From Chiloscyllium plagiosum (taxonomy: Eukaryota), in contig NC_057758.1 of assembly GCF_004010195.1 (NCBI RefSeq), positions 2,392,205-2,456,204 on the forward strand: 64,000 nucleotides of DNA. The letters are read 5' to 3'. Every line of letters starts with the position of its first letter. The stretch's first letter is position 1. Positions 1-64,000 of this stretch are shown here, piece after piece. The notes beneath the pieces are model-generated. The model had not been told where the DNA came from. It worked only from the letters and a program-made list of their open reading frames with translations, and did not search any database. The position numbers and the translations under genes were made by a program.

Positions 1-226
1 GGAGAAAGTGAGGTCTGCAGATGCTGGAGGTCAAAGTTGAAACTTTATTGCTGGAACAGCACAGCAGGTCAGCACAGGCCCTTCTTCAGGAATCTTCGAC
101 GTTTCGGGCACAGGCCCTTCTTCAGGAATGGATTCCTGAAGAAGGGCCTGTGCCCGAAACGTCGAATCTCCTGTTCCCTGGATGCTGCCTGACCTGCTGT
201 GCTGTTCCAGCAATAAAGTTTCAACT
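1..226. mobile_element. Penelope-like element terminal-repeat hairpin (non-autonomous, inverted arms)
   Basis: Positions 35-72 and 95-129 are reverse complements of parts of 133-226. The sequence is nearly identical to the element at 33702-34001. It may be truncated by the window start. Confidence 0.75.
131..168 (+). ncRNA. Minimal type I hammerhead ribozyme motif (PLE-associated)
   Basis: GATTC-CTGAAGA-A-GGGC(CTGT)GCCC-GAAA-CG-TC-GAATC. It has the CUGANGA and GAAA cores, a 4-bp stem II, a 5-bp stem I (GATTC/GAATC), a palindromic ACGT stem III and a predicted GUC cleavage after 163. An antisense copy lies at about 95-128. Confidence 0.7.
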
Positions 227-458
227 GTATTATAGACCCCCCTAATAGTCAGAGGGAAATTGAGAAACAAACTTGTAAGGAGATTTCAGCTATCTTAAGA
301 ATAACAGGGTGGTTATGGTAGGGGATTTTAACTTTCCAAACATAGACTGGGACTGCCATAGTGTTAAGGGTTTAGATGGAGAGGAATTTGTTAAGTGTGG
401 ACATGGACGGGTTGGATCGAAGGATCTGTTTCCATGCTGCACGTCTCAATGACTCTAT
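227..458 (+). mobile_element. CR1 LINE fragment (APE endonuclease piece joined to 3' tail)
   Basis: Encodes YYRPP and VVMVGDFNFPNIDWD endonuclease motifs, then a CR1-type tail (gtttccatgctg...tgactctatg). Confidence 0.7.
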
Positions 459-530
459 GTTAGAAACAAAAAATTAGGAATTGCTGGAAAAGTTCAGCGG
501 GTCTGGCAGCATTAGTGGAGAGAAACCAGA

Positions 531-566
531 GTTAACGTTTCAGGTCGAGTGACCCTTCCTCAGAAC
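531..566 (-). ncRNA. Minimal hammerhead ribozyme motif in a PLE terminal fragment (463-566)
   Basis: Minus strand reads GTT-CTGAGGA-A-GGGTC(ACTC)GACCT-GAAA-CG-TT-AAC, with stem I GTT/AAC and a 5-bp stem II (one G-U pair). Confidence 0.6.
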
Positions 567-1148
567 AGTAAACGATGTCACTGTCTTTTACAGAGCGGGA
601 CACCTGGGCCAATTTTTCCAGAATCTGCCCCTTCCCTGTATTCACTTCCCTAACGTGCAAGTCAACAATTTAACTCCGAATCAGAAAACAACTGAAAAAA
701 AGGGGTAAATGCTCACGGATGATTGACACGGCAGGATGTTTCAGTCCGGCTGAAATTCAATCTTCATTCAGAGAGAGATCGGGTGCATCAGCAGCTTCAA
801 AAGCACATTGCCCAACTTCCGCATTCAGACAATAGGGCAGTGCAGATTGGCTGGAGGACCAGTTTGCTTCCGGTCCTCCAGTGTTTCCCATTGGCCAATT
901 GTGATGCTCGTCAATCGGTAGCGTACATGCCCCTGTGAGTAGGCATGCGCGAGTCTACACGTCAAACCCAGTGCAAAACCAGCGCATTCAAATATTTCCT
1001 GTGTCCAACTGGGACATGAGAATCTGTCGTCCTCCGTGTTCGATCATCCAGATGCGAATCTTCAGGAGCTTTCTCATTTAAAGCTAAAGGACGTCAAGGT
1101 GCGGGAACAAATGTTTTTTTTGGTTGAGACATTGATCTCAAGCTCGGC

Positions 1149-1242
1149 GAAAGTGAGATTGCAGATGTTGGAGGTTAGAGTCGAGAGTGTGATGCTGGAA
1201 AAGCACAGCAGGTCAGGCAGCGTCCGAAGAGCAGGAAAATCG
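1149..1242 (-). mobile_element. PLE terminal fragment
   Basis: Similar to the left arm of the elements at 1-226 and 33702-34001 (gaaagtgag..tgcagatg.tggag...gctggaaaagcacagcaggtcaggcagc). It is truncated before the ribozyme core. Confidence 0.6.
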
Positions 1243-2004
1243 CCACACTCTCGACATTGATCTGAAGCTAGCAGCCTCACCACTGGGAGGTAGTATTGAG
1301 AGACATGTTTTAATCGAATGCATAAAAGCATTTTTGTACTTTACGCCTGTTCACATGACATAATTCATGATGCCTTTTTGAATACCTATATATCGCTACG
1401 TCTGTCACTCAAGCAGATTACTGCCTCACAACTCAAAGCTCAACCAGGCAACTCTTAGCTGCGGGATCTCAGCTTCCCCAGGAACTGGGCAAGCCAGAAT
1501 TAATCTTTATGCAATTAGGGAAGAGATATCCATCTCTCTTCCTCTCTCTCTCTTCCCCATGGCACTTTCTAACGCTATAGTTGAAGGAATCTCACCCACA
1601 TCCCACTATGAGCACCTGAGATTAAGGAGCAGGAATGGACAATTCCACCCCTGGAGCCTACACCACCATGGCTGATCTCATCTCGCCCTCAAATCCACTT
1701 TCCTGTCCGCCCATCATAACCCTTCAACCAGTTACGAACTAAACATTTGTCTCTATCGTCTCAACATTCTGTCGTGCACCGCATCATGGGAGAATTAATT
1801 CCATTGTTTCACAACCAATTGAGGGAATAATTCCCCCTCATCATTCTGTTAAATCTGCACCTTCTTAGCCTCAATTTTTTTATTCCCTCATGGTAGATGG
1901 ACATGGCGGGCTCAGTGAGTACATCTTACCCATTCGTAGTAGGGCTTGAGAAATTGGAAGTGAGCTACTTTTTTTAACCACTGCAATCCAAATACTGTCG
2001 CTGG

Positions 2005-2185
2005 ACAGGCCACCCAAAATGATGGACTCCTCTCTGTAGCTCAAACCCTTCAACCCTGACAATATCCCTGTTAATCTTTTCTGAGCCCTTTCAAATTTCA
2101 CAACATCCTTCCTAGTGGAGCGAGACCAGAATTGCACACAATGTTACCAAAGTGGCTGAACCAATTTTCTGTACAGCCGCAAGAT
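2005..2185 (-). mobile_element. CR1 LINE ORF2 C-terminal fragment
   Basis: Minus-strand translation QFWSRSTRKDVVKFERAQKRLTGILSGLKGLSYRE is typical of the CR1 ORF2 C-terminus. Confidence 0.7.
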
Positions 2186-2219
2186 GAATTTGAATTGAAT
2201 GGAATTGACCTGATTGCCA

Positions 2220-3720
2220 TCCCCGTGACAATTGGAAACATTAAGTTGTTTACCAGACAAAGGGGCACCTCACAAACTTATTTGGAAAGGGCTACCTGAC
2301 CTAACTGCCCCCAACACCCCCCAGAATGGATGCCCAAGGATCATCCTGACATCAACATGTTGTTGATTACCTGTTCTGGTCCAATTGACAGGGTGATCGA
2401 GCCTTGAGCGATCTATTAGTAGACATTGAAGATTCTCCCAAAAGAGTGCAAAGTCTTCTGATTATAAGAATCATTGCCACATGGATCAAGATCTACTGTG
2501 GTGGTACATCAACACAAAATAGTTGATGAGATTTAACATGTAACTTGTTAGTTTGTGGTATATTTTGTTATAATATGCATTGTGTTGAATAAATAAATAT
2601 TCTGGTTTATTCATATTAAGAGTTGACTTGCAGTTTCTTTGCGAGATATAAGAGTGAAAATACACTACGTGGTAGGCACAACAAATTGGCATCCCAGATG
2701 GTATCTCCGTAAGATGTGACTTCGATGTTTCAAGATCGAATCCTACAGAACCTAATATTCATTGAGATTTTGCCTGAGCCATTTGTTAAGACGATAGCTG
2801 TCCCATACAATGGCCAAGTATTCAATAAATTGAATTGAATAGAAAGGTCAATATTGATCTGGTCTTTAAAGGATGAAACCAACAGATGTTTACGCCTGAT
2901 TAAGAACGCGACTGTTTCCTCTGTATGTGTGTGTGTTTGTGAGAGAGAAAGAGGAGAGATGGGGAATGGTTTCCTTAGTGGGATAGGTAAGGCAAAACAT
3001 AGAAAGTCAGTAGAGACTCGGTTGGATTACGACTGGAACATAGCAAAAGTAGTAGCCAGAGATGGATTCACCTCCATACCCTTTAATTAATCGTGAATGG
3101 CAGAGAAAGGCACTGGAGTAGAAGATTGTCCCATATAGGAAAAGAAGCTAAGGAAATACATTAGAAAGAAAACATGGCCTAGATTGGCAGAATTTTGCTG
3201 TAATGATGAAATGGGGCCACTATTCCTCGGGCAGAAACACTGGGAGGATTTAAGGAAGTTCAAGGGAAGCGGGCTTCCAAACTCGAAATGGTCAAAGCAA
3301 CGATGTGCTGTCTGGGACAATTGTTACGGTTGGAGCAGGATTTGAAAATGTTCTATAAAGAATTAGAAGACGCAAAAGAAGAAATCATGGAAAATGCAGC
3401 ACAGGACCAAAGAGATTAGGCAAACATATACACATGGGGTAACTCCAAACCGAGCGTGAGAAAGCGCATTAGGATACCTAGCGTGTAGTGTCACTTAAGG
3501 GGCTGCTGAGAATAAAGTGAGTCGCATGGAGTGTGCAGATCTAAAAGCAGCAATAAGGATCAGGCACCAGGCAGGTAGGCAGAAGAAACAAGCAGTTGCA
3601 GACCACATTCAGCGCCTGTGAGAGATTGACAAGTTAAAACCTCATTTCTCAATCCACAATGGAATGGAATAAAGAGGGAGGAGATGGGCAGGAGTAGACT
3701 GGAATGACCTCAGAAGATGT
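2220..3720 (+). mobile_element. Decayed LTR retroelement/ERV 5' end: LTR, PBS and gag-like pseudo-ORF
   Basis: AATAAA at 2588, an LTR-type end ...CAACA at 2683 and a PBS-like TGGCATCCCAGATGG at 2687. A disrupted ORF starts at ATG 3097 (MAEKGTGVEDCPI*EKKLRKYIRKKTWPRLAEFCCNDEMGP...) and is followed by a coiled-coil-like ECADLKAAIR segment. The LTR start is approximate. Confidence 0.55.
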
Positions 3721-4499
3721 GCAACATTATACTATGTGTACAGAGGATTTGGGTCATATATTGTGAATTGCTGGTGTCCCAGCAGTGAACCCTGTGGTAT
3801 CCCCACATATCACTACCTGCCGCTCTGAAAAGGGCCATTTAATCTAGCTGTCTGCTTCCTGCCCGTCAAGCAGTTCTCTGTCCACGTAAATATACGGATA
3901 TTTCATTATATTTTTTCTCTCATTCTACTGAACTCCAATCAGTTCAAGCTCATTCTTCTTAACCTCTTCTCGTTAGAAAATTCCTCCATTCGCAACATCA
4001 ACCAAGTGAAACTTCTCTGCCCTGCCTTCAACGCAAGAGTATCTCTTCTAAATGTACTCATCCAGTTCACAATATGTGGTGTGGTCTGACTTGTATCTTA
4101 GAAAGGTCCCGTTACTTGGACAATCCATTCCCTTTGTGATAATTGCCAGCGTTCAATTTGCCTTCTCTATTACATGTTGAACCTGTAAGCTACCCTTTTC
4201 AGTTTGATACACAAGAATTCCCGAACTCTTTGTGCAGCCAATCTGAAACGGAATGGTGTTCATCTGACAGTAAGTTGAGGAGTGTGCTGGAATATACTAC
4301 AAAGGATATGACAATAAACAATAACTGGACCCTTAGAAATAATGGGAGACATATGATTTGATCAAAGTGAGTTTATTTTTGGTGAACTTGCTGGATTTTA
4401 TATTTTGGTGTGGCTGAAAATGGTAGAATAAATTGTTGGGAAGGGTAGTCGTGGTAGGGGGACATGGCTTATTTGAATATTCAGGTTCAACAAGAGGTA

Positions 4500-7400
4500 A
4501 AGAGTAACTTGGGATAGAAGAGTGCCGCTTAAAGATTCTATGTGTGGAACCGGATGTGATCCTAAAGAAAACTCTTGTGTCAGTATTTACTCTGGAGAAA
4601 GACATGGAAGCTCGGGAACTTGGGAAAATAAATAGTGATGTCTTCAAAAGAGTGCACAAGAGAGAACAGTGGTGCTGGAGGTCTTATAATGCATAATGGT
4701 AGAGAAATCCCCAGGAATTCATCAAATTATCCCACAACATTATGGGAACCTTCAGAAGATATTTGTGTCATCAACAGCCACTATGAGGAGCCCAAAGATT
4801 GGAGGGTGGCTCATGTTTGTTCATGAATTACAGGCTGCAAGAAAACACCAGGAAAACACAGAGCAGTGAGACTGATGGAGGGAGTGGTTAAGTTGTTGGA
4901 GGAGAGTCTGAGAAAAGAATCTCCATCATTTGGAGAGGCAAGGAATGGTTAAGCATATTCTGCATGTGAGTTTCTGAGATGGTGACCAAGAGATACATGA
5001 AGGCAGACACTAGATGTTGTCCACATGGACTTTAGAAAGAACGTCAACAAGTTTCCACCAGGTTAATAAGGTAAGATTACACAGGATCAGGAAGTACTCG
5101 CCAACTTGTAATGGCAAATGGTGTTTCATGTAGATAAGTGTAAGGTCTTGCATTTTGGAAAGTCAAATGGTAGGAGATAATGATGAATGGTAGGGCCTTG
5201 AGGAGTGTAGTGGATCAGAGGGACCTTGGAGTTCATGAGTACAGTTCTTTGCAAGTGGAATCACATGCCAACAAGACAGTCAAGAAGGCTTTTGGCATAC
5301 TGGCCTTCATCAGTCAGGCATTGAGTACAGAGCTTTGGAGTTATGTTGCAGTTGTACAGCACATTGATGTGGCAGCGCTTGGAGTATTGTGTCACTTTCG
5401 GTGACTTTGCTATAGTAAGGATGTTATTAAACTTGAAAGTGTGCAGGAGAAATTTAAAAGGATGTTGCCAGACCTCATGGATCTAAGTTATAGTGAGAGT
5501 TTCGAAAAGCTAGTACTTTTTGCTTTAAAGCACTGAAATCTAAGGGGGATCTTATAGAAGCAGATGAGATCATGAGAGGTATGAATAGGGTGAATGCAAT
5601 CAGTCTGTTTCCCCAGATTTGGGAATCGAGAAGTAGAGAGCATCAGTTTAAGTTTAGAAGGGAAAGAAGAAAAGGAAATGAAAGGGCAAAGCTTTTCGGC
5701 AGAAGGAGGTACACAAATAAAACATAGAACATAGAACATTAAAGCGCAGTACAGATCTTTTGGCCCATGATGTTGCACCGACCTGTGGAACCAGTCTGAA
5801 GCACATCTATTTTATACTATTCAATTTTCATCCTTATCTTTATCCAATGATCATTTAAATGTCCTTAAAGTGGGCGAGGCTACTGCTGTTAACAGACCAT
5901 GAGTTCCATGGCCCTACTTATCTCTGAGTAAAGAAACTACCCATGACATCTATCCTATATCTACCACCCCTCAATTTAAAGCTATGTCCCCTCGTGTTGG
6001 CCATCACCATCCAAGGAAAAAGACTCTCACTGCCCACTCTATCTAACACTCTGATTATCTTATATGTTTCAATTAAGTCACCTCTCAACATTTTTCTCTC
6101 GAATGAAAAAAACCTCAAGTCCCTCATAAGACGTTCCCTCCATACCAGGCAGCATTCCATCACCTCTGAACCATTTACAAAGCTTTCACATCCTTCCTAT
6201 AATGTGGTGATCAGAACTGTATACAAACCTGGAAATGCCGCTGCACCCAGAGTTTTGTACAGCTGCAGTGAGATCTCATGTTTCCAAAACTCAATCAATC
6301 TACCTATCGAAGCTAATACAGCGTACACCTGCTTAACAACCCTATCAATCTGGGTGGCATCTATGAACATGGACACCGAGATCTCTCTGCTCATCTACAC
6401 TACCATTACCCAGTACTCTTTACTCCTTTCAAAATGAATCACACGTTTCCACATTAAACTCCATTTGCCACCTCTCAGCGCAGCTCTGCAGTTTTTCCAT
6501 GTCCCCTGTAACCTGCAACGTCCTTCAGCACCATCCAGAACTCCACCCATCTTCGTGACATCTGCAAATTTGCTAACCCATTCTCCTACTCCCTCATGTA
6601 GGTCATTTATAAAAATGACGAACAGCAGTGGCCTCAAAATAGTTCCTTGCGGGACAGCACTCGTAAATGAACTCCAGGATGAACATTTCCGCTCAACCAC
6701 TACCCTCTGTCCTCTATCAACTATCGAATTTATAATCCAAATCGCTAAACCACCCTCAATCCCATGCCTTCGTATTTTGTGCAATAGCCTACCGTGAGGA
6801 AAGGTGTCAAACGCCCTACTGAAAACCTACTGAAATATCAACCGATTGACCCTCAGCCACCTGTTTGGTCACCATCCCAAAGAACTCAATAAGGTTCGTG
6901 ACAAATGATCTACCCTTCACTAAACCATTCTGACTATTTCTCTCTTGATGATTATAAATCTTGTCTCTTACAAACTTTCCCAACACTTTACCCACAACTG
7001 AAATATGACTCACAGGTCTATAAATACAAGGGTTGTCTCTATGCCCCTTCCTGAACAAGGAGACAACATTTGCTATCCTCGAGTCTTCTGGCAATCTTGC
7101 TTTAGAAAGTGACGACATAAAGATCAAAGCCAAAGTATCTGCTGTCTCCTCCAAAGCTTCCCAGAGAATCCTAGGATAAATCCCATTCGGCCCAAGGGAC
7201 TTATCTATTTGCACACTTTCCAGATTTGCTAACACCTCCTCCTTGTGAATGTCCATTCCCATCTAGTCTAGTAGCCTGTATCTCCGTAGTTTCCTCGACA
7301 ACATTGTCTTTTTTCCAGTGTGAATATTGACGAAATATATTAATTTAATGCTTCCCCTAAAACTTCGGGCTCGACACACAACATCCCAATAGTGTCCTTG

Positions 7401-8380
7401 ATTGGCCCTAATCTTTCTCTAGTCATTCGTTTATTCCTGATATATCTCTGGAAAGCTTTAGGGTTTTCCTTGTTTCCACCTGCCAACGACTTCTCATTTC
7501 CACTCCTGGTTCTTCTTAGCTCTGTCTTTAGGTCTTTCCTGGCCAATTTGTAACTCGCAAACGCCCTAACTGAGCTCTCACGTCCAATCCTAACATAAGC
7601 CTTCTTCTTCCTCTTCACAAGGTATTCACATTCTTTAGTAAGTTACTGTTCCTTCGCTGAACAACTTCCTTCTTCCTGATAGGTACATAGTTATCAAGGA
7701 CAAGCAGTAGCTGTTCCTTGAATAAGCTCCACATTTCAATTGTGCCCATCTCCTGCAGTCTCCTTCCTGTTCCTACACATCCTAAATTTTGCTGAGTTGC
7801 TTCATAATTGCTTTTCCCCGGCAATAAATCTTGCCCTGCGTTATATACCTATTGCTTTCCGTCGCTAAACATAAACTGGATTGTTGTCACTATCACTGAT
7901 GTGCTGACCTACCTCCAAATCTAACACCTGGTCAGGTCCATTATCCGGTACCAAATCTAATATGGCATCGAAATTTGTTGGCTTGTCGACATGCTCTGTG
8001 ATGAAACAATTCTGCACACATTGGACAGAATCTGACCCATCAAAAGGACTTGAACTATAGTATTTCCAGTCAATATTTCGAAAGTTGAAGCCCTCGTAAC
8101 AACTACCCTGTTACTCTCGCTCCTGGCCATAATCATCTTTATTATCCTGTCTGCTACATTTCTGGAACATATGGAATGAGCTGTCAGCGAAAGTATTTGA
8201 GACATGTACAATACTTGCATTTGAAAGGTATTTGGGCAAATATCTGAATAAGAAAGTTTTTGGAACAACATGGGTCAAGTTCAGGGAAATGGGGTTAATG
8301 TGGATAGACAGTTTGGTCGACATGGAGCAGTTTGGGTTGATGGATCTGCCTCTGTGCGGTAGGACACTATGATTCTATGA
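4500..8380 (+). mobile_element. Degraded CR1 LINE (RT to 3' end), split by the nested element at 5721-8168
   Basis: SVFTLEKD, DVVHMDF and RALRSVVDQRDLGVH pieces lie in 4500-5720. The 3' region resumes at about 8169 (atatggaatgagctg...tgattctatga). Confidence 0.7.
5721..8168 (-). mobile_element. CR1 LINE, 5'-truncated and degraded, nested in antisense orientation
   Basis: ORF pieces include IDKSLGPNGIYPRILWE, YRPVSHISVVGK, PQGTILRPLLFVIFINDL and KFADVTK. The 3' tail (GTTCTAT)n lies at 5721-5738. Confidence 0.9.
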
Positions 8381-8384
8381 CACA

Positions 8385-8900
8385 ATAATCGGCTTAATGG
8401 TAGGAAGTATGGGTGTTCGTACAGAGTTGTTACTCAGACTGGAGGGCTGAAACTAACAGTGCCATGCGGTTCAGTGCTGGGTTCACTGTTGTGTGTCATT
8501 CATATAAACAAATTTTGATGAGAATATAAGAGTAATGGCTCGTCAGTTTGTGTGTGACACTAAAGTTATGGCACAGTGGAAAGTGAAGAAGGTTATATGA
8601 GAATACAATGGGACCAATAGCACTGCTAGGCCAATGAATAGAAGATGGAGTTTAATTTAGAGAAATGCAGGTGTTGGACTTATACTGTAAACGTTAGGGC
8701 CTGGGTAATGTTGTCAAACAGAGACCTAAGTTGAAGGTACCCAGTCGTTGAAAGTAGCATCACAGATATACCAGATGTTGAATAAAGCATCTGAGGCAAT
8801 TTCTTTTATTGGTTGATGCACTGAGAGTAGGAGTCATGTTGTGCCTGGAAAAGCTATTAGTGAGACTGCCAGAAGTGTGTTGCTGATCATCACCTGTGTC
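8385..8900 (+). mobile_element. Degraded CR1 RT fragment
   Basis: Degenerate GSVLGSLLCVIHIN, FVCDTKV and MEFNLEKC motifs. Confidence 0.6.
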
Positions 8901-10381
8901 CTTCAGGAATTGATAGCTAACATTCTTCACTGGGCCAACCGACATGTCACTCCCGACCCACAGCGATATCGCTGACTCTGCAGTGTGCTCTGAACATTTA
9001 GCATTGGGTAATGAATGCTGGTCCAACCAGTGACACCCACATCCCATGAATGAACCAATATAAGTATATTCTTCCCTCCCGATCCCTGCAAACACCTCCA
9101 GCTGCAACAGCTCGTACTGGCTTTGCATTATTCATAAAACTGTCACCATGTCCAGTGCCTGCAAATCCCTGTGTTCTTGACAGCTCATTAAACCCCGACA
9201 ATATTTCCTCTTCCTACTGCTCGCCTCCTACATTGACACCCCTTGCAACCCCTTTAAGACTTATTTCCATATTTGCTAGCCCTTTGTCGTTTTGTAAAAG
9301 AATAGTTTCCTTCAGAATTAATAGGTTTTCTTTTGATATTCTTCTGAGCCCCTCTTAATCAACTATGATACCTTACATCCTGAGTAAGGTGCAGGTGGGA
9401 ATTTCTTGCTGAAATTATGTCTGTTTCAATGGAATGTTCCTCTGTTCAATATTTTACACTGTGCCTTGAAATGTTTTAACTGTTCACTTGCAGTCATGCA
9501 TTCCACACAATTTATTCTGCTTAACTCAGTTAGTTGTCCACTCACACTCATGTCACTGGCTTTGTTTCTGTTTCTGTTTGTTCTTAGACCTTTGTGTGGT
9601 CACTTTTAAACTTCATAATCCTTTTGAAATTCACATTATCACAATTTCCCAGAGCATCTCTTACTGTGAGGTATCTCATTGAATCAGCTTCATCACACAA
9701 CAATTGATCTGAGACAGTTACATCCCAGCACAATGAGTTGTTCAAGGAAACACTGACAAAAAACATTTTCCAAACTTCTCTTTGAATATCACTTTTGCCT
9801 GTGTGATTGTCCAAGATGATATGCAATCTACGTTTCAAAAAGTATCACAATGCCTTTATTGCATTGTCGAATGATTTCCTCTTTAATGCAGTGATGAGCA
9901 AGAAAATGTTGTTTGGCAGCCTAAAACTGCACTCCCATTTTTGTTTCTGTCACCGATTAGCCAGCATTTGCATTCAGACTGATTCTACTCCATAATTCTA
10001 GGCCAAATGCTTTGTCTATGTTGCCTTTGCTTTCCATTGCTGTCAGGGCGAATCATCCTGCTTCACAATGCTGCCTGAGCCTCCACAAGGCCATGTACCT
10101 TTGAACATTTATGTTCCACCTGATATTCACCCTGTAACTATGTCTCCCTGTGGCTAAATCTCATTTATCTCTGCGTCACATGTCCATCTATTTTATTGCA
10201 GATACTATGTCCTTTCCAAAACAGAAAATTGAAATTTTCTGCACTCTTTCTCACAGTTTTTGTCACGAACCTATTCGCTGATGTGCAGTGTAGACAAACT
10301 CTGTCCATCCCTGTTCCTTTCTGCTCGTCTTCAACCGCATCATGAAGCTGTTCTAAGTCTACATTATACAGCATTTGCCAT

Positions 10382-10881
10382 NNNNNNNNNNNNNNNNNNN
10401 NNNNNNNNNNNNNNNNNNNNNNNNNNNNNNNNNNNNNNNNNNNNNNNNNNNNNNNNNNNNNNNNNNNNNNNNNNNNNNNNNNNNNNNNNNNNNNNNNNNN
10501 NNNNNNNNNNNNNNNNNNNNNNNNNNNNNNNNNNNNNNNNNNNNNNNNNNNNNNNNNNNNNNNNNNNNNNNNNNNNNNNNNNNNNNNNNNNNNNNNNNNN
10601 NNNNNNNNNNNNNNNNNNNNNNNNNNNNNNNNNNNNNNNNNNNNNNNNNNNNNNNNNNNNNNNNNNNNNNNNNNNNNNNNNNNNNNNNNNNNNNNNNNNN
10701 NNNNNNNNNNNNNNNNNNNNNNNNNNNNNNNNNNNNNNNNNNNNNNNNNNNNNNNNNNNNNNNNNNNNNNNNNNNNNNNNNNNNNNNNNNNNNNNNNNNN
10801 NNNNNNNNNNNNNNNNNNNNNNNNNNNNNNNNNNNNNNNNNNNNNNNNNNNNNNNNNNNNNNNNNNNNNNNNNNNNNNNNN
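10382..10881. other. Assembly gap (500 N)
   Basis: Run of N. Confidence 1.
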
Positions 10882-11046
10882 GTAGGTTGAAGTTGAAGTC
10901 AAGAACGTGCTGATTAAAATTCCTGGAATTCCCTCCATCTACAGCACGTGAACTACTTCTGCAACGATGGTGGCTAACCACCACCTTCTCAAGGGCTACT
11001 GGGGACAGACAATAAATATTGGTCTCAGCCAGTGACGCGCACATAA

Positions 11047-11675
11047 ATTGAATTGAATTGAAATTAATTGAATTGAATTTATTATCACGTGTACTGAGGC
11101 ACAGTGAAAAGCTTTTTCTCGCGAGTAATGCAGGCAGATCACATTGGTAATTAGCATGCATAGTAAATAATAGGTAAACAGCGGCAAACACAAAAATACA
11201 GGCACAGGCAAATGTAAAGAGTTTGTGAGTCAATTCAGTATTCTAATAATAGTAGGATATAAACTGTTATGAAATTGGCTTGTGCAATGTGTTCAGGCTT
11301 CTGTACTTTCTCCCCGATGGTAGAGGTTGCAGAAAAACGATTGCCAGGGTGGGATGGATCTTTGAAAATGCTGGCTGCCTTTCCTTGACAGCTGGCTGGG
11401 TGGATGGATTCTGTAGATCATTTGTTGACCTTTATGAATGTCCAGGCCGAGTTCACAATTCTCTGTAACCGTCACTGATCTTGAATGGCACAGTTACCAT
11501 TCCAGTTTGTGAGCTATCCAGACCAAATAATGTCGACAGCCCACCTATAAAAATTGGCAAGGGTATTCGCTGTCCCGCCAAATTTCCTCAGCATCCTCAG
11601 AAAAAAGAGATATTGTTGGGCCTTCGTAACCAGTGCGTCCACATGAAAAGTCCAAGAAAGCTTGTTGTAGTGACC
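11047..11675 (-). mobile_element. Rex1/Babar-like LINE 3' end
   Basis: Minus ORF LSWTFHVDALVTKAQQYLFFLRMLRKFGGTANTLANFYR matches the KAQQRLFFLRRLRKF C-terminal motif. An (AATTC)n microsatellite tail lies at 11047-11080. Confidence 0.7.
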
Positions 11676-11694
11676 AATTCCATTGCAGTATTTG

Positions 11695-12680
11695 AAAAAG
11701 GAAGCCATCTGTTATGTTTTATAGTGAAATTGGTCTTCAGGGGAGCAGATGCATTGGAGGCGGTGAAATTGTGATCAAAGGATGACATTTTTACAGGAGG
11801 AAAGGTGGGAGGAGGTGTACTCCAGTTAACTGTGGGAATCAGTTGGTGTGAAGCAAATGTCCATATGCCAGAATTGGAGATGGAGAGGTCCAGGAAGGGG
11901 AGGGTGGCATCCGAGATGGTCCAGGTGAATTTGAGGTCATGGTGGAAGGTGTTGGTGAAGTTGATGAACTGTTGAACCTCCTCGCAGGAGCATGAGGTGG
12001 CGCTGATACCATCATCGATGAAATGGAGGAGAAGGTGGGGAATGATGCCGTTGAAACTGAGGAAGATGGACTGTTCTACATTGGGGAGACAGGACGCCAC
12101 CCTGTTGGAAAGGTTCAGAGAACATCGCTGTGAACCATGCATGAAACCACACTACTGCCCTGTGCCTGAATAGTTTAACTCCCCCTCCCACTCTGCCAAG
12201 GGCAGGCAAGTCCTTGGTGTCCTCCAGCACCGAAATCTAGCCATCCGAGGACTAGAGGAGGAAAACCTCGTCTTCCACCTTGGAGCCCTCTAATGACACG
12301 GGAACAATGTAGATTTCACCACTTTCTTCATTACCCCTACCCCACCTAATCCCAGATCCAACCTTCCAACTCTGCACCACCTTCTTGAACTGTCCTACCT
12401 GTTCATCTTCCTTCTCACCTATCCACTCCACCCTCCTTTGTGACCTATCACAGTCAACCCCTCACCTCCATTTACTCATTGAATTCTGAGGAACAATCCT
12501 CATTGGACCCACACCCCACTCCCATTTTTCTCATATCCCCCTTGGGCTACCCCCTTTTTCCTGCGGAAGAGGTTTTGCTCAAAAATGTCACTCCCGTGCT
12601 CCATATATACTGTCTATCCATCTGTGCTTCTCCAGCATCACACTTTTCGACTCTGATCTCTAGCATCTGCAGTCATCCCT
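11695..12680. mobile_element. Penelope-like element with internal inversion (RT piece on minus, GIY-YIG end and terminal repeat on plus)
   Basis: Minus strand gives FIDDGISATSCS...LKFTWTISDATLPFLDLSI (PLE RT). The plus strand from about 12077 gives YIGETGR, then a pyrimidine-rich tract and a decayed ribozyme-bearing terminus (12560-12680). Confidence 0.8.
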
Positions 12681-14169
12681 AACCCCTAGCATATTCCGTG
12701 AGCCCATGAAGAGATGATCTATGTCCCAGTCGTATCATCCAATCTCTCAGAAGTACAGTGTTCTTGTGTTTGACACTGCTTTTGCTGCTTGGAGCACTGG
12801 TGTTAATGGAAGCTACCACTGCTGACACGTTCATGTTTAATCTTACCTCAGAAGTTTGTACATCTCCCCACAAGTAAACAGGGGAACCACGGGTTGGAAC
12901 AGTGCTCTTTAGGTGCTTGTTGCTATTGAGGTATGTGCTCAGCAGTTTCATATTGCAAACAATGATGGCCAAGGAGCTACTCCCCCTCCTCTCAGATGTC
13001 CCTTTGACTTGTTGTGCCTCATTGACAATGGGCTCTTGGATCGAAATGGCAGTGCTAGGAAGAATGATTTTCAAGTCCTCCCTGATCCAGTCGTCTGTAA
13101 AAAAAAACATATTTGAACGGATTGATGACAAAGCAGTTCCACTAGGGCTTGAAACACATCCATGACTTTGCTCAAATATTATTTCAAATGAAATGAAGTA
13201 CAAAAACCAGGATGTTTTGCTGAGACTCTGCAAGACTCCAGTAAGTGCACAGCTTGAAAACTACGAACAGTTTTCGATACCTTATCTCAGAAAAGTTATA
13301 CTGGTATTTGGAGATAGTCCAGAGGGAGTACAGTGATCACGGAGACAGACTGAATTTTAATCAAGGACGATATCGAGGAATCATCATGAAAATGCAGGAA
13401 GGTGGAATTGAGGACAGTCAGATCAGCCACGATCTCATTGAATGGCAGAGCAGACTTGATGGACTAAATGGTCGACTTCTGCTCCTCAGTTTTCTGGCCT
13501 GATCTATGCAAGTGATATCTGAGCACCTCCAGGTCTGGCATTTCGTGGTTGACGCTGCATGAATGATGGTATCATTGCAAGTCACACCTCAAGATGTCCA
13601 TTCTCTAAGATCAGATACCTCTAAAACTAACCGTCTCTAAAACTAACCGTGTTTACCTCCTCCTTTAAGACTTGTCATCCCTCTTCGAACAGGATTTGTT
13701 CAAGTGACCATCAGACAAGAATCATTGTATTTGGCAGCATAGAAGGAGGTCATTTTACCCACCGTGTCTGACCTGGCTTCTGAAAGAGCTATCTAGCCAT
13801 TCTAAATTTCCATCTTTATCTCGATACCTCTTCCAGTCAAATGCATAATCTCCTTTTGATATAATGACTCGCTTTCGAAAGATCACGTTCAATCCGACTT
13901 CACCATTCTCCCAAGCAGCGCATTACAAACCCTAGCAAAGTAACCTTCTTGTGATTATTGCAGCTGAACACGGGTGCTGGAAAGAAGGAAGGTTGGAGTT
14001 CCATTTTTGAATCAGACGAATATCACAGCAGTACTCAGAGATTAAATAATTGTGGAATCATCCAGTCAGGTTTTGTTGATGCAGGTAAGAAATAAAAAGC
14101 GGAAGGTGATGTTAATTGGGATTGTCGTAAAGAAACCCACCCCCCCAAACAATTCTTCAATGGACTTTA

Positions 14170-17115
14170 GCTGAACAAATATACAGGGCGATTGGGGAGA
14201 GTTGCAGGGGCAATAGGGTTGTCGTAATGGGGGATTTTAATATTACTACTGTACACTGGGACTGCCAGAGCATTAAGAGAATTGGTTCTGTACGTTCAGC
14301 AAATTTTCCTCAAGCAAGATACGGAGGGTCCGACTTGAGAAGCAGCAAAACCTGACCTATGCTTGGGAAATAGAGCGAAACATGTCACAGAACTGACAAT
14401 GGGGAGTGCTTTGGGAATAGTGACCATCGTCTTGTTGGTATTAAAATAGTTTTGGAGAGGCACGAAACTGGTTCTCAGGTTCAAGATCATAATGGGGCAA
14501 ATAAAAAAAATGATGGAATTGGGCAGGAGCTTCCAAGATTTGATCGGATTGGTTTGTTTGCAGGGAAAAAAAGATCTCTGACGTGTGGGATGCCTTTAGT
14601 AGTGAGATAGCTACAGCCCACGGTCTAGTTGTTCTTGAGAGGGTGAAATACAAGGTTGGCAGAAACAGAGAATACTGGATGATCAGCAACATTAAGGCTT
14701 TGAGCAGATAAAAAAGAAGGATGTACAGCTCAGGCACAGAGATTTGGGATCAAGGAAGTCCCTGGAGTAATACCGGGAATACACGAGTTTACTTAAGAAA
14801 GGATTCAAGAGGGAGAAGTGGACAGGCGTTACTTTTGGCTTCGATGAAAAGGGTGAATCCAAATAGGTTATTTAATTATATTCGAAGAAAAGGATAACTA
14901 TGGAGAGAATGGGACCTGCAAAGGACCAAAATTGACATGTGTATATCTGTAGAACCATAGGAGGTAGGCGACGCCTCAAGGAATGTTTCTCCTATGTATT
15001 TACGGAGAAGGAAGACATGAAGACTTGGAAACTTTGGGAAGTTAATGGTGACATAGAACAGAAAACAGTACAACAACAGACAGACCGTTCAGACCTCGAT
15101 GTTGAGCAGACCCTTTGTCCTCATCTAAGATCAAACTATCCGAGATATCCGTCAATTTACTATTAACCATGTGCTGATTAAAGAGTCTCATAAATGTCCC
15201 GAATGTATCTGACTCTTCTCCCACTGCTGGCAGTGTATTACACGCACCCAACACTCTCTGAGTAACGAACAATCATCGGAAATTCCCCGTGAACCTTCCT
15301 CCAAATATCGTAAAGTTATCCTTTCCTTTTGATAGCCATTACTGCCCTAATGGAAAAAAAGTGTCTGACAATTCACTCTCTCCGTGTCCCTCGTCATCTT
15401 TTATACCAGTATCAAGTCACCTTCTCCACCTTCTTCGTTCCAATGAGAAAAGCCATACCTTGCTCAACCTTCCTTCATCCAACATGCGCTCCAGTCAGGC
15501 AGCATCCTGGTAAGTCTCCGCTGCACCATCTGTAAAGTTTCCACTTCATTTCTACATTAAGGTGAACAGAACGGAACACAATATTCCAAGTGCGGTCGAA
15601 CTATGACTCGATAGAGCTGCTGCATGACGTCACGGCTATCCACATCTCCACTTTCCTTGGTGCCATCAGTGAGGTTACTAACGCACCTTTTGACTTGCTC
15701 AGTCAAGTCATTTATAAGTATCAGAATGGGTAGAAATGCTGGAACAGCTCCCTGTCGAACACCACTTGTCACTGAGCTCCAGACTGAATACTGTCCATCT
15801 ATTACCACCCTCTGTCTTCTGCAGGCCAGCTAATTCTGTATTCCGACAGCCAACTGTTCCTTCATCCGATACCGCCTTATTTCCTGAATGAGTCTATCAC
15901 GGAGAACCTTATCAAACAGTTGCTCTCCCTTCATCAATGTTTTTTGTAACAACCTGAAAGAATTCAATAATGCTTCTGAGGTATGACATCAAAATCGGCA
16001 TGCTTGCTATCTCCCAATAAATTATAGTTTTCCCAGTAATCCTAAATCCTGGCTCTCAGAATCCTCGCCAAAAATGTACACACCACAATACTGAGGCAAA
16101 GTACTCCTCTGACTTTAAGTACGAGTTCCCTCCACTATCTCTGATCGGCCCTACTCTCACTGATAGCTCGGGGACAGTCCATATCACAGTAAAGGAGGTG
16201 TTGGTTGCATGAGAATGCATGAACGTGGATAAATCGCCTGGTCCTGAACAGATATATCCAAGATCGCTGCAAGATACTAGAGAGCAATTTCTGGAAGCCC
16301 TGGTTGATACTTTTGCATCATCGTTAGCACCAATAAGGTTCCAGAAGAATGGAAGGTCGCGAATGTTGTGCCCTTATTCAAGACCGGCTGCAAAGAATAT
16401 CCTGGAACTGTCGACCTGCAAAGAATATCCTGCCTAACAATGGTGGTTTGTAAATTACTTGACAATATTCTCAGAGATAAAATATGCATGCATTTGAAAA
16501 GACAAGGTTTGGTTCAGAGCATGCAGCATCTCTTTTTTGATGGAGTTCTTTGATGAATTGACTGGGAAAGTTTACGAGAGCAAGTGGTAGACGTAGCCTA
16601 TACAGATTTCAGTAAGGCCTTTGATAAGTTTCCACATGGTAGGCAGCATTAGAAGGTTAGATTGCATAGAATCCAGGTGGAGCTGGCAAATTGGATTCAT
16701 AATTGGGTTGATGGTAGGAAGCAGAGTGTAATAGTGGAAGGATGCATGTTGGACTGGGGGCCTCTGGTTCGTGGAGTGCCTCAGGCGTCGGTGCAGTTTT
16801 CTATCTATATAAATGATTTGGTTGAGAATGTACAAGGCATAATTAGTAAGTTGTCAGCTTACACTAAACTAAAACATGCCGTGGGCAGTGAGGAAGGTGC
16901 TCAGAAATTGCAACAGGACCTTGATCAGCTGGGGCAGTCGGCAGAGAAAAGACAAATGGAGTTTAATATAGATAAGTGTGAGGTCTTGCATTTTGTTAAA
17001 GTCAAATCAAGATCGGAGGTTCATGTTGAATAGTAGTACTGGATGGAGTGCAGTGGAACAGAGGGAACTTGGAATTCATGTGCACAATCTTTTGAAAGTT
17101 AATCACAGGTAGACC
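14170..17115 (+). mobile_element. Degraded CR1 LINE (endonuclease to RT), split by the nested element at 15051-16165
   Basis: VVVMGDFN at about 14218 and SYVFTEKED at about 14990. It resumes with MNVDKSPGPEQIYPR at 16219 and continues to VPQAS..YINDL. Confidence 0.8.
15051..16165 (-). mobile_element. CR1 LINE 3' portion, nested in antisense orientation
   Basis: Minus ORFs give SVTSGVRQG, VRPHLEYCVPFCSP and FVTQRVLGACNTLP. The tail starts at 15051. Confidence 0.8.
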
Positions 17116-17372
17116 GGCTCCAACTTTTCTGCTTGCTTTCCCCATTCCCACACAACCATTACTGCTCGATCCAGCAGCTGTGTAGATAATGCTGATAATG
17201 CGAAAAATGTACTTGTTTATAAAACGTGGAGCAAATATTTCAGCAATCCTGATATTTTTGTTTCTTTTTTTAATTCACTCCACATTCAACATTTGCAGAA
17301 AAAATAAAAGGACATAGCTTTTGCAAAAGGGAGAGATCCAGAGAAACAGAGGCAATGATGGGGGGGGGGGGG

Positions 17373-17690
17373 GGAGGTATGTTGGCTCAGTGGTTAGTGC
17401 TGCTGCTTCACAACGTCAGTGTTCCGGGTTTGATTCCAGCCTCAGACGTCTGTGTGGAGTTTACACGTTCTCTCCATGTCTGCGCGGGTTTCCTCCACAA
17501 GCGAAGATGTGCAGGTCAGGTGAATTATCCTTGTTAATTTGCCCTAATGTGCAGGGAAATGTTTGTTAAGTGCATTAGTCAGGGGTAAATGCAGGGACAG
17601 AAATGTGTCTGTGTGGGACACTATTTGAAAAGATGGTGTGGACTTGTGAGGCCAAACGGTCTGTTTCTATACGGTAGGGATTCTGTTCTA
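17373..17690 (+). mobile_element. Degraded V-SINE (HE1-like)
   Basis: tRNA-like head (tggctcagtggttag...gtttgattcc) plus a degenerate V-domain (tgtgtggagtttacacgttctctccatgtctgcgcgggtttcctcc). Confidence 0.7.
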
Positions 17691-17694
17691 TTAT

Positions 17695-19320
17695 GGAGTG
17701 ACAATGTTTATCATTGTGTGTTATTGTATTTGCCGGTGTGAGTCTGTAATTGATTGCATTGCCATTTTATGTGAATCCGAATATGTGTTATTGTACACAT
17801 GTTTGCGTGTGCTTGTATTTTGTATATTTGCGCATCTGCTTATATGTATTATTGTATGTGTGATTGTGAGAGTGTGTCTGTATGAGTGTTTCTGTTTGCA
17901 TGAAATTGACATTGTAAGCGTTCAGTTGTGAGTGTGTGTCGTGTGTGTATGCCTGTCATTGTGAATGTTTCTGATTGTATGTGATACTGTGTTTGTGATT
18001 TTGAGCATCTCATTTCCTGTACTTGTGACTACTTGTTCCTGTGTGTGATTGTGCATGTGAAAGTGTGCATATCATTGTGAGGGCCTCAGTGTGAATGTTT
18101 TTGAACGTTTGCAGTCGTATGTGCTATTTTGTATGCAATTGCGTGCGTGCGGTATCAGTGCATCATTGTATGTTCATCTGAATAGGCGTGATTGTGTATA
18201 ACTGAGTGCATGTTGGCTGTGTGCCATTTCATGTTGTGTCTGAATATGTGCTATAGTGTGCAATTATGTGAGTGTGTCATCGTCATTTTATGTATTTGTG
18301 TCATTGTGAATGCGTCATTGTGTGATCTTGAGTGTATGTTTATGTCGTGCATGTTTGTCATTGCATGTGGGTCTGTAAATATGTATCATTGTGAGTGTTT
18401 ACAATTGAGACTAGTAACAATGTGCCATTGTAAGGTTGTAATGGTCTTCTAGCCTTTCTGTGTGTACGGGTGTGTCATTGTGAGTCTTTCTGATTGTGTG
18501 CAATTAATTCTGTGTGCGCTATGTGTGTCATTGTGTGTGCCTGATTGTATGCTGTGCGTGATTGTGTATGTAATATTGTGTGTGTTAGTATGAAAGTATC
18601 AGTTTATGTGTTGCGTCATCGTGAGTGTCATTTTGACTGTATTTGATTGTGTATTGTGCATGTACCTATATCTCATTATGAGTGCATGTGATTGTAATTA
18701 TACCTGGGAATGTGTCATTTTGTCTAAATTTGTGTGCCTTGACTGCATGTCACTGTCTGAGTGCCAGTGCGTGTGCCTGTTTGTGTGTGTTCAGTGAGTG
18801 AGGTGTCAGTGGGCGGCACGGTGGCACAGTGGTTAGCACTGCTGCCTCACAGCGCCTGAGACCCGGGTTCAATTCCCGCCTCAGGCGACTGACTGTGTGG
18901 AGTTTGCACATTCTCCCCGTGTCTGCGTGGGTTTCCTCCGGGTGCTCCGGTTTCCTCCCACAGTTCAAAAGATGTGCAGGGTCAGGTGAATTGGCCATGC
19001 TAAATTGCCCGTAGTGTTAGGTAAGGGGTAAATGTAGGGGTATGGGTGGGTTTCGCTTCGGCGGGTCGGTGTGGACTTGTTGGGCTGAAGGGCCTGTTTC
19101 TAAACTGTAATGTAATCTAATCTAATCTAATCTAATCTAATCAGTGTGATTGTCTCACACTGCTTGTGCCATTGTAAGATGGTCATTGTGTGTATGTTTA
19201 TGCATCTGACAGATTGTCACTAAATGTCTGTCTAAATGTACGTCAAAGCGTGTTTGTGCCGTTGTGACTGTACGTTTATGAGTGTAAGTGTTTACGTGCG
19301 TGCTATTGTGTCATTATGTC
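17695..19320. repeat. Degenerate TG-rich low-complexity satellite (gtgtgtcattgtga-like units), interrupted by a SINE
   Basis: Recurrent TCATTGTG and GATTGTG words in a GT-rich tract. Confidence 0.8.
18811..19140 (+). mobile_element. V-SINE (HE1-like), full length and young
   Basis: GGGCGGCACGGTGGCACAGTGGTTAG A-box, GGTTCAATTCC B-box, intact V-domain and (TAATC)n tail. Possible TSD TCAGTG. Confidence 0.92.
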
Positions 19321-19381
19321 AGGATGACACCAATGGTACCTCACAAGGGTATGTTAGAGACTGAAGTATTCACATTATTTT

Positions 19382-19683
19382 TTAGATTAGATTAGATTAC
19401 TTACAGTGTGGAAACAGGCCCTTCGGCCCAACAAGTCCACACCGACCCGCCGAAGCGCAACCCACCCATACCCCTACCTTTACCCCTTTAACCTAACATG
19501 GCCAATTCACCTGACCCGCACATCTTTGGACTGTGGGAGGAAACCGGAGCACCCGGAGGAAACCCACGCAGACACGAGGAGAACGTGCAAACTCCACAGT
19601 CAGTCGCCTGAGTCGGGAATTGAACCCGGGTCTCTGGCGCTGTGAGGCAGCAGTGCTAACCACTGTGCCACCGTGCCGCCCAC
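19382..19683 (-). mobile_element. V-SINE (HE1-like)
   Basis: Reverse complement of the same family, with a (GATTA)n tail at 19382-19399. Confidence 0.92.
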
Positions 19684-20078
19684 TTTATTGACCTAATTTG
19701 TGCAAAATGGCAAAGAAAGTCATGTATCCAAATTTGCTAATGACACAAGGGGAGGAGGCATTATCGACAATACAGGTGACAGCATAAAATTACAAATGTA
19801 TATTTGGTAGAATAAGTCGATGAGCAAATCTGTGGCTGATTACGTTCAAAATAAACAATTGTAAGTTTAACTATTTTGGACAGAGAATGGGCAGATCATA
19901 GCTCTTTCAAAATAGCTTGAAGTTAAACACAAATTATCTAAAAAAAGAATTGAGGGTTCAGGTGCATGAATCTGTAAAACGTCACAAACAATTGCCACAA
20001 AAGCATCGCATCAGGAGACACCTTGCAACGAGATGGGACTGAAATGTTCGGATTATGAAGGGTGAGCAGTGTGCGTTT

Positions 20079-20110
20079 GTCTCCACAGAGCCTAATTGTG
20101 TCCCTGGAGG
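20079..20110 (+). promoter_or_regulatory. Candidate proximal promoter block of GPCR gene 1 (homeodomain TAATTG plus O/E-like TCCCTGGAGG)
   Basis: 23/30 ungapped identity with 63016-63045 upstream of the paralogue. TAATTG is at 20093-20098 and TCCCTGGAGG at 20101-20110. Confidence 0.45.
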
Positions 20111-20263
20111 GGTTCCCTCTTCTACAAATATGTGGACTCTTTCCATAACGTAAATTATCCTGCAGTTTCAACGGGAGATAAATTCGTCACAGGCTGAGAT
20201 CCCTGGCTCCATGCAGAGAGGGAGAGAGAGAATCTGGTAACATCAGATTGGAACGTGACCACA

Positions 20264-20435
20264 ATGGACCAGAATTTGAGAACTTTAGATTGGAATGTTA
20301 CTAAAGTGGAGAAGAGTTTATCGTCTTCCATTTATTATTTTTCTACAACTCACTACCTTGTATTACGAATACGACACCTACTTCGGATTATCCAACACTT
20401 TTACTATCCGTTCCTGGCTATCATTGGTCTTCCCG
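20264..20435 (+). CDS. GPR139-like: GPR139/GPR142-like class A GPCR, gene 1, coding exon 1 (N-terminus and first half of TM1)
   Basis: ATG in ACAATGG context. Encodes MDQNLRTLDWNVTK...IIQHFYYPFLAIIGLP, with a phase-1 donor CCCG|GTAATG at 20435/20436 that splices in frame to 26380, giving GLP-A-NIVTIVAL. Confidence 0.85.
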
Positions 20436-20739
20436 GTAATGTTCTCTTTCAATTATTTAACACTTGAAAGGATGTTGAACTGTGGTAATAGCGCGGTGCT
20501 GCTCAGGAGGGTGGTCCAGAAATTCATGGGAAGTGGAAAAACCCGAAAGTTCTGCCTAGACTCAGCAGGTCAGTGTGATGATATGAGTCCAAACGAATTA
20601 GTCTTCAGAACACTTTGTTAAAGTTCGGCCCTCCTTTTTTTAACTCGCAGCTGCATGAACAGCACATATAATGTGTGCTGATAATTTGTTGTTTTTTAAA
20701 ATTCCCTTTCAGAATCTTGAATATTTAATGCACAATCTA

Positions 20740-21560
20740 TGTTACATTCAAAACTTCAGGAAAAAATGCGTTCAGTTCTTGTCGCCACATAACAAGATTT
20801 ATGTGGAGGTTTGGAGAAGGTATGGAAGAGTTTTACCAGGATGTTGCCTGGATGAGAGGCTAAGAGGGTATGAGAGGCTCAAAAAATCTAGGCTTGTTTT
20901 TCTCTGGGGTGTCAGTAGCTGAGGGTAGACTTGATAGAATTATGAGGTGCAGAGACAGGGTGGCTGTCAGAATCGTTTTCTGAGATTTATAATGCATAAT
21001 AATTTGGGCGGCACGGTGGTACAGTGGTTAGCACTGCTGCCTCACAGCGCCAGAGACCCGGGTTCAATTCCCGCCTCAGGCGACTGACTGTGTGGAGTTT
21101 GCACGTTCTCCCCGTGTCTGCGTGGGTTTCCTCCGGGTGCTCCGGTTTCCTCCCACAGTCCAACGATGTGCAGGGTCAGGTGAATTGGCCATACTAAATT
21201 GCCCGTAGTGTTAGGTAAGGGGTAAATTTATGGGTGGGGTGCGCGTCGGTGTGGACTTGTTGGGCCGAAGGGCCTGTTTCCACACTGTAATCTAATCTAA
21301 AATCTATAACGGAGAGTGTGTATTTAACAAGAGGGTGGAAATTTTAAAAAAGAATGAATAGCATTTTCTAACTGGTAGTTCGCTGCTGGGTCGTGCAAGA
21401 GGCTGTTCAGGGGCTTTTGCATAAGCACATGAATCTGCACAAAATGGAGGAATATAGTCCAAGGACATGCAGGACAGACTTGTTTAATTTGCCGTCATGT
21501 TTGGCACAAGATCGTGGCCCAAAATGACGGTTCCAGCGGGTATTGTTATATGTTCTATGT
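20740..21560 (+). mobile_element. Degraded CR1 3' end in the GPCR intron, interrupted by a SINE
   Basis: CVQFLSPHNKIYVEVWRR motif. The 3' tail ends ...tatatgttctatgtt at about 21560. Confidence 0.65.
21006..21300 (+). mobile_element. V-SINE (HE1-like)
   Basis: Intact tRNA-like head, V-domain and (TAATC)n tail. Confidence 0.92.
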
Positions 21561-21721
21561 TATGCAACGCGGGGTCCTGTCGTTATTTCTACACAACCGT
21601 GTTTATTCGAGTCTCTCACAAATCCTCCTACCAAATGTTTTCTTTAAAATTCCTCGTGGCAAAAAATCTTGAACACGATTTCGCAGTGTTTCCATGCAGT
21701 TGCTTTCAAATCACAACCACT

Positions 21722-22433
21722 CACTGTGTGGGGAATGTCTCCTCGTTTTGCACCTGTATCTCTTCAATATATTTGAAGCCGTCAACTCCTCTTTTCCTGA
21801 CACTGTAAACATTCCTCACTATTAAGTTCCAGTAAGCAGTTTGTCTGAAGTAGCTTCTCCATTTTTTTTCTTAAATCCACGTTACTGGTATAAACTACTT
21901 GATCAAACTCTTGTTTTCGACTTGCTTCTTGCAACTGATGACGCCCAGACAGCGAAAGTGTATTTAGCCCATAAATTAAATACCTTCCGCAACTTCGTAT
22001 TATTTTGATAACTTCGCTGACGCTGTGTCCCAAATGGGACACAATGTGGCGATTTACCAAGTTTTATCGTGTCTTGACACTGTGTGAGGAATCTCTCTTC
22101 GTTCTGTGCATGGATCTCTTCAAATCATTTGAAACTGTCAACTCCGCTTTTCCTGACACTGTAAACATTCCTCACTATTAAGTTCCAGTAAGCAGTTTGT
22201 CTGAAGTAGCTTCTCCATTTTTTTTCTTAATTCCACGTTACTGGTATAAACTACTTGATCAAACCCTAGTTTTCGACTTGCTTCTTGCAACTGATGACGC
22301 CCAGACAGCGAAAGTGTATTTAGCCCATAGATTAAATACCTTCCGCAACTTCGTATTATTTTGACAACTTCGCTGACGCTGTGTCCCAAATGGGATACAA
22401 TATGGCGATTTACCAAGTTTTATCGTGTCTTGA
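21722..22433. repeat. Tandem duplication, 2 x 356 bp
   Basis: 21722-22077 repeats at 22078-22433. Twin minus-strand ORFs 21782-22060 and 22138-22416 differ at only a few residues. Confidence 0.92.
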
Positions 22434-23703
22434 TCGGCTGTAGTGACGCTTTTTCGTCAAGTGTTAAGACAAGAACATGGTGCATTTGCAGTTGTTCTTA
22501 AATACCCTGGCATGTGCAAAAGTGTTGGTGCATACACTGGTATCTCCATCTGTGTGTTCTTTAGTCTTCTCTTTATTTGTTTGTTGGATGTGGGTGTCGC
22601 TTGCTGGTCCCCAGTTGTCCTTGGTAGGTTGTGTTGAAATGTCTTCTTGATAATCTGCAATACCATGTTTCACAATGCCTTTTGAGAGGGAATTCAGGAT
22701 TTTCGCTCAGCCAAACTGAAGGAATATCGATATATTTCCAAGTCCGGATGGTGACTGGCTCGGAGGGAAACTCATAGGTTGTGCTTTCCATGCATCTACA
22801 TTCCTTATCCTTCCAATTGCTACAGGCTGTGGGTTTGGAATTTGTCACACCAGGATCTCTGCTGATATCTTTTTCAGTGCACTCTTTAGATAGTGCATAC
22901 TGCTGTTATGGAGCTTTGGTGGTGGTGGGAATGGATATTTGTTGATGTCATGCCAATCAAGCAGGTTGCTTTGTCCTGGATTATGTCACATTTCTTGACT
23001 GTTGTTGGAACAGCACACATGCAGGCAATTGGATCGTTTCACTTTCATTCCTTGCTTTCTCTAATGCATTCGAAAGATATGTCTCACTGAACACGCCTAT
23101 GAGTCAGTTTGTATTTATGAAGTGTTGGATTTTGATTTAACATCAATTGCTAATTGTATTGCTTATATCTCCGTGTCAATATCCAATGAGCTTTAATGGT
23201 GAAATTACAACTCTGTTCAACTCTCTATTAGCTTTCTAGCATCTGGAAACAAATATCCTGATTATTTTGAAGATTTTGTAAAGGTTTCCCAAGTGAGCTC
23301 TTCTTCTTTCTCAACACGCATCCAGAGACAATGTGATATTCACAATTTTGGTTGTCAGATGACATACCTGAGACGTCACTGGCTGTTTTTCCGACATGGA
23401 GCATTTTACCTTACTACTAACTCCGCATGATCAAAACATGTAGGAAGAGAAGTTTGCTGTCCAACCACTCAACTCTGCTTCACCATTCATCAAGATCACA
23501 GCTGATCTGACATTCTTCATGCCCACGTCCCTGCCTTTACAGCATAAAGCTTGATTCCGTTACTGATCAAGAATTTATTTATCTCAGCTTTCATTATACA
23601 GAGGGACTTTCCCCACGTCTGTCTGCAGCAAGGATTTCTAAAGACTCACAACATTGAGAAGTAATCCGTCCTCACATCCCTCTTATTGTGCTACTTAATT
23701 TGT

Positions 23704-23997
23704 GGGCGGCACGGTGGCACCGTGGTTAGCACTGCTGCCTCACAGCGCCAGAGACCCGGGTTCAATTCCCACATTCTCCCTGTGTCTGCGTGGGTTTCCT
23801 CCGGGTGCTCCGGTTTCCTCCCACACTCCAAAAATGTGCAGATTAGGTGAATTGGCCACGCTAAATTGCCTGTAGTATTAGGTGCAGGGGTAAATGTGGG
23901 GGATGGGGTCTGGGTGGGTGTGCTTCGGCGGGTCGGTGTGGACTTGTTGGGCCGAAGGGCCTGTTTCCACACTGTAAAGTAATCTAATCTAATCTAA
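23704..23997 (+). mobile_element. V-SINE (HE1-like) with an internal deletion after the B-box
   Basis: GGTTCAATTCCC is joined directly to ACATTCTCCC of the V-domain. (TAATC)n tail. Confidence 0.9.
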
Positions 23998-25559
23998 TTC
24001 AGAGCCTACACCCTCTGGCCCTAGTCTCTCTCTAGAAAGGAAACCTCCATTTAGCATTTAACTTGTAAGGTAAATGTTAAGAATCCTGCCTGTTTCAATG
24101 AGATTACCTCTTGTTCTTCTAATCTTCAATGAGTACCAAACTGTTTGCCGTTTGCTTATTTAACAACTTATCCTTGCCAGGAGTTATCACAATGAATCTT
24201 GAAATTCCCTCGAAATGGAAGTCTCCACCAAATGGATGTTGCATTTCGCACAGGTTCAGCTTCCAAAAACATACCAGAGACGACATTCGGTCCACACACG
24301 CACAGTCCTGAAAAAAATCGAATCTCCAAATTCATTCCCCATCCTTGAGCGATGAACTCCACTATTGTAATGCACACCTGAAAGGCTACAATCTCTAATC
24401 AGTAACTTGAGAGACATTAGAAGCAGAAACATATATAATAGGAGCCGGAGTAGGCCATTCCTCCCCTCGATCCTGGTGTAATATTTAATTCAATGAAGAC
24501 TGATGATGTAACTCAATCACTGGTCCTGCTTTCTCACCATAACTTTAAGTTCTGAGTTCTACCTATGGAAAACTTTCAATGTTTTCATATCAATATCGTT
24601 TTCTTGTGAAGACTATCATAATCTCACTGAAATAACTTCAAGAGGCCGATTTCTCTTTCCGAAGCCACCCTTTGGTTACACGTGGAAAATCATTGACAAT
24701 TGTCTATCTCCCTCAGAGACAGCTCCCAGAACAACGTACCTTTCATGTTGACAATCTGCAATAAAACAGATCATGCAGGCAAAGTTCGGCAGGCTCCCTG
24801 ACAACATCTCTTATCAGGAAAAATATATTCTATGAGGTCCACCCGATTGAAATCACCACACTGACTACTGTCTGAGTGAAGCCATTTCTCTATATCTCAG
24901 TCGGGAATGCAATCTAAATCCTTAGTCTCAATTCGTGCTTCTGGACTAGCCGGTTATTTGGAACTCCGTACTGTAATTATCTTGTTGATTTCAGTTAAAG
25001 TTTTAAGTATTTGCATTCTATATCCCCTACCTCTCATTTTCCTAAACTCCAAAGAAATTGGTTAAGCTGTTCCTTTCATGTCCAGTCTGCTGCATATGTT
25101 CCCATTTAAATCATCTGTTTGCAGTGAACGGAATGAGGAATTGGCTGAAATGGATCAGGAGAGACAAGCATTCCTGTCACTGGTTTGAAATAATTGAACC
25201 CCCTACTGCCTGCATAATGGTAGAGAAGTTCAGAGGCCATCCAACACTGAAACCAGAACAAAGTGTCTTTCATGCTGACAATCTGAAACAAAACAGATCA
25301 TGCAGGCAAAGTTCGGCAGGTCTTGCAGTATCTGAAAAACAGGGACCACAGAGTCACGGAGACATGTTGTTTACTGCACGACAAAACCGATAATGCACGG
25401 TGGATTTTTCCCTTTTTTGACAAAACAGAAAATGGTTTTGTGGAGATTGTGGAACGTTAATCAGCAACTGAATCAAAAAGTTCACTTTGTACCTCTTTCA
25501 TTTATCTCTCTCGCCTTCCAGCACATTCTTATTTATTTCCCTTCAACTGCATTTCTTAT

Positions 25560-26260
25560 CAATTTTAGAAAGGTGGACAGAAAAATAGAACATTGCTTAA
25601 ATGTGGAAAATTTGCAGAAAGCTGCAACATGAAAGGACATGTAGAGATTGCATCTGAAACATAGAAAACTCGCGCAGAGGGGCAGCAGATATTCTGGACG
25701 TTTATTGAAATGTTGGTACGTATTTGAAGGTACCCGGGTTATAAGGTCAGGGAAGTGTTTCAGTAAGTGAGCATGATTTGGTGAGACCACATCTGAAATG
25801 CTGTGAACAGTACTGGTGACCTTAATTCAGGAAACATAATGTTTCGTTGGAAGCATTTCAGAGAAATTTCATTGGAACAATCCTTGGTTCGAAGCAATTG
25901 TCTTATGGCCAAGGATAAACAGATGTATGCAATGGAGTTTCGAAAAATGAGAGGTGCCGCTCTTTGAAATATACAGAATTCTTCATGAGTTTGACTGGGT
26001 ACATGCTGAAAGGATGTTTCAACTTAATTTCAGAATTAAGTGGCATCCATTTAAGATTTAGCTGAGGAGAACGTTCTTTTGATTCTCTGGAACGCATTGC
26101 GACAGAGAGCTGTGTATCTATCAGGCTGATATAGATTCTTGACAGAATGGGAAATCAAGGTTTCACGGTACAGGGCAGAAAGTTGGGCGTGAGGATTATT
26201 GGATCATTCATGATAGTAATGATTTGTAACGCAGGCTCGAATGGTCTATTCATAGTCCTT
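25560..26260 (+). mobile_element. Old CR1 3' fragment in the GPCR intron
   Basis: Degenerate LVRPHLKCC and LEAFQRNF motifs with a CR1-like 3' region. Confidence 0.55.
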
Positions 26261-26379
26261 ATGGTACACAAGCAGTTCAAAATTTGCTGGATCTTGAAAC
26301 ATCTGGGAGAATTGCTACAAAGTGGTAACTCTGTTTTTAACTGAAATATATCTTTCCGCTTTTCTTTCCGTCTTCGCAG

Positions 26380-27281
26380 CTAATATTGTGACAATCGTAG
26401 CCCTGTCAAAAGGAAGATGCGGTCTCTCCAAATGTGTCACACGCTACCTTACGGCCATGTCCTCTGCAGATTTACTGATCATCATCATTGATCTAATATT
26501 GAGGCACATACCCATTGTGTATAGAGATGTCTTTTTTTACATTCTGTATAATCTCCGTATCTGTAATATACATTCAGCATTTATATATGCTGTCACAGAC
26601 TGTTCTGTCTGGTTCACTGTCACTTTCACCTTTGACAGATTTGTCGCTATTTGTTGCCAGAAGCTGAAAAGTAAATATTGCATTGAAAATGTGGCGTATA
26701 TTGTTCTTGGAACTGTGACTGTGCTCAGCTGTTCAAAAAATATTTTCTGGTATTTCAGATTAGCAAACAATTATTGGTTCAGGAATTTTCCTTGGCCTTG
26801 CTTTATGCATTACAATGTGGTACATTCCAAAGTTTGGGCATCAATTGAATTCGCTCACTACATTCTAAATCCTGGCATGCCATTTCTTCTGATTCTGCTG
26901 TTCAATGCCTTAACCATCAGATACATCATCGTGACCAGCAAAGCTCGCAAGAGACTCTGGACTTCCAGCAATACAGAAAGCTCAAGAGACACAGAGATGG
27001 AGAATCGAAGGAAATCGATCATTCTCTTGTTCGTTATCTCCGGGAATTTTATTTTGTTATGGAGCGTGTTTATGGTGTATTCTATATGGAACGCGATGTA
27101 TCTCATTGGGTATGAATCTGTATATTTATATGATTATCTACTCGAATTGGGTTTCATGCTCCAGCTTTTGAGTTGCTGTACAAACACTTTTATTTATGCT
27201 GTGACCCAGACTAAATTCAGAGAGCAATTGAAGAATGTTTTGAAACAGCCTTTTACTTCAGTGGCTAAATTAATAAAATGA
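26380..27281 (+). CDS. GPR139-like: GPR139/GPR142-like class A GPCR, gene 1, coding exon 2 (rest of TM1 to TM7 and C-terminus)
   Basis: Acceptor ttttctttccgtcttcgcAG|CT and an open frame to TGA at 27279-27281. Motifs: TM2 YLTAMSSADLL, TM3 SVWFTVTFTFDRFVAIC, TM5 PFLLILLFNALTIRYI, TM6 KSIILLFVISGNFILLW, TM7 SCCTNTFIY and helix 8 KFREQL. The spliced CDS is 1074 nt, or 357 aa. Confidence 0.95.
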
Positions 27282-27839
27282 TTAAAATAGTAGTCTGTGG
27301 TACAAGTACATCAGATAATGTATTCTCTGCAACTGACTCTGAGTGATTTGAATCAGTCGACAAACTAAAATGCTGTCTTGTAGGTGCATGACGTATACAA
27401 AACATCACCACTCAGATCTCTTCTTGGGTAAACGATCGAAGAACATTGACGAAAAATCTGCATTCTTCACGCCATAATACATGTGATCTCCTTCAGGTCA
27501 GTGCTTAGGACACCTTGCAGTCAATTCGTGCCAACAAGCAGTGAGTGTTAACTCATTGGTAACGGTGCTGAAAACACTGGACAAACTAGATACCAGCGTG
27601 AAGCAGTCTTCAGGGATTATTGTTGTTCATTGCGCAGTTGGTGTTGGGCTGCTGAAGGTATCCAAAAGAGGACGCTAATCTCCTTTTAGTTAAGAACAAA
27701 CATTAATAACATAAAAGGAAAAATGCAAAAGGCTAATGAAGCTATGAATATACTTAGACGTCAGTCTCAAAAAGATTTTCACAAAAACGTTGAAAGTATA
27801 CTTTACTGCATTTTGCAGTAAACTCCTTCTCCGAACTCC

Positions 27840-29625
27840 TACGTGAGGAATAACTGTATGATGAGGGAGAAGGTAGTGACAATCTAGGTCAGCATAGCGA
27901 ACTTGTGCGTGGAGACTTAGCAGATAGGGGATCCCTTAAATGAGTTTTTGCTTCGGTTTTCACTAAGGAAAGTGACCTTCTGGTGAATGGGAATTTGAGG
28001 ATCTGTGATACAGGCCTGAATAGATAAAGATCAATGAAGTTGATGTGCTGGAAATTTTGGCATACATTAAGATTGACAAGTCCCCAGACACAGACCAGAA
28101 TTATCCCAGTTTGCTCGGGGAAGCGAGAAAGGAGGTTGCTAAGCCGCTGGCAAACACCATTGCTTCCTCAGTTTTTTATGGGAGTCGTTCCGGAGGATTG
28201 CAAGGAGGTGAATATTGTTCCTCTTTTCAAGACGGGTAATAAGGAAATCCCTGGTAATTACAGACCAGCCAGTCTTACCTCTGTGCTCAGCAAGGATTCG
28301 GGAAGAATTCTGAGGAATAAGATTTATGAGTATTTGGAAAATCATAGCATGATTAAAGACAGTCAGCATTGCTTTGTGAGGGGCAGGTCATGCCTTACTA
28401 ATCTTATTGAGTTCTTTGAGGATGTGACAAGACAGGTCGATGATGGTAGAGCAATGGATGTGGTGTATCTGGACGTCAGCAAGGCATTTGATGAAATTCC
28501 ACAAGGAAGGCTCATTCATAAAGTCAGGAGGTATGTGATACAGGGAATTTTGGCTTTCAGTATTCAGAATTGGTTGGGTTACAGAAAGCAGAGAGAGACG
28601 TTGTAGATGGAAAGTATTCTACCTGCCAGTCAGTGCTGAGTGGTGTTTCGCTGGGCTCTGTTCTTGGGCCTGTGCTCTTTGTAGTTTTCAAAAATGACTT
28701 GGATGAGGAGGTTGAGGGCGTGTTTACTAAATTTTCAGATGACACAAAGGTTGGAGGTGCCGTTGATAGTATCAAGGGCTATTGCAGGCTGCAGCGGGAC
28801 ATAGACAGGATGCAGAGCTGGGCTGGGAGATGGCAGATGGAGTGAAACCTGGATAAATGTGAAGTGATGCATTTTGGAAGTTTGGACCCGAATGCTGAAT
28901 ATAGGATTAAAGACAGGATTCTTGGCAGTGTGGAGGAACAGAGGGATCTTGATGTACAAGTACATCGATCCTTCAAAGTTGCCATCAAAGCGGATAGGGT
29001 GGTTAAGAAAGCATATGGTGTTTTGGCTTTCATTAACAGGGGATTAGAGTTTAAGAGCCGCGAGGTTTTGCTACAGCCCCACAAGTCCCTGGTGAGACCA
29101 CACTTGGAATATTGTGTCCAGTTCTGTTCGCCCTACCGTAGGAAAAGCACTGAGGCTTTAGAGAGGATGCAACGGAGGTTTACCAGGATGCTGCCTGGAT
29201 TGGAGGACTTGCCTTATGAAGAGAGGTTGACTTAGCTCTGACTTTTCTTTCTGGAGAGCAGAAGGAAGAGAGGTGACCTGATCGAGGTATACAAGGTAAT
29301 GAGAGGCATGGATAGAGTCAACAGCCATAAACTTTTTCCAGGGCAGGATTGACTAGCACGACAGGTCATAGGTTAAAGATATTAAGTAAAAGGTATAGAG
29401 TGGACGTCAGAGGTAGGCTCTTTCTGCAGAGAATTGTGCATGCATGGAATGCTTTGCCAGCAGTGGTGTTGGAAGCAGCGTAATTCGGGACATTTGAGCG
29501 ACGGCTGGACATGTACACGGACAGCAGTGAATTGAGGCGTGCGTAGATGAGTTTTTTTTATTTTATATTAGGATTACTCCTCAGCGCAACATCATGGGCC
29601 GAATGGCTGTACCTTTCTATGTTCT
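27840..29625 (+). mobile_element. CR1 LINE (RT to 3' end), frameshifted
   Basis: IDKSPDTD, PGNYRPASLTS, GRSCLTNLIEFF, YLDVSKAFD, GSVLGPVLF, KFSDDTK and LVRPHLEYCVQF motifs. The tail is TTCTATGTTCTA. Confidence 0.93.
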
Positions 29626-31171
29626 AAAACGCAGATAGGTACTAATGCTGCTGTGAATCTTCTATTTTGGAATTGGCAATCTCTTTCTTTCTTACCACCT
29701 TGAGTAGTAGACCAATTGAAATAAATGATCATAGTTCTCAGCCCCTGAAGCTATTATATAGTCTGAATCCCTCACCACATCAAATCCCTACAACAAATGG
29801 CCCATCGATTCTGCACGATTCTGCTCTGAAGAACATCCCTCTTATATTCTTATCCAAATGTCTGAGATTTCACGTATCTCTCTGCACATAGTTTCATTGC
29901 TTCGTCTGATAGCTTGGTCGCCAAATTCACTTCTCTTCGAAAAAAAGTACACAAGAACATGCACATTAGGAATATATAGCGAGCAATTTAATGCTCTCAT
30001 TTATATTTCCCTCTCACCAGAATGCAGTCTAAACTCAATTGCTGTTCCGACCCACTATTAATTACTACGTGTCTTCTGCTACTACCTGACACCCTGAATC
30101 ACTTACTCTCATCTGATTTTGCAATTCAACTCTTAACCATCCTATTTAATCCCTCGAGAGATTCAAAGTTCTACCAAACGTATTCTTATAGTAACTTGAA
30201 ACCAGAATCAAACATGTCTGTTGAAGGTATATTTTATTTTACCTTTCTCTGAAGTAACCTTTTTTAAGAAAAAAATACAACCTACTCTATATGTTTGATA
30301 CATCTGAAGTCAAACATGCCTAAATTGAATGTTTAATTTCTTTTCGACAAGTGAAGAGGCAATGGCTTTGTGGTGTTATTGCTGGACATTTAAACCAGAG
30401 ACAAAGGTAATGTTCTGGTAACCCGGGTTATAATCCTTCTATGGCAGATGGTGGAATTTGAATTCAATAAATAATTGGAATTCAATAAATAATTGGAGCA
30501 ACAATATATTTTCCATTTTTTTGGGAAACCCATCTGGATCATTAATGTCCTTCAGAGAAGGAAACTGCTAGCATACATATGACACCAGATCAACAGCAAT
30601 GTAATTATCTCTTAACTGTCCGCTGGAATGGGCAACGAATGCTGGTTGTCCAGTGATGCGCTGTTAATAGTTTAAAAACATTCCATCCACGCATTAAAAC
30701 CACTGAGAGAGTTCATGCATTTTTTTAACTTTTCAGAATCATTTAAGTTTTAAGTAACTATTCCTCTTTAGAGTTCCAGGCGATGCGAATATTAATATAC
30801 TTTCTAATCATGATATCCTTGATAATGCGACGGCCTATTGGGTGTTACACGCCAAATACTTAATATGTTTGATTTTTTTCATTGTGGTCTTCCATACCGA
30901 GATGCAATAGCAAGAGTGACCTGATGAACGAACAGTGCTTGCACCTTATTGTGTTCCGATATTTGTAGTCTGCAGTCAAATTCAAAAATTCGAATCTGTT
31001 GGCCTTTGTCTTCTGTATCTTCAGTTATAGAAAAAAACAGTATACATCCATTCCGCTTCAAGCAGAATGGATGAATTAATGATAGCTTTCTGCTCTTGCA
31101 AACTTGTGGGTCCAAGTCCCTTGGAAGAAGTTTCGTCAACAGCCCCTTTTTCTCTCACACAAAAATAACAA

Positions 31172-32123
31172 TGATTTGGAGATGCTGGTGTTGGACTGGG
31201 GTTTACCAAGTTAAAAATTACACACCACCTGGTTACAGTCCAGCAGATTTACTTGGAAGCACTGCCTTTCGGAGCGCTGCACTTTCATCAGGTGATTGTG
31301 GAATAAAAGACTGTAAGACACGTAATTTATAGCAAAAGTTTACAGCGTGATAAAATTATATCTTGAAGACTCGGATTGTTTGTTAAGTCTCTCATCTTTT
31401 AGGATGACTGTGTTGGTTTCAGTTCTTTCATATGTAAATCGCAAAACCTATTTTAAAAGTTACATTCTCAATGCACTTTAACAATTGGTGTCATGTCGGC
31501 CCATATAAGCACTGAAGGTGTTATCTCCCTGTGAGGCTATCTGTGCCACAATGGTCAAACTGACTCTAATCTAAAAAAAAACGGATTTACAGAATCTTAC
31601 ACGGATTCATGCAGTTATTGAGCAAAGTAAAATATAAGTCTGCAAGTTCAAATTCATCCCACAAACTTATATGTGTTTGTGTGTATGTGTTTGTGTGCAT
31701 CTGTGTGCGTGTGTGTGTGTTTGTGTGTGCAATTGGGGGCGTTATGAGTGTCTGTGAGAAGGTGTGTATATGTGTGTGAGTGTGAGTGCAAAAGGGTTTC
31801 GGTCTGTGAGAGACTGTAGTGTATGCGTGAGTATATGAGAGAGGGTCTGAGAATGGGTATCTGTGTGTGTGTGAGTGAGTCTGTCTGCCTGTATGTATTC
31901 GTCTGGTCTCTGTGTGTGTAGTGGAATGCGGTCACCTGTAGTGTGACATGAACCCAAGGTCCAGGTTGAGGCCATCCCCATGAGTACCGAACGTTTTAAC
32001 AAAGAGTGGCCAAGCAGAGGCTGATAGCCAAGTTCGATATCCACGGTGATAGCCTCAAACGGGACCTTGGGTTCATGTCACACTACAGGTGACCCCATTG
32101 CACTATATACACACACAGATACT

Positions 32124-32154
<31 letters not shown>

Positions 32155-32733
32155 GCACACACACACCTCACAGACTAAAATCCCTTTACACTCACACACA
32201 CCCTCTCACAGACACTCATAACACCCCACCCCACCCCACACACACAGTCACCCACACCCATATGCACAGATACACATATGAGATTGTGAGGTGAATTGGT
32301 ACATTTCACTTCGCTCAAAAACTGCATGAATCCATGTCAGATTCTGTAAATCCGTATTTTAGATTAGAATCAGTCTGAGCATTGTGGTACAGACAGACTC
32401 TAAGGGAGTTAACACCATCAATGCCTTTACTGGGCCGAGATGACACCAATTGTTAAAGAGCACTTCAGGGTGTAACTTCTATAAAAAGGTTTTGCGACTA
32501 CATATGAAAGAACTGAAACCAACATGGTTATTCTAAAAGATGAGAGACTTCTCAAGTAATTGGTGTATTTTTCAACATATAATTTCAGTTTTATCACACT
32601 GTAAACATTTGCTATATACTGTATCTTACAATCTTATTTTCGACAATCAACTGATGAAGGAACAGCACTCAGGACGTTAGTGCTTCCAAATCAACCTGTT
32701 GGACTATAACCTGGTGTTGTGTGACTTTAAACT
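31172..32733. mobile_element. Large imperfect palindrome from a second PLE family
   Basis: About 31209-31990 is the diverged reverse complement of about 32035-32733. The (TG)n tract mirrors the (CA)n tract. Decayed hammerhead cores lie at about 31260-31294 (-) and 32650-32683 (+). Confidence 0.8.
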
Positions 32734-33701
32734 AAAATAATAGCATCTACTGCTCGCAGAGCGTGATTTGTGTATGGAATGAACTTCCAGAGGATGTGGT
32801 GGAGGCTGGTGCAATTACAACTTTGAAAATGTATCGAGATGGTTCAATGAAAAGGAAGTATTTCGAGGGAAAGGGGCCAAATGCTAGCAAACCAGACTAG
32901 ATTTATTGCGGCTATCGTTTTTGGTGTGGTCGGGTGGAGTTAATCTGGGTGGACAGGAATCAATCTTTCTCTTGATGGAGCGATCAGTTTCCAGAAGGGC
33001 ATTATAGAAGTAAAGAAAATCAAATAACTTAGGTGAGTGATGGAGAATGTGCCAATAAATAATTGTTGGTGTCTGGAACCCACTCCTTAAATGGCTGACA
33101 GAATTCTGAGGCCTGAAGGTATTTCAGAATTATTGGGTTGATAATTTTAAATGCCACGGGTGACAAACTACAGACTGTAGCAGCCAATGAAGCAATAGGG
33201 TATGGTCGCGGCAAGAAGTGAAAAACTCCCGTTAACCTAGAGCAACAGAGAAGGACAGTGGGGCAAGGTGGTATAGAAGCAAGCCCTTTCCCTCCAGCTG
33301 ACAAACAGATAGACTCCCCAAAGACACCGTAACAGAACAAAACCAACATTGTTGACTAGGATGGGTGAAGGAAGTGTACGAGATTTGCATTATAAAGCAA
33401 ATATTCAGATCCAGTTGCAAGCAAATCCAACAGCCCCATGATAAGAATTCAGACTTGATTGAAAGATGGGAGGCGGGCAAAAACAGCGTGGCTGAATTCG
33501 ACAGCATACATTTTGAAAATATAAACAAATTAACCAAAGAAGGCAAAGGGGTTCAGTTGGACTGGGGAGAACTTAAATAAAACGGATGTACAGGTAGGTT
33601 AGAGAAATAAAGCGGAAGACACAGCCACCCAGGTTGTACGATTGCGACTGAGACCATCCTCTGCACTTCAAAATGCTGAAGATAGGGTACAGCAGGTAAT
33701 A

Positions 33702-34001
33702 ATCTTCGAGGAGAAAGTGAGGTCTGCAGACGCTGGAGATCAAAGTTGAAACTTTATTGCTGGAACAGCACAGCAGGTCAGGCAGCATCTAGGGAACAGA
33801 AGATTCGACGTTTCGGGCACATGCCCTTCTTCAGGAATGAGGGCATGTGCCCGAAACGTGTCCCTCCTCCCTATCTTTTATCTTCTCCTGCTGAACACTC
33901 TCTGCTCATTCCTGAAGAAGGGCATGTGCCCGAAACGTCGAATCTTCTGTTCCCTAGATGCTGCCTGACCTGCTGTGCTGTTCCAGCAATAAAGTTTCAA
34001 C
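33702..34001. mobile_element. Short PLE-derived hairpin element with TSD-like flanks
   Basis: Perfect 97-bp inverted repeat 33745-33841 / 33905-34001. A 13-bp direct repeat ACAGCAGGTAATA lies at 33689-33701 and 34000-34012. Confidence 0.85.
33908..33943 (+). ncRNA. Minimal type I hammerhead ribozyme motif (antisense twin at 33803-33838)
   Basis: ATTC-CTGAAGA-A-GGGC(ATGT)GCCC-GAAA-CG-TC-GAAT, with predicted cleavage after C33939. Confidence 0.7.
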
Positions 34002-37000
34002 AGCAGGTAATATCAAATTTTCCTCGATTGGGACAGAACCCACCCCTCAGTGAAGGACACTGTCATCATCGTTTCCCCAGGGATGTGACGGAGATGGATA
34101 GCAAAGTCAAGAAAGGGAAAAATTGGAAATTACAGAATGGAACACAACGAGCGACAAAATGTTAATTGGGTTGAGAAATGAGTCACCAGTGTAGGAAGTG
34201 TGGTGGTGGAGCCACAGAGACATCTAGCCGCACCTCACCGTTTTCCAAAAAAATGACATTGAGGTGAAAGCATTGACTTTCCGAAATGGGGAATACCGGT
34301 CCCGAAAATGGAAGTATGATGGGATCTCACGATGTTTGTTGAAATGTTGTCAAGGTGCTGGGTAATGCAAGATATTTATACCAACTGGGGCTTCAGTAAT
34401 TCTTTTATTCATTCTCAAGGACCTGAATATCGCTGCTCAGTACAGCCTTTATTGCCTAACCTTAATTGCCCCAGTGATCAGTTAAAAGTTAACACTATTG
34501 CTCTCGGTATGGAGTCACCTTTAGATCCGACTAGGCAACGAGTTAAGAACTGATGGATAGGTCGCATAAAAACCGATAAAACTCTAACAAGGCTAGACAG
34601 GATGAACACTGGATTGACATTATTGAGCGAGATGGGGTTTTGAAATACTTAATAATGGATTCGTGCTCAGCATTGCACTCTTCATACCAGATGTTATTCA
34701 CTTCAAAACTCATTAGGGGAGCATTCGAACCCGAGTCCTAGTGCTTCTCCTGAATCTCTGGATTAATAGTCCAGTGATGACAGCGTTCGGTCATGGCCTT
34801 GCCCTAAACCAGCATCACTCACCCAACGTTGGCCATTTCCTTGACTCAACGCTATTATATCTAAAAGGTGGCTGAGAGCAGAAGGAAAAGCATTATCCGA
34901 GTAAGACGACCTTGACAGAAAGAGAGAGAGAGAGAGAAATGGGCACTCAACAGTGAGAGAAAGACCCCATCATTCTCTGCGGGACTGTAAGCATTTCACC
35001 CAAGAGGGAAACATAGCCAACCTTCTGTAGATGGATTGGGCGGAGAAGGAAATTGATTTGCCAAGTTGTGCCCAGCGTATGGATACAGGTCAACAAGATG
35101 GTGGGTTGTTAAATACTGGTCACTTATCTATTACACTATTTGTTCACAACGATGCAGAGACGGGATCTAATGAAGACTGTGCCCCAGGTAACAAGCGTCA
35201 TTATCATCCAACAGATGTTGAGAAAGAAGGGTGGTGTCCCAAACTACAACCCATTGAACACCAACTCCCTGATGACATCGGTGAAGGCACTCAAACGGTC
35301 GTGCTCCACGACCTGCAATGAATTTCATCCAGAAAGAAGTTCACTCCGCCACCTGTCATTTTAGCTCGTCCTGCCAGATCGATGGGGGAGTCTCATAGAA
35401 ACCGATAAAACTCCAACAAGGCTCGACAGGGTGAACACTGGATTAACATTCCCAGTGACCGTGGAGTATAGAACCAGGAGTGATTTTCTTAGAGTCGTGC
35501 ACTTAGGCCACTAAGGAAGCGATCAGGAGAGTTGTCTTCACCGAGAGAGTGGTGAGCCTTTGGAATTGTCTGTCATACAAAATGATTGAGTGTGAAACAT
35601 TTAATGTGATCAAGAAGGAGTTTGATGATTTTCTAATGATCAAAGGGATCAAAGGGAATGAAGAGAAAGTGGCATCATTAAGTTGTATGATCAGCCAAGA
35701 TTACATTGAAGTGCAGAGCAGGATTGAAACGCCGAATGGTCTGATTTTCTGTGCTTCTGTTATTAATGGATTGGTACCCAAAAACAAAACATTCGCAGTA
35801 CTGGATTCTAGGCTAACCACTTTGGAAAAAAAGTACGGTCCTGTCAGATATACAACAAACCACTCGCCACCATATGCTATTGTGGTGTGGAAAAGATAAT
35901 ATGCCCTGAAATCACTGGGCTTCAGTGTTAATCACAAAGATCAGTTTGATGCAGTCTTGAATGTTCTGAGATTTCAAGTGCTGATCCAAATATTCTTTAA
36001 AGTTTATGAGGATACACCCGTCAAATATCCTCGCAGACAATACATTTTCACCCCGAACCCCATTACCAATCTGGTTGAAAAGCTGTCTTATATCCCCTTT
36101 GGATCGCGCACCTTGAAACTGCACCCATTGCCTTTTTTAAAAAAAAAACTTAACCTATCTTTATAATCAACCTGTTCAGAAATGCTTCTGCACACGTCTG
36201 AAGCAGATTGGACTTGAACCTAGGTCTCTTGGCTCAATAAGGGAGACTGTGTATGCACTACAAGAGCCACAGCCCTCTTCTATCTGGCCTTCCACAAAAG
36301 GGAAAACCTGCTTTCTACTAATTGTATCCATGCCTCTCGTAAATAGATGTATTTTTGTTGTGTTCATGCTCAGACTTCCTTCCTTCAGAGAAATAACCAT
36401 ATCATCATAGCTCACACTCTGGACCAGGAAACTGCATAGGGATTCTCCTTTGCATATGTTCAAATGAAATTCTATCCTTCCGATCGTGCAGAGACCAGAG
36501 CTGCTCAGCGCACCTCCAACTGTACAGCGTAAGTTTATGGGGAAGTTAACTATTCATATTCTATCGCTGGTTAAGGTGGGAGGACTCGGGCTGACGGCAA
36601 TTCGCCTGCAATTGAACGTACATATTCAAGACCTTCTAAAATTCTGTTTCAGTGTCTACAATAGAATAGGGGCTGGCACCTGAAGGTAGCGTGGCACCGT
36701 TCTCTGGGCCTGCAGGCCAGACTGGAACTTGTGATCATTCTTGAATTCTTCACGGTTTCCTGCCAATCTATATCTTTTTTTGTTACTGTGTAACAACTCT
36801 ATTTCCTTTAATCTGCAAGATTTGTACCTAAGTTCTTAAACCTAAGGTGGTGCCATTAAAGCCAACCATTTTAAACAGTTGGTTCTGTACTCATGTACTA
36901 TAACACTAAAGGATATTGTATTGTATTCTCTTCAGTACTTGTGGTAAAATGAAAAGCTTCAGGAAACCTTACCTGGAAATTTTCATTTCAAGTAAAATGA

Positions 37001-37029
37001 TAATGTACACCTCTGGAAGAATTTTGCAG

Positions 37030-37345
37030 ACGGCACGTGGCTCAGGGCTAGCATTGCTGCCTCATAGCGGCGGGGGCCTTGATTCCATTCCTGCCTCGTA
37101 TGACTGTCTGCATGGAGATTGCACGTTTCTCTCTGTCTGCGTAGGTTTCCTCTGGGTGCTCTGGTTTCCTGTAATTGCACAAAGAAAATGATGGTTAGGT
37201 GGATAGGCCAGGCTGAATTGCTTTCAGGAATGTATAGGTTACATACATCATTCATGTCTAAATACCGGAGAATAGGGAATGGGTCTCAGTGGGTTACTCT
37301 TTGGTGGTTTGGTGTGGGCTTTTAAGGCTGAAGGGCCCGTTGCTG
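37030..37345 (+). mobile_element. Old V-SINE
   Basis: Degenerate head cggcacgtggctcagggctagc and degenerate V-domain. Confidence 0.6.
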
Positions 37346-39299
37346 AAAGGAACAATCATTTTGATTTGTCTGTGTGTGAGCGATTCTCTCGATTCGAACC
37401 GACGTCAGTAATTATGTGCTTGCTGGAGTTCTGTCATTGTCAGTTTATAATCAGTGTGGGACTCCATTTTACTGTTAATCTTAGCAGATGCGATCATATA
37501 ATGATAGTACTTTCTTAACTTTCTTCTTCCTGGTGCGCAAGTCTAAGTATACCTGAATTGCACGTGGCCTGCTTTTGTAAAGAATCAACATGAACATGCG
37601 GATATTTAAACAGATCATCGAGATTTCTTAATAATTAAGATTGGAATATAACAAGAAATAAACAGTATATCAAGGTTTTATGAGACTTAATCAATTCCTT
37701 ATCATTTTGCTATTTTCATCAGGTTCAATGCCCATCTGCCCACCTCTGATTCCCACGCTACATCAAAGGCAATTCTTATTAACGAGTGTATGTGTATATG
37801 TATATATGTGTATATGATTAAATATATTGTTGATATATGTAGATATAATTTCTGCATCAACTCATATATTTTCATGATTGAATGGTGACAGCCACACGGA
37901 AACCAGAATGCAGCACTCCAACACATTCTCCACGTTGAAACCGGATGAGAGCTTAAAGGTGTCTATTTGGACACAGTATAGAAATTACAAACAAAAATTC
38001 AGGGTCATAACTGCTCAAAATTCCCCTATTCATATTACTTCCCTGGAATTATGATGATGCAGAATATGGAGGCCGAGTCAGTACATATCACCATTTTCAC
38101 TGCTTTTTTTTTAAACTCACAAGTCTGTCGAATGTTCCAGCAGTGTCATTGACTGCTCTACATAAATTAATAAAACCACGCTCATATAATGAGACTTCTG
38201 GAGAAATCAGTTTTGATTACATCTGCACCATCGCATTAAACTCATGCTTTTTTTTAAACTTAATTCAATTATAAATCAGGTACCAGAACTGCAAGGATTA
38301 GTCCAAGGCAGATGTGCTCAGGTGACAGGAGATAATCTTGAGCACGAGGGAACGATCCGATCGTCTGCGCAGTACTTAACACATAGGACTTTCCTCAAAA
38401 CTGCTTATTCAATTGTGTTCTCAGAGTTTAATACAGCACAAGACACCAGCGTTCGGTTCAGGCCTAGGGTGGCGTGTGTGTGGAGTTACATGTGTCAGCG
38501 TGCTTTTCCACCGAGTGCTCTTGCTTCCTCCAACAATCCAAACATATGCAGGTTAGGTGGCATAGACATGAGAAATTCCTCCGTTGTGTCCAGGGATGTG
38601 CAGACTGTGTGGACTGGCCTTGGGAAATGTGAATACATGGTTACAGGTGGGTGGTAATCCCATTTGAATTTATGAGGATAGAAAGCTCTTGATGGCACTG
38701 TCTATGGACACTCAATGCTGTCTCGATGCGCTGAATGGTCTCTGAAGTGATTCGGTGATTCTGTGGAAATACAAATGTTCTGATCTTCATTTGTTGAAAT
38801 CTTCACACATCCACAGTTTTATCTGTTAAAAAAAAACTAAGATCAGCAGCAATTAGGTCCCTTCTGGTATTGATTTCGGTGTGATTTATACTATCAAAAG
38901 ATCCCAGGATCGACATTCCAACTAAAGCCCGGCATTCACAGTGAGCCTGAGAACGTTCAAACGAATGTGCATGAGATTCAGTCCGGCTACCTTATCTCTC
39001 TTACATCAAATCTAGTGGCAATTGTGATATGATCCCAGGGCACGTGTAGGATCTCCAGTTGAACCTGGTGATCATGGCAATGGCAGATGTACTGACGATT
39101 ATAACTGAGGTCATACTGACGCTAATGGAATCAAGAGTTAATATTTCCCAATACTTCTGTTGAAACTCCCCACTGTGTGTAAGGTTTGCTACCTCTTGCC
39201 TCATGTAGTAATGGACTGATCAGTCTGGTTCATCGTCTTACAAGAGAAAGAGTCATACAAAGTGAGAGACAAAGAACCAGGTAGAGAGCAGACACTGAT

Positions 39300-39640
39300 G
39301 AGAATATAGAAAGTGAGAAGGAAACCATTAAAATGAATATCTATAGAGAGATAGAAGGCAAGTTAGAGAGAGGAAGAATGAGAAATGAAAAGAGAATAGA
39401 AAGTGACAGTACGAAAGCAAGAGAGAAAGATGGAGTGACAGACAGAGAGATTGTGAGAGATAAAAAGAGAGAGAAAAACGGGACGGTGGCAGAACAAAAC
39501 AATGCGGGTCAGACAGACATACACAGGCCGAGGGAGCAAGACGAGGTGAGAGCAAGAGACAGAGTGAAGTCGAAAGACTGCCAAATTGAAGAAGAGATAT
39601 ATTGAGATGGGACAGAAAGACAGCGAGATGAAACGAAGAG
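39300..39640. repeat. GA-rich low-complexity tract
   Basis: Purine-rich degenerate (GA)n and (GACA)n. Confidence 0.7.
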
Positions 39641-40030
39641 TGGGATTAGTCATTAAATATTACAGCACTAGGCGTTCAGCAAAGACAGGGAAAGGAGGAA
39701 AAGTGGAGAATTGGCAGCGTTAGTAAAGAAGTGTATTTCAGTCCTGCAGAGAAAGGATGCTGCACATTGTTTAAGGTGAGAATCAATTTGAGAAGATCTG
39801 CGGGATAAGTCAGGTGCTATTACATTAGTCTATAGGTTTGAGGGAAGGATGCACATGAAACAAATTGTGCAGTAGAATTAGCAAGATTTTTGAAGTTACA
39901 AAATTATTATAACGGGGAACAAAAATTTCCCAAAAGTGGATTGTAGCAGTCAGAGTGTAAGTGGCATTGAGAGACAGGTATTCCGAGATTACACTCAGGA
40001 GAGTTTCCTCCAGCTGTTGGTCAGCGTTTG

Positions 40031-40305
40031 AGGCGGTACGTTGGCTCAGTGGTTAGCAGTGGTATCTCATTGTTCTAGAGATTCGGGTTCGCTTCCAGCC
40101 TCGGGTGTCTGTCAAAATTTAGCTTCCGTATTTGCCTGCATTTCCTCCTACAGTCCAATGATGAATTAGCTATGTTCATAATTTTCGAGGATGTGTAGGT
40201 TAGGTGCATTATTCAGGGCTGAATGTAGAATAGTGGTTTAGGCAAGACACTCTGTGCAGGGTTGGTGTGTCCTTGTTAGGCCAAAAAGCCTGTTTCCACA
40301 TTGTT
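40031..40305 (+). mobile_element. Old V-SINE following a CR1 endonuclease fragment (39640-40020)
   Basis: Head ggcggtacgttggctcagtggttagc and 3' gcctgtttccacattg. Upstream sequence resembles the FRKDRE..GGGVA endonuclease motif. Confidence 0.6.
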
Positions 40306-41054
40306 TACAAAAAAAATGTCCAGTCCATTAAGAAATGATACAGGTCAGTAAGTCACTAAGTCACATTATATTTACTTGTGCACAGTGTACTGGCTGTAGC
40401 CAGCAAGTTGTAGCCAGCATTTTCACATGAACTAATGAATCACTAAATACCCTGTTAATTTGTTTTTGTCTAGTTTTGGAAAATGTCTCCCCATTCAAGG
40501 GAAACCTCTTCCTCCATGGTACATTGGCTTAGCCAGTCACCTCGGTGTTAGTAACCTGAACTGAGGAGATTCTAAGTCCCCCGTTAATATTGGTAAGCCA
40601 GAATTTCCTGACGGGCACAGGTTAACAACCTCAATCAAGGATCTCGCATGCAAGAAGAACCAAGTGTTTCCAATCACGATAGTTGAGGTTTTGGAAATAA
40701 GTTGAGCACAGTGGAACAAACGGGAGAAAATTTTGATCATTATAGGAGGCAGGTTCAGGATGATGGTGGAGGACATTGCTCAATCCAAAGTAAGACTTGC
40801 CAGAGAGACGTCCACAATCGGACAAGAATAAAGGGTGAGTCAGAAAGCCTGCAATGAGACTTTGGTGGAAGAGATTGTATCTAACCAATGGTCTACGTTT
40901 TGTAGGAGATGATGCAGTTAAAATCAAGGCGTATTTTCTTACACTGGAAATGTAGAACAAACAAATGCACAGCATCAGCCTTGAAAAAGAAGATAAGTTA
41001 AAGAAAAAAATAATTGGTATTACCAAGTAAATGCAATTGAAACTGAAGCAGAAG

Positions 41055-41660
41055 ATTTTTTGCCACAGCAGGAGGACCAGTGAGAGCGAGGACCGGGGGT
41101 TGCTGGGAAGATCAATTATTCGTGTAAAGCTTTACCTCGTGGGAGCAGCTGACTCCATTTTTTTGCAGCAGCAGCTGGAGCAGCGGCACGAGGACCAGCG
41201 GGCTGCCAGGGAGCTAAATTAATCATTTAAAAGCTTATCTCGTGGTAGCATTTGCCTCCTATGTTTTGCAGGCCGCAGTGGAAGCAACGAAGGTGAGGAC
41301 TGGGGTCAGCCAGGAAGGCAAACAAAGTCATTTAAAAGCTCATCTCGTTAGAGAAGTAGGGTCCATTTTTTTTGCTGCAGCAGCAACGGCTGACCAGCGA
41401 AAGCAAAGAAAGCGAGCTGCCTGGAAGGTACATTAATACTTTAAAAGAAAACCTCTTGGGAACAGCAGCTTTGATTTTTCACAGCAGTGGGAGCAGTGAG
41501 AACGAGGACTGAAGGTTGCCCGGAAATCAAGTTAATCAGTTAAAAGTTTATCTCCTGGGAGTAGCGACTTCCACTTTCTGGCAGCAGCAGTGGGAGCCGC
41601 GACAGCGAGGACCAGGGGCTTTCCAGAAAGGTCACGTATTCGCATAAAGGTTTACCTCGT
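41055..41660 (+). repeat. Six diverged tandem units of about 104 bp, probably a CR1 5' UTR array
   Basis: Each unit reads (T)n-GCAGCAG..GGAGC..GAGGAC..GCC.GGAAG..TAAAAG.TTA.CTC.TG. The array abuts CR1 RT sequence at about 41660. Confidence 0.7.
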
Positions 41661-43155
41661 GAGAGAAGCAATTCTGGCCAGAGTAAAAATAGATAAGGCT
41701 CCTAAACTGGCTGGGATTTATCGTAAGATTCTCTGGGAAGCGAGGGAGGACATTACAGAGTCTTTGACTTTAGTTTTACGTCGTTATTGTCTACAGGAAT
41801 TATGCCAGAAGACTGGAGCATAGCAAATGCTGTCCCATACTTCAAGAAGGGGAGAAAATCCTGGTAACTTATTTCCCTTGTGGGTAACGCGTTGGAAAGG
41901 ATGATAAGAGATAGGATTTATCATCATCTGGAAAAGAATAAATTGGTTAGGGATAGTCAACTCAGTTTTGTGAAGTGTAGGTTGGGCCTTACACTCCTTA
42001 TTGAGTTTTTTCAGAAGATGACCAAACAGGTGGATAAGGGTAAAGCGGTTGATGTGGTATTTTGGAACTTCAGTAAAGCGTTTGATAAGTTATTTCAGAA
42101 AATACAGTGGCATGGGACAGAGTGTGATTTAGCGGTTTGGATCAGAAATTGGCTTGCTGTAAGGAGACAGAGAGTGGTGGTTGATGAAAAATGTTCATCC
42201 TGTTGTTCAGTTATTATTGCTGAACCGCAAGGATCTGTTTTGGGCCACTGCTGTTTGTAATTTTTATAAATGACCTCAATGAGGGCGTAAAAAATGGCTT
42301 AGTAGATTTGTGGACGATACTAAAGTCGATGGATTTGTTGACAATGCAGAATGATAGGTGACAGAGGGACATGGATAAGCTGCAGAGCTAGGCTGATAGG
42401 TGGCAAGTGGAGTTCAACGTGGAAAAGTGTGAGGTAATTACCTTCTGGAGAATTAACAGGAATACAGAGTACTGCACTAGCCGTAAGATTCTTGGTAGTG
42501 TGGATGAGCGGAGAGATCACGGTGCCCATGCTCATCAACCTCTGAAAATTTCCACCTAGGGTAGTAGGGTTGTTAATAGAGCATACAGGGTGTTATGTTT
42601 TATTGGTACAGGGATTGAGTTTCAGCGCCATGAGGTCACGTTGCAGCTGTCAAAACTCAGGATTTCACACTGTACTCATCTCTACACTATAGGAAGGATG
42701 TGGAAGACATTGCAGAGGATGTGGAGGAGATTTACCACAATGTTGCCTATTATGAAGGGACGGTCTTCTGAAGAAAGACTTAGGCATCTAGCACTGTTTT
42801 CTTGAGAGAGAACAGGCCTAAGAGATGATCAGAGGATTAGATAGGATGGAAAGTGGAAGCCTGATTCCTCAGATGATGATTAACATTACGAGGAGAAATA
42901 GCTTTAAATTGAGAGATGATAATTAAAGGACAAATGTCAGGGGTAGGTTCTTTACTCAGAGAGTAGTAAAGGCGTGGAAAGCACTCCCTGCAACAGTAGT
43001 ACACTCGTTAACTTTAAGAGTATTTAAATGATCATTAAATAAACATACTCGATGAAAATGGAGTACTGTGGGGTTGATGGGCTTTCGATTTGATTCACAG
43101 GTTGGCGCAACATCGAGGGCTGTGGGCCTGTACTGTGCTGTAAAGTTCTCGTTCT
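41660..43155 (+). mobile_element. CR1 LINE (RT to 3' end), degraded
   Basis: KIDKAPKLAGIYRKILWEARE, NFSKAFDK, PQGSVLG and RFVDDTK motifs. Confidence 0.88.
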
Positions 43156-43423
43156 GGAAGGTTCAAGGTGAGGTGCAAAAGCATTGCAGTGGATCAAAGA
43201 CGAGTTAAGACAAAAGACTGACAGATAACAAAAAGGGACATCCCACAGTGTTAGAAATGTATATAAATAATTTAAAATAAAGTGTTAACAAAAGGTGTAA
43301 GAATCATGTGGGACAAAAAGAAAAATGCACCTGGAACTGGACGACAGGCAATTTTTATCAAGGAATTCGATGACGGGACAATATTTGTAAGATTCGCAAA
43401 CGGCATCAGGACAGGCAGGGAAA

Positions 43424-45740
43424 ATGGGAGACTTCAATATGCAGGTGGACTGGGTAAATAATGTTGCCAGTGGATCCAAAGAAAGGGAATTCATGGAATG
43501 CTTACAGGATGGCTTTTTGGAACAGCTTGTCATGGAGCCCACAAGGGAGCAGGCTATTCTGGGCCTCGTGCTATGTAATGAACCAGACTTTATAAAAAAT
43601 CTTAAAGTAAGGGAACACTTAGGAAGCAGCGATCATAATATGGTAGAGTTCAGTCTGCAGTTTGAAAGAGAGAAGGCAAAATCGGGTGCAATGGTGTTAC
43701 AGTTAAATGAAGGTAATTATGAGGGCATGAGCGAGGAACTGACGAAAATAGATTGGAAGCAGAGCCTAGCAGGGAAGACAGTAGAGCAAAAATGGCAGGA
43801 GTTTGTGGGTAAAATTAAGGACACTGTACAGAGGTTCATCCCCAAGAAGAGAAAGATTATCCAGGGAGGGATGAGACAGCCATGGCTGACAAAGGAAGTC
43901 AGGAAATCTATCAAAGAAAGAGAGAGCCTATAAAGTGGCCAAGAGCACTGGGGAATCAGAAGATTGGGAAGGCTAAAAAACAAACAGAGGATAACAAAGA
44001 GAGAAATAAGGAAGGAGAGGATCAAATATGAAGGTAGGCTAGACAGTAATATTAGAAATGATAGTAAAAGTTTCTTTCAAAACGTAAGAAACAAACGACA
44101 GGCAAGAGTAGACATTGGGCCACTTCAAACTGATGCTGGAAGCCTAGTGATGGGAGATAAGGAAATAGCAGGAAAACTTACTAAGTACTTTGCGTCAGTC
44201 TTCACAGTGGAAGACATGAGTAATATCCCAACAATTAAAGGGAGACAGGGGGCTGAGTTGAGTATGGTTGCCATTACAAAAGAGAAAGTGCTAGAAAAGC
44301 TAAAAGGTCTTAAAATTGATAAATCTCCTGGCCCTGATGGGTTACATCCTAGTGTTCTGAGGAAATAGCGAAGGCATTGGTTGGAGATTTTTTCAAAAGT
44401 CACTGGAGTCAGGGAAAGTCTCAGATGATTGGAAGATCACTGTTGTAACCCCCTTGTTCAAGAACGGATCAAGGCAAAAAATGGAAAATTATAGGTCAAT
44501 TAGCCTAACCTCGGTTGTTGGTAAAATTCTAGAATCCATCATTAAGGATGAGGTTTCTAAATTCTTGCAAGAGCAGGGTCGGATTAGAACAAGTCAACAT
44601 GGATTTAGTAAGGGGAGGTCGTGCCTGACAAACCTTTTGGAGTTCTTTGAAGAGGTGTCAAGTAGGTTAGACTGGGGAAACCCAGTGGATGTGGTCTACC
44701 TAGACTTCCAAAAGGCCTTTGATAAGGTGCCACACGGGAGGCTGCTGAGCAAGGTGAGGGCCCATGGTGTTCGAGGTGAGCTACTGGTATGGATTGAGGA
44801 TTGGCTGCCTGACAGANNNNNNNNNNNNNNNNNNNNNNNNNNNNNNNNNNNNNNGATGATATAAAGTTAGGTGGACAGGCAGGTAGTACTGAGGAAGTGG
44901 GGAGGCTGCAGAAGGATCTAGACAGTTTGGAGGAGTGGTCCAGGAAATGGTTGATGGAATTCAATGTGAGCAAATGCGAGGTCTTGCACTTCGGGAAAAA
45001 GAATAGAAGCATGGGTTACTTTCTAAACGGTGGGAAAATTCGTAAAGCCAAAGTACAGAGGGATCTGGGAGTGCTAGTTGAGGATTCTCGAAAGGTAAAC
45101 ATGCAAGTTGAGTCCGTGATTAAGAAAGCGAATGCAATGTTGTCAATTATCTCAAGAGGGTTAGAATATAAAAGCACTGTTGTGCTACTGAGACTTTATA
45201 AAGCTCTGGTTAGGCACTATTTGGAGTACTGTGTCCAGTTTTGGTCCCCACACCTCAGGAAGGACATACTGGCACTGGAGTGTGTCCAGCAGAGATTCAC
45301 ATGGATGATCCCTGGAATGGTAGGTCGAACATATGAGGAACGGCTGAGGATCCTGGATTGTATTCATTGGAGTTTAGAAGATTAAGGGGAGAGCTAATAG
45401 AAACTTGCAAGCTAATACATGGCTTGGAGAGGGTGGACGCTAGGAAATTGTTTCCGTTAGGCGAGGAGACTAGGACCCGTGGACACAGCCTTAGAATTAG
45501 AGCGGGTAAATTCAGAACAGAAATGCGGAGATATTTCTTCAGCCAGAGAGTGGTGGGCCAGTGGAATTCATTGCCAGAGAGTGCAGTGGAGACTGGGACA
45601 CTAAATGTCTTCAAGGCAGAAATTGATAAATTCTTGATGTCACAAGGAATTAAGGGCTACGGGGAGAATGCGGGTAAGTGGAGTTGAAATGCCCATCAGC
45701 CATGATTGAATGGCGGAGTGGACTCGATGGACCGAATGGC
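43424..45740 (+). mobile_element. Relatively young CR1 LINE ORF2 (endonuclease C-half, RT and 3' end) with frameshifts and a 38-N gap
   Basis: MGDFNMQVDW, LGSSDHNMV, IDKSPGPDGLHP, NYRSISLTSVVGK, YLDFQKAFDKVPH and LEYCVQFWSP motifs. N run at 44817-44854. Confidence 0.95.
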
Positions 45741-45759
45741 GTGCGGCTTGACTAGCCCC

Positions 45760-48450
45760 TTACGCAGCCATGCTGACTATCTCTAATCAAACTATGTTTT
45801 GCCAAATAATCAGAAAACCCGTCTCTCAGAATCCTCTCTAATAATTTGCCCACCACTGATGTAAGACTGACTGATCAATAATTCCCAGGGTTATCATTCT
45901 TTCTTTCTTAAACAAGTAAATAACATTTCCGACCGTCAAATCAACTGGTACTTCTCCAGTTAACGGTGACGACACAAATATCAACTTCAAAGATGCACCA
46001 ATCGCTTCACTCGTTTCCCGTAGTAACCTTGCAAGTGTCCCATGTGGGGCAGGGGACTTAGCTATCCTCAATTTGTTTCGAAATTTCCAGCACATCCTCT
46101 TTCTTAACATCAACCTGGTCGAGCGTATAAGCCTGTTTCACGCTGTGCACACAAATGACAAGGTCCCGCTCAGTAATAAATACTGAAGCAAAGTATTCAT
46201 TACGGACATGCCGTTCTTCCTCCAATTCCAGGTGCAAATTCCCGCCACTATCCCTAATCATTCCTACCCTTACTCTGGTAATCCCATTGTTCCTCATATA
46301 TATGCAGAATGTATTGGGGGTTTCCTTAATCCTACTCACTAAGGCTTTTTCATATCCCCTTCTTGCTCTCATGAATACATTATATTATGCTCCCTGGTTG
46401 CCTTGTAACATTCTAGAGCCCTGTCTGATCCTTGCTTCCTTAACTTTAAGGGACTTTTCTTCTTCCTCTGACTGGATGTCCCACAACACTTGTCGTCTAA
46501 GGTTCGATCACACCATCAACCGTTCCTTGCCTCAGTGGCCAATCCTATCCAGCACTATTAGCATGTGCTCCCTGAACCATCTCCAAATTTCTGTCTTAAG
46601 TTTGACTTCGAATAGCTACTCCCAATTTATTGTCCACAGTTGCTACCTATGAGCAGTTCAATCACCTACCGCCCTCCCCATTAAATTTTTCTCGATAATG
46701 TTTGGTCCTATCCTTCTCTATGACTTTAATGCAGGCCAGGGAACTGTGAATAATGTCACTGACATGTTTTCCCACTGAGAGACCTGATACCTGACCTGTT
46801 TCGTTGTCCAGCACCAAATCAAAGGTGGCCTTCTCTCTCGTTGGCCTATCTACATATTGAGTCAGGAATCCTTCCAAGACACATCTGGCATGACGTGTTC
46901 CATCCAAATCATTTTCATTAAGGAGGTTCCAATCAATATTAGGGAAGTTGAGGTCATTCATGACGACAACCCTGTTACTTCGGCACCTTTCCTGAATCCG
47001 TTTCCCAATCTACTCCAAAATGTCTCTGTTCCGATTGGGGTTCCATAGAAAGCTGTCAATAAAGCGACTGCTCCATTCCTGTTTCTGATTTCTACCCATA
47101 CTGACTCAGCAGACAAACTCTCCTTGACGTCCTATCTTTTTGCAGCACTGATACTATACGTGTTTTGCAATGTTACTCCACCATCTCTTTTACCTCCCTC
47201 CATATTGATTTTGAAACATTTCAACTCCGGTACATTCAGCAATAATTCCTCCCCCTGTGATATTTAAAAATCTGTAATTGCCACAATGTCGTATCTCTAA
47301 GTACTAATCCATGCACGATGTAAATCCCCCTTATTCTTGACACTTCTTGCATTAAAATAGACACAATTCTATCCATCACATTGAGTGCAACTTTCAGCTA
47401 ACAACAATCTATCTTTCCTCACAGACTCTCTGCACGCTGTTACTGCCTGTTCAACACCTATCTCATCCTCTGACAATTAGCTCTGATTCCCACACCCTTG
47501 CTAAACTTGTTTATACCCTTCCGAAAAGCTCTGGCAAACGTTCTGCCCAGGGTATTGGAATCCCCTCCAGTTCAGGTGCAACCCGTCCTCCTTGTCCATG
47601 TTCCACTTTCGGCTGAAGTAATCGGAATAATCCACATGTCTGAAGCCCTCTCTCCTACACCAGCTCTGCAGTCAAGTGTTCATATGCACTCACCCTCTGT
47701 TCCCAGCCTCAATAGCCCGTGACACCATAGAACATAGAACATAGAAGAATACAGCGCAGTACAGGCCCTTCGGCCCTCGATGTTGCGCCGATCCAAGCCC
47801 ACCTACCCTAAACTAGCCCACTATCCTCCCGAAACGTCGATTTTGCCTGTCTTCGGATGCTGCCTGAATTGCTGTGCTCTTCCAGCACCACGACCCTATC
47901 TAAACCCCTAATCATTTTGTACACCTCTATCAAGTTACCCCTAAACCTTCTTTTCTCCAATGGAAACAACCGCAAATGCCTCGGCCTTTCCTCATACGAT
48001 CTTCTAGTTGAAATGTTGAGATTATTATAATGCTCGTCCTGCCATGAACCTTCCAAGTTAACTCCTTATATTTAGTTTTCATATCCTATTCTCCTTTTCT
48101 ATCAGTGCCACTGTTACCGATGTGTACCACGACATCTGGCTGCTCACATTCCCCCTTAAGAATCCTGAGGACTCGATCAGAGATTCCCTGACCCTGGCAG
48201 CCGGGAGGAAACATACCATCTGAGAATCTCGCTCGTGATCGTAAAATCTCCTGCTTATTCCTCTAACCATTCATTCCCCTATCACAATCGCTCTCCAATT
48301 CTCCCCTTTTCGCCTCTTGTGCACAGAGCCAGGCGCATTGCCAGAGATCTTGCGCTATGGCATTCCCCTGTTAGGGGTGCCGCACCACCCCCACTCAAGA
48401 GTATCCAAAGCGATGTACTTATTATTGAGAGCAACAGAAGCGTCTGGAAT
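45760..48450 (-). mobile_element. CR1 LINE 5' half (ORF1 esterase-like piece, endonuclease and start of RT), with a nested CR1 3' end and PLE scrap at 47727-48010
   Basis: Minus ORFs give RDSQMVCFLPAARVRE (CR1 ORF1 SGNH-like), MNDLNFPNIDW and NEYFASVFI. An (ATAGAAC)n tail lies at 47727 and a PLE terminus ccgaaacgtcg...gctgtgctcttccagcacca at about 47829-47890. Confidence 0.85.
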
Positions 48451-49419
48451 ACTTTTGGAGATCTTGTCTGCTTATAGAAGTGATAATGCAAATGTATAGA
48501 TGTTAGTTCGTAGGGATGTTTTGTCGATTGAAAAAGCTGACCCTCTTCCACTGCAGTTTTGAACAGTGCAGGGGTGATAGGAATGGGAGGTATGTTGAAG
48601 TGTACGAGATGTTGGACTCCTGGAGAAGGTGGACGTGGCAAGTGGTCTCCTGGAGTGAATCAGTCTGGGAGAAGAGGCGCTTGGATTTACAATGGGAGTT
48701 GGGGAGGGGAGAGTTGCCCTTTCAGGACAAAGAGGAGAGTTTTCTCTTTCTCTCTCCATGGTCTGTGTGTGACTGTATAACTTCACACTCAGAAGGCAGT
48801 GGAGTTTGTTCATTGAAAATTTTTTGAAGAAGAACAGATTCTTGTCAACAGAGGAATGAAAAGTTATTGGAGGCTGAATAGAATGTGAAATGAGAAAATG
48901 AATTGAATCAGTCATGCTCTTATTGAATGTGGAGCTAGCTGGACTGAGTCCAAAGGCTTAGCATTTGCTTCTATTTTGTATCTTCCGCAACTGTAATGAA
49001 ACAAACTCTTCTTAAAATACTTACAATGGGTTTGTTACTGTTTAGACTCACAGACGGTGCGTCCATCACACTCTGAGCGTCTTGAACATCTGCTGGTCAT
49101 ATCTCGCCTCTGCTAAACTTTGTTAATGCAAACTGTACACGATTCAATACCCTGCAATGATTTGCTGCTAACGTACGGTACTAATCCCTTATGTCGATGA
49201 GACATTCCCTCTTTCTCTTCCTCAACCTTCACTCTTAGCACTGAAACATTTATCATTGTGACAAGGTAAACATCGACACTTTACCAATTTCATGGAAGGA
49301 AAAATCAACAATAATTCTCTGTAATAAATTGTTTCTAGACCTGAAAGAGGCAAGGAGAAAATGTTATAAAGGACTAAAAGGCAGCACGTGACTTGACAAT
49401 CCCTAGGAAGAGGAAACAT

Positions 49420-50055
49420 GTCCATACATCAAGAACATCTCTGAACTGACAGCCAGACTACTGCGACCACTAGGACTTACAACAGCACACAAACCAACAG
49501 CCACACTCAGACAGCAACTCACCAGAACGAAGGACCCGATACCCAGCATGAGCAAAACTAATGTCGTGTACAAAATCCCATGCAAGGACTGCACAATATA
49601 TAGGACAAACAGGAAGACAGCTAACGATCCGCATCCATGAACACCAACTAGCCACGAAACGACACGACCAGTTATCCCTAATAGCTACACATGCAGACGA
49701 CAAGCAACATGAATTCGGCTGGGACAACACTACCATTATAGGGCAAGCCAAACAAAGAACAGCCAGGGAATTCCTAGAAGCATGACACTCATCCACAAAC
49801 TCCATCAACAAACACATCGACCTGGACCCAATATACCGGCCACGACAGCGGACAGCTGAAACTGACAACTGGAAGCGGCAAGGACAGGCCACTATAAATG
49901 CCGGAGGAAACACCACAGAAGCGCTTCACAGGAGGCTCCCAAGTACTGATGATGTCACCTAGACAGGGGACGAAAAGTTTGCAACAAAAACTTCCAGCTC
50001 GGCGAACAGAACCACAGCAACGAGCACCCGAGCTACAATTCTTCTCACAAACTTT
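49420..50055 (+). mobile_element. Penelope-like element 3' end with GIY-YIG endonuclease (pseudo) and terminal repeat
   Basis: PYIKNISELTARLLRPLG...NVVYKIPCKDC, then a frameshift, then QYIGQTGRQLTIRIHEH...REFLEA*. A hammerhead-like CTGATGA-T-GTCACCT(AGAC)AGGGGAC-GAAA lies at 49946-49975. Confidence 0.9.
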
Positions 50056-51179
50056 GAACATGTCCAATATTTTCTTGGGACAAATAATATAACAGTGATA
50101 ACCTGCTGCGTCATGACAAACGGGCAACTGAACCCACGTGCAGAAGTAATGGTCTGATGGAAAGAAGTTGTATGCAGGAAAAGTGCTTTCAACACAGTTA
50201 ACCACAAATGTAACAAGAACGAGGGAAGGTAGCCCTGACTGGAAGGCTATTCACAAGCGTAAGGTCTCCAAAAGTGTAATCAATGTTGAGGTGTAAAGAT
50301 TCCATTAAATCATTAATGTTGTCATACCAGAAACATGAAAGAGATAAAATTGTATAAGAAAACTACGTACAGAAAAACTCAGTAACGGCACTTCAAAGAA
50401 CAACATTGCATAAGGTTTGAACCCTGGACACTACCAGAGATGGATACTGCTGGTGAAATCTTAGCTAAGTTGCATCACTAATTATGTCCGAGTGTAGTTG
50501 GGTTATGAAGTTTCACTTACTTGTTTGAGTAAGTAATTTTGGTTGCGATATGCAATAGACATTAAATCGTTGTTTCAGCACTTGGTTATCTGTGAGATTT
50601 CTTAAGAAGTAGGTAGATTAAAGGTAACTTGTGGCAACTTACCCACAACACCATGAGTCGATAACAAGTAAAACCATGCTGTTTTTGTAACGGCCTCTGA
50701 ATACTTAGTAGTAAAATACCAGCTGATACTTTCTTTTTAAAGAGGTCAGCATCATCATCGAACTCATGTTTGCAAATGCCGCTGAGCTGTAACCAACAAG
50801 TGATAGGGTTGCACAGTTCGACAGCAAATGCTCATCAATCCTGATGGTGATACAAATGAATCTAACAAGCAAACTGAGATTAACAGTTTGGGTTGCAGTG
50901 AGATTCACTTACACATGCTGCACTCTACATGTGTTCACAAATATCTGAACCTCGCAAACATTAAAGGCAGAAAGAATTCTGCCTGTTTGAACAAACAAAC
51001 TTTTTTTCCGGACGACAATTTCACTCGGTCTTGGCCAACCAGAGTTAACTTGACACGGCCAGAAGATGCAAACCCCACAGAGACCACGTCTGGAATTGAA
51101 CACAATTCCCTCGTGCTATAAGATAGCAGGGCTAAACACTGAGCCCCCATGCCTGGAAAGAGAATGTGGTCAGCCCTTT

Positions 51180-51480
51180 GTCAAGTTCAGAGGATCGATG
51201 ACTACAGGGCATCAGTTTAAGGTGAGAGGGGAAAGAATAAAAGGAAACCTTAACAGAAACTGTTTTTTTTACAGAGTGTGTTATGCATGTGGACTGAGCT
51301 GCCAGTGGAAGTGGTTGTGGCAGGTACATTAGCGACATTTAAAAGGCATTGATACAAATACATGGATAGGAAAGGATTAGAAAAATGTGGGCCAATTAGT
51401 GGGAAATGGAGTTAACGTGATGGGCATTTTAGTCAGCTTTGTCCAGTTCGGGCCAAAGGGCCTGACTCTATGACTATAAC
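51180..51480 (+). mobile_element. CR1 3' end
   Basis: TTGHQFKVRGERIKG motif and a tail ending ctgactctatgactata. Confidence 0.75.
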
Positions 51481-54081
51481 TCTCCATCTATATTTCGACT
51501 GACAAATGACAAGTAACATGTACTTCACACAAATGTGAATTAACAATCTTCAATAAGAGACTATCCAAACACTACAACTTGACAAACAAATCATTGCCAT
51601 CGCTGAATGACCCACGAAGTGAATCCCAGTATTTGCCATTGTCCAGAAAATAAACTGGAATCATCATACCAACACAGTGGCTCGGAGAAGAGATCAGATG
51701 CAAGAGGTAAATCGCCTCTGGATCCTCCAAAATCTGCCCAACACGTACAGTGTGAATGTCCAGAGTGTGATGGAACATTGCACAACTTTTCATGATTGGA
51801 TGCAGATGCAACAATACTCAAGAAGCTTGCAACTATCTCTGTCAAAGCAGCCCCCTTGATTGGCACAACGCCAACAAACATCTGCTTTCTTCACCACCGA
51901 CGCGCCGTCACAGCATTGTGTACAATCGACAAGATACAATGAGATCAGGACAGGCTTCGGGTAAGGTTTAGGGTGAGGGTGAGGACTAAAGATATGGTTA
52001 TGGTTAATGTTAAGGTTACAGTTAAGGTTAAGAATTGTTTTCGCACTCGGTCCGGGTCACTCCATCTGAGGGCAATCAAAATCTATTTTCTTTGGGCGAC
52101 AACTGCACATCGCAGTCCAGCAGACAGCATTGACAGCTGACAGAAGCATTTCCTGGAAGTAAATGTTTTTAAGAAGGATCTGAGAGTGTCGTGATGATAT
52201 AGGGAGGGAATTCCACAAACACGGAGGCGGACAGTTGGACACCCAGGTCTACCAGGGACAAAGTCTTGGATTGCTGATGAAGGCTGAACTTAAAAGATCG
52301 CAAAAGTAGATAACGCAGAGAAAGAGTTGTCACTCGGGCAATCACAACAAATTTGCTGAACAGTTGCATTTTCCACAATTGTGAGTTTATCAATTAGTTA
52401 ACTGAGAGGCAGAACTGATTGCCAGAAGTCACCCGCTTGTCTGTCAAGGTTGTGACTCAGCGTGCAATGTCTTCACCTCAAACCTAGAAGCTCTGGTTAT
52501 TGTCAGCCATCTGGGGTTTCGAATTCCACTGCAGAATTGATTCAAATAACTCGTTCTGGAGTTAAAAATCAACTGATTGCTATGGCACCATTGTTCATTG
52601 ATGTTCAACAAAATCAGAATTCACTAATGCAATTTCGGGTAGGACGTATGCTGCCCTTTTCTATTCTATGTGCATTTCCAAACTCTGACACTGCTTTGAC
52701 CGATTCTGAATTGTCCTCTGAAACAGCCATTCATTTCAAGGGGGACAAAGGACAGGCACTAAATGTGGTCTGGCCTATGATGCAATAATACTCCATCATC
52801 TGGCTCTGGGTCATGTGAGCCCTGGAAAGGCTGGACATAAGATCATTCAACTGTGCTCTCAATAAAGGTGCTATTTGTTTAACACCGTGCAAAGTCTTTA
52901 TTTTCAATTATCCTTTACGAGCTGTGCGTGATGCAGTGTCGCAGAATAAAAGAGCAATCCATGTTCTGCCAGAGTTAAATAGGTCTTCACTCCACTGCCT
53001 GCAGATCCCATCCAGTACCTTCAAAACATTCGAATTGGCTGAAGTCAGAGACCTTCCGTGCACTAGACTTGAGGAGGAGGGGGGCCAACATGGATGATCT
53101 AATAAATTAATCTGGCTGAACGTCAGTGCAAATGTTTCAGCCTTCATAGATACACCGATGTTGACAGAGCCATCCACCCCGCAGGATGAGGTCTAACCAT
53201 CACATTGCGCACAAAAAGAAGCAGTAGACCATTCAACCCATCGAGATTGCTCCTTCATTTAGTGATATCACGGCCTACCTAATCATCATTTCGTGCACCT
53301 TCCTGCTGACTTCCTGTTACTCGTGATTCCACTGTTGATTCCAGATAGAGGTGCTGGCGTACTGCCAGCAAAATAAGGTTCTCCTGCTGACATAGTCTCA
53401 GACATCATGGAGTTCCAAAGACAAGGTTGAGGAGTCCAGGGACAAGTGCCTCTGTCTGCTCCAATTACGACTTAGCTTGTGGGTCTGTCCTGTTATTGCA
53501 ACATGACAGAATCACTAACTCAGGAGGGGAATTTGACTTTTCAACATGGATGTGTGAGTACAGCAATTTGAGAACTTCATAATGCTGAAGGAGCCCTAAA
53601 CATTTCGGTCTCCCATCCATTCCTGTCAATATTTTTTTTTTATTTTAGACACTCGTTGGACTCGGGCATTAATGGCTGTGCTAGTATTTATTGCCGTCTG
53701 GGGTTGTCACTTTGAGAAAGTGGTGGTGGCCTTCTTCAGCCACAATCCACATGCTGTCAGTAAATCTATAATTTCTTTGGGGGTTGAGTTCCAGGATTTT
53801 GATCCAGCGACACCAAAAGAATGTAATATATTTCCAAGTTGTTGAGTGGCTACTGTGGAACTTGCAGCGGTGGGTGTGGGGTTTTCCCATGAATATGTTG
53901 CCTTTGGTCGCTAAGTGGAAATGGTTGCGGATTTAGGAGGTGCTGTCTTAGGATCTTGGTGAAATTCTGCAGTCCATCTGAGAGATAGTGCACACTGCTG
54001 CGACTGAGCTTCGGTGATGGAGGGAATGGCGGCTTATGCATGTGGTGCCAATCAAGTGGGCTGCTTTAGCCTGGATAGTGA

Positions 54082-55340
54082 GGTAAAAACAATGACTGCA
54101 GATGCTGGAAACCAGATTCTGGATCAGTGGTGCTGGAAGAGCACAGCAATTCAGGCAGCATTCGAAAAGCTTCGAAATCGACGTTTCGGACAAAAGCCCT
54201 TCATCAGGAATAAAGGCAGAGAGCCTGAAGCATGGAGAGATAAGCTAGAGGAGGGTGGGAGTGGGGATAGAGTAGCATCGAGTACAATAGGTCAGTGGGG
54301 GAGGAGATGAAGGTGATAGGTCAGGGAGGAGAGGGTGGAGTGGATAGGTGGAAAAGGAGCTGGGCAGGTCGGACAAGTCCGGACAAGTCAAGGGGATCGT
54401 GTTGCTGGAGGTTAGAAACTAGGATGAGGTGGGGGAAGGGGAAATGAGGAAGCTGGTGAAATCCACATTGATGCCCTGGGGTTGAAGTGTTCCGAGGCGG
54501 AAGATGAGGCATTCTTCCTCCAGGCGTCTGGTGGTGAGGGAGCGCTTTAGGGAACATCTCCGAGACACCCACACCAATCAACCAAATCGCCCAGTGGCCC
54601 AACATTTCAACNNNNNNNNNNNNNNNNNNNNNNNNNNNNNNNNNNNNNNNNNNNNNNNNNNNNNNNNNNNNNNNNNNNNNNNNNNNNNNNNNNNNNNNNN
54701 NNNNNNNNNNNNNNNNNNNNNNNNNNNNNNNNNNNNNNNNNNNNNNNNNNNNNNNNNNNNNNNNNNNNNNNNNNNNNNNNNNNNNNNNNNNNNNNNNNNN
54801 NNNNNNNNNNNNNNNNNNNNNNNNNNNNNNNNNNNNNNNNNNNNNNNNNNNNNNNNNNNNNNNNNNNNNNNNNNNNNNNNNNNNNNNNNNNNNNNNNNNN
54901 NNNNNNNNNNNNNNNNNNNNNNNNNNNNNNNNNNNNNNNNNNNNNNNNNNNNNNNNNNNNNNNNNNNNNNNNNNNNNNNNNNNNNNNNNNNNNNNNNNNN
55001 NNNNNNNNNNNNNNNNNNNNNNNNNNNNNNNNNNNNNNNNNNNNNNNNNNNNNNNNNNNNNNNNNNNNNNNNNNNNNNNNNNNNNNNNNNNNNNNNNNNN
55101 NNGGACTATGAGGTTGGAAGTTGTGGGTGGGAGATCTCCTGAGGTGATGAGGTTCTGTATGGTCTGGGAGATGATGGTTTGGTGATGGCGGGTGGTTTCA
55201 TGGTCAAGGGGGCGGTAGGAAGAGGTGTCCTCGAGTTGGTGTTTGGCTTCAGCGATGTAGAGGTCAGTGCGCCAGACTACCACTGCGCCCCCTTTGTCCG
55301 CTGGCTTGATGGTGAGGTCAGGATTGGAGCAGAGGGATTA
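54082..55340 (-). mobile_element. Penelope-like element with inversion, spanning a 491-N gap (54612-55102)
   Basis: Minus strand gives TIKPADKGGAVVVWRTDLYIAEA (PLE DKG motif). Plus strand gives ERFREHLRDTHTNQPNRPVAQHFN (GIY-YIG C-terminal part). Terminal repeat at 54082-54240. Confidence 0.88.
54177..54211 (-). ncRNA. Minimal hammerhead ribozyme motif
   Basis: Minus strand reads ATTC-CTGATGA-A-GGGC(TTTT)GTCC-GAAA-CG-TC-GAT, with a short stem I. Confidence 0.6.
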
Positions 55341-56610
55341 AGTTGTACTTGCTAGGGTATTCGAGTTTCATCATTTTCAAAATGCTCTCTCTCTCTCTCA
55401 TTCTGCTCTTTCCTCAGTTTTACTTTGGGAATTCAGCCTGGGGAACTGATTTCCATCATTCATTCACAAAAACATGACTATCGAAAGACAGGCGGACAGC
55501 AAACTATGTAGAAGCAAACTGGGTACAATGCTCCCAGTTGGTGTCCCATGTTATCTGGATCAAAACTGTGGGCAGTCGATGTTTCGCATTTATGCAAATA
55601 GGGAGAGTGGTTGACTGATCTCTCTGATTAAGTGAAAGTGATACATTTGTATGACTGTTCGAGGTGATCACCTGATCAAATTATATTTGTTGTCTCTGTG
55701 ATTAAGTCAAATTCCCAATATCATGACAGATGGGACACGCTGCGGTGTTCACAGTGATCGTGGGAGCAACTGTGAAATGTGGGAACCTAGGTAGCAGTGT
55801 CCAACACACCGTCAAACACAGCAACGCCATTTTAGTCCCAGATATTTTGCTACCTTCAGAATTCAGGTTGTTTTTCGCTTACAGTGAAATAGCAGCACCC
55901 TTTCAAAATTGGGTGCTTTGCTAGCTATTCAAAATGGCCGTACCAGAGTGAGCATATCTGCTGTCCAAACACTTGGTCTGTGATTTTACTTTCTCATTGG
56001 AGACCAGGCAGGAGAATGAAGTTGAGGCTGAGATGAAATAAGCCATGATTGAAAGTTTGAAACTGAGTTCTGGAAAGAAATGCATACCTGTAAGGCGCGT
56101 GGTGATAAATAAACGATTGCCTAACCCATTAATGATTGGACTGAGATCTATCCAACACCAAGACACTTTACATTCTACAACGTATTGGACTGTGTAAGAC
56201 TGCATTCTGTGTTTTAGGGAAAGCAGATTCAAATAACAAATGAACATTTACATCACAAAATATATTGTGTGGATTTGATGCTTCCTCGTACAATAATGTC
56301 AAATAAAAGATGCAGGTATTCATAATATTATGATTACAAGATCTGCAATCCCGTTTACATCTAGAACCAGTAAAGATGCAACAGACTAAAGGAACATCAG
56401 GATGCTCTCCCATTACAAGGAGAAACGTAATTTTGATATTATTCTGAGGGTCACCACAATTCAAAGGAGAGGACAAGAGTGAGGAGGTGTGACATATGGT
56501 AACATTAGTTGGGGCCAATTTTGTTTTTTTTTAGTGCATGTTTCACTGTTTCAGTTGCAAATCAAGATTGGCATATCTTAATAATTGATGAGGGAGAGGT
56601 AGAGATGAGA

Positions 56611-57000
56611 TGTTATTATGGACCAGGTGAAACCTCCTCTAAGTATATTAATAAGGTAACCGAGACTCTAATCTTTTTCTTATATTAAAGGTAAGTGTAA
56701 AGTTTTGCTTTGCAGATGCAATTTGATTGATCAAACTACTCGATGTTAAGCAAACACATACTTTACTTTTATGCTACAATTAAAATCGAGACAAAATGAA
56801 AATAAAAGAATTAATTGGCTTAACTAATTAACTGTTCCAATATTTTAAGACTCAATTGCACACCGTGGGCACAATCAAATTCAGTAAAACAGGTTGTCTC
56901 ACATGGAATTCTAACAGCAGGAAGGTAACTCCCAACTTTTAGCTGCAATAGAGATAGGAATTAGAGCTTACTCCCACCACTGAACGCCTCCATTTTGCTT
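56611..57000 (-). mobile_element. Partial LTR related to the solo LTR at 58173-58851
   Basis: tgttattatggaccagg...gatgcaatttgattgatcaaac...actttac resembles the reverse complement of 58700-58851. Confidence 0.5.
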
Positions 57001-58172
57001 CATCAATGTCACGACAACACATCAGCAATTAAAAGCTCTTGTCCTGCCATGTGCATAATTTTCAAATTGAAAGGCTGCAATAATAAGCTTCACCTAAAAC
57101 GTCGAGAATGTTTATTCTTTTCTTTTGCCCCGAACTTTAAGGGGCTATGATCAGTATGTACAATTGTCTCAGACACATTAACGGCAATATAAATGCTGAA
57201 ATGTCAATTAGAATTATTCACCATGGTTTTGTGCGGGGAAAATCGTGTCTCACAAACTCGATTTGAGTTTTTTTTTGAGAAAATTTTCAAGGATCTTAAT
57301 GATGGCAGAGCAGCAGGCGATATTTACTTGGATTTCTGTGAAGCCTTTGACAAGGTTCCATATGGTAGACGAATTCGTAAAGTTCGGTCGCCTCGGATTC
57401 TGGTAGAGTTTGTGAATTGGGCACATTCGCTTACTGATAGGACGCAGAGCTTCGTGGTAGAGTGTTGCTTTCCAAACTGGAGGCCTGTCACCAGGGATGT
57501 TCCACAGGGATCGGTTCTGGGTCCTCTTTTCTTTGTCGTTTATATAAATGATTTATACAAGAATATGGAAGACGTGGTTAGTAAGTTTACAGATGACATC
57601 AAAATTGGTTGTCTACTAGAGTGAAGAATATTTTCAAAGAGTACAGAGGGATCTTGATCGAATGGTTCCATGGGCTGAAAATTGGCAGATCGAGTTCAGT
57701 CTGGAGAAATGCTAAATTTTGCATTTTATACAATAAACTAAGGTAGTATTGTTACAATTGATATAATTGGTACAATTGCTGGTAGGGGCTTGGATAAAGT
57801 TGCAGAACAAAGGCAGCGAGGCGTTCAGGTACATAATTCGTTGAGGCTCGCGTCACATATGAACAAATTAGTTGAAAGGCATTCGGCATGCTTGCCTACA
57901 TTACTAAGTCAAATGAGTATCAGAGTTAGGAATTTATGTTGCGGTATTACAAGACATTGGTGAAGCCTCTTTTCGAATATCGTGTCTAGCTCTGTTATCC
58001 AGTTACCCCAAGGATATTATTGAGTTGGAGAGGTGTCAGAAGAGATTTATCAATGTATTCCGGCTCTCGAATGTTTGAGTTGCAAAAAACGACTGAATCA
58101 GCTGGGAACTTCTTTCTCAGGAATATTGGAGGTTGAGAGGCGGCCTGAGAGAAGTTTAATCAATAATGAAGT

Positions 58173-58851
58173 TGTAATTATGACGCTCCTTCTGCAAGGT
58201 TATTTTTTCTTTGTTTCTCTTTATTTTTTGAGGAGATCGTAAAAGACGCAGATTCTGCAAAGCCTGGGTTTGAAGGATGAATTTTAGGGCCAATTTAATT
58301 GTAGCCAACAGATACTGACTCAGGTCAAAGACTTTAAGCTTTCAAAAGAAACACTTTTGTGTAATGCAAAGGGTAGTGTCCATTTCTCCCAGCTCAACAA
58401 TATTTCAATTTGATTTGATCTGGCTGTTCACTGACACCGATCAGGCAGTTGTGAAGCTGCTGGGCCCAAAGAAGCTGATCCATACTGATCCCTCTCTCTC
58501 TCTCTCTCTCTCTCGCTCTCTCTCTCCGATCCTCCTCTCCTGTAAGCACTTATGTCTGAATTCAACGTTTGTGCTAAGGGGTGTTTATGGGGATAATTGG
58601 AAGTAGTTAGAAGAGCATCATGAAGTTTAGATAATCTTTCGGATCGGATACGTTATTCAGTATTTTGTTCTCCTTTTTTGTATTTCATTCGGTCATCTTG
58701 TAAATAAAGTTTGTTTTGTTTCAATGAAGTGATTTGACCAGTTGCATCCCGCCAGGAATATTCACGTTACACCTGCTTGTAACAAATGGTAAAGTTAGGG
58801 TCTGGGCCATTTTCTTGAAACGTTTGAGGGGGCCTGGCCTGGTCCATAACA
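58173..58851 (+). mobile_element. Probable solo LTR
   Basis: TGTAA...TAACA termini, internal (CT)n and AATAAA at about 58703. It cleanly interrupts the CR1 sequence, with flanks AAGT/AAGG. Confidence 0.6.
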
Positions 58852-58999
58852 AAGGTTACAGAGTTAATCATTGTTGCCCCGGAATGGGATATTTCCAAAG
58901 TTTGAGAACATTTTTAAGGTGAGAGTAGAGAGATTAAAAAATCAGTATGAAGGCCTGCATTTTCTTTTCAACAGAGACCAATTTGCGTGTGGAATGTTG

Positions 59000-59212
59000 T
59001 TGAGCAGCCATAATCTTACCAGACCATAAGGGTCTTATCAGAAAGAAGCAACTAATGGTGATTTTAACCTTAACATCACCAGAGCTCAGGCGAGGGAAAA
59101 GGTTAGAAGCAAAGACCTTCATGGGCACTTCAAACCTGTGATGGGTATTGAGCCCACGCTGTTGGTACCATACTGCTCTGCAAATCAAGGATCCAGCCAA
59201 CTGAGCAAAACC
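59000..59212 (-). mobile_element. tRNA-derived SINE (different family from HE1)
   Basis: Minus strand begins gctcagttggctgga...gggctcaataccc (A/B-box-like) and interrupts the CR1 3' region. Confidence 0.55.
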
Positions 59213-59889
59213 AACTCGTGCAGGTGTTGCAACATCTAGAGGAAGCAATGGATGTGGAAATGAAAGCAACGTTTAAAAGACATCCGGTTAAGTACGTGAA
59301 TACAAAAGATTTGGAGGGATATTGTCCAGGAGCAGGCAGGTGGGGCTATTTAATTTTGGATAATGTCTAACATGACAGGTTGAACCCGGAAGTCTGTTTT
59401 CGTGCTGTATGACTCAATTACTCTAAGACGGCATTCCTAAGAGTGTAACATTCTGCACTGCACTCAGATTCTTCTTTGGTATATGATTTTTGATCCAGCT
59501 ACTTCAAATTGCTTATCTTTATTCTTTGATTTCTCCTCCTGCTCCAGCATGTGGCTTTGTGAGCATATTGTCACACAGTTATGAAAATCACAAGATTTAC
59601 TTGAATTTCCATTATTTTTTCAACCTCTCCCACTTGTGATCCAGTTATATCGTTATCAAGTATAAACCGTAATTTTGGTATTGAGAATTTCTCTGTTACT
59701 CCTGCCACGATCTCATCGCATTACACCAGACTCTCCAACCCCTCTTTGTAACTATGGCTTCACGAACTGCTTATTCTCGTGGCTGTGCATAGATTTCTCA
59801 GCACCTCTGCCTGAAAACCTGTTAACAAACAATAGCACAGGATAAAATGCATCCATTAAAACCATCATATCATCGCAGACACCTCTCTA

Positions 59890-60620
59890 TACGAGAAACT
59901 ATTGCTTCATCTCAGTTCTCCCACGTCTCCTGTACTGTATCCTTTAGTTATATAATCCCTTAACTCGGGAATCATCGTCACTGTAACTACTTCGTTCAAA
60001 TATGATAGAATTTTGTAGATTTCAGTCAGATTCTCTCTTATGCTTCTCAACACACGTGAATACTTAGTTGACCAAACCTTTCCTCATGGGATAGACCTAC
60101 CATTCCCAATATCAGCCTCATAAACCTCCGCCGCAGTCCGTCAATGTCATGGATATCCTCTCTTCCTTACCTTTTGGAAGCCAAAGTTGTATGCACTACT
60201 ACAGGCCTGATCGCTAAAGTCTCTGCAAAACTGCTGTAAGGTATCCCTACTTGTTAACTCCAATCCTCTTGCAATGAAGACCCATGCATTATTTATCTTC
60301 TCATTGCTTGCTGCCCCACATATCTATTTCCAGTGACTGTTGTAGGAGGGCACCCAGATCGATCAGAGCATCCACATATTGCAATTTATCGTCATTTCTA
60401 CAATGGTCCTCCTTTCTATTTTTCACACCGAGCCATAAAACTTCACATATAGCCACTTTGGACTGCAGCTACCATGTGTTTCCCGACTCACTCAACTTGT
60501 TGAGAAAACTTCGACCCCTCCTTGCCACATCCCCACACTGCAACACAGTTCTGTGCTTTCAGAAACTTGGAAAATTTGTGAATCGTTCTATCATCAGGTC
60601 ATCTCTACAAACTGAGAATA
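59890..60620 (-). mobile_element. Old CR1 RT/3' fragment
   Basis: Degenerate CR1 C-terminal sequence on the minus strand. Confidence 0.55.
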
Positions 60621-63015
60621 CCTGGTGTCCAAGTGGTGTTTAAGGCAAAGGGATGTCTCACTTGTAGAAGCTTTCATTTTTGAAAAAGCCTGACAGATGC
60701 TCCTGTTAATGGAGGACGCGAAGGCTCATGAAATTGCAATGCAGTAAGCTGTCTAGGCTTTTGTTGAAATGTAAAAAGTGAAATGAAGACAATGAGCTGA
60801 ATCACCTCTTTTGGAACCTGAATGGAAAATACTCTAAATTTCTTGCTATCACGTCACATTTTCCATTTGAGTGTATTTACGAAAGAGTTTAACTGAACAG
60901 CCATAATAATATTATAGGGATGAGCCGGCTGCAAAATCTGTGTGGGCTCCTCGTGCTCTGAGTTTCTTTGCTTTATGTCCGAGGCTAAAGGAATCAAAGA
61001 GAGAAAGCAGGAGCAGGAACTGATTTATCTGACCATGTTGTGATTACATTGAATAGCAGGTCAGTTTCGAAGGTGAAATAAACAGCGACTACTCCTCTTC
61101 TATATGGAACTGGAGAAGTTGTGACAGGTAGCCACTCGTCAAGGGAGGAGAAGAGTAGATGTGACAGTAGCAGTCAAGATGAGGGGCGTCAACAGGATCG
61201 GTAGTCGTGAGGTTATTTCCAAAAGTTAGGATATGCAATCTCCTTATGACTTCGGTCACTCAGAAAACAACCAGAGATTTCCTCTGGAAGAAAAACATTT
61301 GTAGCTATGTGGGGAAACGTCAGTGTCGTGGGGAAAGGGAGAAAATCGATGCAATAAAAATGTTTTTTTTTGAGAGGCCGAATAGTCTTTCTTTAGTGCT
61401 GCATGATTCTGGAAAACTTGCATTGTCATTGGCAAAGGAGCGAGAATGTTATGGAATGTGAAATGTGGTTGGGGAGGAAATTCCAAATTGATCGACGTTC
61501 TTCTTTTAGTAAATGACCTTCAGGCCATTAACCTTCAAAATGCTGATCCTACTCTGGCATTCCAATGATGGCCAGCCTGACAGTTCTTAAATTCATGATG
61601 CCTAATGGCATTATAAATGGCTGTCCCGCTTGTTTGGTCGTCTGTGATTGGCAACAGGCTGCACTGCAAATCAATATCATTTCCATGGAGTTGAAAGCAT
61701 TGCTTACTCAGCTGAAAAATTCGGCTTGTTCTACTCAGATCTCCTCCATGAACAATCACACACCACTACGAATCTTCATCACTTTAATTATGCAAGCATC
61801 CAAGAAGCATAGAGATGAGGAACAGGTGAAGACCATTTGGCTGTTTAAGCGTTGTAAGAATAGTAATTATTTCTGCAGTTTTTGCGATTGTTATCCAAGT
61901 ACTGAATTCTGGAGAGACTTCCAGGTACATGGTTTTAACAATTTGGACAGTTTATTTGTGGAACAAGTAAATTTTCCTCTCAGGTTGAGGATCATAATGG
62001 AAAATAAAGACTTTTGCTTTTGTTTTAGGGGAAACAGCTGTCACCTGAGAAACACACATTTCCTGCTTGATTAGTCAGTCTTGCAGATGGCTTGGCGGTT
62101 GGTGTATATAGACCCATGGAGTCATACACCACTAAGCAGATCCTTCCGTCCAACTAGTACATGTCAAACATAATCCCACATTAAACCAGCCCCACCTGCC
62201 TAATCCTTGCCCTCCAAACCTTTGGTATTCTTTGATCCATCCAAATGTCGTTTTAGTTGTGATTGCACGCAAATCGTCCACGTGAGAAATAACCTCGGCA
62301 TTAAAAAAAGACTCTTGCCTTTTTAAAAATCTTTCTCCTCTCTTCTTAAAAAATGTGCCCACTAGTATTGAAATACCCCAACCGAGACACAAGACAACTA
62401 TCATTAATGCCAACAGTTTAGGGCTGGGAGGAAGCGATTCAGTTTTGAAGTTCCAGACCAGGACGGGTTGCTTAAATCTGGAAGTGCTTGTGTGAAATCG
62501 ATTAACTTTAAACTCCATTGTATGATGAAGAGATATAGAGGTTGCTAGATTCTGGTGGCACAGACTCCAGGATGTTCAACGGAACAGAGAGATCTTGGAA
62601 TGCTAATCCATAGATCTTTGAGGACGGACACAATCTGAGTTTGCATGTATACAGGATTCTTCCCTGTAACCCCAACATGATCTCAATGTAAGATTTTCTA
62701 TATCCACAACTGTGAATTCAAAAGTTGTACTATTCTTTCTCCAATGTTATGCTGACTGGTCTGTCGTTCAATGCTTTATGATTCTCCACTTCTACAGAAG
62801 TAAAGGCATTTACCAATGCTGAAGTCTTCTTAAACATTTGCCATCTATAAGAGCATGTTTGAAAATTTGTGACCAATGCTGCACTATTTTCACAATTCTG
62901 TTGCTCATTCGAAGTACTCTGACAGACTTGAAATATATTCAAATGTTTTCTGTTAGACTTTTGGTTAGAAAGGTGTTAATTGAACTTGTTTGTTCAAAGA
63001 CTGTGATTAATGTCA

Positions 63016-63046
63016 GTCTCTATGGATCCTAACTGTGACACTGGAA
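63016..63046 (+). promoter_or_regulatory. Candidate proximal promoter block of GPCR gene 2
   Basis: GTCTCTATGGATCCTAACTGTGACACTGGA is 23/30 identical to 20079-20108 and sits at a similar distance from the coding start. Confidence 0.4.
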
Positions 63047-63181
63047 GCTGCTCACCTTTTCACAAGAAGTCCCTGCTCTAGACGGGATTATAACACCGTG
63101 TGACTGGGAAACTGAACTCTGATGCTAATAACGACCAGCTATTCCAGACAGAAGGGATTCGGAGACAAGAATCTGAGAACA

Positions 63182-63341
63182 ATGGAACGGAATGCTTCTG
63201 CCATGGATAGGGATTTCACGTATGGTCTTCACTGGCTCTTTGCGGATCGACCTTGGATAACAGTAGCCCATCGAGTTTCATACGCACTTCAGGTTATACA
63301 GGGCGGCTATTACCCCATGCTTGCGATTTTTGGCATCCCTG
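63182..63341 (+). CDS. GPR139-like: GPR139-like GPCR, gene 2, coding exon 1 (exon 2 expected beyond the window)
   Basis: MERNASAMDRDF...LQVIQGGYYPMLAIFGIP aligns with gene 1 IIQHFYYPFLAIIGLP. It has the same phase-1 donor, CCTG|GTAAGT at 63341/63342. The start is ambiguous, with in-frame ATGs at 63122, 63182 and 63203. Confidence 0.8.
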
Positions 63342-64000
63342 GTAAGTATCCAAAAGCCATGTATAACCTATGTTACAGTTTTTCTTGTAGATATTTATGT
63401 ATCTATAGTCATCGTTATTATAAAACAGATATTTGCACTCCACTGTGAACTAAAACCGAAACACTCAAAGAGGAGCACCTCACCATATGATCTGGAGAAG
63501 GAGCATAAAAAGTGCTTTAGCCTGCTTTTCAGTAACTTCTCGCATTGGAATAAAATTACTCCTTGACACTTTAAAAATAACAAGTAGTAATTCGCTTATC
63601 TGAATCTAAGAGTGAACAGTTACTAAGTCATTAACAAGTAGAATAAATCCCTTCAACTAAATACTGTCCCCAAATAAAACAATATTGTGATGGTATGCTG
63701 TTCCACATCACCCCCGTTCATAAGTATAAAATGAACAACATTTATTCTGTTGAAATTACAGCCAGTATACAAGTCTTCCGGGATGTTCTGTGCTTTCTAC
63801 GCGTTTCTTCTGTCAGGAATACCTTCTCAATCATTTGTTGCTCAGATGGTCTTTTCTTGAAGAGAAAGATGAGGCCGTGAGAGCCAACGATTGACACTGG
63901 ACAGCTGAAGGCCGTTTACTCTGTCGGATGGCAGCTAGCTCTGAGGTCTTTTTACAACTGTCACCTTCTTTTTTACCCTTGATGACATGTCAATATTTCT

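Follow-up and report, generated by a model that had tools for sequence, protein, structure and literature searches.

The two receptor genes of the 64-kb window (the whole stretch of DNA analysed here) carry a non-random upstream block of 30 nt, which lies at a fixed distance of 185-187 nt from the start codon, is also found in a second shark lineage and is better kept than most of exon 1. The match is genuine and recurs in a horn-shark relative, so a shared gene switch of the receptor family is the probable reading. At slightly better than even odds (roughly 0.5), the sequence data point to a proximal cis-regulatory element of an elasmobranch GPR139-like receptor family, kept by purifying selection.

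The block would have been copied with each receptor gene duplication and then held by purifying selection. It would lie just upstream of the transcription start, a position outside the transcript being favoured because the ATG kept in three of the four copies would be easier to tolerate there. It could serve as a docking site for DNA-binding proteins, through which many paralogues would share one cell-type address. At CCTAAYTG, the most likely binder would be a homeodomain-class factor, with a partner on the adjacent GTGWCAC-TGG part; the second half of the block would be a good EBF site in gene 1 only. A conserved promoter element of this type would offer practical access to a very large family of receptors which is undescribed among the literature matches listed: it could be used as a short probe for first exons and intact copies, and to find out in which cell type the family is used.

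Conservation of the block in two shark lineages

The preliminary description of this DNA had reported an ungapped match of 23/30 between positions 20079-20108 (gene 1) and 63016-63045 (gene 2), both on the + strand, and direct comparison bears this out. The reported spacing also holds, the block starting 185 nt before the ATG at 20264 (MDQN) in gene 1 and 187 nt before the ATG at 63203 (MDRD) in gene 2. Both copies precede a receptor exon 1. No third copy is found on either strand of the 64-kb window, in which the next best 30-mer reaches 18-19/30 against either copy. A check for dispersed repeats gave no extra copies in the 64 kb, and the block is absent from the 20 largest repeat families listed.

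None of 300 shuffles of the two 500-nt upstream regions attains 23 matches at any offset (maximum 22), and the same holds for 1,000 shuffles when offsets are confined to 10 nt around the ATG register (maximum 21). Outside the block, the best upstream 30-mer between the two genes scores 21 and is off register. When the two coding first exons are compared with each other, their best 30-mer also reaches 23/30, the score of the block, and the end of exon 1 stays below it at 21/34. In a metagenome collection, a degenerate pattern of the block matched 0 stretches, and the pattern of the exon 1 end matched one, a chance match on the opposite strand of a bacterial-like gene. The exon 1 alignment contained no stretch conserved enough for a locus search.

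Two further copies are provided by the horn-shark protein models P0107 (MDPNCVTG) and P0123 (MDPNCDTG), which start at an ATG inside the block, as in the gene 2 copy. This internal ATG is located 60 codons before MGQNLRT, which places the start of the block 186 nt before the matching start. These copies are known from protein: third codon positions are not fixed and only codon-fixed bases were compared. On this basis, the first eight codons, once back-translated, agree with gene 2 at 17/17 positions for P0123 and 16/17 for P0107, and with gene 1 at 13/17 and 14/17, respectively. The horn-shark extension aligns with both upstream regions of the window with scores of 46-47, against 4.2 or less for 25 random window stretches. 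With 15 differences in 433 residues, P0107 and P0123 are considered as one lineage, so that the four copies come from three independent lineages (gene 1, gene 2 and horn shark). This sample is biased towards a well-kept block, since the horn-shark models surfaced through keeping the ATG in frame.

The flanking DNA had been described as hard to align. It is indeed diverged, but not unrelated: in the horn-shark alignment, the stretch between block and ATG (20109-20263, + strand, in gene 1, where it ends in one untranslated 42-nt N-terminal repeat unit) is homologous across the family. It could be argued that the whole 190-nt 5' region is homologous and that the block is its slowest-decayed or gene-converted piece, picked afterwards. 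The block-to-ATG region does align across species, and the shuffles reject chance similarity, not shared ancestry. Both the slow evolution of shark genomes and sequence exchange among clustered paralogues would favour such an island. Against gene 1, three later horn-shark segments (12/13, 11/13 and 11/12, gapped) are kept as well as the block (14/17 with P0107), which is therefore the best, not the sole, conserved part. A neutral origin is nevertheless unlikely. The block is fully kept (17/17) between gene 2 and a horn-shark paralogue, in spite of an exon 1 protein identity of 39% and of next segments that match at only 9/14 and 7/13. Moreover, the comparison of gene 1 with gene 2 picks the same 30 nt independently of the horn-shark data, and the length from block to ATG is stable within 2 nt, although the intervening alignments need several gaps.

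Contigs of the public runs X2 and X4 cover the locus in a close relative or in other individuals. Over 20080-20228, the closest X2 contig shows two differences; neither is in the block, and 20080-20109 is free of them. A second X2 contig has the same first base and differs at 16 positions, with 3 gaps, over 20080-20255. These data, which cover 40 of the 75 difference rows, fit an identical block in about 10% diverged sequence, the sharing of the 30-mer being deduced from contig ends. A bump in depth over the bin containing the block (X2 and X4) was considered as a pile-up of paralogues and rejected, as it is explained by overlapping contig ends. The highest contig depth over the gene 1 5' region falls on the N-terminal repeat. 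A peak of 12-16 contigs at 19930-19989 also exceeds the block bump and reads, weakly, like a decayed LINE piece. Over 19780-20679, two single-cell RNA runs gave 2 reads (less than 90% alike) and 0 reads, with about 2 and 6 in 100 sampled.

Decayed LINE-like pieces lie upstream of both blocks, clearly at 62565-62629 (E 2e-6) and suggestively at 19720-20000 (E 0.27); a family promoter would therefore be compact. Several near-identical copies of a tRNA-headed SINE, which we take to be HE1-like, flank gene 1 exon 1 in both orientations (18809-24000). Other repeats of the window include a 356-nt tandem duplication, 94% identical, in the gene 1 intron (21722-22433), a perfect 97-nt inverted repeat with a 63-nt spacer (33745-34001), derived from repeat ends also present at 1-226, and a GC-rich array of about five units of 103-104 nt (41066-41629).

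The receptor genes and their family

Gene 1 is split into two coding exons on the + strand. Exon 1 (20264-20435, GT donor at 20436) encodes the N-terminus and the first half of TM1, and exon 2 (26380-27281) the remaining 7TM receptor; the spliced frame of 357 codons has no internal stop. Coding exon 1 of gene 2 (63182-63341, + strand, GT donor at 63342) has in-frame ATGs at 63182 and 63203, and its exon 2 is beyond the window. Between the two genes, a degraded and frameshifted exon 2 fragment of the receptor family (38981-39237, + strand, nhmmer E 1.1e-7) represents a pseudogene relic.

Exon 2 of gene 1 specifies a rhodopsin-class 7TM domain. A protein search with this exon returned 1,992 clusters at E <= 1e-20. 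The 120 best of these all come from sharks (nine species) and bear the name GPR139, nearly all with an identity of 61-69%; a skate member of the family also exists. Judged by sequence, both window genes are members of a very large elasmobranch GPR139-like family, not of the OR family. Among bony vertebrates, the nearest relatives looked up show about 30% identity, and the nearest coelacanth protein tested is 31% identical. For a profile of 31 family members, the nearest solved structure is human GPR139 (E 9e-14, the next being 3e-8). The Pfam model 7tm_1 is present in all 31 members and Srx, weakly, in five, and none of the 31 matches the OR, V1R or taste-receptor models at E values up to 0.1. 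Neither the shark GPR139-like family nor its promoter is the subject of any paper among the literature matches listed, and the expansion is not described in the available parts of PMC8455134, PMC6504862, PMC12294341 and PMC10620051.

The pairing of the MDQN and MDRD start codons proposed earlier holds for the DNA register (19/30 on the +2 diagonal at 20230) but is not unique, as gene 2 has the earlier in-frame ATG at 63182. Indeed, the protein alignment pairs MDQN of gene 1 with GDKN at 63161 of gene 2. This ambiguity arises because the N-terminus is composed of 14-residue units in variable copy number. Each unit (42 nt) carries an N-glycosylation sequon, and 1 to about 8 copies are found among paralogues; the repeat is seen at 20222-20305 and 63161-63202, and in the proteins P0013, P0069, P0182 and P0318. 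Where a repeat copy begins with ATG, the start codon is displaced. Gene 1 has another TCCCTGG (20200-20206, + strand) inside a stretch which reads through as an ALTGIS-like peptide in the models of three shark species (P0066, P0181 and P0289). As this peptide is common to the three species, conservation extends to the approximately 45 nt that precede the first repeat unit.

Coding, RNA-level and splicing readings of the block

In gene 1, the block has ACA in place of the ATG and a stop in that frame. In gene 2, the ATG opens a frame of 19 codons (63022-63081, + strand) which is out of frame with the receptor. The block cannot therefore be coding in either window gene. A codon-compatibility scan of 360 proteins revealed no further read-through of the block, the next best scores (0.80 and below) being chance, and region searches with the horn-shark N-terminus recovered its own cluster only (1 of 6 and 1 of 76 candidates). 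Two of the four members of the horn-shark cluster start at MGQN. Since the block is noncoding in the window genes, half of the horn-shark cluster starts at MGQN and no other read-through was found, the horn-shark extension is most likely an annotation that runs to the first in-frame ATG. Coding being excluded in both of these genes, the best reading of the block is that of a conserved element with a proximal regulatory role.

A role at the RNA level would require the block to be transcribed, the upstream ATG and its short frame damping receptor translation, or the block being the relic of a longer N-terminus. The presence of the ATG in three of four copies, the short frame of gene 2, the fully open in-frame extension of the two horn-shark models and a slight tilt towards a coding history, in that four of the seven bases distinguishing the gene 1 and gene 2 copies are third codon positions when read from the ATG, are all compatible with this. 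However, gene 1 keeps the block well with no ATG, the bases upstream of the ATG are also common to both window copies, and each lineage has its own reading-frame offset from the receptor (185, 186 and 187 nt). Furthermore, the extension appears in no other cluster, both copies fold no better than their shuffles (z -0.03 and 0.49) and Rfam gives no match on the block. We consider such a role quite improbable, and a regulatory element acting as DNA remains the preferred reading.

The block might also be a 3' splice site, placed downstream of a non-coding first exon that has escaped notice. In gene 1, a pyrimidine tract followed by CAG (20075-20088, + strand) resembles a splice acceptor, matching the DICE matrix consensus at 13 of 14 positions. 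This tract is particular to gene 1: the gene 2 sequence shows 6 mismatches, and the AG is missing from three of the four copies, with ATG in gene 2 and in both horn-shark copies where gene 1 has ACAG. In addition, most of the shared bases would fall on the exon side. A splice site would thus be a most improbable explanation of the conservation.

Homeodomain and O/E motifs and comparison with known systems

The preliminary description had also pointed to adjacent homeodomain and O/E (EBF) motifs in the block. As it stated, gene 1 includes a TAATTG hexamer (20093-20098, + strand) 2 nt from TCCCTGGAG (20101-20109), and gene 2 is weaker for both motifs. The comparison made here gives gene 2 TAAC for TAAT and 5 mismatches to the 11-nt O/E consensus. 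The hexamer reads TAACTG in gene 2 and TAAYTG in horn shark, in which the position sits in an Asn codon and could be T or C; the TAAT core is intact in gene 1 and altered to TAAC in gene 2. The O/E-like site (20101-20111, + strand) has one mismatch to the consensus TCCCyngrgar (Table 1 of PMC3247239) and is intact only in gene 1. The idea of an Lhx2/EBF block stands as far as this good homeodomain and O/E pair of gene 1 is concerned, but it does not extend to the family, the CCC being intact in one of four copies. In gene 2, P0107 and P0123 the CCC core is broken by a purine under every codon choice. Over all codon choices, P0107 has 2-5 and P0123 3-6 mismatches to the 11-nt consensus; in the best case, P0107 departs from the EBF palindrome at one position and from the O/E consensus at two.

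The hexamer alone is about as frequent in the window as chance predicts (48 seen against 48.9 expected). TAATKR within 5 nt of an O/E core occurs once, in the gene 1 block, where 0.04-0.06 would be expected, and somewhere in 6 of 100 shuffles, for a pattern that was chosen after the gene 1 site had been seen. With a looser O/E pattern (at least four pyrimidines, two free bases and four purines), gene 1 fits fully (8/8) with a 2-bp gap and at 7/8 with a 1-bp gap, and the other three copies show 2-4 mismatches at a 1-bp gap. A second TAATTG is located 39 nt before the gene 2 block (62977-62982, + strand), with no O/E core within 5 nt.

The core common to the four copies is CCTAAYTGTGWCMCTGG. It includes a GTGWCAC palindrome, which is exact in gene 2 (63035-63041, + strand), has one mismatch in gene 1 and can be accommodated by both horn-shark copies, whose central bases are not the same (V/D at residue 6). 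EBF seems plausible for gene 1 only, as the bases common to the copies do not spell an EBF site, and a literature search for EBF half-site tolerance found nothing. Four copies are too few to name a binding factor. The core also bears what we take to be resemblances to TALE, Six4, Myb or AP-1. A recombination-signal reading of the reverse strand was dropped, since no shared nonamer is apparent by eye. A weak TATA-like TACAAAT lies 15 nt past the block (20123-20129, + strand; one mismatch to TATAWAW), a speculative assignment given that 12 such one-mismatch sites occur in the 600 nt upstream and that TACAAAT is absent at the aligned place in gene 2.

It is possible, though we hold it only as a minority view, that the block is an Lhx2/EBF module as in vertebrate olfactory receptor genes and that the family is expressed in olfactory neurons. 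The ancestral form would then have been close to TAATTG-TG-TCACTGGAGA, strong in gene 1 and decayed in gene 2. The solitary TAATKR and O/E pair of gene 1 and the near fit of the best-case P0107 point in this direction. The O/E halves of the mouse composite allow pyrimidine and purine runs (available text of PMC5608512), a tolerance that gene 1 satisfies fully at the 2-bp gap and with one mismatch at the 1-bp gap. Mouse OR starts are preceded, within 200 bp, by an enrichment of O/E and homeodomain sites (PMC3247239, in the part available), and O/E-like sites are described in 39 of 39 V1R promoters studied in the mouse (PMC3247230, likewise in part). The size of the family and its variable N-termini also look like those of a sensor repertoire.

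Several observations argue against this module. The CCC core is broken in three copies and gene 2 is poor in both motifs; the gap is 2 bp instead of the canonical 1 bp; the scored pattern was picked after gene 1 had been seen; and none of the 31 family members matches the OR, V1R or taste models. According to the available parts of the sources, the mouse composite has a 1-bp gap (PMC11643329; probe table of PMC5608512), loses strength when 2 bases are inserted, and is more typical of enhancers than of promoters (PMC5608512). In the accessible text of PMC10116579, OR expression was not found in the catshark nose, whose neurons are microvillous and dominated by V2R receptors. An Lhx2/EBF code would still be compatible with such a nose, since O/E-like sites occur in all of the mouse V1R promoters mentioned above. 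In a catshark brain-plus-nose library, the top 50 genes include no GPCR in the portion of PMC11979771 available, which says little for a multigene family.

If the binding factors are Lhx2 and EBF, the block would bear directly on how sharks smell with so few known receptors; if they are not, it would be the ordinary shared promoter of a duplicated family. An extended form of the first case appears doubtful. In it, sharks and rays, thought to be chemoreceptor-poor, would have assembled their own set of GPR139-like amino-acid or peptide sensors, hundreds in number, and placed it under the Lhx2/EBF promoter code known from the ORs of bony vertebrates; the block would then direct the family into olfactory or related placodal sensory neurons, perhaps one gene per cell. 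The preferred reading remains a proximal regulatory element of the family. Shared promoter blocks in duplicated receptor families are already known; the shark block itself was not found in our literature searches.

The Greek Island Lhx2/Ebf composite resembles gene 1 in having a homeodomain hexamer followed by an O/E-like 10-mer, in the same order and orientation. Its Sfaktiria probe (PMC5608512) also includes TAATTG and an imperfect O/E site. However, the gap is 1 bp in the Greek Islands and 2 bp in gene 1, the composite is enriched in enhancers between genes and not in promoters, and the candidate O/E core of the shark block is broken in three of four copies. In the available part of PMC3247239, mouse OR proximal promoters are like gene 1, with its O/E site at 10/11 and adjoining TAATTG at a distance compatible with a proximal promoter. 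The enrichment described there concerns 314 promoters with mapped starts, in contrast to the four shark copies, and the shark genes, unlike those of mouse ORs, are GPR139-like with a split coding region.

GPR139 and GPR142, class A orphans activated by L-Trp and L-Phe, provide the nearest structure to the family and the source of its database names (PMC7318219, in the part available). In the same text, L-Trp and L-Phe activate mammalian GPR139, whose expression is mainly in brain. The relationship is distant: mammals have a single gene, whereas sharks have hundreds of copies each. The V1R genes of the mouse are again another receptor family, and their motif CNTCTGG is absent from the block, which has ACTGG or CCTGG there. 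Nevertheless, like the shark genes, mouse V1R subfamilies are clustered GPCR paralogues that share promoter sequence inherited through duplication (cited in the introduction to PMC3247230).
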